DNA from: Nitrososphaerales archaeon
GTDB taxonomy: Archaea > Thermoproteota > Nitrososphaeria > Nitrososphaerales > UBA213
Length of the DNA: 64,000 bases
Direction of reading: 5' to 3'
Assembly: GCA_965197925.1 (NCBI GenBank)
Contig: CBDAOC010000017.1
Location: 157,102-221,101 of the forward strand
Position 1 is the first letter of the stretch, and each line of letters starts with the position of its first letter. Made by a program: the position numbers and the translations under genes. Positions 1-64,000 of this stretch are shown in pieces. The notes under the pieces are model-generated. The model had not been told where the DNA came from. It saw only the letters and a program-made list of their open reading frames with translations, and did not search any database.

Positions 1-60
1 CCAATGAAAATTGGAACCTGATCTTATCGTTTCGACCGGCTTAATTATGCCCAAGCCTCA
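1..60 (-). mobile_element. Left end of a DDE_Tnp_1-type IS (same family as 9604-10678); rest lies upstream of the window
   Basis: Near-identical to 24048-24107 and reverse-complement similar to 9604-9660, which precedes the transposase ATG at 9665. Confidence 0.8.
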
Positions 61-233
61 ATTATATATTTGTCATACTCTAACATTCTTTTGCACTCTC
101 CCTGGAAAAATAAGTTTGAAGTATTTGGTTTGTGTTAGGCTGTCCAACAACATGTGTATCCTTAGTTATAGAAAATCTGTCTTCTTTGTTCATTCCAGCT
201 TATATTGTAGCCACACACCTAATAGAATGATAA

Positions 234-1080
234 ATGAATGGATTTTCCCGTTCAAAAGACAGTCGGACTGTAGGAATACAGGCAATCCTAGAGAAAACTA
301 GGGTATGGATTGCGATAGTAATGTCTTTAATAATATTGATGCCCCTATCAACCTCATTAATATTTGCAGAGCCATTATATGATGTGATAGAGCTGAGCAC
401 CATCGATGGTAACGATAGGATCACTAGCTACTCTGATACTATATTGATAAAAAAACAATGGTAATTCTGCCCTGCATAGTGTACGCTTATTCCTCTCTCC
501 GGATATAGCAAGAAGTTTCCATCTTGAAAGTAATTCAATCAAGTCTATAGAACCAAACGGTACAGCAACAGTTGATATACAACTGTTTGGAAATCCAAAT
601 AGGGATATTTATGGCGAGGTGATGCCTTACAATGGCATCATTACTGTAATGGCACCCAATCACAATCCCGTTTTTCTTCCAGTGGAGACTGAATCCTTAG
701 ACTCTTACCATCATCTATCCTTCATGGAGAAGGTAGCTGATTTGGAAAGGCAGCGTTCTAGGTTACCATTGATTAGTACTGTACTGAAAACTGGTCCTGT
801 AAAGAAATCTGATGTAGAAGTAAGAACAGGGTTGGGCTCTAGAGAGATCAACTCAGCCTCAGGTGAAATTATGATAAAGAATACAAGTGATAGAGCACTG
901 AACAATGTACGAATAATGTCATCAACACTTAGCAATGTATTCCTCCTAGATAAATCCAATATAGCAAAAATTTAACCTAATGGAGAAATATCCATACAAT
1001 TGATACCAAAGATAGACGCTGGTAAGTATGCAAGTGGATACTCTGGGGAAGTGATCATAGCACCAGAAGAAATACCTTTA
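234..1080 (+). pseudogene. Fragmented secreted/surface protein
   Basis: Signal-peptide-like ORF 234-464 and ORF 619-975 with an internally repeated motif (YGEVMPYNGIITV / YSGEVII); stops and frameshifts between the pieces. Confidence 0.45.
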
Positions 1081-1217
1081 CCGTAAGTACATTGGTAGAA
1101 GGATGGGAGACGTTCGTACAGGTAAACGAAAATTAGTCATTACAATTGTACTAGAGGAAAGACTAATGTAGAATTTATCCCTAAAGTTTAATTGCTGGTT
1201 TTCAGTTAGCTGCTCGA

Positions 1218-2048
1218 ATGTCTGAAGATATACCAAAGAAGGAAGCCGAATCTCCTGACTATACACGAAAGGAAGCTTTAATGCCAGAGGGTATGACAAT
1301 GAAAAAATCCACTTTTAAAAAATTCTTAATTGGATTGGTAGCTGCATTGGTGATCTCTGCTTTTTTGGGAGGGTTTCTTGTAGGCGGCGGAGAAATAGGA
1401 ATCTCTCCACCAGAACCTCTTCAACCGGCACAACAAGCACAACCTGCTCAACCTACTGAACGAATAGAACCCATTGAAGCAGAAAGAATTTTGGTTTCTT
1501 TGGGTGACGACCCTGTCAAGGGAGATTTAGAAGCACCGGTAACAATTGTGGAATTCTCTGATTATCAGTGCCCATTCTGTTCACGATTCTTTAGGAATAC
1601 ATTGCCCCAAATACAGCAAGATTATATTGATACGGGGAAGGTAAAGTTAGTCTATAGGGATTTTCCTTTGGATAGTATACATCCAAATGCCATACCAGCG
1701 GCCATGGCTTCAGAATGTGCGCATGAACAGGGGGAGTTTTGGAGTTATCATGACAAATTATTTGGCAGTCAACAAGAATGGGCATCTTTAAGCAAAAACG
1801 AAGTAAGTAACTCGTTCAAAGATTTCGCGATTGAATTGGGACTAGATTCAGAACAGTGGAGTTCTTGCTATGATTCTGGAAAGTATCTTGATGAAATACT
1901 TGATGATTATCAGGAAGGAATAGAATATGGTACTAGAGGAACTCCAGGATTCTTTATAGGTAATGAAGAAGATGGATCTGTAAGAATTGCTGGAGCGCAA
2001 CCTTATTCCGTTTTCCAGCAGATTATTGATATAGAGCTAGCAGGCTGA
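1218..2048 (+). CDS. Membrane-anchored DsbA/BdbD-family thioredoxin-fold oxidoreductase
   Basis: N-terminal TM helix; EFSDYQCPFC, YRDFPL and GTP cis-Pro motifs. Confidence 0.9.
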   Translation: MSEDIPKKEAESPDYTRKEALMPEGMTMKKSTFKKFLIGLVAALVISAFLGGFLVGGGEIGISPPEPLQPAQQAQPAQPTERIEPIEAERILVSLGDDPVKGDLEAPVTIVEFSDYQCPFCSRFFRNTLPQIQQDYIDTGKVKLVYRDFPLDSIHPNAIPAAMASECAHEQGEFWSYHDKLFGSQQEWASLSKNEVSNSFKDFAIELGLDSEQWSSCYDSGKYLDEILDDYQEGIEYGTRGTPGFFIGNEEDGSVRIAGAQPYSVFQQIIDIELAG

Positions 2049-2106
2049 ATTTGATTATATTCCCACAATAGGTCCAAGATTTCCTTTGAAGGCTAAAAAT
2101 GTTAAG

Positions 2107-2980
2107 CAACTCATCTCAAAACCCTACAATACGTCAAAAATGATGCAGGATTAACAAATGCCAGATAGTTTTCTGCCGTTCTTTCATACCTGGTTCTTGT
2201 TCTGTGAAATCCATTCTTGAGCCATGCAAGGAATCTCTCAACTACAAATCTTGTCTTGTTGTAATGTTTGCAATCATTATTTTGCAAGATGAACTTGGAA
2301 TTTATTTTGTATGGGATGCAACATGCAATATTTCTATCCCACAAATACATTCTGATGTATTTTGCATCATTTTGTCTGCATAAACTGGTTCTATCTGTTG
2401 TATTGAATCATCATCAAGATAGTCTGAAATTGATCCTGTAGCATCCATGCATTTTGTACTGTCATGTTCATTTGCCGGACTCAGCAGTATGGATATTGGA
2501 AATCCGTTACCCTCTACTGCGGCATGTATTTTTGTACCTGTTATTCTCTTGAATCCATTATATCCAGTTACATTGCCCCTTTTTTATCAGGAATGGATGA
2601 AGAGTCAACTGATATTTTTTGTAGATTAATTTTGCCAGATTTATGTGCTGAGTGAATAGTACGTGATAGAATATTTTTCCAGATTCCTTTTTGTTGCCAT
2701 TTGTTTAACCTTCTGTTTGCAGTAGAATCATCACCATATCTTTTTGGCATATCGTCCCATCGGCATCCAGTAGTTAGAACATGGATTATTCCGTTAATGA
2801 TTTTTCTATCATCATCTCTAGGCCTGCCAGTTTTTGCATGTGGTGGTATGTGTGATTCTATCATACTCCACTGTTTGTCTGATAATTCTTGGAATTTCAT
2901 AAAATAATTTTAGATGTCGCTATTCATGGATCTAAATGGTCGCTAAAAATTGTCTAAATGGTTAGTTTTGAGATGAGTTG
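2107..2980 (-). mobile_element. IS5-family (IS427-like) element, copy 1, 874 bp; orfA 2568-2900, orfB frameshifted
   Basis: 16-bp TIRs caactcatctcaaaac/gttttgagatgagttg; TGCRW and VVERFLAWL motifs; AAAAAAGGGG slippery site; near-identical copy at 42535-43408. Confidence 0.92.
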
Positions 2981-3250
2981 AGATAATTCATCTCTAAAAA
3001 TGGGGCGATATCGTTGGTTGTCATCGTTCCGCACACTCGCAAAATCAATATCGGTTCCTTCAACTAAAAGACGACCTTCACATTTTTCTGCATATTTTTC
3101 ACCATCAACCTTCTTAACTTGAAGAGAATGGACGGATTCAACTTGAATTATTTTCCCAAAATCAAGTTTTGCTTTTGACTTTTCTAGTCTCTTATCTCTG
3201 AGTATTTCCCTAATCAATCCATTGCCTCCAAACAGTACATTTAAGATCAA
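2981..3250 (-). pseudogene. Hypothetical ORF truncated by the IS5 insertion
   Basis: ORF 2954-3250 runs into the IS end and stops inside it. Confidence 0.4.
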
Positions 3251-3818
3251 AGCGATGCCACCAATTGTTGATGAACCTGCCCTGTTGCATAACCATGAAA
3301 TCCATTACCGGATAACGAAACTATTCTGTCATTGCGGTGCGAATCCCCGGACTGCATTTTCAATTATCCAGCCATGAGGCAAAAAATTGCAGAATTTTAG
3401 TTGTGCAACAAATAAACCAATTGGTCAAAACCTGAATTGGCCAGGGAAATAAAGAAGCTGGAAAATTCTAAAAAAATACGGATTGTCTCCTCCGTCAGGG
3501 GTCTGGCCATTCCTTCCCATTGACGGATAGTTTTATTCCAGGTACATCCGCCCTAGGTTCCTGAATTTAAGGAGCAAGGCGTAATTCAATTTAAGAATGA
3601 ACATGTTGCAATCTTTTCATCCTTCCGGCAATGCATTCATCATTCCGACCTCCGTTTTGGAGTGCGAGGAATGCAAGAAATACCGGTTTGGAGTAATTGC
3701 ATGCCCGTACCAATAACACCAGCGATTAAATTTAACTCCATGATATTTTACATTATTCCAGAAAATTCTAGACCAATTGTTCATTATGTTTAAATAAAAC
3801 TCCAAGAATCGGAAATTA

Positions 3819-4361
3819 ATGAACAAACTGGCAATACCAGGCATATTGGCAGCAACGCTATTGATAGCAGGGATATTCGCCTTGATGCCGGTAGAGAGGG
3901 CAAGCACGGTGCACACAGGTCTAGAAGCTAAGATAGACACTTTACAAGAAGAATTAGAAAGTAAAATTATCTCATTGAGTGTATTAGAACACACTGATGA
4001 GGATCAGGACGACGGAGACAGGTACGTGATAGACTGTACTACAGGCTTTGTAGTAACTAAAGTCATTGTTAGTATGAAGGGAACTCTAAATGAGAACTCC
4101 CTCCATGTCTTAGTTGGAGAGAACAGAATTAATGAAGAGGATGAGGATATTGTATTTAATTCTCCAAATAAAGTAATAAGTTATGCTCCAAACTCTACTG
4201 GAGTAATATATCCAGAGAATATTGTAGCGCCGGCCACCGATGACGTAATACTAGCCGCTAGTGAAACAAATGATGACGATGACGAAAAAGCAGTCATATT
4301 ACTTGCCGTTCAAGCGTCAAGCGGTGGAACTTGTACGCTAAGAGAAACAACAACTGGGTGA
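3819..4361 (+). CDS. Thaumarchaeal secreted protein of the MNKLxIP...ASTVH family
   Basis: Characteristic N-terminal signal, coiled segment and acidic beta-rich domain; TTAAATAA ~30 nt upstream. Confidence 0.75.
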   Translation: MNKLAIPGILAATLLIAGIFALMPVERASTVHTGLEAKIDTLQEELESKIISLSVLEHTDEDQDDGDRYVIDCTTGFVVTKVIVSMKGTLNENSLHVLVGENRINEEDEDIVFNSPNKVISYAPNSTGVIYPENIVAPATDDVILAASETNDDDDEKAVILLAVQASSGGTCTLRETTTG

Positions 4362-4605
4362 AACAACAATTGGATTAGTTACTCCACTAACAGGAGACTT
4401 TTTATGGCGAAGAAAATTGGGAGAGCTCCAAGTAGGAGTAGTTGATTTTAATAAACATCTCGAGGAGATGGGAGCTCCACGGCATCTCGTAGTAATGGTT
4501 ACCATGCAAACGCCAATAACTGCAGACTGCTCGTTAGTAGGGTATGTAAACCCCGGCAGTATACGGTGGTTTTGTCCGTCAGTAGACCCCGGTGGTATTT
4601 ACTAG
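4360..4605 (+). pseudogene. Orphan C-terminal segment out of frame with 3819-4361
   Basis: Open frame from 4360 begins with a repeat of the upstream gene's last codons; followed by a terminator. Confidence 0.45.
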
Positions 4606-4607
4606 GA

Positions 4608-4636
4608 TTATCCTTAGGCAGGATACCCTTTTTTTA
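4608..4636 (+). terminator. Hairpin plus T-tract
   Basis: tatcct-taggc-aggata followed by a T-run. Confidence 0.5.
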
Positions 4637-4781
4637 TTTATGCAACTTGGTTTGAACTCTGCTTGATCAGGCCGCCCATCTACTGAATATCACTAGAGGG
4701 CCACTAGACACATTTCCTAATATGTTACTGATCATTGGTAACAATATGCTAAATGATCTTCCCCAATATTCCTTTATTGGT

Positions 4782-5130
4782 TTACCTGCTTTTTCCAAGC
4801 ATCCTAGAGCCTGTCCGAAAATCCTGTTCCAGAACCAGTTCTATATACTCAGATTTGTCTAATGGAACCTCATTATTTTTTGCATATACAATAAAGCGAT
4901 CGATAATTTTCCATGTTTTTGTCAAAATATTATCTCTTGCAGCTGCACTAACAAAAGGAGACTTCCCATGGCGTATATTATCTGCAAGCGGCTTGATACC
5001 TATCTTAATATAGTCTTCAGAAATATTTAGCGCAGAACGGAATTCATCCCATGCCTTATTTTTATCATGTTTATTGAAATATTGCATTAGAGATTCAATT
5101 GCACGATAGCAGAAAAATGGTGTGTCTTTA
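4782..5130 (-). pseudogene. 3' fragment of a hypothetical protein
   Basis: Open frame whose 5' part is replaced by sulfatase sequence. Confidence 0.4.
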
Positions 5131-5134
5131 GGGA

Positions 5135-5269
5135 GACAAAAAAGATTATGTTCGGTGTGCCCTCCTTGGCCCGAACTGGAGCCGGCCAAGCTGGTGAGGA
5201 CTCGTCTACAGTACGCCCTATTTTACCGGGAAAAGCCTCACCTTGATTGTACTCCACCAATTCTGTCAA
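5135..5269 (-). pseudogene. N-terminal fragment of an arylsulfatase
   Basis: FPGKIGRTVDESSPAWP...GTPNIIFFV matches an arylsulfatase N-terminus; breaks just before the expected DD motif. Confidence 0.7.
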
Positions 5270-5460
5270 TATCTTATTCGAAGAGATGTGAAAAGTTCCT
5301 ATTATAATTTTGGTTCGAACATTAACTGGTGCCTAACCAAAAAGGAAGAGGATGGTACTGAATCACCTAATACTGATCAAACACAAATTATCATTGACAT
5401 GTCAAAATAATAAAATAAAAAAAGTTAGTGGTTTTCAAAGACCTATCTTGATTTTCACTA

Positions 5461-6975
5461 CTACTGAGGTGTCGTGCTTGCGGCTCTTGGAATTTCTACT
5501 ATAAATGGACAGTTAACCACGTGCTTCCCATCCATTGCCAGCTCCACTATTATGTTGTCCTTGTGTGATGTTATTCCATCCATCGTTGTTATTAGCCCTG
5601 GCTTAGCTGCATCATTCCATGTTATGAAGGAGATTCTCCACATTGGACTGTAATTTTCGTCTCCAACATCTGCAGCCCCTATACCCGGTTGGAAGCCCAT
5701 GGGTCCTGATCCTTCAACACCATTGGTAAATTGGAACAGATCCACAGCTGCTGGTGATAGCGCCAAAGCCTCAGTCTTGGGTGCATATACAACACCCATC
5801 ATATCCGCAGGGCCTTTTGGCGTAGCATCTGTCACAATGTAATAAATGGTCTGACCGTCGGAACCAAAGCCTCTATGTGCGATGAATGTAGCAAATCTAT
5901 TGTTCTGAGCAATCTGCAATATTTGTCCTCCACCATAGGGTGTGTGATCCAGAGAGGTCTTTGCAGGCTCCTTTACCATCATCTGTCCTCCAGGCCATTT
6001 GATCATAGGCAAATTAAGGACTATATTTGTCTCTGTTAGTTCAAGTGTTCCAGCTGATACACCTGCCATTATTTCTCCTACGGACATCAAAGGTGTTTGA
6101 GAAGGTGCCCCAGTCCATCTGACCTCCACAAGCTTTCTTAGCGGACTATAATCTGCAGTTTGATTAGGTGTAGAATCAAACACAGCCGTTTGACCACCCA
6201 TTATACCGGGACCAATTTCTATTGCCTTCGGGAAGATGTATACATTTGCCGTTGCTTCAACAGGAGCATCCGCCAATACAGGTGCATGCACAGCCTTGAA
6301 ACCAGTCGCAGCTTCTATTCTGTCTCTAACATCCACGTCTGAAGTTTCTGTTGCAATGAAATAAACCTTCGATGAATTGTACCAACCTTGGATCATTGGG
6401 ATCTTTAGAGGTACGTTAAGTCTATCGAGGTCCACCTTGCCTGCAATAACCCTTGCTCCAGGAGCGGGAGGCATCTCGGTTGGAAGTTCACCCTTTGCAG
6501 TGCCGAACGGTTCTGCAAGCTGAACTCCGCCAATGGTTGTACTTGGACTAGGATTAATATCGTCCTTGGGTTCTTCCGTTATAACTAGCATATCGTAAAT
6601 CGCTGGATTTACCATTCTTTGAGAAAAGATTAGCATATTCTTCTCATTGAATTGTCCTGTGCTCAATTTGTATCCACTCTCCGAATCAACAAGCCAGCCT
6701 TCCAGTACTTTGTCAGTCATCATCTTTGGCCCAGATAATTTGACAATGAATGTTACTCTGTTGTCGTCTTTTAGTCTTATCTTGAAGGTGCCTAGATTAT
6801 CTCCACCAAATGGTTTGTCTGCTGCAGCAGCAGTCAAATAGCCCTTGATGTAAACTGTTGCCTTCATCATAGTCGTCTTTGCTTCCATACCTGCATCAGC
6901 TTGGTATAGAGTTAATGGAGATGTCAATAGCGTAAGAGCCATAGTAGCCATAAGTAGCCCAGTTAGTTTCTTCAT
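5461..6975 (-). CDS. Secreted protein: RskA-like N-terminal domain plus two DUF7482-type domains
   Basis: Signal peptide; VLEGWLVD...VITEEP; two repeats YFIATE...YSPLR...NLP and YYIVTDA...YSPMWR...VNCP. Confidence 0.75.
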   Translation of the reverse strand: MKKLTGLLMATMALTLLTSPLTLYQADAGMEAKTTMMKATVYIKGYLTAAAADKPFGGDNLGTFKIRLKDDNRVTFIVKLSGPKMMTDKVLEGWLVDSESGYKLSTGQFNEKNMLIFSQRMVNPAIYDMLVITEEPKDDINPSPSTTIGGVQLAEPFGTAKGELPTEMPPAPGARVIAGKVDLDRLNVPLKIPMIQGWYNSSKVYFIATETSDVDVRDRIEAATGFKAVHAPVLADAPVEATANVYIFPKAIEIGPGIMGGQTAVFDSTPNQTADYSPLRKLVEVRWTGAPSQTPLMSVGEIMAGVSAGTLELTETNIVLNLPMIKWPGGQMMVKEPAKTSLDHTPYGGGQILQIAQNNRFATFIAHRGFGSDGQTIYYIVTDATPKGPADMMGVVYAPKTEALALSPAAVDLFQFTNGVEGSGPMGFQPGIGAADVGDENYSPMWRISFITWNDAAKPGLITTMDGITSHKDNIIVELAMDGKHVVNCPFIVEIPRAASTTPQ

Positions 6976-7002
6976 TGAATTGCGGGAGATTCATGCTTTA
7001 TT

Positions 7003-7578
7003 TAACCTTAATCCCTGATTAATTATTATATGGGTAGGTTGGGCGCCAGAATTCTCGTTATATAACCTACAAAATACTCCAATTAAAGATTGGATGTATT
7101 GAGATTACTACATGTTCGGGATTAGCATGAGCCGCGGTTATTCTCGGTATTATACTAGCTCCAACCTCAATGGATCAGTATGCAGAGGCCAAGAATAGGG
7201 ACCTCAAAAGATTTTCCGTTACAGAGCAGTCTTAATTGATAACCTTAATCCCTCAATTAGCATTATCTATACAGGTAGGTTATGGCGCCAGAATTCTCGT
7301 TATATAACCTACACGATAAATACATGTTTGTTCCAGTTACTTGCAGGTGGCTAAAGAGTTGGACTGCACATGTATTCTGTCAGGTGCAATAAAATCTGAG
7401 ATTACAACTGCAGAATATATTCCTAATGTTCATGATGGATTAGCATGATTGCCGCGGCAAATTCTCGGTATTATACTATCTCCAACAAATTACATCAGTT
7501 TATCAATGGATCAGTATGCAGAGGCCAAGAATAGGGACCTCAAAAGATTTTCCGTTACAGAGCAGTCTTAATTGATAT
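7003..7578. repeat. Degenerate tandem duplication (units ~7003-7240 and ~7241-7578)
   Basis: Shared blocks ggcgccagaattctcgttatataacctaca and tcaatggatcagtatgcagagg...cttaattgata. Confidence 0.85.
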
Positions 7579-7592
7579 AATATCAAAGCAAT

Positions 7593-8396
7593 CTAACAGG
7601 AGTTTATAGAAAAACTTGTTTTGGTCTGTGCCGAGGGAGTGCCCCTGGAAACCTCTGAGAAAACGGAAATAATTAATTCGTTGCTGGATGGGGGAGAGTT
7701 GTTCGTAGAAATTTCCAAGGAATATTCATTACTTCTATCTGGTCCAATCGATTCTAGCTCCAGTGTGGTGGGTGCGATGCTTATGCTATAGTGTGAGTTG
7801 CTCAGTGTTATTGATGCTGACAAATTGTTATAGTATACATTGGCACTCTTGTTGTGAACTTTGAATGCTAGAACAGTACTATCGGTGATACAAAGTGAAT
7901 TTTTACCCATAATTAGATTCACGGCTCCCCTCCCTACATCACCAAAACCGCGTGGCAACTCAAGTTGCCTACCCCAACCCAAATCAGTTATCTCTACATC
8001 AGGTAGTATTGTATAGTCTACTGTTTTAGAGGAAGTTTCTCTATTTACAAACCCACTGGAATATTTGAGACGAACTTTGGTTTGATACACCCCGTCATCA
8101 ATATCTGGAGCAGGGTGGGTGATTTTTAATGATGCCGAATCTCCTTCACTCAATATGAATAACGAATTACTACTTGTTGGAATATCGTCAAATTCAGTTT
8201 CCGCACTGATGTTCCAAACTGTGGATCCTTGATTAACGACTTTTATGTTTATGATTATATCCTCTCCAGGTTTCGCCGGAAGAGCATGCGCCGAAAATTG
8301 TAAATTGGAAGTTGAGAAACCAAGCGGAAATACTACAAAGGCAATTACCAGTATTGGTATCGGAACAATAATTGCCAACTTCTTTTTCTTACTCAC
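7593..8396 (-). CDS. Membrane-anchored Ig-like/CARDB-like surface protein
   Basis: KKKK plus TM helix; two beta-sandwich-like repeats (VVNQG; VHNKS). Confidence 0.6.
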   Translation of the reverse strand: MSKKKKLAIIVPIPILVIAFVVFPLGFSTSNLQFSAHALPAKPGEDIIINIKVVNQGSTVWNISAETEFDDIPTSSNSLFILSEGDSASLKITHPAPDIDDGVYQTKVRLKYSSGFVNRETSSKTVDYTILPDVEITDLGWGRQLELPRGFGDVGRGAVNLIMGKNSLCITDSTVLAFKVHNKSANVYYNNLSASITLSNSHYSISIAPTTLELESIGPDRSNEYSLEISTNNSPPSSNELIISVFSEVSRGTPSAQTKTSFSINSC

Positions 8397-8975
8397 AAGT
8401 AGACAATAAAAGAACTACCTCCTTATAGATATAGTCTTAGAATAGCGTAACAAGTAATATAACAATATCAAGTATCGACTATTGGTCAGAGTTTCTGAGT
8501 GTATAAATCCATTATAGTTACATTTGAAAGAACCTACCAGAATACTCTGTAATTGTTTATCCTGATTCAAGAATAATTTAGATGAACTCATTGATTGTTT
8601 GAAATACTCACCCTTGACGGTTCAGGAATTAATTTAACTATTTTAGGTAAACCTTATGATTTGCCAAGCGTAACAATGGTTGTGGTGTTTATTACAACAA
8701 CCACATATTGGAGGCGGGATGATGCATTACCTGCAGCATCTTCTCCAATTAGATCTGAGGCAGACCCATAGTCCATGCTGTCGGCTTTAGTGGAGAGTGA
8801 TTATACCCTCTCCACTTGAGCCCAAATTGAATCTACTAAGAATTAGTTCGAACATACAACTACAAATATCATATTTATTATCAATCTTCGATAATGAACT
8901 TGTTTCTTTAACGATCTAATATTCCCCCAAACCATTTCACATAAAGAATAAGAATTTCGAAAACAAATCAATCAT

Positions 8976-9191
8976 ATGCAAAAAATAGATACTACAAAGA
9001 TCACTATGTTCACATTGCTAATGTTGGGAACTATCGCTGTAGCGGCACTGGGCTTCCAGGCAAATGCCTTCGCAACACATTCGGACATGTACTTTTATGA
9101 CGAAGTGTTCATCGGGAATTTGCCCTCCCACGTGGACGAAAGCGTTGTAAACGATTACTCAGATCCCTACCCTTATCCAGCATGTATGTGA
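8976..9191 (+). CDS. Small secreted protein
   Basis: Signal peptide ending AFA; followed by hairpin and T-tract. Confidence 0.55.
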   Translation: MQKIDTTKITMFTLLMLGTIAVAALGFQANAFATHSDMYFYDEVFIGNLPSHVDESVVNDYSDPYPYPACM

Positions 9192-9197
9192 GCAAGT

Positions 9198-9251
9198 GGA
9201 TATGTCTCATGTTGAAGAAGCCTCATGAGAATTCTATCCCTTTTTTTTTTT
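9198..9251 (+). terminator. Hairpin plus T11
   Basis: tctcatg...catgaga stem followed by poly-T. Confidence 0.55.
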
Positions 9252-9418
9252 ACCATTCCCATCAATATTATTTTCAGATTAGATTCTTCACCTAATAATA
9301 ATTTGTACGCCGATCACTGACAGTCTGAATCGATATTTTTAAAAGATGATATACATTCCTATAATGATCCAATAAGTGATATTTTATCTTAGTGAATATT
9401 CAATTCCACCCCAAGTGC

Positions 9419-9484
9419 TAGACCATATCTTAGACCATATCTTAGACCATATCTTAGACCATATCTTAGACCATATCTTAGACC
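9419..9484. repeat. 12-bp tandem repeat tagaccatatct x5.5
   Basis: Read directly from sequence. Confidence 0.95.
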
Positions 9485-9603
9485 TTAGATATCTTCTGTT
9501 ACCAATATTGAGTAACACCAAACAATAATACGAATATTTTTTTAACAGTTTGATACTTGTAAATAATCAGACTAGAATTGGTTAGACTGAAAGAAGAATT
9601 AAT

Positions 9604-10678
9604 TGAGGCTTGGGCGTAATTTAGTTCGAAACGATAAGATCAGGTTCCATTTTTCATTGTTGATATGTTTAGCTCAGACTCGATACTTCTTCGTATATTA
9701 TTTTTGATTGACGTGATTCCTTGGTCAAAACCTAATAGGAAAAGGGGTAGACCATTCTACTATTCTCCTACAGTTATGGTGAGATGCTTCATCGTTAGAG
9801 TATGGATAAGAATACCAATGGTAACAATCGTTAGAGTATGCATAAGAATACCAGGCAACAATGCTTTGTTCTTTTTGATAGACATGCCATACAACAGGAA
9901 GGTAATGAAGGCATGTGGTCTTGATAGGTTGCCAGACAGAAGAACATTCGACAGAAGGTCAAGGCCGTATCAATTGACATAAGATCAAGGATAGATGTTA
10001 TGGGTATGCTCTTCATAAAAGATGGGTTGGTAGACCCAGCCATAGTATCCGTTGACAGTTCATTGTTGAAAGCAAAGGGACATGTATAGCATAGATCAAA
10101 CATGAAGAAGAATGAAGTGCCACGCTCCGGTATAGATACAGATGCTCGATGGGGCTACAGCAGAACCAAGGAATGGATATTAGGATACAAACTGCATCTA
10201 GCGTGTAGCACAGGTTCATTGATAGTTCCATTATCAGCTGATTTCACAACAGCTAACATTACTGATAACAAGATGTATGAAAGCATAACATCTTCATTGC
10301 CTACAGGAATGGTAAGGTATGTTGTAGGAGATGAAGGATATGATGATCACAAGTTATGTGATTTCAGCAGGTATAGAGGGCATCTACTGGTACCCATTGG
10401 AAAGGTACAAGCATACTACAGATAATAATAGACTGGCATTGCTGCAGTTCTATAACTCTGAATTTGGGCAGCATGTATATTCTCGGAGGAGCATAAGCGT
10501 TGAGCCATTGATAGAGCATATGAAGGATGTATTTACCATAGATCCATTGCCAGTTAGAGGATTTGATAAGGTAAAGAGTATAGTGTTGTTATCAGTATTG
10601 TTGTATCAGGTAATGGTTTACTACAATCATCTAACAGGAAGACCATTAAGGGCATTGAAGCACATGTTGGGAAGTTAG
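9604..10678 (+). mobile_element. Degraded DDE_Tnp_1 (IS5/IS982-like) element; right end missing
   Basis: PDRRTFDRR, VDSSLL, DARWG...GYKLH, DEGYD and YxxRxxVE motifs over three frames; in-frame TAG at 10087; 36-bp internal duplication at ~9791-9862. Confidence 0.85.
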
Positions 10679-11724
10679 AGCCTATCCTAAAATTCTAGCT
10701 GATAGTTAATGATTGGTAGAAATGATAACATTTAGAATGCAAGAATATTAGTTCATACTGTCAGGTTTAGTTTTCTTACTATTGATTTTATTAGTATTGT
10801 AGATAGTAGATACTAGAAACAGTTGCATTAACGTGTTTATGACACTACCAATATATCGCTCTATACACTATTAGGCAGTTAGCAAATTCTACTAGCGCCT
10901 GATAATTTTCCTCTCTCTTCTCGAACCTTACCAATAACTTTCTGAACCTGTTATGCCAAGATGCGGTTCTTTCTACAACCCATCTCTTTGCTTTGTACAA
11001 ATTCTTTTTCAACACTTCACCCTTATGACGAATGTGATCCACATATCCCCTTCCTAACTCCATACTCTATCTCAGGGAAATCATATCATATCCTATTCAT
11101 GCATATGTTCTGTTTAACTTTGGGCCTATCAACAACAATGCTATCTATTGTAGGAAAGGCTGATTTCATATCGTGTTTATTTGCTCCAGTAATTACAGAT
11201 GAGAGAGGTACTCCTCTTCTATCAACCAGCATGTGACGTTTGGTACCTAGCTTGCCTCTATCCGTTGGATTTGCTCCGGTTGTTTTCCCCCTAATGGGGC
11301 CTTCGGTACGCTATCCATGGATTGCCAGTCCCATCCCATGCTCTTCAATTCATCATATATTTCCAGCAGCCTCTTCCATACCTTCTTGAATACTCCTATC
11401 CCAATCCATTCCTGAAATCTTGCATGGCAAGTTGAACCAGAACCAAATTCTTTAGATACCTTCTTCCACTGGCATCCAGTTCTTAATACGTACAGTATTC
11501 CATTCAACACTTTTCTAAATGGTACAGCTGGTCTTCCAACTGTTCTTGCTGGTTTCTCTGGTGGCAACACTAGTTTGAACTCTACCCATAGATTGTCTGG
11601 TATATGCCATATGGTCGGCATGCTCTTTTTCTTTGATTTTCTCACAAATTTAGCTAGAGAGGACAGATCTAGATCTGTTTCGGTATAAACAATTAGGCTA
11701 TGATGTTAATTTTAGGATAAGCCC
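10678..11724 (-). mobile_element. IS5-family (IS427-like) element, pseudogenised
   Basis: TIRs gagcctatcctaaaatt/aattttaggataagccc with TTA on both flanks; LRTGCQW, NPTDRGKLGTKRH and RWVVERT motifs; GGGGGAAAA shift site; extra stop and frameshift in orfB. Confidence 0.9.
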
Positions 11725-11759
11725 TTAAATAGATTCTCTGATTAGAAAGTACAGAACAA

Positions 11760-11891
11760 ATGAACAAATTAGGAATAATGGCACTTATCATATCATCAAT
11801 AGCTCTTGCTGAAGCCACTTATCTTTTTATTAGATATTGCCAATTCATAGATGTTTTTAGACAGGCATTTGGTGGTAGTGGTTGCTTCTAG
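11760..11891 (+). CDS. 43-aa hydrophobic small protein
   Basis: Hand translation MNKLGIMALIISSIALAEATYLFIRYCQF...GCF; TTAAATA ~30 nt upstream. Confidence 0.4.
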   Translation: MNKLGIMALIISSIALAEATYLFIRYCQFIDVFRQAFGGSGCF

Positions 11892-12471
11892 TTAGCGGAT
11901 CAATTTCTATTATACACCGTTAATGTTGAGCACCAAGAACTGACGGTGTTCGGTGGTGAGCCATTAACTGTAGTAACAACATTACCGTAAAATTTAGAAT
12001 TTTGAACCATTACGCTTTTTCGCGGTACCTATGGGTAGTAAAACACGTAGGTTAGCTGTTTATATGATATCACTTGTATCACTAGGTAAGATGGTGGTTA
12101 TGTCCTTTATAGATAAAAACAATAAACAATGGGTTACCCATTAGGAATTTTTCAATTATTGGGTTTGAAGGGACAGAAAAGAAGTTCAATAATCAGGTTG
12201 TAATAAAGAGACAATAATAATGGTCAGCTAGACGGTATTTCATTCGGATTAATGGTGTCCGGAACAATTGAAGAAAGTGATGAAATAGCCAGCAGAGTAA
12301 TAACATCTTTTAGATTGATACAGGAAGGTGTCATAGGTTATAATACAATCGTTATGGAATGAATTAAGTGTTATAGTTTGAGGGATACATATGAGACATC
12401 ATAATTACGGTACCACATCCGTATGCTTAAATAACTATTAGTGTGACTATGGAGAGAGGCGAAAGAATACC

Positions 12472-12792
12472 TTGAGTACGGCATACATTGAAGATAGTAC
12501 GGCAGGTCCTAGTGATGTACAGAGAAGAGAAGTACGGGCTTCAAGCTATTCACCTAGCGCCATTTGGATAGGCAATGCAAGTTCCAGTTATAAAGTACGT
12601 CAGCAACTATTGCATGTTGCCATTGACGGTGACGAAAAGAGTGGATATGCAATTCAATGCGTAGAATATCCCGCAGCACTAAGTCAGGGTAAGACAAAAG
12701 AGGAAGCCAAGAAGAACGTCCTTGAAGCAATCTCCTTAGTCCTAGAGGAAGAAGGCAAACCTATAGAGGACATTATAATTATTGAATCTTAA
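12472..12792 (+). CDS. hicB: HicB-family antitoxin with N-terminal extension
   Basis: GYAIQC...PAALSQGKTKEEAKKNVLEAI. Confidence 0.85.
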   Translation: MSTAYIEDSTAGPSDVQRREVRASSYSPSAIWIGNASSSYKVRQQLLHVAIDGDEKSGYAIQCVEYPAALSQGKTKEEAKKNVLEAISLVLEEEGKPIEDIIIIES

Positions 12793-12968
12793 TGTCTCTT
12801 CCTGTGTTATCGGGAAAGGAATTAATCAAGATACTAAGCAAAGTTGGATTTGAAGTACCACGAATCTATGGCGATCACGCATTCTTGAAACATACAGATG
12901 GAAGGCGTACTACAGTTCCACTATATAATGAAATAAGCCATTGCTTTCCAAGATTATTGGGCAGATAG
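12792..12968 (+). pseudogene. hicA: HicA-family toxin, frameshifted near the 3' end
   Basis: TAATG coupling with hicB; MSLPVLSGKELIKILSKVGF...GDHAFLKHTDGRRTTVP; expected tail LLSKIIGQIGL lies in another frame. Confidence 0.8.
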
Positions 12969-13059
12969 GGTTGGATAGAAACGAATTATCAAATTGTATC
13001 ATGAGCATGGGTGATTTGATTGGTAGTTCAATCTAGACGTTTTATCGATTGGAAATTGA

Positions 13060-13482
13060 GTGAGCAGGGAAGATTGGAGTAAATATTTGCTACATGACGG
13101 CACTAGGCTCTTTGTGCGTATGGCCGTTCGAAAAATACTCCGCACGCCTGAGCTTGGTGATACCGGTTATCCTGACGTAACCATGGAATCAACCAATATC
13201 GTAACTGCGTACGTTCCCGATTGGCTGAAACGTCAACCATCTATCCCACCTTATGATCCCAGGGTTGACAAAGGTGAAGAAATACGCTTTGAAGCCCAAG
13301 AGGAAAAATGGTAAGAGTATCAAACCCCTGATGGATTTCGGATATTTGTCAAGCCTGTGGTTGTCAAAGTTGTCAAGGTTGTCAAGTTTGACAAGTATTA
13401 TTCGTATGGGGAACCAGTATATGCTGCTACTACACAAGGAATTACCAATATGGAAAAAATCAAGGCAGAATCCGGTAAATAA
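13060..13482 (+). pseudogene. Two-repeat-domain hypothetical protein with in-frame TAA at 13312
   Basis: EDWSKYLLHDG...GYP and EKW*EYQTPDG...GEPVY repeats in one frame; 9-bp tandem repeat VVK x3. Confidence 0.6.
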
Positions 13483-13713
13483 TAGATGAATGCTAGAAAA
13501 ATCTCGGGTTGCAAATTCCACTTTTTGTTCTATTCATGCGTTTTTCCAAATGTAGTAATTTAAGGATGGCTTGTTAAAAGTCAGTGAGACAAAAGCCTCA
13601 CCCTGTAATTGCCCTGGATAATTCAAACTAGCATCAAATGACGTAATTTTAACTTCCTACCGATAGTCAGAGAAACCAACTCTTCGATAAGGGAGATCAA
13701 TTCGCAATGACAC

Positions 13714-13754
13714 TGGTGGCCGGGATTTGGCCAAGGGAGCCTCAAGTCGAACCC
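13714..13754 (-). other. Possible relic tRNA 3' fragment with a T-loop intron
   Basis: Minus strand reads GGGTTC[20 nt]AAATCCCGGCCACCA. Confidence 0.35.
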
Positions 13755-13787
13755 ATTCACTTCAACTAATGCTTCGGTCCAAATCTC

Positions 13788-14906
13788 CTAGTCTTCTTGA
13801 AAGCCCGCATAGGATTCCTTTTTATATTCACAACTTTCTGCTATTTTCTCGATAAACTCTGGTTTCATATAATGAATGTTGTCACCAACCTGTTCTATCT
13901 CTTTCTTTAATTTAGAATAGGCAATGAACTTGCATATCTTTCGTAAAGGAGGATTTAGCCTGGCAAAAGTAGGTCTATTGATTTCTGTAGAAACTTTATC
14001 TTGTCGTTCATCAGGTGCTATAATGTAAAGATCAATTTTGATGTTGGGTACCATACTTACCAAATCGGCCATCCTTAACAGTCCTGAGTAGATCGCAGTG
14101 CTATGCTCAACCTCGAAGGCAGATAGTATCACATTATCTTTCAACCATAACACATCAATCAATTCTATGATTCTATTGGTTACCTCATCAAACTGTCTAG
14201 GTAACTTCTCTCTTAAATTAGGAATATCTTGGAAACTCTTACCATTAACTTCACGATTTCTATCGTTTCTTGCTACATAAACATCAAGACCAAGATCAGA
14301 ACCCAGCTTTAGCAGCAACCACTGAATTTCCTCATGCGATGTCCCTTTTTCCACTTCAGTTACTGGTTCTTGCTCCTTTTCTTCATCTGGGACAGTAACA
14401 GGTCCAACCTTTGACTCATATACTCGTGGACGTCGCCAGTATTTCCTTTGATCATAATCTCGTTCTACAGGATTCTCTTTTGCGTTCTTTATTGCTTCAA
14501 CTATTATCTTACCATCTTGAGTATTAAACTCAGTAGGCGAACCTCTAAGGGGACCTGTCCAAGACCTTTTTGATTTCATATTATGAAACACAGAGAGTTT
14601 ATCCTTCAACTCTTGAATCGGCACGGCTGTCTTTGCGTCAAGGGTATAAATTGTCCTAACTTTAAAACGGCAGGGAAAGGCTTCGTCAGCCCAAATAGGC
14701 GTCTTGTCAAAATAGCACTTTGACTTTACCTCTAAGATACCTATTAGTCTTGAGAGTCCAGTCAAGTAACATATCAGGTAATCTCCGGCATTGATCTTTT
14801 GTGCCACCTTTCTCCTTGTTTCTCGAAAGCCGGTAACATTAGCACCGTTCTTAAGAAATTCTTCCCATGTCTTACCCGTGAATAAATCTAACCAGTATTT
14901 AGTCAT
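13788..14906 (-). CDS. EVE-domain protein with C-terminal PD-(D/E)xK-like nuclease; putative modification-dependent restriction enzyme
   Basis: YWLDLF...GFR...GDYLICY EVE motifs; C-terminal IDVLW...AFEVEHST...SGLLRM. Confidence 0.8.
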   Translation of the reverse strand: MTKYWLDLFTGKTWEEFLKNGANVTGFRETRRKVAQKINAGDYLICYLTGLSRLIGILEVKSKCYFDKTPIWADEAFPCRFKVRTIYTLDAKTAVPIQELKDKLSVFHNMKSKRSWTGPLRGSPTEFNTQDGKIIVEAIKNAKENPVERDYDQRKYWRRPRVYESKVGPVTVPDEEKEQEPVTEVEKGTSHEEIQWLLLKLGSDLGLDVYVARNDRNREVNGKSFQDIPNLREKLPRQFDEVTNRIIELIDVLWLKDNVILSAFEVEHSTAIYSGLLRMADLVSMVPNIKIDLYIIAPDERQDKVSTEINRPTFARLNPPLRKICKFIAYSKLKKEIEQVGDNIHYMKPEFIEKIAESCEYKKESYAGFQED

Positions 14907-15848
14907 CCAGGCATCTATGTCACACCTGCCGAGTCCACCTTTAAAGTTTAACGCATGCGATCAGTGCAATACAAAGAAACTATCAGCGAATCAAACCCCC
15001 ATATGTTAATATTATGTGGTCAAAAATCAACCTTCCTGATTTTGAATATTTAAAATGGGTTCTACTTGTTTAACGTATTTGATCTGTTTCTGATATGAGT
15101 TTTCAAGATCCCAAAACCGTCTAGGTTCTTTTCCGCCAATCACGTTTCTCCATATCCCATTCAATATGTGTTCGAAGGTATTGCAATTGATCTTTAGACA
15201 TTCTCTATGAGTGCCTTTCCGCCAATCAGTGGTCTCTCATTCCCAAATCTAGGATAGGTTTTGAGGATACAAGGCAGGGGTTTTACATTTGAACTTGAAA
15301 CATAACTCGCATTTTGAAACGTTGTCTATTGGACTAGGTCCACATATACTGATCTTATTACACATGGTACACTTTGTAATCTTCTCATCTTAGCTCTTGT
15401 CTTTGTTACCCCTAATATATTTTGATAATTGCTTCCGCCTTTGGCTTGGCAGTCTTTGCTGTGATTCCTGCCTTTGTCAAACAGCCCTGCCCTTCCATCA
15501 ATCATGCGAAAAGTCTACATAAGATGCACAGGCCCTGGCCAGCCCGGCGATCTAACCATTATCGTCATGTCCAGATCATCAGAATTGACCAGGGCCGAAA
15601 ACACGAAACGGGGGAAGGGATCCAGACGGCATAAGACATGACTTTCAAGCAACAAAGACCATGAGTACAGAAAAGGTTTGGAGGAATGTGTTGGCATGGC
15701 TTGTGAGGATGGGCATTACCTGCAGGCTGCGGGGGTCTTCCATACAATACAAACGGATGCTTCCAAGCGGAAATGGGATTATATACCGCAATGTAGATGG
15801 TTGTCGCATGATAGGTTATTTCAGGCCTGGTGGTAGTGGTCGCAAGGC

Positions 15849-18800
15849 GTGATGACATTTGATGATGTCCTAGGGAAGATTAAAGGCGAGGCGACAGACA
15901 GCAGGGATCTTGGCACCAGGTTTGAAAGCATGATGCTGGATTTTTTCAGGACGGACAAGCACTACAAGAACAGGTTCGGCGACAGGGTCTGGCCTTGGAA
16001 AAAATGGGCATATGACAACAAGGTGTACAGGCCTGACGAGGGAATTGACATAGTGGCCGAAGAGGCAAACGGGGATCTGTGCGGAATACAGTGCAAGTGC
16101 TATGCGGATGACCACAGCATAGACCTCAAGGCACTCGGCACGTTCATGACTGCCTGCACCACATACAAAATGAGAAACGTGATCCTGGTCTATACCGGGG
16201 ATCATGTCACGGAAAAAGCCGAGCATCATCTCAAAAAGCACAACGGCGCCATCATAACACAGGAGACACTGCGTTCTTCAAGTGTTGACTGGGGCGATTT
16301 TCCAAGGCTCAAGGTGAGGCGGCCGTACGAGCTTTACCCGTTTCAAAAGGCTGCGTTTGACGACTCGATTAAAAATTTCAAAACGAGTAACCGCGGACAG
16401 CTCATCATGGCATGCGGCACCGGCAAGACGCTGGTCTCGCTCAGGATAATGGAAAAAGTGGTACCGCATAACGGCATCGTGCTGTACCTGGTGCCGTCAA
16501 TAACCCTGATACAGCAGAGCATGAGGAGCTGGTCCGAAAACAGGAAGACCGGACAGTACTATGTCGGGGTATGCTCGGACAAGTCGGTATCCGGCGAGGA
16601 GGGAAGCATAGCGGAGCTGGAATCCCCGGTATCGACCAGGCCTGAAGACCTGAAGCGGTATCTGAAGGAGAGGCCAGGCGACCGCACGACCGTCATATTC
16701 TGCACGTACAACTCGATACAGGTGGTGGCTGACTCTCTCGGCGGGCGGAAGATAGATCTGGCACTATGCGACGAGGCGCATCGAACCATCGGCGGTGCTG
16801 GCGATTCATACTTTACCACGGTCCACGAGGATTCGCGTATTCCAATAGAAAAGAGGCTCTACATGACGGCCACACAGAAGATCTTCACGCCCAAGATAAG
16901 AATGGCCGCCGATGCCCAGGAGAAGGTCATCTACGCCATGGATGACGAAGAGGTGTACGGCCCGATCTTCCATGAGCTGGCGTTTGGCGATGCGGTCCAC
17001 AAGCACGGGGCACTCTCGGACTACCGCGTCATAATAGCGTCCATCAGTCAGGCCGACATGAATCCCGACCTGCAGCAAAGCATGGCCGACGATGACGGGC
17101 TGCTTTCACTCGGCACCAAGAACAAGATGGTGGCCACATGGCATGCCCTGAGATATCCTGAAGGCGAGGACGCGGGCGAGATGCTGCTTCAGCATGCAAT
17201 AGTATTCTCCAACACCATAAGGGCGTCAAAAGATTTTACCGGGGAGCATGACGGCGGGCCTGACGGCGGGCCTGACGAGGATCCGGCTGATTCAGGCAAG
17301 ACCCCGGAGTACGGTTTCAGGGGGTGGTAAGCAAGGTAAACCAGTCCGAGTCGACAAGCAAGAACGTCTCCGTGCTACACGTGGACGGCGGTACACGCGC
17401 GCTGAAGAGAAAGAGGCATCTCAGGTGGCTTGCGGAAAGCATTGACGACCGGGACGTCTGCCGCATCCTGTCAAATGCCAGGTGCCTGTCCGAGGGAATC
17501 GACGTTCCGGCGCTTGACTGCGTGGTATTCATGGAGCCAAGAAGATCCGTCGTGGATGTAGTGCAGGCCGTGGGCAGGATCATGCGAAAATCAAGGGGCA
17601 AAAAATACGGATACGTCATACTGCCGGTGGCCGTCCCCGCGGGCGTGGACATCAATGACACGCTTGATGACAACAGGACGTGGGGCACGGTCTGGGAAGT
17701 CCTGAATGCATTGCGTTCACATGACCCTGACCTGAATCTGGACATCAACAAGCTCGTGCTTGACAAGAAAATCTCGAATGGCAGGGTAGGCGAAAAAATA
17801 AGGCTGATGTCGGTAACGGATAGCGGCCAGGCACCCGACAAAAAATACCTTGACAAATTTTACGCCAAGCTGGCCTCCAGGCTTGTTGAGAAGGTGGGCG
17901 ATGCCAACTATTATGACAAGTACGGGGAGAAACTTGGAGAGGCTTCGAGAGCAATAGAGGAAAGAATCACCGCCAAAATAAGGTCATCCGACGCCGTTCT
18001 AGACGAGGTCCGGAACCTGCACGCCAGCCTCAAGACCGTGATAAACGACGCCGTGACCCAGGACGATGCGGTACGCGTAATGGCACAGCACCTTGTACTC
18101 TCGCGCGTCTTTGATGCCATGTTCCAGGGGGAGTTCCAGTCACACAACCCGATATCCGTCGCGCTTGACGGCGTGGCCAAAAAGGTCGGGCTTGACGGGA
18201 GCTCGAGGGTCTTGAGGACTTTTACAGTGAGGCACAGAGCGAGTTGAGGGAGGTTACCACGCGTGAGGCAAGACAGAACTTTATCAAGAAGATTTACGAG
18301 AATTTTTTCAAGAGCGTGTCCAAAAATGAGACCGAGCAGCACGGCGTGGTGTACACGCCTGTCGAGATCGTGGACTTTATCATAAAAAGCATAGAACATG
18401 TCCTGCGTGAAGAGTTTGGCCGCGGACTTGACAGCAAGGACGTAAAAATCCTTGACCCGTTTGCGGGCACCGGGACGTTCATTTCCAGGCTGCTGGAGTC
18501 CGGGCTAGTCAGGGAAAACATGTATGGGAAGTATCGAGAGGACATGCATGCAAACGAGCTGATCCTTCTTGCGTACTATATTGCCACGGTCAACATAGAG
18601 ACCACGTACTCAAGCCTCAACAACATGAAGTACGTGCCGTTTGAAGGAATTGCATACACCGATACACTGCAACAGGATCCCAGATACCTGGAAGACCCAA
18701 GCCACAGGCAGAAGACCGTGACGCTGGACAATGCATTTATCGGTGCCTATAAGCGGGTGACGCGGCAGAACCAGTCATGCATCGATGTGATAATGGGAAA

Positions 18801-20498
18801 TCCGCCATACTCGGCAGAGGACAGCAAAACGCCAATGATGACAATCCCAACGTGAAGTATTTTGAACTTGATGAGAGAATTAAAAATACTTACGCTGTGA
18901 AAACAAAGGCCAGCGCTAAAAAATCTCTATACGATTCATATATCCGCTCGCTCCGGTGGGCATCCGACCGCATCGGCGAGCACGGGGTAATAGGGTTTGT
19001 CACCAACGGCAGTTTTATCAGGTCGGATGCAACAGCCGGCATCAGGTACCATCTGCATGAGGAGTTTACGGACGTGTGGTGCTTTGACCTTAGGGGTAAT
19101 GCGAGAACAAATGGAGAAGATCGCAGACATGAAGGTGGAGGGATTTTCGGTTCCGGTTCACGCGCCCCGATCACAATCATTGTCCTGGTCAGGAATCCAG
19201 CCAGAACAACACATCACATACACTACAAGGACATTGGCAACTATCACAACCGCGAAAAGAAACTGGATATCATAAGGAATACAGGCTCCATTAACGGCAT
19301 TGAAGACTGGCAGGCAATCACGCCGGACAAACATCATAACTGGCTGGACCAGCCCGGTGAGGCAGGCAGTCAGTTTGAGAAATATATCCCAATCGGCGAT
19401 AGCGATACAAAAAGGAACAAAGCCGAGACCGGAATATTCAGGATGTATTCACGTGGTCTAGTATCAGATAGGGATGCCTGGGTCTACAACTCATCCATTA
19501 CGGAACTCGAAAAAAATGTCAGGCATCATATAGGCTATTGTAACACACAGCATCCTGATAATTTTATAATCGATCCCAGACAAGCAAAGATTTCTCGTTC
19601 ATTAATTGAACTACTAAAAAGAGGACGGAAAACCCGTTTTGACAGGCGGCATATACGTACGGCATTATACAGGCCGTTATTCAAACAACAACTGTACTAT
19701 GATGATGTCCACATTGAGATGCGATATAGAACGTATTTGTTCTTCCCCAATGGCGGCTCTGAGAACCTGGTGATTGTAGTGCCATACAAATTCATTGGCA
19801 GATCCTCCACATTCATAACGGATGTGACGCCGGATCTACATATTATTCATACAAACCAGTGTTTCCCACTTTACACATACGACAAAGACGGCCGCAGGCA
19901 TGACAACATAACAGACCATACGGTACGGATATTCCGCAAATACTACAGGGATGATTCCATAGGCCGCAAGGACATATTCTACTATGTGTATGGACTGTTG
20001 CACCATCCCGGCTATATCACAAAGTATCAGAACAGCCTGGCACGCATGCTTCCACGCATTCCAATGGCCCCAGATTTTCAGACATTCTCCAAGGCCGGAA
20101 AGGAGCTGGCAGGCCTGCATCTCAACTATGAGAGCTGTCCACGATACGGTCTTGGCGAACCCAAAAATCATGTAAAGAACTTTGCAAGGATGTCATTTGG
20201 CAAAGACAGGACAACGATGCGCATAAACGGTCTTGACATGTTTGACAATATTCCAAAGGTCACGTATCGTGTAAACAGAAGAACGCCATTGGAGTGGGTA
20301 GTTGATAGATACAGATTCACGACAGACGGGGACAGTGGTATTACAAATAATCCGTGTGAGGGGGCTGATCCAATAGCACTCATAGAGAGGGCGGTCTATG
20401 TGGGCGTGGAATCAGACAAAATCATAAACGAACTGTCAGGGAAGGAGTTCGAGTCAGATGACTGGGAACCCCTAAAAACCGGCCTTGACGCATACTAG
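15849..20498 (+). pseudogene. Type ISP restriction-modification enzyme (LlaGI-like) split by three -1 frameshifts
   Basis: Mrr-like DEGID...QCK; SF2 helicase MACGTGKT/DEAH/MTAT/QAVGR; MTase DPFAGTG and NPPY; C-terminal TRD; ORFs 15849-17330, 17324-18247, 18244-18855, 18777-20498. Confidence 0.9.
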
Positions 20499-20829
20499 AT
20501 ACCATGCCATTGCACCTTGGGATCTCACTGATTTTTCAGGACCGCTGCATTAGATGGTTGTGGCGTTATGCTAGGATGTCCCTTGGCCCCTGTGGTTCCA
20601 CAATCTCCTCATCAGCTGACGTACCTACAATGGTTACTGGCAAGCTTCCACATAGAATTCCCCGTCCTTTGATAGGCACCGGAGCCATAACAGTACCCAT
20701 AACCGCAAGAGGTTAATACAGCAAAGGCTAGTTTATCGTTCACTGTATCTTTCACTAAAAACTGGGTAACAACCGGGTATGGAGAATACAGTCATCCGTT
20801 CTATCGCGTATGTTACATTTGATATGGTA

Positions 20830-21075
20830 TCCACATGACGGATTGGGATGCTACCTGTCATAAGACGAGGAATGCCAGGAAGTTCATTAGGGAGCCCCAG
20901 TGCTGAAGGTGAAATTCCTGCCAAAGAAGGTGCCACACCTAAACCCTGTAGAAAAGTTGGTTAATGCACTGATGAAATCAGTTGCATGCCCCAATAGGAG
21001 TCATCGTGGCATAGAAGAGGTAATAACAAATACTTATAGATTCTTCAGAGAATACAGAAAGAATTCCTACACCTG
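20830..21075 (+). mobile_element. IS630-family transposase 3' remnant
   Basis: Hand translation gives WDATCHK and FLPKKVPHLNPVE motifs in shifted frames. Confidence 0.6.
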
Positions 21076-21290
21076 ACTTAGTTCATCAAGAAGTTGTTTT
21101 CTTTTCTGTTCGGCTATATCTGGGAACTTACCCATACCGTCAAAAAGAATAGCTTTAGAGAGTTCGAATTCTTCACTACAGTGTGAGCACTCGGCAACAA
21201 GATTAGAATTCTTCAATTCGTTTATTATTTCAATATTCCCCAAAGCTCTGAATCCATTAATCATACGTTCACTTAATAATATATATGCCC
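21067..21290 (-). pseudogene. Truncated N-terminus resembling Holliday-junction-resolvase-like endonucleases (CxxC)
   Basis: AECSHCSEEFELSKAILF followed by the start of a coiled coil; ends at the IS630 remnant. Confidence 0.4.
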
Positions 21291-21434
21291 ATTTGATGTG
21301 GTAAGATACAGTCCTTAACTCATAAAGATCTAATGTCAATAATAGCAAGTTATTTTTGATGAAAGAAAATAACTTAGGGAGAAACAAAAAGTACAACCAA
21401 CCTTAAATCATCTTAATACTAATTGTAACGGATA

Positions 21435-22538
21435 ATGGTACTTCGGGATAGTGATATCGATAAGTAGGAGTATAAAGAGCATACAAAGGTAAAGCATGAA
21501 ATCCTCACGAAATATTTGGATGGTTGGACAAAGATCTTGAGTAGTACCAATGAAAGACTTCTCTATTTCGACTGTTTCGCGGGAAGAGGGGAATACAAGG
21601 AAGGACATCTCGGTTCTCCTATACTTATTATGATGGAAGCACAAAAATACGCTAGTAAAGGATGGGAATTTATCTGCATTGCTGTAGAAAAGGACAAGAC
21701 TAATTTTGACAATCTGAAGAAAGTATACGATAGAGAGAAGCACAGATTTCCAGATGTAAAGTTCAAACCCGTACATGGGACATTCGAGAAGTGTGTAGAC
21801 GAGATATCCGATTATCTTGAGAAAGAAAGATCAAATATAGCTCCTTCATTCTTTTTCATCGATCCGTTTGGTTTCGGCGGTGCGCCATTCAAGCTTGTCA
21901 AAAAGATATTGTCGTATCAGCATACGGAGATTCTAGTTACTTTTATGTCACGTGATATAAGCAGATTCTTCGAAAGTGCTCCACATGTCAAAGCAATCGA
22001 GGAACTGTTTGGAGCTAAGGTAGACCTAAAGGATTTTCCTGTAGATATCACTAGCAGGCAGGATGCACTAGTAGAATTATACAGGAAGCAGCTCGCACAT
22101 GATGCAAAAGCAAAATTCACATGTGCCTACAAATTGAGCCAGACAGATGCAAGGAAGTCGATCTACCATCTGATACATGCTACAAACCACTTCAAAGGAT
22201 TGAAACTGATGAAAGATATCACATATAGCCAAGGTGCTGCTGGCATGTTCACGTACTTCGGACCTGATGAAAGGAAGTTCGGCAAGGATCAGATGCGTCT
22301 TGATGAGTTCAAGACGCCGGAATTCCAGCAATTCCTGCTTAAGCGGTTTGCAGGTAAGACTATAAGTTTCTGGGATATCATGGAAGAAACATACACCGAG
22401 ACTCCATACATAGAAAAACATTACAGAAATGCATTAAAAGATTTAAGGGACAGGAATATTGTTGGGTTTAAACCTATCAAACCAAGACCAAGGGGAGGGC
22501 TGGATTATTCGGACAAACTCGTTTTTCAAGCTAGATAA
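21435..22538 (+). CDS. tcmP: TcmP (three-Cys-motif partner) family protein; in-frame TAG at codon 11 (21465)
   Basis: HTKVKHEIL.KYL, YFDCFAGRG...GSP, FFFIDPFGF, YHLIHATNH.KG...MK and a wHTH-like C-terminus. Confidence 0.82.
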
Positions 22539-23644
22539 GCTTTTGGTCCGTAACAGTTGCATGTTAGGGGCGTATAAGGTCGTCCAAGTTCCTTCCACAT
22601 ATCAACGGTTTCCTTGCACATAGAAACTTTTGTCAAATTATAGCCAAGCGAGTTTAATTTGTCATAGAAGAATTGATAGATTTCCTTGCGTTGATTAAAC
22701 GATAACTTCTTTCCCCAACCAGAATCTTCCTTGAAATATCTTGTCCATGACATGTCTATCCCTGCCTTATTCGCGTATTTTATCGTCTTCCACAATCCTC
22801 TTGGAGTTCCTAGTATGATTCTTTTTGGCTCGAATTCTGAGAGCAGTTTGTAGAGGAGTTCCTGATAATGCGATTGCCAGCTTTCTACGGGGAATATCGG
22901 ATCGACTCTGATCCTTGTATCGTAGCCTGCGTCACTTACCATCTTTGCTGTCATAATCCTTTCTGATAGTGGTGGTGCTGCCTTCTCCCACAGTCTTGCG
23001 ACTTCAGCATTTATGCTCCACGCACAAATGACTTGCTTTCTCGGTTTCTTGATAAGGAATTCCACATTACGTGGACCAAACTTGCTCAGAGTTGCAAGTT
23101 TGTGTTTTTTCTGAGTTTCAAATTTATCTGCTATCTTCTCCATCAACGATGGTAACATCAATGAATCGGAAAGCTCGCCGCTGTTGAAAATCGATGGTTC
23201 TTTGATATTCTCAAAGGCTTCATCCAATGCTGGCATGATATACTTCGGATCTATGGGACTAGGTTTCATTCTCCCTCTCATCGTACCACGTAGATAGCAG
23301 TAGTTGCAGTCAAGGGGACAGCCGAATGCCCATCTAAGCTCCCAGAATCTTCCACATGCTATGTCTTCTGGAGTCTTGTGGAACAAAGATACGATGTTTT
23401 TTCCAAAAGAAGTAACCTCTTCCATTTTCTTCGGTGAAATTATCTCTGGATGCTGTAACGATGTTACTGTTTCTGGTTTTACGAATTCTAGAATAGTTTT
23501 TGACCTTTTGCTTGCACTGAATCGCTTATTCTGCCTAATTGTCCTCCATGCCTTGTACGCTGCCTTGCGTTGGCGAGTGCTTGCACTGATTTTATTATTC
23601 TCTTGCTCTACTGAATCTACCAATATAGTAAAACAAACCAACAA
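22526..23644 (-). CDS. Spore-photoproduct-lyase-like radical SAM protein
   Basis: GCPLDCNYCYL (CxxxCxxC), FNSGELSDS, RIRVDPI, LGTPR, SMCKE and C-terminal CNC. Confidence 0.85.
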   Translation of the reverse strand: MLVCFTILVDSVEQENNKISASTRQRKAAYKAWRTIRQNKRFSASKRSKTILEFVKPETVTSLQHPEIISPKKMEEVTSFGKNIVSLFHKTPEDIACGRFWELRWAFGCPLDCNYCYLRGTMRGRMKPSPIDPKYIMPALDEAFENIKEPSIFNSGELSDSLMLPSLMEKIADKFETQKKHKLATLSKFGPRNVEFLIKKPRKQVICAWSINAEVARLWEKAAPPLSERIMTAKMVSDAGYDTRIRVDPIFPVESWQSHYQELLYKLLSEFEPKRIILGTPRGLWKTIKYANKAGIDMSWTRYFKEDSGWGKKLSFNQRKEIYQFFYDKLNSLGYNLTKVSMCKETVDMWKELGRPYTPLTCNCYGPKAYLA

Positions 23645-23662
23645 ACCTTAGTTTAAACTTGT

Positions 23663-23955
23663 TTAACTTTCCTGCAGTCGACAATTGCACAGAAATTTCC
23701 TTGCACCGCATTCTGTTACTAATCGTGCCCACGTTTCTCCCGATTCCTTACAGACACCCATCCGTTTGAATTTCAGGCTCTTGAAGGCAAACTTGTACAT
23801 TTCCCATCGTAGATTGCTTTCCAAGTGGTATCTCCTGTCACTTTCTCTACATGGAAGAAGATCTTTCAGATCCTTTGATAACATACCGCGCAGAGTAGGG
23901 AATGCGCGGTGTTCCAACAACACCATACAATTTCATTTTATTTAATTTCTTGAAC
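23663..23955 (-). pseudogene. 3' fragment of a second SPL-like radical SAM paralog, cut by an IS
   Basis: GTPR (shifted frame), RWEMY, GVCKE and CNC align with the C-terminus of 22526-23644. Confidence 0.75.
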
Positions 23956-24107
23956 AGGTACCCCTTTTCCTATTAGGTTTTGTCCGAGGAATCACGTCAA
24001 TCAAAAATAATATACGAAGAAGTATCGAGTCTGAGCTAAACATATTACCAATGAAAATTGAAACCTGATCTTATCGTTTCGACCGGCTTAATTATGCCCA
24101 AGCCTCA
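23956..24107 (-). mobile_element. Truncated left end plus first ~30 codons of the 9604-type IS
   Basis: Reverse complement matches 9604-9750. Confidence 0.85.
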
Positions 24108-24545
24108 TCTAGTTGGAAGGCTATAAGATTCGTTCCACTAACAATTGGGTTACTAATGTTATATACATTTTTTATACACGATTACCTCGATGCAATACCA
24201 ATTCTGAATTGGGGTTGGTTGGGTTATAACATAGCTCTGGGTCCATTAGGTGATCAGGGAATATATGGGATTTTGCCCTTTGTTCCAGTATTGATCTATA
24301 TGTTATCACTCCTTAATTATTATGAAGAGATGTACTTCAGGAAGAGCAAAAAACTTGTTGTGTTATGGTCCTTTTTGCACATAACAATGGGTGTACAACA
24401 CGTAATACTAGTACTATTACCCATAGGTTTCATCTATAAATATATCCATGATAAACATGGGTTAAAAAACTCCTATTCAGCTCATTTTTCCACAAATATA
24501 TTCTTAGTATTCTCCATGGTGATTTCGTATATTTTATCTATCTGA
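24108..24545 (+). pseudogene. Membrane protein (CPBP/Abi-like motifs), 5'-truncated by the IS
   Basis: Frame open from the IS end; EEMYFR, FLH and HFSTN motifs. Confidence 0.6.
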
Positions 24546-24805
24546 CTATTTTTTAGCTTTTGTATAAACCAATGAGAATGCGCATCCAAGTCCAAGATTA
24601 ATTACAGATAATAAGAGTATGATCAAATTACCTCCAAACATGTAGCTTATGCCTACACCCCATCCACCCACAACAAAGAACATTATCGCGATCCGTTTTG
24701 CCTTAGCTTTAGTTGTTTTCATTTAGGAACAATTGTTGTGATACTATAAAACCGTTTATACTTTCTAATAAAGATTCAAATTGGAACCAATGCCGCTACA
24801 GTCTA

Positions 24806-25102
24806 ATGCAAGTAGTAGCTATCGGAAGCAGAGTTTTTATCACAAGCTTTCAATTAGCAGGTGTATTTGGTATAATGGTGGATTCTTCATCAGTTGCACT
24901 TGCGGAGTTAAAAAAACTTTGTAAAAATCATTCAGTAGGTTTGATTTTGTTAAGTGATGATATTGGAAAAGATATTCGTAAGGAACTAACCGACATTAGA
25001 GCAAAGACTCCTGTGCCTTTAATCTTCGAAGTACCTGCTCCCGGTAGCAAGAAAGAGAAGCTTGACTACAGGGCTTTACTAAAGCAGATCCTTGGTGTCT
25101 GA
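24806..25102 (+). CDS. atpF: A/V-type ATP synthase subunit F
   Basis: VAIGSRVFITSFQLAGV...GLILL...PLIFEVP...ILGV; start moved to ATG 24806. Confidence 0.88.
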   Translation: MQVVAIGSRVFITSFQLAGVFGIMVDSSSVALAELKKLCKNHSVGLILLSDDIGKDIRKELTDIRAKTPVPLIFEVPAPGSKKEKLDYRALLKQILGV

Positions 25103-25182
25103 TTAAGAGTTTAAAAATTTTTCATAGTATTGTTAAACTGCAATTGAACCCATTTGAGAATATAATGTTTCTATGAGAATCC

Positions 25183-25330
25183 GCTATGTCGAATAATTAC
25201 TCATCATATTCTTCCATTTGACTGCCTTCACATGTTCTCCAAAGATAGGCATATATCTCAATGATAATAACTGATCAAAATCACATTCTATCTAATATTC
25301 ACAAACTTCTGGTTAATTATTCGACCCAGT
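25183..25330 (-). mobile_element. MITE-like internally deleted IS5 derivative, copy 1
   Basis: TIR gtcgaataatta/taattattcgac; ~120 bp shared with 32899-33020. Confidence 0.75.
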
Positions 25331-25508
25331 ATGAAAATCAAAATACATCAACCATCGATTCGTGAAATTAATCAAACATTAGTAGCCTTGATAAAAGTAA
25401 TTAAGGGCAGTTCACTCGATTTGCGGTCTTATATTGGACAAATTCGTAAATAGAAATAATCGTATAATTGTTGAAATATATTCATACAAAATTTGTTTTC
25501 ATATATTA

Positions 25509-25516
25509 TTTATAAC
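25509..25516 (+). promoter_or_regulatory. TATA box of the adh-lsrF operon (probably leaderless)
   Basis: TTTATAAC starting 28 nt before ATG 25537. Confidence 0.5.
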
Positions 25517-25536
25517 GGAAGGAAAAAAGTTCTACG

Positions 25537-26562
25537 ATGAAGGTCGTAATTGTAAAAGAGGAGAACAAAGTTGCGGTTAATGATATTCCTATACCGAGTA
25601 TCTCTGAAGGGGATGTCCTAGTCAAGATGAAGGCTTGCGGTTTGTGTGGGTCTGATCTCGAAAAGGTATATGGACATTATGGAATGGTGTCAAAAAGACT
25701 CGGACATGAACCTGCTGGAGAGATAGAAAGTGTTGGTAAAAACGTAAAAAATTTCAAAGTTGGAGATAGAGTTTTCGTACATCATCACGTTCCATGTTAT
25801 TCCTGTCACTATTGCATGCATGGAGATCATACATTATGTCCATACTACCAAAAAAGCAACATTGATCCTTGTGGGCTAGCCGAGTCCTTTCTTGTTCCAG
25901 AGTGGAATGTTAAAAGGGGAGGAATAATAAAACTGCCGAGCAAGGTTTCGTTTGAAGAAGCTGCAATGATTGAACCATTGGCAAGCTGTATCCGTGCAAT
26001 TAACAAAGCCAATGTTGCTGCTAATGATGATGTGGTTATAATTGGTGTGGGGCCAGTAGGGATAATGCATATTATGCTCGCGAAATTGTTTGGAGCTAAT
26101 AGAGTTTTTGCTTTGGATATTAACGACTTTAGATTAGACTTTGCTAGAAAGATAGGTATTGGGTTGACCTTTAACATGAATGAAAAGTATTACTCTAGAA
26201 TACGAGATGTGACGAACGGAAGAGGTGCGGACTTGGTTATTGTTGCCACTGGAAACAAAGAAGCATTCCTAAACTCATTGGAACTTACCAGAAGTGGAGG
26301 TAAAATTATCCTGTTTGGAGTACCTCCTAAGGGCTCAAATGTGGAGTTAGACATCAATCGTATATTTTCGAAAGAGATAAAAATTATACCAAGTTATGCA
26401 GCCACCGAAAAGGAAACCAGATATGCATTACGGTTGATAAAAAATGGGAGTGTTGACATCAAATCTATAATAACACATCGATTTAGTTTAGATAGAGCGA
26501 GCGAAGCGTTCAGATGTGCGTTTGAGGGCAAAAATACAATGAAGGTAGTTGTAACTGCGTAG
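25537..26562 (+). CDS. Zn-dependent alcohol/sugar-alcohol dehydrogenase (MDR family)
   Basis: CGSD, GHE, CYSCHYC...C structural zinc site, GVGPVG. Confidence 0.9.
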   Translation: MKVVIVKEENKVAVNDIPIPSISEGDVLVKMKACGLCGSDLEKVYGHYGMVSKRLGHEPAGEIESVGKNVKNFKVGDRVFVHHHVPCYSCHYCMHGDHTLCPYYQKSNIDPCGLAESFLVPEWNVKRGGIIKLPSKVSFEEAAMIEPLASCIRAINKANVAANDDVVIIGVGPVGIMHIMLAKLFGANRVFALDINDFRLDFARKIGIGLTFNMNEKYYSRIRDVTNGRGADLVIVATGNKEAFLNSLELTRSGGKIILFGVPPKGSNVELDINRIFSKEIKIIPSYAATEKETRYALRLIKNGSVDIKSIITHRFSLDRASEAFRCAFEGKNTMKVVVTA

Positions 26563-26609
26563 AAAAATTTAACTATATCATTTCTCTCCTAAAAGTTAAA
26601 GTAATCAAT

Positions 26610-27410
26610 ATGAGCTGGGGAATGAAAAATCGAATGTCAAGAATATTCAAACCAATTGATGGTCGAACGGTAATGCTGGCAGTAGATCATGGTTATTTTT
26701 TAGGACCAACAGAAAAGCTAGAAGTACCTAGAAAAACCATTGAACCTCTTGTTCATTATGCTGATTCGCTTATGCTTACTAGAGGTGTATTGCGTACCTC
26801 CGTTAGTACCAGTCATGATGTACCTATAGTTTTAAGAGTATCTGGTGGTGCGAGTATTATTAGCCAAGATTTGTCGAATGAAATGATCACAACATCAATA
26901 GAAGATGCTCTTAGACTCAATGCTTCGGCTGTAACATTATCGATATTCGTTGGTGCGGCACATGAACATCAAACACTTGTAAACCTTGCTAAACTTGTTG
27001 ACGAAGGTGAAAGATACGGCATCCCAGTTTTAGCTGTTACAGCGGTAGGTAAAGAGATGGTTAGAGATGCAAGATACTTGGGTTTAGCTAGCAGAATTGC
27101 TGCAGAGCTAGGTGCACAGATGATAAAGACTTACTATTGTGAAAACTTTGAAAAGGTGGTAGAATCTTGTCCAGTTCCGGTAATCATTGCTGGTGGAAAG
27201 AAAACTAGTGAACTCGAAGCGTTGCAATTAACATATAATGCGATACAACATGGTGCTTCTGGTGTTGACATGGGAAGAAATATTTGGCAGTCGAATCATC
27301 CAGTTGCGATGATAAAGGCGGTTCGTTCTATTGTACATGAAAATGCTAGTGTAAAGGAAGCATCTGATCTTCTTAACAAAGAATCAAAAATAATAGATAA
27401 GGAGAGATGA
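26610..27410 (+). CDS. lsrF: LsrF-like class I aldolase/thiolase
   Basis: WGMKNR, MLAVDHG, AAELGA..IKTYY, GVDMGRNIWQ. Confidence 0.85.
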   Translation: MSWGMKNRMSRIFKPIDGRTVMLAVDHGYFLGPTEKLEVPRKTIEPLVHYADSLMLTRGVLRTSVSTSHDVPIVLRVSGGASIISQDLSNEMITTSIEDALRLNASAVTLSIFVGAAHEHQTLVNLAKLVDEGERYGIPVLAVTAVGKEMVRDARYLGLASRIAAELGAQMIKTYYCENFEKVVESCPVPVIIAGGKKTSELEALQLTYNAIQHGASGVDMGRNIWQSNHPVAMIKAVRSIVHENASVKEASDLLNKESKIIDKER

Positions 27411-27836
27411 TTATCCCGTAGATTTGGATGGAACCGATGAAAAATGTTCATGAATTATTAACCAGGAGAAGTCCTTTTTAAGAAAGACCATGGTTCCCCT
27501 TGATTTGATATTCATAGTTGTACCAGTAAAACTGTAGTTGTCGACAAGCATACCTTTTTGCTCTACATCAAAAGTTGCTATTGCTACATTATCAAAAAAA
27601 TCAATCTCCAGATCAGTAATGTTGAAATCATAATCCGATACGCTTGCAAAGTATAATTCCTTAAACATACAGGCTTCATCATAGTCTAATCTTTTGTACG
27701 GAGGTACATCACCAAATCTTGAAAATCTTTTATCTTTAGAATACTGCTCCCGCACTGCCATTATATCCTTACTTTTACCAATCTCAAATGACTTGTAAAC
27801 GGCTCGCTTAATAACCTCTCCCTCGCTTGTGACCAA
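27411..27836 (-). CDS. NTF2/SnoaL-like protein
   Basis: RGTMVF...WLIIHEHFS. Confidence 0.75.
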   Translation of the reverse strand: MVTSEGEVIKRAVYKSFEIGKSKDIMAVREQYSKDKRFSRFGDVPPYKRLDYDEACMFKELYFASVSDYDFNITDLEIDFFDNVAIATFDVEQKGMLVDNYSFTGTTMNIKSRGTMVFLKKDFSWLIIHEHFSSVPSKSTG

Positions 27837-28007
27837 ATTAATTTTCTAAATGGGGTAAAATATTTATAATTATTGGAGATTAACATAGTATAATATGGTA
27901 AATACTTATAGTAAAATGATTGGCGTGTCAGTAGATTTGCCTTTGCTAGTTTTCTTTTTAGGTTAACATTTGTGACTTTATTTGCAGAGGTTTTGGGGTA
28001 ATCTATA

Positions 28008-29696
28008 GTGGTCGAGTTATCTGGTTCTAAGGCTCTAATGCGTGCTCTAGAGAAAGAAGGGGTAGATATTATATTTGGCATGCCTGGTGGCGCAAACCTT
28101 CCGATGTATGATGAATTAGAACGTAGTGACATTAGACACGTACTTGTGAGACATGAACAATCAGCCGCACATATGGCTGATGGCTATGGAAGAATAAAAA
28201 GGAAACCTGGTGTATGCTTTGCAACATCTGGACCAGGTGCAACCAACCTCGTAACAGGTATAAGCACTGCTTACATGGATTCTGCTCCTATGGTAGCAAT
28301 AACTGGCCAGGTTCCGAGAGCAATGATTGGTAAGGATGCATTTCAGGAATGCGATATAATGGGGATTTGCACTTCGATAACTAAATACTGTTTTCAACCA
28401 ACATCCGCTACGGAGATTCCAGAGATGGTTAAGAAAGGCTTCCACATTGCAGAGAGTGGCAGGCCAGGTCCTGTTCTAATTGATATCCCTAAAGATGTGC
28501 AGCAAGAAGTATCAGAGATTACATTCCCCGAATTAATCAAAATAAGAGGATACACACCTCATGTTGATCCAAACATGGAACAGATTGGAAAAGCTGTAGA
28601 ATTACTAATGAATGCAGAGCGACCAATGATCATGGCCGGTGGCGGAGTACATATATCTGGAGCTTTTCATGAACTGCAGACATTAGCAGAACTTCTAATG
28701 ATACCTGTTGTCACTACATTTAAGGGCAAGGGTGGATTCCCAGAGACCCATCCTCTAGCACTTGGACCCATTGGAATGCATGGCCATGCAGAGGCTAACA
28801 AGCTGATACTAGAAGCTGATGTTTTACTTGCAATAGGAGCAAGATTCTCAGATAGGTCTGTTGGAAGATTTGATGAGTTTGGACAGAAAATGAAGATAGT
28901 GCACATCGACATAGACCCATCGGAAATTGGAAAAAACAAATCTGTAACAATACCTGTTGTTGGTGATGTGAGGGCTTCACTTCGCGCCCTTGTGAAGATG
29001 CTTGGAACACGTATGTCCAAAAGAGAAGGTGAAAATATGTGGGTAAGACATATCAAGGAAGTGAGAGAAGAGGTGCAAAGCAATTTCAAAGATCATCCAG
29101 GCGATATAACTGCTAAAAAATCACTTAAGAAGTTAAGGGAACTATTACCAGCAGATGCAATAGTTACCACCGAAGTTGGTCAATGCCAAATGTGGACCTC
29201 ACTATTCTTTGACATTATACAGCCCGGTACATTCTTCAGCTCTACCGGTTTAGGAACTATGGGTTTTGGATTCCCGGCTTCAATAGGGGCTAAAGCTGCA
29301 AGACCATCTGCTCATGTTGTGGATATAGCTGGGGATGGTAGCTTCAACATGACTGAAAATTCACTTGCAGTCTCTGTTCTTGATAACCTCCCTGTGATAG
29401 TATTCTTGATGAATAACAAATCACTAGGCATGGTGGCACAGTGGCAGAGACTCTTTTACGGAAGACGCTATATTGGAATCGATTTGAAAGGAGGGCCAGA
29501 TTTTGTTAAGCTGGCTGAAGCATATGGTGCACAGGGAATAAGAGCCCAATCTATGGACGAACTTGATATGGCCATAAGGGAAGCATTGAAGAGTGATGTA
29601 GTGACAGTAATTGACATTCTCATAGACCCAGAAGAGGATGTGTTTCCATTTGTAGCTCCAGGAACAGGACTTAAGGATATGATCACTGCAGCTTAG
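28008..29696 (+). CDS. ilvB: Acetolactate synthase large subunit
   Basis: RHEQ, TSGPGATN, GRPGPV, GDGS...NN. Confidence 0.95.
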   Translation: MVELSGSKALMRALEKEGVDIIFGMPGGANLPMYDELERSDIRHVLVRHEQSAAHMADGYGRIKRKPGVCFATSGPGATNLVTGISTAYMDSAPMVAITGQVPRAMIGKDAFQECDIMGICTSITKYCFQPTSATEIPEMVKKGFHIAESGRPGPVLIDIPKDVQQEVSEITFPELIKIRGYTPHVDPNMEQIGKAVELLMNAERPMIMAGGGVHISGAFHELQTLAELLMIPVVTTFKGKGGFPETHPLALGPIGMHGHAEANKLILEADVLLAIGARFSDRSVGRFDEFGQKMKIVHIDIDPSEIGKNKSVTIPVVGDVRASLRALVKMLGTRMSKREGENMWVRHIKEVREEVQSNFKDHPGDITAKKSLKKLRELLPADAIVTTEVGQCQMWTSLFFDIIQPGTFFSSTGLGTMGFGFPASIGAKAARPSAHVVDIAGDGSFNMTENSLAVSVLDNLPVIVFLMNNKSLGMVAQWQRLFYGRRYIGIDLKGGPDFVKLAEAYGAQGIRAQSMDELDMAIREALKSDVVTVIDILIDPEEDVFPFVAPGTGLKDMITAA

Positions 29697-29704
29697 GTGA
29701 AAAA

Positions 29705-30196
29705 ATGGGGTGGCATATAATTTCTGCCTTGGTTGAGAATAAGCCAGGTGTTCTTTTCAAGGTCTCCAATATGTTTAGAGCTAGAAATTTTAACATTGAA
29801 AGTCTTTCAGTGGGACCAACTGAGCAAACAGATTTGTCAAGAATAACGGTGACGATAAACAGTGATGAGAGTGTAACGGAACAGATGGTAAAACAGTTGC
29901 AAAAATTAATAGACGTGGTTGAAGTGACAAGGTTAGCCGTAGAAAATACAGTGTATAGGGAACTTGCATTGTTGAAATTGAAAGTAGTTGATCCAAATTC
30001 AAGAATGGAGATAATTAATCTCGCGAATGTTTTTAGGGCAAAGATCGTTGATGTCGGTGAAAGCTCTATAATGGTAGAAATAACTGGCACTCCAGATAAG
30101 ATAGAGGCGTTTAGAAGTATGGTACAACATTTCGGTATAATACAGCTTGCAAGAACAGGGGTTTCAGCTCTTCCTAGAGGTGTTATATATGAGTGA
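29705..30196 (+). CDS. ilvN: Acetolactate synthase small subunit
   Basis: ENKPGVL ACT domain; KQLQKLIDV; ARTG. Confidence 0.93.
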   Translation: MGWHIISALVENKPGVLFKVSNMFRARNFNIESLSVGPTEQTDLSRITVTINSDESVTEQMVKQLQKLIDVVEVTRLAVENTVYRELALLKLKVVDPNSRMEIINLANVFRAKIVDVGESSIMVEITGTPDKIEAFRSMVQHFGIIQLARTGVSALPRGVIYE

Positions 30197-31703
30197 AAGA
30201 TTCGTTCGAATCTACGATACTACTCTCAGGGATGGTGAACAAACGCCGGGGGTTACCCTTACTCCGGAGAACAAAGTGAAGATCGCCATTCAGCTTGACA
30301 AATTGGGCGTTGACGTTGTTGAAGCGGGATTTCCTATTATATCTCAAGGTGAGATGGATGTTATCAGGGAAATTGCAAAACAGAATCTAGATTGTGAGAT
30401 CTCTGGTCTTGCTCGGGTCGAAAAGAAGGATATAGACGCAGTAATGAAATGTGATCTCAATTATGTACATACTTTCATTGCCACATCTGACATACATCTC
30501 AAATACAAGTTAAAGATGACAAGAGAGGAAGCGCTTCATAAGGCTATAGAGGCCGTAGAATATGCAAAATCGCATGGACTTCTTTGCGAATTTTCAGCTG
30601 AAGATGCCACAAGAACCGATAGAGAATTTCTAAAAAAGGTGTACAAGGCAGTAGTAGATGCCGGTGCAGATAGAATAGACGTTCCAGATACCGTTGGATA
30701 TTCTAATCCAAAGTATATTGATACCTTAATAAGGGATTTGAAGGCAATGGTTAATGTCCCAATAAGCATTCATTGTCATGATGACTTTGGTCTTGCAGTT
30801 GCCAATTCTATAGCTGCAATTGAAGCTGATGCTTCATGTGCACATGTTACGGTAAACGGTCTAGGTGAAAGAGCTGGCAACACTCCCCTTGAAGAGTTCG
30901 TCATGGCATTACACTGTTTGTATGACAAGAAGACGCATATAAGGACTGAATTGCTTTATGAGACCTCCAGAACAGTAGCAAGTCTAACTGGTATAGTTGT
31001 GCAACCCAATAAAGCAATTATTGGAGAAAATGCGTTCGGTCATGAATCTGGGATCCATACCCATGGCGTACTTTCAAATCCATTAACATATGAACCAATT
31101 GCACCCGAGATGGTGGGGAGGAAAAGATGGCTAGAGGCTGGTAAACATGCCGGAATGCATGGGATCTCTGCAATGTTGGAAGAATATGGTCTAATCCCTT
31201 CAGAAGGACAATTGAAAGAAATACTCGCAAAAGTAAAGGATTTGGGAGACAAGGGTAAGAATATTACAGATGCAGATCTTCTTGCCATTTCTTCTCAGGT
31301 GATGCGACAACAAGGGCTAGAACGCAGAATAAAATTGAATGACTTTGTTGTAACAACTGGTATGAACATCATTCCAACAGCATCTGTACGGTTGATAATA
31401 GAAGGAAAAGAATTCGTTGCTGCAGATACAGGTTTAGGTCCTGTTGATGCCGCCCTAAAAGCGATACAGAAAATCACTGATGAACTTGCTAACATAAGGC
31501 TAAGAGAGTTTAGGTTAGAATCAATAACAGGTGGCTCTGATGCACTTGCAGAGGTTAGCATAAAGGTCGAAGATAAAGATGGTCATGTAGCGTCCGCAAG
31601 AGCTGCAGGAGAAGACATCGTAATTGCAAGTGTAGAAGCAATGATCAATGGACTTAACAGAATAATGCTAAAACGAACTATGGATAAAGATAAAAAGAGT
31701 TGA
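30189..31703 (+). CDS. leuA: 2-isopropylmalate synthase (citramalate synthase not excluded)
   Basis: DTTLRDGEQ, HCHDD, GERAGN, HESGIH and C-terminal regulatory domain (GPVDA). Confidence 0.8.
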   Translation: MSERFVRIYDTTLRDGEQTPGVTLTPENKVKIAIQLDKLGVDVVEAGFPIISQGEMDVIREIAKQNLDCEISGLARVEKKDIDAVMKCDLNYVHTFIATSDIHLKYKLKMTREEALHKAIEAVEYAKSHGLLCEFSAEDATRTDREFLKKVYKAVVDAGADRIDVPDTVGYSNPKYIDTLIRDLKAMVNVPISIHCHDDFGLAVANSIAAIEADASCAHVTVNGLGERAGNTPLEEFVMALHCLYDKKTHIRTELLYETSRTVASLTGIVVQPNKAIIGENAFGHESGIHTHGVLSNPLTYEPIAPEMVGRKRWLEAGKHAGMHGISAMLEEYGLIPSEGQLKEILAKVKDLGDKGKNITDADLLAISSQVMRQQGLERRIKLNDFVVTTGMNIIPTASVRLIIEGKEFVAADTGLGPVDAALKAIQKITDELANIRLREFRLESITGGSDALAEVSIKVEDKDGHVASARAAGEDIVIASVEAMINGLNRIMLKRTMDKDKKS

Positions 31704-31725
31704 GGAAGTATTCTGTTTAGCTAGC

Positions 31726-32748
31726 ATGTATAGATTAGCAATTATTTCAGGAGATGGTATTGGGCCAGAAATATCAAAAGCAGCAAGATCTGTTTTACAA
31801 CTTATTCATGACAAGTATGATGTGAAGTTTGAAATAACGGATGTTGAGGCAGGTGACTCTGTTGTAAAGAAAGATGGGATGGCTTTGCCTGATCATAGTT
31901 TTCAAGCAATAAGGAACTCTGATGTATGCATGAAAGCACCTATTGGGGAGAGTGCTGCCGACGTTGTAGTTTATCTTAGAAGAACTTTTGATCTTTATGC
32001 TAATATTAGACCCGTAAAGAGCTATCCAAACATACAATCCTTGAAAGACAATATTGATATGGTCATAGTTAGAGAGAATACAGAAGATGTTTATGCTGGA
32101 TTAGAATATGAATTTCAGAATGCTTGCATCGCTATACGATTAACAACTAAGAAAGCATCGATTAGAATTGCAGAATATGCATTCAATCTAGCAAAGTTTA
32201 GAAATAAAATGAAATGCGTTACATCAGTTCATAAAGCCAATCTACTGAGGAAGACAGATGGTCTATTTTCAAGTTCTTGTAGAGAAGTATCTGAAAAATA
32301 TACTGATATAAAATTTAACGAAATGTATGTAGATGCCTGTGCTATGAATCTCATTAGAAATCCTGAAAGTTTTGATGTAATAGTTACAACCAATTTGTTT
32401 GGAGATATTTTATCTGATGAAGCTGCACAGGTAGTTGGGAGCTTAGGCATTGCACCAGCGGCAAATATCGGCGATAGCTTTGCCATGTTCGAACCAGTCC
32501 ATGGGTCAGCTCCAGACATAGCAGGCAAAGGGATAGCAAATCCGTTTTCTATGATATTGTCGGCAAGGATGATGCTTGATTGGTTGGCGCTAAACAATAA
32601 TGACAGCAAATGTATTTTTGCAGCTCAAAAAATAGAAACTGCTGTTATTAAGGTATTAGTGAAAGGTATAAAGACACAAGATATTGGAGGAAACTATAGA
32701 ACTGATGACGTGACAAATGCAATATTAGACGAGCTAATATCTACTTAG
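31726..32748 (+). CDS. leuB: 3-isopropylmalate/(homo)isocitrate dehydrogenase family
   Basis: GDGIGPE, RENTE, NLFGDILSD, EPVHGSAPDIAGKG; follows leuA. Confidence 0.8.
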   Translation: MYRLAIISGDGIGPEISKAARSVLQLIHDKYDVKFEITDVEAGDSVVKKDGMALPDHSFQAIRNSDVCMKAPIGESAADVVVYLRRTFDLYANIRPVKSYPNIQSLKDNIDMVIVRENTEDVYAGLEYEFQNACIAIRLTTKKASIRIAEYAFNLAKFRNKMKCVTSVHKANLLRKTDGLFSSSCREVSEKYTDIKFNEMYVDACAMNLIRNPESFDVIVTTNLFGDILSDEAAQVVGSLGIAPAANIGDSFAMFEPVHGSAPDIAGKGIANPFSMILSARMMLDWLALNNNDSKCIFAAQKIETAVIKVLVKGIKTQDIGGNYRTDDVTNAILDELIST

Positions 32749-32796
32749 ATTGGCGTTTCTGCCATATTTTTAGTATAATTATCTAAAGTTATCATT

Positions 32797-33025
32797 GCTA
32801 TATCGAATAATTACTATGTTACAACAGTTATTCAGATCCTTTTGGATTCATCGCAATGAACATGTTGTGTATGGATGCTTTTAGCATCAGTTCTTTACCC
32901 ATATTCTTCCATCTTACTGACTTTACATGTTCACGAAGGATAGGCTTGAATCTCAATGATAATAACTGATCAAAATCTCATTCTATCAAATATTCACGAA
33001 CTTCTGGTTAATTATTCGACGCATC
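32797..33025 (-). mobile_element. MITE-like internally deleted IS5 derivative, copy 2
   Basis: Same TIRs as copy 1; retains transposase tail KELMLKASIHNMFI on the minus strand. Confidence 0.75.
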
Positions 33026-33041
33026 AAATAAACCGATATAA

Positions 33042-33049
33042 TTTAAATA
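33042..33049 (+). promoter_or_regulatory. TATA box of glnA
   Basis: TTTAAATA 31 nt before the ATG. Confidence 0.55.
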
Positions 33050-33072
33050 GCAATTATTTGCGAATACGATAG

Positions 33073-34533
33073 ATGCCAAACAAGTGGGTAGAAGGTAAAC
33101 CAAAACAAATCAAATTCACCCGAAGTCAAGTTTTGGAAGCAATCGATGATCAGGGTATAAATTTTCTAGATCTTCAATTTACAGGTTTGTTTGGCAAGTT
33201 TCACCATACTACAGTCAAAGCATCTATGATTGATGATAATTCTATCCAAGATGGTATGCCAAAGCTTGACGGGTCATCTATTCGTGGATTTACAGGAATT
33301 CATGAATCGGACATGATTCTAAAGCCTGATCCGAATACCTTCGCAAGGATCCCTTGGATTGAGAGGGACAAAACTGCTCGTATGATATGTGATATTTACT
33401 GGGGACATGCGGGAGGTAGATTGGCAAGGGATCCCCGAGGGATCGCACAAAAGGCTGAGAAATTCCTACAAGAGGAAGGATTCAACTTTGCATACTGGGG
33501 ACCGGAAGTGGAGTTTTTTGTATTTGATGAGGTTTCATGGGATACCATGTTACCAAGCAGGGGTACAAGCTACTCTATTAATTCGATAGAAGCCCCATGG
33601 AACCAGAACTTCTCTGGATACCCTATTCGACTAAAGGACGGATACTTACCTTCTGCACCGCATGACACACTTATAGAATACAGGAATGAATGTGTTAATT
33701 TATTGCACGACGATTTTGGTGTCATATGTGACACACATCATCACGAAGTGGCAACGAGCGGTCAATGCGAGATCGACATTTATCATGATACTTTGTCCAA
33801 TATGGGAGATGGTGCCATGACCTACAAATATGTTGTTAAGAACGTCGCAAGGAAGTATGGAAAGGTAGCTACACTTATGCCCAAACCTGTTGCTATGGAT
33901 AATGGTTCTGGAATGCATGTAAATGTTAGTTTATGGAATGATAAAAACGAGTTCTTCGACCCCAACGATAAGGATGCAGAACTGAGCCAATTGGGTAGGT
34001 ACTTTGGTGGGGGGATAATGGAACATGCAAGTTCACTATGTACTATTGTTGCTCCAACTACAAATTCTTATAGAAGATTGGTACCAGGATATGAAGCACC
34101 AGTTTATGTTGCTTGGAGTAGTAGAAACAGATCCGCAATAATACGAATTCCCACGTACTTCAGGGGAGATGCTGCCGCTAAAACTAAAAGAATAGAATTT
34201 AGAGCTCCTGATCCCTCATGCAATCCATACTTATGTTTTGCATCTGTACTTGCAGCAGGTTTAGATGGTATAAGAAAGAAGCGAGATATGGGAGATCCTG
34301 TAGAAGAAGATATTTACAAGATGACCCCTGACAGAAGAAGACAATTGGGAATAAAGCAACTGCCAGGCAGTTTAAAGGAAGCAATTGACCATTTGAAGAA
34401 TGATCTTGATTACCTTAAACCATTATTTACTGAAGATACATTAGAAACCATTATTGAACTGGAAAATAAGGAACAGGAGGAGATTTCAATTAGGCCACAT
34501 CCACATGAATTCCAGCTTTATTTCGATATTTAA
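33073..34533 (+). CDS. glnA: Glutamine synthetase type I
   Basis: DGSSI, GPEVEFF, HHEVA, PKP...NGSGMH, NSYRRLVPGYEAP, RIEFR. Confidence 0.97.
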   Translation: MPNKWVEGKPKQIKFTRSQVLEAIDDQGINFLDLQFTGLFGKFHHTTVKASMIDDNSIQDGMPKLDGSSIRGFTGIHESDMILKPDPNTFARIPWIERDKTARMICDIYWGHAGGRLARDPRGIAQKAEKFLQEEGFNFAYWGPEVEFFVFDEVSWDTMLPSRGTSYSINSIEAPWNQNFSGYPIRLKDGYLPSAPHDTLIEYRNECVNLLHDDFGVICDTHHHEVATSGQCEIDIYHDTLSNMGDGAMTYKYVVKNVARKYGKVATLMPKPVAMDNGSGMHVNVSLWNDKNEFFDPNDKDAELSQLGRYFGGGIMEHASSLCTIVAPTTNSYRRLVPGYEAPVYVAWSSRNRSAIIRIPTYFRGDAAAKTKRIEFRAPDPSCNPYLCFASVLAAGLDGIRKKRDMGDPVEEDIYKMTPDRRRQLGIKQLPGSLKEAIDHLKNDLDYLKPLFTEDTLETIIELENKEQEEISIRPHPHEFQLYFDI

Positions 34534-35021
34534 TTGGTTTTTTTATTATTTTGCAATTCCTAATACATGGGAAAAGGGATATTGATCTACATAGTATCTA
34601 GCTAGAGATATGTAATTTATTAGAATGGAGTTTAAGGATTAAGATTGAATTTGATTGAATGATCAATGCCAAGAAATGCTTGAAGGTGCAGATAATTTAT
34701 CTAGACATCATTAGAATGGTGATCTAATATACATTCATTAATTCCTATTATATTATTACAATTGGTAAATATCATTTACATAAGGTAAAATAGTACTAAT
34801 AGACATATCAATATCATAATTAAAAAATCAATTATTAATACAATTTATGATGTAATTTGAATAAATGAGCAGTTAATTCAAAATATGAAAATGAGGATAT
34901 GTTTGCCAATCTAGCAACCTCATTGGTAGATCATAAAGAAAGAAAATAGGCGATATTATTAAGAGGTTATGGAGGAAAAAGGCCACTTCTGTAAATTCCA
35001 TGCTTGTAATTCTATACCCAT

Positions 35022-35363
35022 TTAATTACCCTCCAACTGTGCTATAGCTTGATCTGCCATTGTATTTCGCTTCGGTTTTGTTATTACGAAGTAACTTTTG
35101 TCTGCCCTTTCCAATGAGGTTACTTTTTTATATTTTACCGTTGAAAGATCAAACTCCAACAAACCTGGTTCTATGGTTGTCTTTGCATATATCATCAAAA
35201 TAGGTTCTCCGGAAAGCGGGGCTATAGGTATCATTGCAAATGTATACCCTTTGTAAACGTTTACCGTTAAAACTTGTTTCATCATAGGTGCAATAGTTAC
35301 CATGTAAAGAAATATCTCTTCAAGAGTCTCAAATTCTTCGAATTCAAACTTCATATCTAGCAT
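35022..35363 (-). CDS. Hypothetical protein
   Basis: Clean 113-aa ORF with protein-like composition. Confidence 0.6.
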   Translation of the reverse strand: MLDMKFEFEEFETLEEIFLYMVTIAPMMKQVLTVNVYKGYTFAMIPIAPLSGEPILMIYAKTTIEPGLLEFDLSTVKYKKVTSLERADKSYFVITKPKRNTMADQAIAQLEGN

Positions 35364-35451
35364 TTTAATAGTACTATGATATAAGCATTCAGAGGTTTGT
35401 ATTTTAAACGAAGATTATCTTATTAGTAATATGGTAATATACACTATCAAA

Positions 35452-36392
35452 GACTCTGTAGAAAACATAGATTTTAGCCTAATATATATAGAATTGTACC
35501 GTGAGATCAATCAGTTGGACACCTATCATGCTCATGCATGAGGATCTAGATACGTCAAACTTGCAAAAACAATACTTAATGTCTTGATAAGGGCTATAGT
35601 ACTGCCCTACATGCATAAGAAGAGTAAACATATGTATACTGTATGGCAAACTTTTATCCTTCTAGCGCTAATAAAGTATGAGGTTAATAGCTACCGAAGG
35701 TTTGTAGAATGACTTCATGAAGCATTTTATCTTAGAATGTATCGTCCCACATTATACAACACTTGAGAAGTTTGCTGCAAGGATAGATGGCCAACATACT
35801 GAGCAGAATAATTTCTTCATTCATACTAACCTAGATTAGGAAATTGTTGGTAAGACTAGATGCTTCTAGATTCAGATCCAGCATGCGTCATCATTCTATA
35901 CGGATGGAACAGGAATAAGTAAGAAGTACATCAATCTATCGATAAGTGCTGAAGTGAGAGAGTAGGTAGAATATTCATTGAAGATCAGGCGTGCTCTTAA
36001 GTTTGATACCCTAGATTTCAAACCCATTATGGAAAGAACATCAAACATAATTCCATTATCTATCGTTGTAGAGAAGGGCTATAATAGAGAAGCAATTCAT
36101 GAATTCGTAAGGGAAGAATTTGATACTGTTAGTATCATACTAGCTAGATATGGGATTTTTCCAGTATGGAGGACGCATGAAAGATACAGGAAGCAGATGA
36201 AGAGGAGATGTTATACACATCTGTACCATCAAAGAAACAAGAATGAGACTATACTGTCTGTGGTAAAGAGAATGTTTTGTGAGCATATAGCATCAAGATT
36301 GGTGATGATGCAGAATAGAGACCTAATGTTCAGTGTGATAGCCTACAACATCCATAGATTGACTGTATTTATGGTACGGTTTCTACCGAGCC
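35452..36392 (+). mobile_element. Degraded IS5-like element
   Basis: Imperfect TIRs gactctgtagaaa/tttctaccgagcc; EKGYN and YHQRNKNET motifs; many stops. Confidence 0.75.
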
Positions 36393-36854
36393 TAAATAAT
36401 ATACTCCTTGTTTAGTAGTAATCATTTACATTGTCTTTATACTCACGTTTCTCAAAGAAAAATGGTTTTTCAAGGAATTATTCTTTATGGACTTTTCATT
36501 GTTACAAAAAAGGTTAATACTGAATTTCTCAAGGAATCTAGCATTCTTAATACTTCATCTATATTTAACAAGGGTTATTGCAATAACTTATCATTGGAGC
36601 ATCTTTATCAATTCTAAAACCCTTGGTGCTTATGTATTCGGGTTATCCACAGGGAGCCTTTATGAAGTTATCGTTGTTAAATCCCCCTACCTCTTCATTA
36701 TAATAATTAACCAAGAAACTCTCTGGTTTTTGTTGGGTTGGCATTAATAAATTATCAAGGTTTTTTTGAGACTATTAAGATTAGAAATTTGTAAACAAGT
36801 ATTTGGAAGAATCAATCAGAATTGCAAATCAAACTAATTTCAGAATGAGAAATA

Positions 36855-37924
36855 TTATACTGTGTATAGATTCGTATCTAGATGGAAAGATATCCAGGAG
36901 AACCAGAAACTAGGGTCTAATGGTAATCTTTCAAGTTGCTTGCCTTCAAGAGGTCCGGAAATTGCTTATCCATCAAAATTCCATATACTACCACTTTGTT
37001 TATCCACTAACTTGTTGTTAGTGAAATGAAAGTCTAGTACTAATTCATCCACCGCTCTGTCATAAGCTCTAGCTAAGAATAGGTATAGCGAAACAAGTAA
37101 TATTTCTTTATCTCCGAACGAATCGTTTGTGATCTTTTCACTTTCTATATCATCCAGTCTGTAAGCTTTGTAAATATCCTTATTCCTAATCCCCATAACC
37201 AATTCTTTGGGACTGAGTCTATCATCTCTATGCTCTACGGGAAAGAATATCTGAGGGTTTGTGTAATAATCCCCATAGGGATCAACATCATAAGGTCTTG
37301 CGCTTCCTGTATCTGTAGAAAGCACCATTGTATCAGGATGTAGTTCCTTCCATTCCTTCCAGAATGCCAAATCAAACGGAACCCGTATAAGCTCATGACC
37401 AGAATACTTGCCAACTATGCCCTTCCCGATAGCCTGACTCCAATAAGAATTGGTTAGTCTATCATACATCACTAAATTGCTGTTATATAATTTTCCAGAT
37501 GTTCCAAATTCTACTACCAGTCCATCTAAAGTTCTTTCAAACACTATATTTGTGAAGCATAGAGAGCAATAAGTTACCGCAACAGGCAAACCGCCGATGT
37601 TATCATTGACAATTTCATGCCAAACCTGGATCCTCAAAGGATATGCCTTTGATTCGCCATTATACTTCAATCCAACTATGATATCATCATCTTCTAAGAA
37701 GTGAGCCTGCTCCATGGGCACGAATTTTGGTTTATCGATTGATGGAATTCCATCCTTGGGGGTCCACCAGAGAGTATTTTATTCATGGGCACCATTGGTT
37801 CAGGATTATTTCCATCATTAATTGCAGTCACCGCCAAGGATGTTATTGTAGAATATGATGCAAACACTAGTGTTAAAGCTAATGCACCTCCTGCGATAAG
37901 TGCAATAAAAATTAATTTCATCAA
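36855..37924 (-). pseudogene. DUF3179-family protein; frameshift at ~37760 and in-frame TAA at 36966
   Basis: GGPP|KDGIPSID, WHEIVND, TYCSLC, FGTSGKLYNSNLVMYDR; tail FWFSWISFH after the stop. Confidence 0.85.
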
Positions 37925-38419
37925 GAGAATTATGAATGCTTAGCCTATAAGCTGGATGTTTAACAGTTAAGCTTTCGATTTAACAAATCTGGGATTGATA
38001 GAATTCTACAATATTTACACCTGAATCTATCAAACGTTAAGCAATATTCCTATACCATCCTTGAATAAATTATATTCCTAAAAATAATACAGTATAATCT
38101 GACAATGTTATACTAGAAAATTCCGTGTTGAAAGTAAATAATGGTAGGATTTTTATCAATTATACCTATTTTATGGCTATTGTTTAGGTTGAGTGGTACA
38201 CACGATTAAATATCACTAGTGTAAAACCCCAATTTTTTTGTCAACCTTTTCGATCCAACAGTCGTATATCGTATGTGATATATTATCACAGTATATGGAA
38301 TCGCTTTGCATAAGTTGCGAATTGTTCACTGAGTATAGGCAGTTAGATAGTGAAAGTAGCATGTGTGATCAATGTTTAGAGACAATAATTGAACTGGAAT
38401 TTTGAGAGGATACTCAATC

Positions 38420-38860
38420 CACTTCCTCAATTTCCATACTTTAATTTTAGTACACTTAAGTATCGTATCTATCTAGCACGTTCTTTATTCATTAATATCT
38501 CCATAAGTTTCTTGTATTCTTCTTGCCAATTTGTATATCCATGTGGGTGTATGACTAGCATAGTTATCTTCTCATTTGGCCTAGATCTTAGGGACTTACT
38601 CATAAATTCACTTCTTTAACCATCATACTTAACCGATCATAAAATTAGTAAATTTCTGTGCTTTGGTATCCTTATATCCCTTATCGTTTGTGCATCACTT
38701 ACTAAAAATCTAAATGATTTATTCCCTTAATTTCTCTCCCTTAATCAACTTTAAAACTTCATGTTTTAATCTGACCGGTGCAGAACATCTTCAATCTCAA
38801 GTCGGCTAACACTGCTAAAAATATTTGGTGTTGAAATGTAGGACTGGAGTATTTTAGGAA
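38420..38860 (-). mobile_element. Highly degraded transposase remnant (tentative)
   Basis: DKGY and GYTNW motif fragments on the minus strand. Confidence 0.3.
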
Positions 38861-38986
38861 ATAGAGTTGGACGCATTTGTTTTCAATGTTAATTTTTGCC
38901 AAATCTATATTAAACCATCAATCTGGTATTACATCTAAATCTCGTTTCTATAAGTTAACTATATTTGAGTGTACATAGGCAAAAGA

Positions 38987-40201
38987 ATGATGCGACCTAC
39001 CTTACATGATATAATAGATGCGAAGAAGATTCTGCAGAAAGTTGTGCAGAAAACATCCTTGGAGCGTTCTAATACATTTAGCGAGTTGACCAACTGTAAA
39101 CTATATTTAAAAGAGGAATCGATGCAGAAAACTGGTTCCTTCAAGGTAAGAGGCGCTTATGTGAAGATAAACTCATTATCGAACAAGCAAAAGAAGAATG
39201 GGGTTATAGCGGCCTCGGCAGGTAACCATGGACAGGGGGTTGCATATGCTTCTAAAATGCAGAAGATCCCTTCTACTGTTGTGATGCCAGTTAATGCATC
39301 ACCAGCAAAGGTCTCCGCCACTAGAGGTTATGGGGCGGATGTCTTGCTTCATGGTATTATATATGATCAAGCATGGGAAAAAGCAAAGGAAATTGCTAAG
39401 GAACAATCAAGAACCATAATACCTGCGTTCGATGACCCCCATGTCATAGCAGGTAATGGTACTATTGGATTGGAAATTCTGGAAGACTTGCCCGATCTTG
39501 ATGCTATTATCATTCCGATTGGCGGTGGAGGAATAGCATCTGGTATTGCGATAGCGGTAAAAAGCAAGAAACCCAAAGTTAAGATTATTGGTGTTCAATC
39601 AAAGGCATTTCCAGCTATGAAGATATCCTTAGAAAATGGAGAGTTAGTTGAATGTAAAAATGGCTCAACAATAGCAGATGGAATATCGGTGAAGCATCCT
39701 GGAGAACTTACTTATGAGATTCTTAACAAGTATATTGATGACGTAGTTACCGTTACTGATAATGATATAGTAAAGACTATGTTTCTGCTTATGGAGAGGT
39801 CTAAACTAGTAGTAGAACCATCTGGCGCCGCTGGGCTAGCTTACTTGTTGTCTAATGGTAATCCTCTAACGGGAAAGAAAGTCGTTACAGTGCTGACTGG
39901 TGGCAATGTTGATATGTATTTGCTTGGACAAATAGTATCAAAGGGTTTGCTGGAAACGGGTAGAATGCTAAAGATGTCGATACAATTAGTGGACAGACCA
40001 GGTGAGTTGAAGAATGTGGTAGATACCATAGTGAAAAATAGGGTTAACATAGTGGAGGTCTTACATGATCGTTTGAGCCAAGAAGTTGCGGTGGGGAAAG
40101 CAAATGTGACTTTGAGTCTGGAGACAGAAGATGATGAGCATACTAGAAGATTGATCAAATTCTTCAAGGAAAATGATATAGATTTTGAAGTCGTTTCCTA
40201 A
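38987..40201 (+). CDS. ilvA: Threonine ammonia-lyase with C-terminal ACT domain
   Basis: QKTGSFKVRG, SAGNH, PIGGGG, DRPGEL. Confidence 0.93.
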   Translation: MMRPTLHDIIDAKKILQKVVQKTSLERSNTFSELTNCKLYLKEESMQKTGSFKVRGAYVKINSLSNKQKKNGVIAASAGNHGQGVAYASKMQKIPSTVVMPVNASPAKVSATRGYGADVLLHGIIYDQAWEKAKEIAKEQSRTIIPAFDDPHVIAGNGTIGLEILEDLPDLDAIIIPIGGGGIASGIAIAVKSKKPKVKIIGVQSKAFPAMKISLENGELVECKNGSTIADGISVKHPGELTYEILNKYIDDVVTVTDNDIVKTMFLLMERSKLVVEPSGAAGLAYLLSNGNPLTGKKVVTVLTGGNVDMYLLGQIVSKGLLETGRMLKMSIQLVDRPGELKNVVDTIVKNRVNIVEVLHDRLSQEVAVGKANVTLSLETEDDEHTRRLIKFFKENDIDFEVVS

Positions 40202-40908
40202 TATAATTTTAAATGATGTCTCAATAATCCTTTCACAGCGCTTGGTAACACATTCCGTTCATGGTTATGTGTAGGTTCTTTATAATGATCTTCACACATA
40301 TAGATGAGCCTCCTAGGTGGCATCGGTGCGCTCATTGCTAACATTGATTCCATGAGTAATTCTTCTGAATTACCCAAATTCATGAATTTCCTTTGAATAG
40401 TTCTTAATTTCTTCAGAAACCTCTCGTCAGCCTTATGAGTGAGCCACAAGTCAATATATCGATCTAGTTCAGTGATTTCCATCGGTTGTATGATATCTGT
40501 ACCATGTATTGGCGTATGTGTATTTACTGAAAAAATTCCCTTCTCATTGGAAGGGCTGTATAATCCAATACAGGGTTGTTGAAGCACAAATTTCAAGTTA
40601 TAAGGAGTTGGATAGACAATGGGTTCTATTTCAATATGAAGTCCGCTCTCGTCCTTCACTCTTCTTACCGACAGGCAGGACATCTTCCTTGGACTAGTTA
40701 CCAAGAAGGGCATATCAAACTTTAACTCATTCATTTCATTTATCTTCTGTTCGGCTACTTGCAACAAAGAATGATCTGCTTCTTCGAATTTTCTTACGAT
40801 ATCTTCTCTAGTTTGTTTCTGGAACCCTGATAGAACAGATTGCTGTCGCTTTTTCATCGCAGCAATTTCATCTTCAACCATACGAAGTATTTTATAAAGA
40901 TCTAACAT
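40198..40908 (-). CDS. Hypothetical protein
   Basis: 236-aa ORF. Confidence 0.65.
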   Translation of the reverse strand: MLDLYKILRMVEDEIAAMKKRQQSVLSGFQKQTREDIVRKFEEADHSLLQVAEQKINEMNELKFDMPFLVTSPRKMSCLSVRRVKDESGLHIEIEPIVYPTPYNLKFVLQQPCIGLYSPSNEKGIFSVNTHTPIHGTDIIQPMEITELDRYIDLWLTHKADERFLKKLRTIQRKFMNLGNSEELLMESMLAMSAPMPPRRLIYMCEDHYKEPTHNHERNVLPSAVKGLLRHHLKLY

Positions 40909-40940
40909 GCCTACAAAAAACCATTATCTTTTATGAATAA

Positions 40941-41516
40941 TCAACCTTTTAGGTTTTCGCTTAAAACACTACCAACTTTATCCAATAGGTTCGCTAACTT
41001 GTTTTCCTTCAAATCTATCTTTGCGACTTTCTCCATCATCTTATCCAATTCTATTTCCTCAGGTTGACGTTCGTCAACAGCACCCTCGAGGTAGAATTTG
41101 AATAAATTATCCTTCACACCTGTCAATGAATCAAGAAAAATCCACTGCCAGTTAGAAACTACGAAATAAACTCTAGGTGGAGTAGCATTGTTTCTAACTC
41201 TATTCCAGACCTTTATCGCCATAGATGAAATATCCTTACAGGAATCAAGTTCAATCTTATCCTCAGGCAAACCAATGCTCTCACCATACCGCTTCAGCGC
41301 TTCTAGGGATTTTTCTCCAAAGAATATTATCCACATGTGTTCACTGTCTGGATGTGAAGCAGTTATTCGTGAGAATACCTCACTTGCCTTCTCCACCCTT
41401 TTTTTAACATGCTCTGGAAGCGTCTGTGAATCATTATCTGAATTCTCTGTTTCACCATAAGTGAACCTACAGTAAATGGCTATTATATGGCGGTGTTGCA
41501 TGAATCTTCGACACAC
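40941..41516 (-). CDS. Hypothetical protein (weak DUF218-like pattern)
   Basis: 191-aa ORF; GLPEDKIEL and YFVVSNWQ. Confidence 0.6.
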   Translation of the reverse strand: MCRRFMQHRHIIAIYCRFTYGETENSDNDSQTLPEHVKKRVEKASEVFSRITASHPDSEHMWIIFFGEKSLEALKRYGESIGLPEDKIELDSCKDISSMAIKVWNRVRNNATPPRVYFVVSNWQWIFLDSLTGVKDNLFKFYLEGAVDERQPEEIELDKMMEKVAKIDLKENKLANLLDKVGSVLSENLKG

Positions 41517-42107
41517 AATTATTATTTAACTTTTTTTAACGTGTAATGGGCCAGAGAATTGAAAATGTAGGCGGATATTCTAATAAGTCATTTTTTAGGT
41601 GCGAATAACTAAGAATATAATTATTACTGTACTAATCTTTTTTTATGGGTACTAGAGTGTTTGGCTGATTCTAAATCCAGAGCAGATTAACTCTACCATG
41701 GTACATAAATGAGCGGGCTTTTGTATTATTAGATCCTACTTTCTCTATTGAAATATTAGTAAGAATTACAAGTAAAGGGGTTAATCAGGTCTCTATGGTC
41801 AACCAATACCTACTCTTAGGGATGGACGCATTTTCAATTGAGATAACACCAGGTAAGTTCATGATAGAAGAAAACGGATAAAAATTATTTTATAATCCAA
41901 TAAGAAAAACTGGTACATTTTATACTTTTATGACAATAGGGAGATATGACGGTATTATATCGTTTAGCCAACAAGCCTTTTTGAAACTTGTATGAATTAT
42001 GGCAATGGTGTGATATTAGTCTGATTATTATGTTTCTAGCTTATATTTTACATACAACAAATTTTCATCATAAAACTAATATTTGGTGTAAGAAAACATC
42101 AGATAAT

Positions 42108-42233
42108 ATGGTAGAAGCTTTTATAGAGCATATGTGGGTGATGGCGGGGATATTTGCATTATTGGTTATTGTAGTATTCTCTGTGCGTGGCGGACAAAAA
42201 GCTCGACGGGAGACTGTGTCAGAAAATTCATAA
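42108..42233 (+). CDS. 41-aa single-TM protein
   Basis: MVEAFIEHMWVMAGIFALLVIVVFSVRGG...; T-tract downstream. Confidence 0.45.
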   Translation: MVEAFIEHMWVMAGIFALLVIVVFSVRGGQKARRETVSENS

Positions 42234-42534
42234 CTACCAAACCACTTACTTTTTTTGATGATAAATTGAAAAATCTGAATATTTTTCTATAAGGAAAATA
42301 TTATGGAGTAGTTTGAGTGTCACTATAATCCAGAGGTTTTCTCTAATATTTGGATGAATTTAAGTAATCGCACCTCCTCTAGCGTATAAGAGATCTTCTT
42401 TTGATATATAGTACAGAATGATTGTTAGCATGATATTCATGATGTTTTCTAAGACCGATACATCATTAGTTTCCTGCATATTTCGAAATAATACACATTA
42501 TTGAGGCATCAATAGATTATAATGTCGATATACA

Positions 42535-43408
42535 CAACTCATCTCAAAACCCTACAATACATCAAAAATGATGCAGGATTAACAAATGCCAGATAGTTTT
42601 CTGCCGTTCTTTCATACCTGGTTCTTGTTCTGTGAAATCCATTCTTGAGCCATGCAAGGAATCTCTCAACTACAAATCTTGTCTTGTTGCAATGTTTGCA
42701 ATCATTATTTTGCAAGATGAACTTGGAATTTATTTTGTATGGGATGCAACATGCAATATTTCTATCCCACAAATACATTCTGATGTATTTTGCATCATTT
42801 TGTCTGCATAAACTGATTCTATCTGTTGTATTGAATCATCATCAAGATAGTCTGAAATTGATCCTGTAACATCCATGCATTTTGTACTGTCATGTTCATT
42901 TGCTGGACTCAACAGTATGGATATTGGAAATCCGTTACTCTCTACTGAGGCATGTATTTTTGTACCTGTTATTCTCTTGAATCCATTATATCCAGTTACA
43001 TTGCCCCTTTTTTATCAGGAATGGATGAAGAGTCAACTGATATTTTTTGCAGATTAATTTTGCCAGATTTATGTGCTGAGTGAATAGTACGTGATAGAAT
43101 CTTTTTCCAGATTCCTTTTTGTTGCCATTTGTTTAACCTTCTGTTTGCAGTAGAATCATCACCATATCTTTTTGGCATATCGTCCCATCGGCATCCAGTA
43201 GTTAGAACATGGATTATTCCGTTAATGATTTTTCTATCATCATCCCTAGGCCTGCCAGTTTTTGCATGTGGTGGTATGTGTGATTCTATCATACTCCACT
43301 GTTTGTCTGATAATTCTTGGAATTTCATAAAATAATTTTAGATGTCGCTATTCATGGATCTAAATGGTCGCTAAAAATTGTCTAAATGGTTAGTTTTGAG
43401 ATGAGTTG
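42535..43408 (-). mobile_element. IS5-family element, copy 2 (874 bp)
   Basis: Same TIRs and near-identical sequence to 2107-2980. Confidence 0.92.
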
Positions 43409-43410
43409 AA

Positions 43411-43515
43411 CTACTTGACAGGAAGACCATTAAGGGCATTGAAGCACATGCTCGGAAGTTAATCAATCAGAGGCATCAAGTTATTTTTGTTATATGTAAT
43501 AATGCCCATGCCTCA
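43411..43515 (+). mobile_element. Right-end remnant of the 9604-type IS
   Basis: Matches 10633-10677 (RPLRALKHMLGS) and ends atgcccatgcctca, the inverse of the left TIR. Confidence 0.75.
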
Positions 43516-44907
43516 ATTAGTTCATTGATAAATATTTTGGGTGCTGACAATGTTGTGAATGATGAAGAAGAGATCAAAAAATACAGCAAGGACGCTCTAG
43601 ATATTTCAAGAGTAATTCCCCACAATTTCAAACCCCAGATACCAATTGCGGTAGTCAGGCCCAGTGTGGATGATGATATTGTTGCTTTAGTGAAGTTTGC
43701 AAATAGAGGAAGAATACCGCTCGTTCCATATGGCGGTGGTACCTGACTAATGGGAGGAGCAACCACAGTAAAGCGTGGTATCGTTGTGGATATGAAAAAT
43801 ATGAATACCGTGTCTATCAACAAGGATGATTTGACGGTTGATGTGGGTGTGGGGATTGTAGTTAAGCAACTTGCCTCGCAAGTGCAGCAACATGGGTTGT
43901 TGTTTGCACACGATCCTTGGAGCGCCAGTTATTGCACTGTTGGAGGCGCCATAGCGACCAATGGTGTAGGCTACCTTACATGCAAATATGGTTCCATGCG
44001 AGAACAGGTTCTCGGGCTGAGTGCTGTTGCTGGGGACAGCACTTTGATTGATATTAAACCTGCAAAGAAAACATCCACTGGTCTGGATCTTAAGAATCTG
44101 TTTATTGGTAGTGAAGGTATACTAGGAATTTTGACATCTGCAACATTGAAGTTGTATCCATCGCCTTCATTACAGAAAATACATGTATTTCAGTTTAAAG
44201 ATCTAGAAAGCGGTTACAATTGTATAAGACAGTTGTTTTTGGCAGGGGTGAAACCAACCTCACTGGATCTGTTCGAATCTTTCGATGTAAATGCTGATTA
44301 CGATACTAGGATATGGTTACAGGATGAAGAGGGGACAAGACTCTACCTTCTCTTCGACGGCTCTGATGAGGAAGTCAGTTTTTTATCTAAGAAGAGTAAA
44401 AATATCATCAAGGAATTTGATGGCATAGAACTCAAGGAAGAATTTGCCGAGGAATACTAGGAGAATAGATATGATATTGCCAAGAGATACATTGAATTCA
44501 TTAGAAAACATTCCAGAGGAACAGACATAAAAATTTGATTTCATTCAGGTATCAATACCTCCGAGCAAACTACGAGCAAACTACTAGAATTTGATAAGAG
44601 TTGTAGGAATATTGCATCAAAGTACAAAGTCACAGTACAGGGACATGGAGTCTGGCAGGCTTTGGAATTTTACTCGATGAACCTCTTTGCTAGTAGTTCA
44701 GGTGCAAACGACAGAATGTTGAAAGCAATTGATGAAATGCTAAAACTTGCTATAGAAATAGGAACGATGGAATATGTTCATGGCGTCGGTGTTAGACTGG
44801 CACATCTGATGGAGGAAACTCATTTAGACGGAATGGCCTTTATCAGGAAGATTAAGAGAATCTTTGATCCAAACAATATAATGAATCCAGGCAAACTTTC
44901 AATGTGA
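43516..44907 (+). pseudogene. FAD-linked oxidase (GlcD/D-lactate dehydrogenase family)
   Basis: PYGGGT*LMGG, TVGGAIATN, GSEGILG, EYVHGVG, FDPNNIMNPGK; stops at 43744 and 44458; A-run shift and 11-bp duplication 44562-44583; 5' end abuts the IS. Confidence 0.88.
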
Positions 44908-46089
44908 TTAAGGTGATTCAAAAGGGTCTGGTCTTTCTCCAAGTATCACTGAGAGATCGATCGTTTCTCCATCCCTAATAATAGTTAGCAACAACTCGTC
45001 ACCCACAAATCTTTCTCTTTCCAAATAAACCAAAACATCATCTAATTTTCTAATCTCAAGATCATCAATTTGTATAATTACATCTCCACCAAGAATGACC
45101 TGCATACCATCAAGTGTGACCTCTCTTTCTCCACCTTTTAATCCTGATTTTGATGCAGGACTGTTTTCTACTACGTCTACCACCAAAAATCCCAGTGCTT
45201 TCTCAAGACCCAATTCATCCGCAATCTCTGGTGTAACATCCCTTCCAGATACTCCCAGCCATGGATGCTTGTAAACACCATCGTTGATAAGAGCTTGAGC
45301 GACACTACTTACTGTATTAGATGGGATTGCAAAACCAATACCAGAAAATCCTTCTGTGGGCGATCTTATGGCTGAATTTACCCCTACGACCTCTCCTCTC
45401 AAGTTCAACAACGGACCACCAGAGTTTCCTGGATTAATTGCTGCATCAGTCTGGATTATATTTGGAATTGAAAATCCTCGTGCCTCAGTGAGTGGTAACA
45501 ATCTACCCAGCTGGCTGACTATACCCGTTGTCATTGAACCGCTCAGACCGAATGGATTGCCTATAGCTGCTACCTGATCTCCAACTTGAAGTTTGGATGA
45601 ATCGGCCAGCGGTAATGGGAATAGCTTATCTCTTGGAGTATCTACTCTTATCACAGCAAGGTCTGAATAGGGATCCGAGCCCACAACGACAGCTCTATAA
45701 ATGGCACCATCCTGGAATGTGATATCGATTCTATCTGTGTCATCAACCACATGAAAATTAGTTATTACGTGACCATCGTGATCGAAAATAAATGCAGATC
45801 CAACACCACCTCCTCCTAAAGTTTCGGATCTAGTAGTCACCTGCACAACAGAATTTTCTACAGTTTTAAAGAGTTCCTGTAAAGACAGATCTGTTTCAGA
45901 CGGCTCTATAAACACTATATCACCCTGGGTAGTTAAAGAATTCCCGTTGGCCTGTATGAGAGGAGTCCTAGGAGTCTCAGGCGGGGTTAAAGTATTATTT
46001 GGATCACCAGGACCTTGTATTACTGCCGCATAGTAATACATACCACCTGCAATAACTATTAGAACCCCTATGACAATAGCACTTTTCAT
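44908..46089 (-). CDS. htrA: HtrA/DegP-family serine protease with PDZ domain
   Basis: TNFHVV, DLAV, QTDAAINPGNSGGPL; N-terminal TM; PDZ domain. Confidence 0.93.
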   Translation of the reverse strand: MKSAIVIGVLIVIAGGMYYYAAVIQGPGDPNNTLTPPETPRTPLIQANGNSLTTQGDIVFIEPSETDLSLQELFKTVENSVVQVTTRSETLGGGGVGSAFIFDHDGHVITNFHVVDDTDRIDITFQDGAIYRAVVVGSDPYSDLAVIRVDTPRDKLFPLPLADSSKLQVGDQVAAIGNPFGLSGSMTTGIVSQLGRLLPLTEARGFSIPNIIQTDAAINPGNSGGPLLNLRGEVVGVNSAIRSPTEGFSGIGFAIPSNTVSSVAQALINDGVYKHPWLGVSGRDVTPEIADELGLEKALGFLVVDVVENSPASKSGLKGGEREVTLDGMQVILGGDVIIQIDDLEIRKLDDVLVYLERERFVGDELLLTIIRDGETIDLSVILGERPDPFESP

Positions 46090-46196
46090 TAAAGATTAGT
46101 ACTATCGTCACATCTATATTCTTTTTCTAATATTACAGGAATCAAACAGATAATACAATCGGTTCTAGCAATTCTTAAAATTAGATACTACGTAAT

Positions 46197-47075
46197 ATGA
46201 CGTTGGTTAGCAAGCGGCAATCTAAAGATCAAGTGAACCTGAAGGATATAATATCACAAAAAGACGTACAAATTATTCGTAATATATCAATAAAAACAAA
46301 ATATTTAGTCAAATGGACTACATATGTGATTGGGAGTGACGCAGCAAAATACCAAACATCATCATTATTCAAGTTGATTGAAGAGAATATCTAAAGTGCT
46401 TGAGGATAGGACAATGTTTGATGGAAATGATAGATAATGATAAAAACGGTAAAGCAAGGGAAATCAAAAAGGAGGTTACTGACATTATTAATGGGGTATT
46501 AGAGATGACATAAAAAAACAGTTAGAAGTAAGGAAAATAATTGTTGTGGAGCTAAACAACTTTTAAAAAGACTAAATGCTCCAAGGCAGTCCATCCATGA
46601 GTTCTAAATATGATACTATGAACAAAGTGTGTCGAATTGTTCATGAAGCACATACGCCTAAGGTGTAACCGCTTTCCTCAATGTCAAACTGAGTAACAAT
46701 AAAGAACCATATGAACATATAAACAATTGATAAAAGACTTTACGTTATAGCATTGGTCGGAAGGGAAATCTCGCCAATTCTTGAATTACTGAAACGAAAA
46801 AGGAAAATCTGCCTTACACAATGCAGGTCATAGTTAGGAAAAGCATTAGTACAGAAGAAAAATAAAGATGAAAGATATGATCAGAATGACAGCTTGAATC
46901 AATTATGGATTAAATATCTATGCGGAGGAGCATACTAGACAGAAAGAATGATAAAATGATCCGGTGTACAGAAGGAAGGATCGGTTAGATTGGCATAAAC
47001 TCATTAAATCCAAAGTCAAGTATGTAGTTAAGCAATTTAGGTCATATTACAATGATTATATGCAATCTCAACATA
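46197..47075 (+). pseudogene. Highly degraded ORF, possibly transposase-derived
   Basis: Purine-rich coding-like strand bias with many stops; no clear motif. Confidence 0.25.
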
Positions 47076-47108
47076 GATACTACACCTTAGAATGAATATA
47101 GTTAGAAA

Positions 47109-48308
47109 TTAAAGTGTAAAACCCTGCGAGCTGTAGCGTGAATAAACATAGTTTCTGGCCCGCCATGTCACACCTTTTCTTCTTTTCCCTTTCACAACAC
47201 CTGAAAGGAAACCCATAGCAATTATCACTGCAGCAAGAGGAGCTGCAAGCGCATATATCACATTTAGCTTTAGACTTGCAGATGCCTCTATCATGCCAGC
47301 TAAAGTGACAAGTACACATATGGCACCACTTACTGCAAAGAGTATTTTTGTTATCATGTTGTCTAAGAAGAATGCAGAGTAGGGAAAAATTATGAACGGC
47401 GTGAGGAAAAGAAAAAAAGTTATTATGGATATAGCAATTGCTTGAAATCTATTCGTTACATAAAGCGGAATAACAAGTCTCCCAAGACCATTCCACAAAG
47501 AGCTAAAGTCCCGCGCCCAGACTGCGGTGATAAGATTCTCTCCACTGAACATTTTTAGTTTATAACCACTCTTCTTCACACGAGAACCAAGAGCACCATC
47601 TTCGACAAGTTCATTTCTAACTCCAGAATGCGTACCAATAGCTTCATAGATCTTGCGTTTTATCACGTAAAAACTTCCAAAGAAGTACCCAATTCCGTGC
47701 ATAGGATCATTAACTCGTAACGGAGAATATCGTGAATGCAAAAAAGTGCTTAAAAATGGTAATGTCATTTTGGTCCACCGGTCTAAGCAAATAAGTCGTG
47801 GTACCAATGTGAGAGCGTCCAGCCCTTCCCCCAATACTTTGGAGACAGCTCGGGAGATCAAGTTTTTATCGTAATTCGTATCTGCATCTGTAAAGAGCAG
47901 AAGATCTCCATCAGAACGGATATATCCCTGATAACATGCCCAATTCTTCCCAACCCACCCATCAGGTTTAGGTCCTGCTTCCAAGAAAATAATTTTTTTA
48001 TCCTGTACCGCACGTTCCTTGATCAAACTAACCGTTCTGTCAGTTGAAGAATCATCTACAGCTATAATATTGTAATTAGGATAATCTTGGGCCCTTATCG
48101 AATCAAGGCAATTGCTTATGAAGCATTCCTCATTTCTTGCGGGTAGAATGACGCTGACTTTAGGGTACGTAATACTAACTGTTGAATCAAGTTTTGGTAT
48201 TTGTCTAAATGATTTTGCCATGTATGCAAGCAGGTATACCCAAGTGCCCAGTACCCCAACCATCATGGATAATAGTATAAGATGGAAAATATTGAATATT
48301 ATTCCCAT
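47109..48308 (-). CDS. Membrane GT2 glycosyltransferase (HpnB/CrtQ-like)
   Basis: PARNEE, DDSSTDRT, GWVGK, FTDAD, VEDG; flanking TM helices. Confidence 0.88.
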   Translation of the reverse strand: MGIIFNIFHLILLSMMVGVLGTWVYLLAYMAKSFRQIPKLDSTVSITYPKVSVILPARNEECFISNCLDSIRAQDYPNYNIIAVDDSSTDRTVSLIKERAVQDKKIIFLEAGPKPDGWVGKNWACYQGYIRSDGDLLLFTDADTNYDKNLISRAVSKVLGEGLDALTLVPRLICLDRWTKMTLPFLSTFLHSRYSPLRVNDPMHGIGYFFGSFYVIKRKIYEAIGTHSGVRNELVEDGALGSRVKKSGYKLKMFSGENLITAVWARDFSSLWNGLGRLVIPLYVTNRFQAIAISIITFFLFLTPFIIFPYSAFFLDNMITKILFAVSGAICVLVTLAGMIEASASLKLNVIYALAAPLAAVIIAMGFLSGVVKGKRRKGVTWRARNYVYSRYSSQGFTL

Positions 48309-48310
48309 GT

Positions 48311-48733
48311 TTATCTCTTCTTTTCAGCCTCTAAGCTTATTCTTTCCAAGGCATCTTCAGTGCCGCGCTCAATATGACCTTTGAGCATGCTCGAGAACAC
48401 CGACATCATTCCGGATAGTTTGATTTCCCATACAACCTTCACATTAGTTTTGTTGTTCAAATCATTTAGGGAAATGGTCTTTGTTCCCTTAATGGGCCCA
48501 TCAGTTATGATTACTTCAATACTATTCAAAGGTGTCAATACTACAGTTTCCATACATTTAGAATTCTTGAATGCTATGACCACTTCTCTTCTTATAATAT
48601 TGCCTTCAACACTAATGTTCCTAACCGACTTTGTACCATGCCAATACTTGGGCTCATCATCAAGATTGCTAGCAATATTCCAGACCTTACTTAGCGGCGC
48701 GTTAATCTCTCTACTTGCCTCAATATGGACCAC
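48311..48733 (-). CDS. SRPBCC-family protein
   Basis: INAPLSKVW...PKYW; C-terminal helix. Confidence 0.8.
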   Translation of the reverse strand: MVHIEASREINAPLSKVWNIASNLDDEPKYWHGTKSVRNISVEGNIIRREVVIAFKNSKCMETVVLTPLNSIEVIITDGPIKGTKTISLNDLNNKTNVKVVWEIKLSGMMSVFSSMLKGHIERGTEDALERISLEAEKKR

Positions 48734-48865
48734 TATTAGCTATAACTCCATGTAGGTTTATTAGTTAATCCCTAACAACCTCCGCAGTATCATAGAGAAA
48801 TTGAATTAATTAGAAATTCTAATCTTGTGAGTTAGACGAAATTCAAAAATTATTACTTAATCCCC

Positions 48866-49132
48866 TTTAGGTTTTTCCTTTAGGTTTTTCCTTTAGGTTT
48901 TTCCTCTTTAGGTTTTTCCTCTTTAGGTTTTTCCTCTTTAGGTTTTTCCTCTTTAGGTTTTTCCTCTTTAGGTTTTTCCTCTTTAGGTTTTTCTTTAGGT
49001 TTTTCTTTAGGTTTTTCCTCTTTAGGTTTTTCTTTAGGTTTTTCCTCTTTAGGTTTTTCCTCTTTAGGTTTTTCCTCTTTAGGTTTTTCCTCTTTAGGTT
49101 TTTCCTTTAGGTTTTTCCTCTTTAGGTTTTTC
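48866..49132. repeat. 19-unit tandem array tttaggtttttc(c/ctc) with 12/13/15-bp units, encoding (E)EKPK on the minus strand
   Basis: Parsed directly from sequence. Confidence 0.95.
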
Positions 49133-49702
49133 AGATTTTTCTTCCTTTATTTCCAATCCCTCAGTTTCTTTATCTAGGATTTCCGCAAGTTCTTCTTCAC
49201 CCAATTCGATCTTTTCCTGTTCTGATTCTATTTCTTCCTTTTTCTGACCTTCATTTTTTATTTCTTCCTCTCTTCCTTTTCCTTCGATTGCTTCAATTTT
49301 CTTTGGTTCCGAAGGTGCAGTTTCCTGTTCTTTTTCAGTACCTTCTACAACAGTTTCATCAGCTGTTGGAGGTGTTGGTGATACATCTGCCTCAGCCGCC
49401 GGCTTTTCTTTTACTTTACCTTTCTTCAAATCCTCAGTATAAAGTGAAACAGTTACAACATCATCTTCATCTTTCATCATCTTTACTCTAACCCTCCTAG
49501 GTGGATGTCTAATACCCCGTTTCCACATCATTTCATTCAAACTTTGTTCTATCTTCACATCTTCAGATTTCATATGACGTCGTGCAAATTCCCTGATCAT
49601 ATTAATTGCACGCTTCGTTCTTCTAATCCTAGGAGCTAACCATACCTTTGAAAGGTTTATTGTATAAATGCGACTACCTTCTTCTTCAGACAAAATCCTC
49701 AC
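49094..49702 (-). CDS. rpl31e: 50S ribosomal protein L31e with long acidic C-terminal extension
   Basis: RIYTINL...RRTKRAI...RHMK...WKRGIRHPP; GTGA coupling to rpl39e. Confidence 0.92.
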   Translation of the reverse strand: MRILSEEEGSRIYTINLSKVWLAPRIRRTKRAINMIREFARRHMKSEDVKIEQSLNEMMWKRGIRHPPRRVRVKMMKDEDDVVTVSLYTEDLKKGKVKEKPAAEADVSPTPPTADETVVEGTEKEQETAPSEPKKIEAIEGKGREEEIKNEGQKKEEIESEQEKIELGEEELAEILDKETEGLEIKEEKSEKPKEEKPKGKT

Positions 49703-49857
49703 CCTACTTCAACGTCGGTTCTTCTCCAGGCTCTCTGCTTTGGATTCCTTCTCACTTTCCTGCCTGTTCTCACTATAACCCAAGCTGGAAGTGAAGTATT
49801 TTGCTTGGTTTTTTTCATTAATCTGTTCTTGCGTCCAGAATGCTTTCTTGCAGCCAT
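49699..49857 (-). CDS. rpl39e: 50S ribosomal protein L39e (52 aa; not in ORF track)
   Basis: MAARKHSGRKNRLMKKTKQNTSLPAWVIVRTGRKVRRNPKQRAWRR. Confidence 0.92.
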   Translation of the reverse strand: MAARKHSGRKNRLMKKTKQNTSLPAWVIVRTGRKVRRNPKQRAWRRTDVEVG

Positions 49858-49884
49858 TATGAAAGCATAAATCAAAGACCCTTT

Positions 49885-50454
49885 TTAAATCATTCCACTT
49901 TTGTTAAGGATGTAATGAATCTGTTTCAGTATTCTTGCGGTTGCTCCCCACACTACCATGTCTTTATATTCAAATCTATGGACCTCCCCGAAATTTGCAT
50001 GTTCTAGATCAATTTCTACCGTCTTGAGCAGGTCAAATAATGGAACATCGATCACCGCATCGATTTCATTTAAATTGGGTTTTGGATCTGCAATTTTATT
50101 AATAATTGCAACGTAAGGCGCTATGGCGAAATTTGAACTCAATGTATGTACATTCCTTAAACATCCTATAACATCACTTTGATCAATTCTAATACCTATT
50201 TCCTCCCAAGTTTCCCTAATCGCTGTATGTAGGAGATCCCTGTCTGAATTCGAATAAGTTCCACCGGGGCATGAGATCTCTCCACCATGGTTCCTAAGCC
50301 TTTTACTACGCTTGGTGAGTATCAAATACGGTTTTTCTTTGCAATAATGAATTATTACCAACACTGCTGCAAGAATTCCCTCCTCGAGTCTCCCCTCCTT
50401 CGCTAGATAAGGTTTCAAGACTTGAAGCAACCGTGAATTGTCCAATGTTGACAA
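49885..50454 (-). CDS. Nudix hydrolase, CoA pyrophosphatase-like
   Basis: LTKRS..LRNHGGEISCPGG...TAIRETWEEIG; VWGATA. Confidence 0.88.
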   Translation of the reverse strand: MSTLDNSRLLQVLKPYLAKEGRLEEGILAAVLVIIHYCKEKPYLILTKRSKRLRNHGGEISCPGGTYSNSDRDLLHTAIRETWEEIGIRIDQSDVIGCLRNVHTLSSNFAIAPYVAIINKIADPKPNLNEIDAVIDVPLFDLLKTVEIDLEHANFGEVHRFEYKDMVVWGATARILKQIHYILNKSGMI

Positions 50455-50641
50455 CTCGTGAACGAAATAAATATGCCTTTGCCCATTTTGCCAGTTTTAT
50501 AGCCAAATATTTGCAACTTTAATTATGCCTAACTTGTCGGGGGACATTATGATAAATATAACTTGAACTAGATAGCTGATAGCAGTGTTCTTGCTAATGT
50601 TTTCGAACTCAACTGTAGTTTATGGTTTCCTAAATTAATTT

Positions 50642-50944
50642 CTAAGGGAAAACTCCCAAAAACGTTTTAGTAAATTTTCTTTTAGCAGTAGTTAATGCCT
50701 TTTTTCCTCTTGGAGTAAGTGTGTAGGTAATTGTTTTTCCCTCTTTTTCTTCTTCAAGGAATCCAGCTTCTCTTAATCCCTTGAGTGCAGGATAAATTGT
50801 TCCAGGACTAGGCTTTTCACCCTTTCTTTTAGCGATCTCATTAGCTATTTCCTGTCCATGCATTGATTTTTCAGATAATAAAAACAGAATAAGAAATCCC
50901 AGAAACCCTCTCATATCACAACAATTATCAGTAATTCTCCCCAT
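50642..50944 (-). CDS. PadR-family regulator
   Basis: MHGQEI...SPGTIYPAL...YTLTPRG. Confidence 0.88.
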   Translation of the reverse strand: MGRITDNCCDMRGFLGFLILFLLSEKSMHGQEIANEIAKRKGEKPSPGTIYPALKGLREAGFLEEEKEGKTITYTLTPRGKKALTTAKRKFTKTFLGVFP

Positions 50945-51020
50945 GCTACATTTTGGAGTCTGATATATTTAAATAGTAAACTAATGTATCGTATGTCCGA
51001 TATTACAAAGGAGGTGTTTA

Positions 51021-51173
51021 ATGGGAAATAGTTGTTGCGGCATAAGCCAACAAACGGCAAGAAGCTTTCTTACCAAAAAAGAAAGGATTGCCTTGCTAAA
51101 AGAGTACAAAGAAGAGGTTGATAAAGAATCTCAAGGTATTGCTGAGCAAATAAAGGAGCTTGAAAAAGAATAA
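51021..51173 (+). CDS. 50-aa Cys-Cys coiled-coil protein (DUF5320-like)
   Basis: MGNSCCG...RSFLTKKERIALLKEYK; SD AAGGAGGTG. Confidence 0.7.
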   Translation: MGNSCCGISQQTARSFLTKKERIALLKEYKEEVDKESQGIAEQIKELEKE

Positions 51174-51584
51174 TCTCGTAGTGCCCCTACCCATCAAGCT
51201 CTATCTTTATTTTTTTGAAATAACTGGGTTTAGGAGATATTACTTTATGTTGTATCCCTACATAATACCCTAGAAGGAACAGGATTACTAGAGTAGTGAC
51301 TAAAGTTAATGAATCCATTGTATGTCATCCTCAATGAGATTCTTTAGAATTATGAGATTCTCATCTCTTTTTGCCATTACCTTGGCTATTTTGTTTAATC
51401 CTTCTATGAGTTCGAGAATAGGAGCCTATACAGAACTGTTGGCAAAGCACGCAATGCCAGTTATCATTGATAACGTTTTGATTGTAATTAGTTTCTTGCC
51501 ACCTTCCAGACTAGTTTTTTAGAATTGGAAAGTATCTTTACACAAAGTTTGGTAGATGAAAATTAAATTTATAGTTAATTCTTT

Positions 51585-51803
51585 TTAGGATGGGTCAGTT
51601 ATTAAATTAACTTTTAATGTAGAATATTCAAAGTTCATTGAAGGAGGGGGATGCACCATAGTATCTAACCATGCCTCCAATTCTTTCTTCTCGATATACG
51701 CACCCCACCCTCCTAACACCGTCATGATAGTGAATATGATAATGAGTATGCCAACTATTCGTTTTTCCCTTTTTTTATGTCCGTAAGGATCATTATTGGT
51801 CAA
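51585..51803 (-). CDS. Small single-TM protein
   Basis: One hydrophobic helix. Confidence 0.4.
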   Translation of the reverse strand: MTNNDPYGHKKREKRIVGILIIIFTIMTVLGGWGAYIEKKELEAWLDTMVHPPPSMNFEYSTLKVNLITDPS

Positions 51804-51938
51804 GTAATGACTCTATAATCAAGGGATAGACATAAGTTTATCTCATTAAAGGTTAGTCTTTAATAAAACATAAAATATTTCTGATCATATTTTTAACTTT
51901 CTTTGGTAATTGATAATGATCCATTTCTCTATGTGATC

Positions 51939-52151
51939 TTACGCTTCTAATTTTCTCATCTCTGTGTTGAATTCTGTCTTCAGACATCTTGGACATCTTT
52001 CATTTCTTCCCCTTATTACCCAATAAATAATGCCACCTATAAAAGTCAGGCAAGTGAGCCAAAACTGGACCCCTACTGATGCGTTATAACCTATGACAAA
52101 GATTTCTCCACAATTCTTACAGGTCTTTATAGGTATATTCAACTCTACCAT
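51939..52151 (-). CDS. Small membrane zinc-ribbon protein
   Basis: CKNC, hydrophobic hairpin, CPRC. Confidence 0.6.
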   Translation of the reverse strand: MVELNIPIKTCKNCGEIFVIGYNASVGVQFWLTCLTFIGGIIYWVIRGRNERCPRCLKTEFNTEMRKLEA

Positions 52152-52364
52152 GATTTATTGTACAAGAATGGCAATAGATTAAGTTTACTTTCAGCAGGCT
52201 CACGGGTAATATTGATTTTGTGATGCACCAGTTGAGAGGATGATAGATGGGTTTTTTTAAATAACTTGACAGAGAACTATAAGTCTATAGTTAAACAAAG
52301 CTAGTTTATTAAAGTATATGTTATTTTGTTCTATACATGAACAATATCTTGGCTTGATGATATT

Positions 52365-53162
52365 GTGAATTATATACTCCTTTATTTCAGATTCCTTGTA
52401 TTGGAAATATCATATGAAATGAATCCTCCCAAGATCGTAAGAAGCGGTGTCTTCAATCTTGATTCACTTAATTATGACATACGTAACTTTTGTGATAAGA
52501 TTTCTCGACTTGTTGGTCTGGTTGATAGTATACATATAACCGATTCAGTTTTGGGTATACCAAGAGTATCCAGTATTGGCGCAGCTCATGAAATCATGAA
52601 ACAACATAATAGTATAAAATTGCGCTGCAGCGTGCGTTCAAGGGATAGAAATCTAAGCGCATTGATTCAGTTGGTTTCTGACGCAATAATGTTGGGTGTT
52701 GAAAGTTTGCTTGTAGTGAAGGGAGATAAGCCTGAAGGACCCTCCGTAGATTCTGGTTTGCAGCCAAGCCAAATTGTGAAAATATTAAACGAACAAGGCT
52801 TTGGTGACAAAATCAAACTTTTCCTTTCGGTCCCATGCAATCCTGATCTGAGTAAAATACAGAAAAAGGTGGAAGCAGATCCTTTTGGTTTCATAACGCA
52901 AACCATAAGCTCACTTCATCATTTACAGATCATCTTTGATCATGTCAAAAGTAATAATATCAAAGTGATCCCTAACATTATGGTTCCATCGCCAAAAAAC
53001 AGGGAATGTGCGAAATTGATTGGTCTTGATTGGGGAGATTATGAAAATGATACTCAATCATTCATTAGAGGCGCTTTGGATATTTGTGGGGAGGTTCTAA
53101 TAACATCCCCAAACAGTTTTAATGAGGGAATAAATGTTCTGAGTACATTAAGGAGTGAGTGA
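52365..53162 (+). CDS. Methylenetetrahydrofolate-reductase-like protein (start uncertain)
   Basis: EMNPP, HITD, RSRDRN, VKGD, FITQ; upstream of the metE halves. Confidence 0.7.
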   Translation: MNYILLYFRFLVLEISYEMNPPKIVRSGVFNLDSLNYDIRNFCDKISRLVGLVDSIHITDSVLGIPRVSSIGAAHEIMKQHNSIKLRCSVRSRDRNLSALIQLVSDAIMLGVESLLVVKGDKPEGPSVDSGLQPSQIVKILNEQGFGDKIKLFLSVPCNPDLSKIQKKVEADPFGFITQTISSLHHLQIIFDHVKSNNIKVIPNIMVPSPKNRECAKLIGLDWGDYENDTQSFIRGALDICGEVLITSPNSFNEGINVLSTLRSE

Positions 53163-54096
53163 ATTGACAAAAACCTATGCATTGGGAATATACCCAAGAT
53201 CTTCGAGTTTAATTGAAGCGACCAGGAAATATGACAAGACACTTCCAAAGTTATATCAAATGGAAAAGAAGAAACTCATAAAGATACAGAAAGAGGCCAA
53301 TTTGAGTTATGTTAGTGACCCTTTGCTTGATTGGGACGATATGTTCAGACCGTTTTCCAATTTAAAAAACGTTAGTTTAGGCGCTTTGAACAGATTTTTT
53401 GAAACTAACACTTTCTATCGAAAGTTGATTATCAATGGAGAGTTTGAGAACTCTTCCAGTATCATGACTTCTCATCTTGCACTCTCCTTATTGCCCAAGA
53501 AAAAAGGGTTAGCTGTATGTATGCCTGATCCTTACACATTTGCCGATTTGAACGAAAACAAATACTACAACAGCTATACAGATTATATTTTCGCGATTGC
53601 AGATATGCTGAGGAGGGAAGCAAAGGCACTTGCGAGGGCTAAGGTTGGGTTTATCCAGTTGAATGCTCCATCAGTTGCTTACAATGCTGACAAGATAGAC
53701 ATTGGCATTGTTAAAGAAGCCGTAGAGAGAATTAAGAATGGATTGAAGATAAAAATTTATTTGCATCTGTATTTCGGAGACGTTAGCAAAATATTTAGTA
53801 AATTGTTGGATATAAATGTCGATGGCTTGAGTATAGATCTATCACACACTGATTTAAATTCCATAACTGATTACAAAGTAGACAAGGGCTTGTGCTTAGG
53901 TATAGTTGATAGTATGAATACAAAAATGGAAGATGTTAAGCAAAAATCAAAGACAGTTTTAGATGCTTTTGAAAAGATGGGTCCAAAGGAAGCGTATATT
54001 AGTACTACCTGTGATTTGGAATTCTTACCTTATGAGTTTGCTGTTAAGAAATTATCGAGGTTGGGAATTATTGGGAGGAAAGTAAAGTATGGATAA
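53155..54096 (+). CDS. MetE N-terminal-half (non-catalytic) subunit
   Basis: GIYPR, RFFETNTFYR, IQLNAP; zinc ligands degenerate (HLYFG). Confidence 0.8.
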   Translation: MSELTKTYALGIYPRSSSLIEATRKYDKTLPKLYQMEKKKLIKIQKEANLSYVSDPLLDWDDMFRPFSNLKNVSLGALNRFFETNTFYRKLIINGEFENSSSIMTSHLALSLLPKKKGLAVCMPDPYTFADLNENKYYNSYTDYIFAIADMLRREAKALARAKVGFIQLNAPSVAYNADKIDIGIVKEAVERIKNGLKIKIYLHLYFGDVSKIFSKLLDINVDGLSIDLSHTDLNSITDYKVDKGLCLGIVDSMNTKMEDVKQKSKTVLDAFEKMGPKEAYISTTCDLEFLPYEFAVKKLSRLGIIGRKVKYG

Positions 54097-55096
54097 ACCT
54101 TTTCCAACACAGGAGATTGGTAGTTTGAGAAAGCCTGGATGGCTGCTTGAGCTTGTAAGAAATAAACAGATAAAGGATGAAGATAAGAGTAAGGCCAGAA
54201 ATGATGCAGCGTATCTCAACATCAAAACCATGGAAGATTTAGGTTTAGATATTGTCTATGATGGAGAAGTAAGAAGGGTTGAGATGTACGAATATCCGAT
54301 CAGATATACAAAGGGCTTTGAATTTGCAGGTTTGATCCGTTCATGGGATAACAAGTATTACAAAAAGGCCAGATGTAATAGTAGAGTAGCATACGAGTCG
54401 AATTTTCTTTTGGATGAATACAATTTCGTGAAAAATAGTTCTGATAAAACCATCAAAGTTCCCGTCACCGGTCCATATACACTTGGCGACTGGTCATATA
54501 ATGAATATTACAGTAGTAAGGAAGAATTCGTTATTGATCTCGCACGCAATGTTGTAAGACCTCTGATTGTAGATCTTGTGAAGCATGGAGCAAAAGAAAT
54601 ACAGATAGATGAACCTGCAGCTACCACGCATCCAAATGAGATGGGCATGTTTGCAGAAGCCATTAATGAGTGTGCTAAAGGCATCGATGCGAGGATAACG
54701 GTTCATGCATGCTATAGCGGAAATGATTATTTGGCATTAATCCCATACTCAAATGAAATCAAGGTGACACAGTTTGCCCTTGAATTTGCAAACAGGGACA
54801 GTTGGAAACTTGGTACGACAGACGATGTCAGGAATGGTTATTCAGTTTTGAAAGCATTCAAGGAGCATGGATTTACCGGTGAGATAGGTTTAGGTGTTGT
54901 TGATGTTCATGTTAATGAAATGGAACCACAGGAATTGGTTAGGGATCGCTTGCTTTATGCCGCGAAAATATTAGACCCAACTAAAATTTTTGCCAATCCT
55001 GATTGTGGTTTGCGGACACGAACGAGAAGTGTTGCGTTTGAAAAACTGAGGAGAGTTGTTCAGGGTGCAGAATTGGCAAGAAATTCATTGAATTAG
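54089..55096 (+). CDS. metE: Cobalamin-independent methionine synthase catalytic subunit
   Basis: IGSLRKP, DGEVRR, TGPYT, QIDEPA, HAC, LEFAN, NPDCGL. Confidence 0.88.
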   Translation: MDKPFPTQEIGSLRKPGWLLELVRNKQIKDEDKSKARNDAAYLNIKTMEDLGLDIVYDGEVRRVEMYEYPIRYTKGFEFAGLIRSWDNKYYKKARCNSRVAYESNFLLDEYNFVKNSSDKTIKVPVTGPYTLGDWSYNEYYSSKEEFVIDLARNVVRPLIVDLVKHGAKEIQIDEPAATTHPNEMGMFAEAINECAKGIDARITVHACYSGNDYLALIPYSNEIKVTQFALEFANRDSWKLGTTDDVRNGYSVLKAFKEHGFTGEIGLGVVDVHVNEMEPQELVRDRLLYAAKILDPTKIFANPDCGLRTRTRSVAFEKLRRVVQGAELARNSLN

Positions 55097-55478
55097 ACAT
55101 GAATATGAAAGCTTAACGAATTCAGAATTATTTGAATTCTTTATACTAAACTTGTGGATTCCGTGCAATTGTTGATTAGACTAACCTATATGCAGTTGTT
55201 GTTACTGTTAATGAAAATAAAGCGAGATATTGGTAATAGTATGTTGTTATGATAATATGAGACTACCACTTTACCAATGATTGTTGATAATTCTATATTA
55301 ACCGCAACTCAGTTAAAAAAAGCACTTGAGTAAATCCACATAAAAAATTCCAATTATGGTTCAGGCCAGAGAATATCCATATAACCTCAATAGGAAGTTC
55401 CCTCGATTCAAGACCTAACTTTTTAAATATTAACGATGTCCATTTTTAATGATAATATATCCTATTACTGGGCAAATA

Positions 55479-56174
55479 TCATAATTTGGATTTGGACCTA
55501 CCCTTGCGCATAGACTTTCTTGCTTCTGTTATGAGTTCTGTAAGTGCATTGAACGCTTTTGCCACATCATTCATGTTAACTAGCATTATCGTATCTGTAT
55601 AGCAACTAATTGTATCTTCAATATTCACATGCCTTCTAGCTAATTGATTATAAAATATTAAGGCACATCCCGATGTCTTGATAATATCTTCTGGACTCTG
55701 AACTATTATGGCAGCGAGGTTGTTTTCAACCTCAAGTGTATCATCTTCATCGAAAAATCTCCTCATTTTTTCGAGAATTAATTGATCAAAAATCAAAGTC
55801 ATCGAATTGATACTTTCGGAGATGCTAATGAAGCTGTCATTATTTTGGGTGAGTGGTTTTGCAATTTTCTCTATGGTTTTCTTGTTCTTAAGAATTGATA
55901 ATTTGGCAACATCAGTTCTAAGGCTAATCTTACTCCCTGCCACTATCGGCTCTACAGAGTTGTTAGGCAACTTGTAATCCACCCTGGTTCTTTTAAGTGC
56001 TGAAACTATGCTTTCTAGGCTGATATCTGTGCCAGCTATAGAATCTATACTAGGTTTAATTATTCGAGCGATCCCACTCAGGTTGCAATATCCCCGCTGA
56101 ATTGCATCTTGAAACGATAAATCATTATCTATGATTGCCTTTACAGATTTTGTTATATTCTTCTTGGCCAACAT
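55479..56174 (-). CDS. ACT-domain putative regulator divergent from argG
   Basis: N-terminal GYCNLSGIAR HTH-like region; C-terminal ACT-like ISCYTD. Confidence 0.75.
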   Translation of the reverse strand: MLAKKNITKSVKAIIDNDLSFQDAIQRGYCNLSGIARIIKPSIDSIAGTDISLESIVSALKRTRVDYKLPNNSVEPIVAGSKISLRTDVAKLSILKNKKTIEKIAKPLTQNNDSFISISESINSMTLIFDQLILEKMRRFFDEDDTLEVENNLAAIIVQSPEDIIKTSGCALIFYNQLARRHVNIEDTISCYTDTIMLVNMNDVAKAFNALTELITEARKSMRKGRSKSKL

Positions 56175-56249
56175 TGGTCGTCTTATCCTAATATGGGCTA
56201 TTCTTGGCCAAAAAATATAAATGTAATGTTTAGCGCTGGTTCAGTATTC

Positions 56250-57446
56250 ATGGCAGATAAGGTTGTACTTGCTTACTCAGGTGGTCTAGATACTTCTGTT
56301 GCGATTAAATGGTTACAAGTAAAGTATGGATTTGACGTCATCACTGTTACTGTAGACGTTGGTCAAGAGGATGATTTCAAGGCCATGGAGGAAAAGTCAA
56401 AGGAAATAGGAGCGATAAAACACTATCACTTTGATGCCACAGAAGAATTTGCTAATGATTACATAATTCCATGTATCAAGGCTAACGGATTGTACCAAGG
56501 AAAGTATCCATTGGCAACCGCACTGGCAAGGCCTTTGATTGCAGCAAAAACAGTTGAAGTAGCCAAGAAGGAGGGTGCTGACACGTTGGCTCACGGGTGC
56601 ACAGGGAAGGGCAATGATCAGATAAGGTTTGATATTACTATGAAGTCTTTGTTGCCTGGACTCAAGATAGTTGCTCCCATTAGAGACATGAATCTTATAC
56701 GTGATGATGAGATTAAATTCGCACAGAATCATAACATTCCTATTAGCATTGAAGAACACAAGTATAGTATAGATCAAAACCTTTGGGGAAGGGCTGTTGA
56801 AGGAAATATAATAGAGGATCCAAACTATGAACCACCACTAGATGCTTTCCAATTGGTGAAGACGCAGGACCTGCCAGACACGCCAGGTTACATGGTTATT
56901 GAATTTGAAAATGGCGTACCAGTGGGGATAGATGGCAAGTTGATGAATATAGTTGATCTTATCAAATTCACAAACGAAAAGGCGGGTTCTCATGGTATAG
57001 GGATAATAGATCATATTGAAGACAGAGTGGTTGGAATAAAATCAAGAGAAGTTTACGAGGCACCAGTGGCAACTTGCTTCATTGAAGCCCATAAGGATCT
57101 AGAAAAACTAACCCTAACAAAACATGAATTAAGATTCAAACAAACAGTTGATGAACAATGGGCTTGGTTGACCTATTCTGGTCTTTGGTTAGATCCGCTG
57201 AAAAATGATTTAGATAAATTTATAGATGCTACCCAAGTGCGGGTTTGTGGTAGTGTAAAGCTAAAGATGTACAAAGGTTCACTCCGTATAGTTGGAAGGG
57301 AATCGAAATACTCACTCTACGAGTCAAATGTAGCAACGTACGGCGCAGGATCAACCTTTGATCAGAGTCTGGCGAGGGGCTTTGTTGAACTTTGGGGACT
57401 ACAGTCTATATTTGCAAATGAAGTAATTAGGAGGAAAGATGCGTGA
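56250..57446 (+). CDS. argG: Argininosuccinate synthase
   Basis: LAYSGGLDTS, HGCTGKGNDQ, SIDQNLWG, GIKSREVYE; start moved to 56250. Confidence 0.96.
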   Translation: MADKVVLAYSGGLDTSVAIKWLQVKYGFDVITVTVDVGQEDDFKAMEEKSKEIGAIKHYHFDATEEFANDYIIPCIKANGLYQGKYPLATALARPLIAAKTVEVAKKEGADTLAHGCTGKGNDQIRFDITMKSLLPGLKIVAPIRDMNLIRDDEIKFAQNHNIPISIEEHKYSIDQNLWGRAVEGNIIEDPNYEPPLDAFQLVKTQDLPDTPGYMVIEFENGVPVGIDGKLMNIVDLIKFTNEKAGSHGIGIIDHIEDRVVGIKSREVYEAPVATCFIEAHKDLEKLTLTKHELRFKQTVDEQWAWLTYSGLWLDPLKNDLDKFIDATQVRVCGSVKLKMYKGSLRIVGRESKYSLYESNVATYGAGSTFDQSLARGFVELWGLQSIFANEVIRRKDA

Positions 57447-57622
57447 TGGTAAAGATAAAGTGCAATGAATGCGACAAGGAACTGAATGTTGCTGATGATT
57501 CTGTAAAAGGCGAAATAGTAACATGTCCAGATTGCGGTTCAGACTATGAAATTGCGAGTATAGAGAACAACGATATTCAACTGAAACCAGCAGAAAAAGT
57601 AGGAGAAGACTGGGGAGAATGA
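57446..57622 (+). CDS. lysW: Amino-group carrier protein LysW/ArgW, copy 1 (not in ORF track)
   Basis: CxxC...CPDC and C-terminal EDWGE. Confidence 0.95.
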   Translation: MVKIKCNECDKELNVADDSVKGEIVTCPDCGSDYEIASIENNDIQLKPAEKVGEDWGE

Positions 57623-57623
57623 G

Positions 57624-58481
57624 TTGTCTGATATATGCTTAGTATACGATAGGGTTAGATGGGAAGAGAAGGAGTTATATGAAAAGGCCGTCAATCTTGG
57701 GCATACTTGCAAGATGGTAGATGCTAAGACTCTTGCAATTAGTACTAATGACGGAAATAAATCATACAGTTTTGGTGATGTTGTATTACAAAGATGCGTG
57801 AGCTATTATCGTGGCTTGTATATAACGGCATGTCTTGAATTCTTAGGTTTCAAGGTGATCAACGCATATTCAATCGCAGAAATTTGTGGTAATAAACTTC
57901 TGACGTCGATCTTGCTTTCCAAGTGCAAAATTCCAACGCCAACTACTCACTTTGCATTTGGTTCTGAGGCTGCTGGTGATGTTGCTGATAAGCTGGGATA
58001 TCCAATAGTTCTTAAACCCATTGTAGGTAGCTGGGGAAGGATGGTCATACCTGTCAAGGATAAGGATGTCATGGAAGTGATGGTAGAAATGAGGGAAGAA
58101 ACAACAAACCCACTCAATAGGCTATACTATATTCAAGACTATATTAACAGGCCCCCTAGAGATATTCGAACCATTGTAATTGATGATAGGATTGTTACAG
58201 CAATCTACAGATACTCGGCCGAAGGAGAATGGAGGACAAATATTGCACGTGGAGGAAAAGCTGAATTATGTCCAGTAACGAACGAATTAGAAGACACATG
58301 TATAAAGGCATCAAAAGCAGTAGGAAGTGGGATACTGGGTGTCGATTTGATGGAAGATGAAAAAGAAGGTTTACTAGTACACGAGATCAACAATACCGTG
58401 GAGTTCAAGGGTGCGTCTATTGTTAGCGAAAAAGACATAGCTGAAGAAATAATAAATTATGCATCAAAGATGAAAAGGTGA
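57624..58481 (+). CDS. argX: LysX/ArgX ATP-grasp ligase (probably ArgX by position)
   Basis: RWEEK, LQRCVS, KPIVGSWGR, WRTNIARGG, EINNTVEF. Confidence 0.8.
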   Translation: MSDICLVYDRVRWEEKELYEKAVNLGHTCKMVDAKTLAISTNDGNKSYSFGDVVLQRCVSYYRGLYITACLEFLGFKVINAYSIAEICGNKLLTSILLSKCKIPTPTTHFAFGSEAAGDVADKLGYPIVLKPIVGSWGRMVIPVKDKDVMEVMVEMREETTNPLNRLYYIQDYINRPPRDIRTIVIDDRIVTAIYRYSAEGEWRTNIARGGKAELCPVTNELEDTCIKASKAVGSGILGVDLMEDEKEGLLVHEINNTVEFKGASIVSEKDIAEEIINYASKMKR

Positions 58482-58485
58482 TTCT

Positions 58486-59538
58486 ATGAAGGTTGGAGTA
58501 GTTGGTGCCTCAGGTTATGTTGGTGGAGAATTGTTAAGATTACTTGTGTTGCACCCAAAAATAGAGTTGAGCGTCGTAACATCCAGACAACATGCTGGTG
58601 ATTATGTACATAGGGTGCATCCAAGCCTAAAGGGTTTTACAGAACTTGTTTTTTCTCCCCTTGATGTTGACAAACTTGCAAATGATTGTGATTTAATATT
58701 CATCTCGGTACCCCATGGTAAGGCCGTTGAGTTAGTGAAAAAATTGTATGATGCTGGAGTGAAAATCATTGATTTAAGTGCTGACTATAGGCTAAAGAAT
58801 CCCAAAGCTTACTTGGAATATTACGAATGGGAACATCCACATCCGGAACTTCTTGCGAAATCAGTCTATGGTATTCCAGAACTGTACAGGGATAAGGTAA
58901 AAAATTCACAGCTTGTATCATGTCCGGGTTGCATGGCAGTGACATCAGTGCTCGCGATTGCACCCTTGGTGAAGAACAATTTGATTGACCTGAATCATGT
59001 TATAGTTGACAGTAAAATAGGTTCTTCTGGTGCAGGTAGAACACTGTCAGCAGGAACACATCATGCTATGCGTTATGGCGTTATAAGACCGTACAAACCC
59101 GTCAAACACAGACATACTGCAGAGATTGAACAGGAGCTGGGTTCAATCGCACAGAAAGAAGTTAGGGTGAGCATGAGCCCTCATGCTGTTAATATCGTAC
59201 GAGGAATTTTGTGCACCAATCACCTTTTTCTAACAAAACAGATCACTATTCAAGAGTTGTGGAAGATGTACAGGAACATGTACAAGGGCGAACCATTTAT
59301 CAGATTCATAAGGGATACCAAGGGTCTTTATAAATATCCAGACCCGAAGTTCGTAGTCGGTTCAAACTTCTGTGACATAGGCTTCGATGTGGATGAAAAG
59401 AATGATAGGTTGGTAGCTCTATCTGCCTCCGACAATCTCATGAAAGGTGCAGCTGGTTCTGCAGTTCAATGCATGAATGTTATGCAAGGGTTTGATGAGA
59501 ATGACGGTCTAAAGTACACTCCGGTAACTCCCGTGTGA
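58486..59538 (+). CDS. lysY: LysW-aminoacyl-phosphate reductase (LysY/ArgC)
   Basis: GASGYVGGE, DLSADYR, PGC, HRHTAE, DNLMKGAAG. Confidence 0.92.
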   Translation: MKVGVVGASGYVGGELLRLLVLHPKIELSVVTSRQHAGDYVHRVHPSLKGFTELVFSPLDVDKLANDCDLIFISVPHGKAVELVKKLYDAGVKIIDLSADYRLKNPKAYLEYYEWEHPHPELLAKSVYGIPELYRDKVKNSQLVSCPGCMAVTSVLAIAPLVKNNLIDLNHVIVDSKIGSSGAGRTLSAGTHHAMRYGVIRPYKPVKHRHTAEIEQELGSIAQKEVRVSMSPHAVNIVRGILCTNHLFLTKQITIQELWKMYRNMYKGEPFIRFIRDTKGLYKYPDPKFVVGSNFCDIGFDVDEKNDRLVALSASDNLMKGAAGSAVQCMNVMQGFDENDGLKYTPVTPV

Positions 59539-59543
59539 ATTGT

Positions 59544-60347
59544 ATGATTGTAATCAAGATTGGCGGTAGCATTGTCGATGGTTTACATGAGAGTACAATA
59601 CCTGATCTTAAGGGTATTATTAGCCAAGACCGAGTGGTGGTGGTTCATGGAGGGGGAAAAGAAGTTACAAATATAGCTGAAAAGCTCGGGAAGGAACAGA
59701 GGTTTGTAGTATCCCCCGGGGGAATCAAGAGCAGATACACCGACAAGGAGACTGCACAGATCTATACGATGGTGATGTCTGGTAAAATAAATAAGGAGAT
59801 TGTCATGATGCTACAGAAACATGGGATAAACGCAGTGGGCTTGGCTGGAATAGACGGATCCATAATAAAGGCAGATAGAAAGAAAAAGCTAATCATAGTT
59901 GATGAGAGGGGAAGAAAGGTAGTAATCGATGGTGGTTATACTGGAAAAATTAATGGTATTAATACATCGTTGTTAAATATGATCACGGCGGATGGATACG
60001 TAACAGTAGTTTCGCCTGTAGCATCAAGTGAGGACTTTGATCTCTTGAATGTAGATGGGGATAGAGCTGCTGCATACGTTGCTGGAGGTATGAAGGCAGA
60101 TCGCGTCATTTTTTTAACAAATGTTATCGGACTTTTGATGGAGAACAAACTTGTTACTCAACTGACCGTTAATGAAGCGAAAAAAATACTACCACAGATT
60201 GGTTTCGGTATGGAGAAGAAAGTACTGGCATGTACAGAAGCTTTGAGCATGGGAGTAAAGGAAGCTATAATTGCGTCTGGTCAGATAGATAATCCAATCT
60301 CATCTGCATTAAAACATGATAATTGTACGGTGATAACTAGTGAGTGA
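59544..60347 (+). CDS. lysZ: LysW-aminoadipate/glutamate kinase (LysZ/ArgB)
   Basis: KIGGS, VHGGG, SRYTD, NVDGDR. Confidence 0.92.
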   Translation: MIVIKIGGSIVDGLHESTIPDLKGIISQDRVVVVHGGGKEVTNIAEKLGKEQRFVVSPGGIKSRYTDKETAQIYTMVMSGKINKEIVMMLQKHGINAVGLAGIDGSIIKADRKKKLIIVDERGRKVVIDGGYTGKINGINTSLLNMITADGYVTVVSPVASSEDFDLLNVDGDRAAAYVAGGMKADRVIFLTNVIGLLMENKLVTQLTVNEAKKILPQIGFGMEKKVLACTEALSMGVKEAIIASGQIDNPISSALKHDNCTVITSE

Positions 60348-61518
60348 AGAGGACAAGTACTCGGCGAATGTGTATCAACGTTTTCCCGTAACATTGGCAA
60401 GGGGTAAGGGAGCAAAGGTTTGGGATGGCGACGGGAGAGAATATATTGATTGTATGGGAGGATACGGCGTAGCACTCGTTGGTCACTCTAATGACAAAGT
60501 TCTCAGGGCAATAAAAGAACAAGCAGAGAAATTGATAACATGTCATAGCTCATTTAACAATGAAACTAGAATTGCATTCATGCGGAAATTAATTGGAGTC
60601 GCACCGAAAGGGTTGGATAAAGTATTCTTCTCTAACAGTGGTGCTGAAGCCGTGGAAGCTGCAATCAAAATTGCTAGAAAGTACACCAAAAAACACGGTA
60701 TAGTGGCGATGATGGGTTCATTTCATGGAAAAACGACGGGAGCACTGTCAATAACCTATGCTCAAAAATATAGAGAAGCCTTTTCTCCCCTACTCCAAGG
60801 GATGAAGTTTGTTACTTTTGGAGATGCGAATAAACTTGAGAATGCTATTGAGGATACAACAGGCGCTGTGATTGTAGAACCTGTGCAAGGGGAGGGAGGC
60901 ATAAATGTAGCACCTGATGGTTATCTGCAGAAGGTCAGAGAGATCTGTAATAGCAAAGACATAGCTCTGATATTTGATGAAATTCAGGCAGGTCTTGGCA
61001 GAACAGGAAAGTTATGGGCTGGAGAACATTGGAATGTGACCCCTGACATTATGTGTCTAGCAAAGGGCATTGCTGGTGGTGTACCGATGGGTGCCACATT
61101 AGCAAGGCATGAGCTAATGGATACATTGAAGCGTGGTGAGCATTCATCAACATTTGGAGGCAACCCTCTAGCATGCGCAGCAGGACTTGCTGCGTTAGAA
61201 TGTTTAGTGGATGATGGTCTTGTGAATAATGCAAGTGTTGTAGGAAAATATTTCAAGGAAGGTTTGTTAGCATTGAAAGACAGACATAAAATAATAAGAG
61301 AGGTAAGGGGCTTGGGTTTGATGTTGGCAGCTGAATTAAGATTTGATGTTAAGGATTTATTGTTTGATGGGATAAAGGAGGGATTATTATTACTTTATTC
61401 AGGAAAAAACATAATCAGGCTGTTACCTCCCCTGGTCATTGATGAACATACAGTGTCAAATGCTTTATTAATTATGGAGAAGTTGTTAGGTAAGGAAGAG
61501 GAGAGAAGAAATGTCTAG
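60340..61518 (+). CDS. lysJ: LysW-semialdehyde aminotransferase (LysJ/ArgD)
   Basis: NSGAEA, FHGKT, EPVQGEGG, DEIQAGLGRTG, AKG, STFGGNP. Confidence 0.92.
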   Translation: MSEEDKYSANVYQRFPVTLARGKGAKVWDGDGREYIDCMGGYGVALVGHSNDKVLRAIKEQAEKLITCHSSFNNETRIAFMRKLIGVAPKGLDKVFFSNSGAEAVEAAIKIARKYTKKHGIVAMMGSFHGKTTGALSITYAQKYREAFSPLLQGMKFVTFGDANKLENAIEDTTGAVIVEPVQGEGGINVAPDGYLQKVREICNSKDIALIFDEIQAGLGRTGKLWAGEHWNVTPDIMCLAKGIAGGVPMGATLARHELMDTLKRGEHSSTFGGNPLACAAGLAALECLVDDGLVNNASVVGKYFKEGLLALKDRHKIIREVRGLGLMLAAELRFDVKDLLFDGIKEGLLLLYSGKNIIRLLPPLVIDEHTVSNALLIMEKLLGKEEERRNV

Positions 61519-61933
61519 CGTTGATAAGATAGACGAAAAGATGCTTAGAATACTAAGGGAGGATTCAAGAAAAGCTTTTGTGGAAATAGCTAAACAAGTT
61601 GGTTTATCAGAATCTGCAGTAAGAAGAAGAGTAAAGAATCTTGTTGATAGAGGAGAAATAAAGAGGTTTACGGTTGAGCTGGGTGCAAGTAACAAGACAA
61701 GTGCTATCACTTTAATTTCTGTCAGTCCATCCACAGATACCTCTAAAGTTTCTGAAAAACTAAAGTCACTTCAAGGAGTCGATGTCGTGTATGAGATAAC
61801 TGGTCAATATGATATAGTGGCAATAGTAAGTGCACCTGCAATTACTGAAATAAACAAGTGTATAGATGATTTGAGACGCATTGAAGGTGTGGATGATACT
61901 AATACTGTTATAATTCTTAGGACTTTGAATTGA
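61511..61933 (+). CDS. lysM: Lrp/AsnC regulator LysM
   Basis: HTH GLSESAVRRRV; YEITGQYD; position in the cluster. Confidence 0.85.
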   Translation: MSSVDKIDEKMLRILREDSRKAFVEIAKQVGLSESAVRRRVKNLVDRGEIKRFTVELGASNKTSAITLISVSPSTDTSKVSEKLKSLQGVDVVYEITGQYDIVAIVSAPAITEINKCIDDLRRIEGVDDTNTVIILRTLN

Positions 61934-62213
61934 ATATCATAATTAGCTTTTCCAATCATGAGATTATCATCTATCAAAATTTACAAATTTACCACTCTAT
62001 TTGCTTGTCAAAAATAATAACATTCTGCTTATACCCTCATTTTTTCAATTGTGAACAAACAGATAGTTGGAAGCAAACTGATTTCGGTATTTAATTTATC
62101 CCGATCACGAATTTCATTATTTTTGTATCATATGTATACTCATATCGCTGTGTTAAATTGGTAAATATACTACTTTAGGAGCGAAAATTGTAAATAAGCT
62201 GTGAGGATGTGCT

Positions 62214-63410
62214 ATGTTAGCAATGCAAGATCCGAACTACTTCGCTAACCTCTACAACGAGATGGATAACAATGGCATCAAGCATATCAACATACTTGAT
62301 AGTACGCTAAGGGAAGGTGAGCAGCATCCAGGGGTGTCGTTCACGAACAAACACAGAATTCAGATTGCATGGATGCTTGATTATTTTGGGGTTGATCAAA
62401 TAGAAATCAGTCCTATCATATCTCGGGATCATGAAGAAGCAACCAAGACAATAATTAAAGCCGGTCTTAGTGCAGATATAGTTGCACATTGTAGGGCATT
62501 AAAAAAAGACATCGATGTTGCGTTAAGATGTGATGCAGAATGGATGGCAATGTATCTTGGAATATCTGACATTCATCTTAGTACTAAACTTAGGATCAAT
62601 AGACAGGAGGTACTTGAGCGATCCGTTGAAGCTGTTGATTATATGAAAGCTCATGGCCTAAAGGGTAGATTTACAGTTGAGGATGCCAGCAGGGCAGATC
62701 CAGTGTATTTAAAAAATATATGTAAAGCCCTAAGCGATGCTGGCGTCGACCGTATAAGCATGCCTGATACTGTTGGAATAATGCGTCCAAAAGGTATGTA
62801 CAATTTTGTCAGAACGATCAGGGAAGTTATAAACACGCCATTAGATGTTCACTGTCACAACGATATCGGTTTGGCGTTAGCAAATGCACTTGCGGGTATA
62901 GATGCTGGTGCGGATCAGATACATGTCACAATTGACGGGGTTGGAGAAAGAACCGGTATACCATCATTGGCAGAAACTGCCCTTGCGTTGAAGTTACTTT
63001 ATAACTCTAAGAATGATTATAGATTGGATATGTTGAAAGATCTTTCGAGATTAATTGAACAGTACACGAACATTCCGACTAATGAATCGAAACCCATAGT
63101 TGGCGAGAGTGCCTTCAAGCACAAGGCAGGCACGCATCTAGCTGCTGTTTTAAGAGATCCCGCTGCATATGAGATTATGGAGCCCCGTATAGTTGGTAAT
63201 AGAAGGAAGATAGTGTTTGGAGAGCTTGTTGGAAAGAATGGAGCCGCGTTTTTGCTATCGCTTCTTGGTATGGAGGCAAAGGTAGATGATGCCCAGAAGT
63301 TCGCTCAGGGGCTTAAGGAGTTACGAATGGGTGACGTGTTAGAAATATTCTTGGATGAAAAACTTGAGAAAAGGATAACTAATACTAAATCCGTAGGAAT
63401 CACGGAGTGA
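62214..63410 (+). CDS. Homocitrate synthase
   Basis: DSTLREGEQ, HCHND, GERTG, HKAG.H; no LeuA regulatory domain; upstream of lysW-lysX. Confidence 0.85.
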   Translation: MLAMQDPNYFANLYNEMDNNGIKHINILDSTLREGEQHPGVSFTNKHRIQIAWMLDYFGVDQIEISPIISRDHEEATKTIIKAGLSADIVAHCRALKKDIDVALRCDAEWMAMYLGISDIHLSTKLRINRQEVLERSVEAVDYMKAHGLKGRFTVEDASRADPVYLKNICKALSDAGVDRISMPDTVGIMRPKGMYNFVRTIREVINTPLDVHCHNDIGLALANALAGIDAGADQIHVTIDGVGERTGIPSLAETALALKLLYNSKNDYRLDMLKDLSRLIEQYTNIPTNESKPIVGESAFKHKAGTHLAAVLRDPAAYEIMEPRIVGNRRKIVFGELVGKNGAAFLLSLLGMEAKVDDAQKFAQGLKELRMGDVLEIFLDEKLEKRITNTKSVGITE

Positions 63411-63418
63411 ATATAGGA

Positions 63419-63586
63419 ATGGTAAAGTGTACAGAATGTGATGGTGAAATAAAAACTCCAGAAGATGCAATCGAAGGAGAAATTGTAACATGTCCTGACT
63501 GTGGAAATAGTTATGAGATTGTCAAGACTGATGAAGGGTTTAATATAAAACCTGCACAAGTGGTTGGCGAGGATTGGGGAGAGTGA
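63419..63586 (+). CDS. lysW: LysW, copy 2 (not in ORF track)
   Basis: CTEC...CPDC...EDWGE. Confidence 0.95.
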   Translation: MVKCTECDGEIKTPEDAIEGEIVTCPDCGNSYEIVKTDEGFNIKPAQVVGEDWGE

Positions 63587-64000
63587 GCAATAAACTCACT
63601 ATACTTTATGATAGAATTCGATGGGAAGAAAAAGCGTTGTATGAATCAGCAAGGAAGAAAGGCATTGATGTTACAAATCTAAACTGTAATAATTTATTTA
63701 TAGATCTTTCCAAGAGTATGACTGAAGATCTTGGTATAGTGTTGCAGAGATGTGTGAGTTATTTTCGTAGTTTACATTCAACTGCAGCACTGGAAGGTGA
63801 AGGGGTCAGAGTAGTAAACCCTTTGCATACGAGTATAATGGCGGGTAATAAGCTATTTGCGCATATGAAGCTTAGAAAAGTGAACGTCGCAACACCGAGG
63901 AGTATGTTAGCATTTTCCATGGAGTCCACTTTAGCGGCACTTGATAACCTAGGATATCCCTCGGTTCTGAAACCGACGGTGGGAAGCTGGGGAAGACTTG
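63583..64000 (+). CDS. lysX: LysX ATP-grasp ligase, partial at the window end
   Basis: GTG start; YDRIRWEEK, LQRCVS, KPTVGSWGR. Confidence 0.88.
   Translation, partial: MSNKLTILYDRIRWEEKALYESARKKGIDVTNLNCNNLFIDLSKSMTEDLGIVLQRCVSYFRSLHSTAALEGEGVRVVNPLHTSIMAGNKLFAHMKLRKVNVATPRSMLAFSMESTLAALDNLGYPSVLKPTVGSWGRL

Follow-up and report, generated by a model that had tools for sequence, protein, structure and literature searches.

The module described here consists of three parts: a TcmP-type methyltransferase, an SPL-like radical-SAM enzyme with a basic N-terminal extension (called the anchor below), and one exchangeable second radical-SAM enzyme. The copy in our window, i.e. the whole stretch of 64,000 nucleotides analysed (C17:157102-221101 of a 2.9-Mb archaeal assembly), is a decayed, non-functional copy of this recurring mobile module. 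How the module is built, that its parts are exchanged, which folds and motifs they have, and that the window copy has decayed are all established. The protein families themselves were already catalogued; what is new is the three-slot rule with its swappable second enzyme, the split of the partners by four cysteines, and a lead towards Trm1. The window carries the following features:

21435..22538, plus strand: tcmP, long form, coding for a class-I methyltransferase fold with a C-terminal winged helix; a pseudogene (TIGR04474, PF22560)
22526..23623, minus strand: the anchor, an intact SPL-like radical-SAM gene of 365 codons (PF20903, TIGR04070, fold, alignment)
23663..23957, minus strand: C5-type second radical-SAM gene, a 3′ remnant of ∼98 codons with one frameshift (57% identity to L039)
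23959..24107, minus strand: left-end remnant of a DDE insertion sequence (IS), 149 bp, start of the transposase gene included (blastn)
15849..20498, plus strand: restriction-modification gene of Type ISP, now in four separate open reading frames (ORFs) (Pfam, PADLOC)
13788..14906, minus strand: EVE-domain plus type II REase-like protein (PF01878, PADLOC REase_II)

The 3′ ends of tcmP and the anchor gene overlap tail to tail by 13 bp (22526-22538), as the sequence-only reading had it, and the motifs it had picked out are all present: DCFAGRG (its D.FAG.G) and DPFG in TcmP, which scores 171.7 bits with TIGR04474 (cut-off 53) and also matches PF22560 (GMT-wHTH), and CPLDCNYC, GELSDS and a basic N-terminal segment, a helix of residues 16-39, in the SPL-like protein. 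It had also placed the pair among restriction genes, and both of these do lie upstream of tcmP: the Type ISP gene, with Mrr_cat, ResIII, ISP_coupler, N6_Mtase and Type_ISP_C domains in its ORFs and a PADLOC call of REase_MTase, and the gene of the EVE-REase protein (PADLOC REase_II, 56.3 bits). Its statement that DUF5131 is absent was borne out by a six-frame genome search, which found none inside the window, the PF07505 matches being all elsewhere. Likewise, PADLOC gave no PDC-M30B or PDC-M41B match in the window, the anchor and the remnant both being negative and the copy on contig C20 positive. The nearest homologs that bear a name are from Nitrososphaerota, which suggests a place in that phylum for the assembly.

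Only the anchor is still intact in the window module (pN 0.14 and pS 0.86 in comparison with its C20 paralog). In tcmP, codon 11 is an in-frame TAG (21465-21467; MVLRDSDIDK*EYKEHT), in a column that holds Trp in 52 of 61 long-type TcmPs, both closest relatives included, and the next possible start, a TTG at 21516, drops the invariant HT..KH..L segment. We count this stop as real because contigs of two public runs from two studies bear it out (one of the public runs may be the source sample): the X5 contig has zero differences over 21286-22056, TAG included, and the two differences of the X4 contig, at 22882 and 23239, are both outside the stop codon. A sequencing error is ruled out by the same letters in both contigs, and ARAGORN, which finds no tRNA with a CUA anticodon, speaks against amber read-through. 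The X2 and X9 runs have one difference each, its place being unlisted, and no public run is listed as holding RNA of the locus.

Of the C5-type protein, only residues ∼237-334 are left, at 23663-23957; over 86 amino acids their identity is 57% with L039 and 51% with L004, and a piece of 19 amino acids is in another frame. The frameshift is near 23904-23926, and the 5′ part of the gene was not found in the assembly. The remnant abuts the 149-bp IS left end (23959-24107), the X4 contig spanning the junction at 23959. The parent IS is ∼1.1 kb long and has 74 near-full-length copies in the genome, where the 149-bp piece gives more than 100 blastn matches; the copy at window position 10102 contains DDE_Tnp_1. 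The 149-bp repeat is a truncated left end of this full IS, which rules out a MITE; the rest of the IS and the missing 5′ portion of the C5 gene were deleted together. The divergent SPL-like paralog 'cut by an IS' of the sequence-only reading is thus right in that a second radical-SAM relative lies upstream with IS DNA adjoining it, and wrong in suggesting a simple insertion: there is the last third of the gene only, frameshifted and fused to the IS end.

The three-slot rule comes from a survey of 114 loci. Genomes gave 28 of them, metagenomes 80 (the best of 301 hits) and viruses three; two more belong to the genome of the window, and the last is the window itself. Retrieval relied on two peptide patterns and on those best 80 of 301 hits, and it therefore favours close relatives; the homolog search gave 564 homologs of the anchor. 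Of the 114 loci, 105 contain a complete anchor, N-terminal extension included (68 clusters at 90%; the metagenome part being the best 80 of 301 hits), the other nine having extension-less relatives or fragments. With the same limit on the metagenome part, TcmP is within 3.5 kb of the anchor in 95 of these 105 loci and a second radical-SAM gene is present in 93, and wherever either gene is missing, the contig ends no more than 650 bp away on one side; linkage to tcmP is therefore recurrent, as the sequence-only reading would have it. All three genes are present in 42 of the 42 loci in which both flanks of the module extend for 1 kb or more (a set that includes near-duplicates and the window, and, for metagenomes, the best 80 of 301 hits), and the second slot is single in 41 of them.

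What fills this second slot varies. Again with metagenomes represented by the best 80 of 301 hits, the counts are 41 for S0, a close SPL paralog, 24 for canonical DUF5131, 11 for C2 and 7 for C3, and, among the rarer types, 4 for C5 including the window, 4 for C4 (and one more with an S0 fragment) and 1 for C6. In this same set, canonical DUF5131 sits beside another second-slot type in 0 of 105 loci; the locus that combines a C4 gene, DUF5131-like, with an S0 fragment is L096. The anchor tree, a quick tree drawn without a shuffle control, implies 11 changes among the seven second-slot states. Longer, fused forms of the anchor were absent from 1710 candidates, which is weak evidence.

The same genome has two further tcmP-anchor pairs, both tail to tail and both with a canonical DUF5131: L001 (C17:105-107 kb), in which the anchor is broken, and L002 (C20:593-597 kb), apparently intact and with a second, short TcmP in addition. 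DNA identity between the two is 87-88%, and the window shares with them the anchor only, at 72%. The window anchor is sister to the DUF5131-type anchor of L002 (SH-aLRT 96), yet the TcmP type and the second enzyme differ; together with the 11 slot changes, this indicates that all three slots have been exchanged. The closest TcmP with sufficient flank, in L032 (50% identical), is found in the gene order of the window, i.e. second enzyme, anchor, convergent TcmP, and has DUF5131 in the slot filled here by the broken paralog.

The sequence-only reading had further proposed that an SPL-like enzyme stands here instead of DUF5131. Of 400 genomes sampled evenly across the phylum, 12 have anchor-like genes and 24 have TcmP. 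The 25 TcmP loci of this sample, read 1.5 kb to each side, comprise 8 with DUF5131, 8 with a sole partner of the SPL-like or C3 type, 2 with an anchor, 2 of the C6 type and 5 without a visible partner; one of them, L166, is an in-frame fusion of radical-SAM and TcmP (C6 type), the one such case. SPL-like partners thus often replace DUF5131 (8 versus 8 loci), but the intact gene of the window is not such a replacement: DUF5131 accompanies the anchor in 24 of 105 loci, among them the two further copies of its own genome. What replaces DUF5131 in the window is the broken C5 paralog, not the intact anchor. In the 400-genome sample, four of eight extension-less SPL-like relatives have no TcmP nearby (one of these four loci has another DLFAG methyltransferase), so that the wider SPL-like family can stand alone. 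The window query found TcmP relatives in 0 of 30 related genomes.

The contrast between SPL-like and DUF5131 partners is one of subfamily and not of kind, since both belong to one megacluster and are joined via intermediates. RadicalSAM.org puts DUF5131, SPL and MJ0683-like proteins all in Megacluster 5, according to the available part of PMC9477430. C4 and C6 score above the Pfam cut-off for DUF5131, yet have CxxxCxxC, and one C2 protein matches the DUF5131, Radical_SAM and SPL models together. Profile comparison gave 96% for anchor and C2 and 97% for DUF5131 and C4/C6, and no significant direct match between anchor and DUF5131 (E 0.62 and E 0.13); the link between the two runs through C2, C4 and C6.

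The anchor itself is like SplB (PDB 4fhc/4fhf) in its fold, its CxxxCxxC, its equivalents of Tyr97 and Tyr99 and a PF20903 match above cut-off (47.7 bits, cut-off 27). Its model (pLDDT 80) has SPL as best Foldseek match (E 1e-10) and aligns with 4fhf at Z 19.1 (rmsd 3.1, 246 aligned residues, 17% structural identity), the next family being at Z 14.3. The motif cysteines C102, C106 and C109 are invariant in 35 alignment rows, and Tyr97 and Tyr99 of Bacillus SplB fall on the invariant Y108 and Y110 in three of three alignment modes. Unlike SplB, the anchor has an archaeal host and a methyltransferase partner, scores far under the TIGR04070 equivalog cut-off (55.7 bits, cut-off 400), carries the basic N-terminal helix and four extra cysteines, and has a Glu, the invariant E150, where the alignment places Cys141. 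In SplB, the two tyrosines are the radical-relay pair and Cys141 is the H donor, as described in the available part of PMC5368176. MAFFT places SplB Ser76/77 on K83/T84 of the anchor and not on the nearby invariant C90, at low identity; C90 as an H donor of the clostridial kind, on the opposite wall of the pocket, gets no support from this alignment. The extra conserved cysteines are C90, C336, C355 and C357, in three motifs present in 104, 98 and 97 of 104 anchors; all four are shared by the anchor, S0, C5 and the extension-less forms and are absent from DUF5131, C2, C3, C4 and C6. From their conservation, they may form an additional, putative metal site.

The basic helix marks anchors within the survey set, yet it recurs on other TcmP partners: C3-type enzymes that have TcmP as their only partner (L162, L163, L171) carry the same motif of the AAxKAWxT type, and so does a small separate protein (L026). 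In view of these four cases we discard the helix as a dock for the second enzyme; such recurrence suits nucleic-acid binding better than docking. A search of the ESM Atlas with the N-terminal helix returned no usable match, and the predicted anchor-TcmP complex had a score of 0.01, which we count neither way.

TcmP is modelled (pLDDT 86) as a methyltransferase of class I that bears a winged helix at its C-terminus, and matches PDC-M30A with 115.5 bits (E 6.9e-34). RlmJ is its top Foldseek match; by fold, an RlmJ orthologue gives Z 16.1 (rmsd 3.6, 211 aligned), histamine methyltransferase Z 15.0, and Trm1 (3axt) Z 14.1 (rmsd 3.9), the last with the most residues aligned (224), level with several others and below the RlmJ orthologue. 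After strand 4, the motif is DPFG in 66 of 101 TcmPs, DPEG in 22 and DPP in none. Amino-methyltransferases acting on N6 of adenine or N4 of cytosine have (D/N/S)PP(Y/F/W) as motif IV. The genome's own Trm1 has DLDPFG, the Asp of which we take to be catalytic. The likeness to Trm1 (PF02005) and to RlmJ (rRNA m6A2030), which both methylate exocyclic amines, lies in the class-I fold and, for Trm1, in DPFG after strand 4; TcmP differs from them in lacking their Pfam match (PF02005 hits 0 of 37 long TcmPs at E 0.1), in its added winged helix, in being mobile and in having a radical-SAM partner. The TcmP profile found nothing significant among PDB sequences. In the Pfam name GMT-wHTH, the first three letters may mean guanine methyltransferase, and our literature search found no paper behind the name. 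Trm1 makes m2,2G26, as stated in the available part of PMC4033218.

Around 35 representative loci, defence-type Pfams occur within 4 kb in 12 (restriction-modification enzymes, GmrSD, AbiV or Swt1 HEPN, Cas, TIR, HEPN-MNT, HD-CE), mobility genes within 4 kb in 10, one or the other in 19 and neither in 16, all being raw tallies with no background rate behind them. Several loci are among housekeeping genes and three are surrounded by phage structural genes (portal or capsid); in addition, three IMG/VR contigs carry the S0 triad, and no phage record matches the anchor at E 1e-3. TcmP and DUF5131 match PADLOC's PDC-M30 and PDC-M41, which go unmentioned in the main text of the candidate preprint (10.1101/2024.01.29.577857). 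The triad shares with the known TcmP-DUF5131 pair (TIGR04474 plus PF07505) the TcmP family and, in 24 of 105 anchor loci, DUF5131 in the second slot. The known unit, however, has two genes, whereas here there is a third, invariant one, the anchor, and in the window an SPL-family paralog holds the DUF5131 slot. Among openly accessible papers and the main texts of preprints, we found none that addresses what TcmP, the triad or PDC-M30/M41 do; the available part of 10.64898/2026.10.19.760177 has nothing relevant, and that of PMC12429752 has TcmP as table entries only. A precedent of another kind is gp53 of phage M6, a radical-SAM enzyme modelled on SPL that rearranges a DNA base and is called the first of its class known to install a DNA modification (PMC8989533, available part). 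As far as that source goes, gp53 also acts on a base appendage left by an earlier enzyme, and modular swaps yield different bases; its pathway differs from the triad in starting from hydroxymethyluracil and in using a kinase and an amino-acid transferase, and no such genes recur in triad loci.

The explanation that we place first, with a little less than an even chance, is that TcmP N-methylates a DNA base which the radical enzymes then elaborate into a protective or self mark. TcmP would bind DNA via its winged helix and, like Trm1 on tRNA, methylate the exocyclic amine of a base, N2 of guanine being the likeliest. The SPL-fold enzymes would take the flipped-out base, and a 5′-deoxyadenosyl radical would abstract H from the new methyl or from the base. 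With Glu in place of the Cys that returns H in SPL, the substrate radical would not simply be quenched but carried on to an adduct, formation of which the second metal site of the four extra cysteines might aid. The two radical enzymes would act sequentially, and a swap of the second enzyme or of TcmP would alter what is made or which site is targeted. The outcome would be a base mark, shielding DNA of the host or element from nucleases or labelling it as self. For such marking of DNA speak the triad in 42 of 42 well-flanked loci and DUF5131 beside another type in 0 of 105, the DNA enzyme SPL as nearest fold of the anchor, the gp53 precedent and the Trm1-like DPFG of TcmP, as well as the patchy spread (12 of 400 genomes), defence or mobility neighbours at 19 of 35 loci, viral carriage and the L166 fusion. 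Against it we count that the nearest solved relatives of TcmP act on RNA or small molecules, that 16 of 35 loci have no defence or mobility marker, the lone extension-less relatives, L096 and the retrieval bias. The three features that point to DNA as the candidate substrate are the fold, the winged helix and the basic helix. A fully specified version, in which a mix-and-match archaeal and viral hypermodification has a Trm1-like enzyme write N2-methylguanine and two SPL-fold enzymes build a new base, strikes us as unlikely.

About as unlikely as that full version is direct defence against viruses, TcmP marking self or sensing a viral base and the radical enzymes damaging unmarked or modified invading DNA. 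The matches to PDC-M30 and PDC-M41, the strict defence Pfams beside 12 of 35 loci and the Type ISP and EVE nuclease genes adjoining the window copy are what one would expect of it, and tcmP is listed beside hna among up-regulated genes of S. meliloti (available part of PMC12445080). The module has, however, no nuclease or effector domain, viruses carry it, and the main text of the PADLOC paper is without M30 or M41. Moreover, a toxic effector would be costly in the window, where TcmP is broken and the anchor intact (trans-complementation from C20 could explain this), and in L009 TcmP is broken with both radical enzymes seemingly intact. We think it still less probable that the module is DNA-repair cargo, with the SPL-like enzymes as lyases that reverse a lesion or foreign base adduct and TcmP as damage-recognition or priming partner. 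The SPL fold with both radical-relay tyrosines and the extension-less relatives without TcmP would suit repair, and loss of Cys141 alone does not exclude lyase chemistry, since clostridial SPL has its donor Cys at another place (PMC5368176, available part); but the replacement is an invariant Glu, Cys90 is not aligned to the Ser76/77 site of SplB, and repair leaves the strict need for a methyltransferase plus an exchangeable second enzyme, and the patchy spread, unexplained.

We are equally doubtful about RNA or a free nucleotide as substrate, the module either modifying tRNA in the manner of wyosine ('methylate, then radical') or making a viperin-like antiviral nucleotide. TYW1 holds an auxiliary cluster, and by analogy the extra cysteines could hold one; RlmJ and Trm1 are the closest nucleic-acid-acting structural matches of TcmP, and a Trm1-like gene is near one module (L104). 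The winged helix, the SPL fold and the mobile, patchy carriage nevertheless fit DNA better, and the genome retains its own Trm1. A last alternative concerns the architecture: the triad could be two independent pairs of TcmP and radical-SAM enzyme, clustered in islands, with one TcmP lost and no cooperation. Two-gene pairs are indeed common, four-gene loci with two TcmPs exist (L002, L020, L029/L106, L037, L045), and the second enzymes are 18-42% identical to the anchor. Chance clustering, however, would yield lone anchors and larger stacks, and a lone anchor with TcmP is found in 0 of 42 testable loci, the second slot being single in 41 of 42; this alternative also seems improbable to us.

Both the role in DNA modification or defence and the chemistry behind it are inferred. 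TcmP-DUF5131 pairs are widespread, catalogued defence candidates; as the archaeal triads make plain, various radical enzymes of the SPL clade can fill the partner slot, and one subfamily requires a second enzyme. If the fully specified version above, with N2-methylguanine, is true, the widespread pairs would be assigned a function, enzyme swaps would generate a family of different marks, and there would be an epigenetic pathway based on guanine N2. A new DNA-modifying radical-SAM enzyme would interest enzymologists, gp53 being called the first known in the available part of its source. The triads, taken with the Trm1-like motif, lead to a prediction: a methylated exocyclic amine, probably of guanine, would be further altered by radical chemistry.

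Among the loci surveyed, a single instance was found in which TcmP is fused to a radical-SAM partner of the DUF5131 family (L166, on contig G357:C29).

L166:1345-3276 (-), DUF5131-family enzyme and TcmP in one in-frame ORF of 644 aa

The DUF5131-family half has the canonical CxxxCxxC motif, and the fusion could result from loss of the stop codon between two genes. ParB-domain genes immediately adjoin the module or lie within it at four loci (L022, L066, L071 and L104), an unknown protein with weak DUF483 and Zn-ribbon matches is common to two Nitrosopumilaceae triads (L005 and L007), and a gene pair similar to a ubiquitin-like conjugation cassette is found at L054.

L005:11193-12074 and L007:11265-12161, unknown protein of ~295 aa, 3′ of DUF5131
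L054:1684-3244, DUF6791-ThiF and DUF6527 gene pair, immediately adjoining the triad
L001:12393-14292, winged-helix gene, DarG-like PADLOC match, then HD-domain gene, close to the module's second copy, which is on the window's contig

In the window, the tcmP pseudogene is flanked by a divergent and apparently truncated ORF, which had no match in Pfam, was absent from the other module loci searched and gave weak matches on contigs C15 and C20 of the same genome.

window 21067-21396 (-), short CxxC-containing ORF

The frameshifted Type ISP gene (15849-20498) has a GC content of 48-55%, higher than that of its surroundings, and many variant copies in public runs; the region upstream of it recurs on C15.

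In the source genome, two DUF5131 genes occur without TcmP: one (C16:94000-106000) is surrounded by phage-like ligase and exonuclease genes, in a region that is either a provirus or contamination, and the other (C19:119000-123000) adjoins a DNA methylase-like gene. No TcmP was found near the two stand-alone SPL-like enzymes, and the two Trm1 genes, which share contig C13, reflect either a duplication or an assembly artefact.

C15:37225-38115 and C16:22745-23620, the two SPL-like enzymes, each with the motif xSVTDPY
C13:7031-8134 and 50477-51580, identical Trm1 genes, oppositely oriented

The basic AAxKAWxT motif of the anchor's N-terminal helix also forms the C-terminal end of a small protein whose gene lies 5′ of an SPL-like gene of the extension-less form.

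L026:6801-7040 (+), small protein, AbrB-like by eye

Finally, methyltransferases of other types adjoin SPL-like genes at two loci, where they may take the slot of TcmP.

L104:11097-12011 (+), Trm1-like methyltransferase (PF02005, E 7.5e-7; DVDPWG)
L151:1817-2632 (+), methyltransferase with DLFAGKG and DFDAFG motifs
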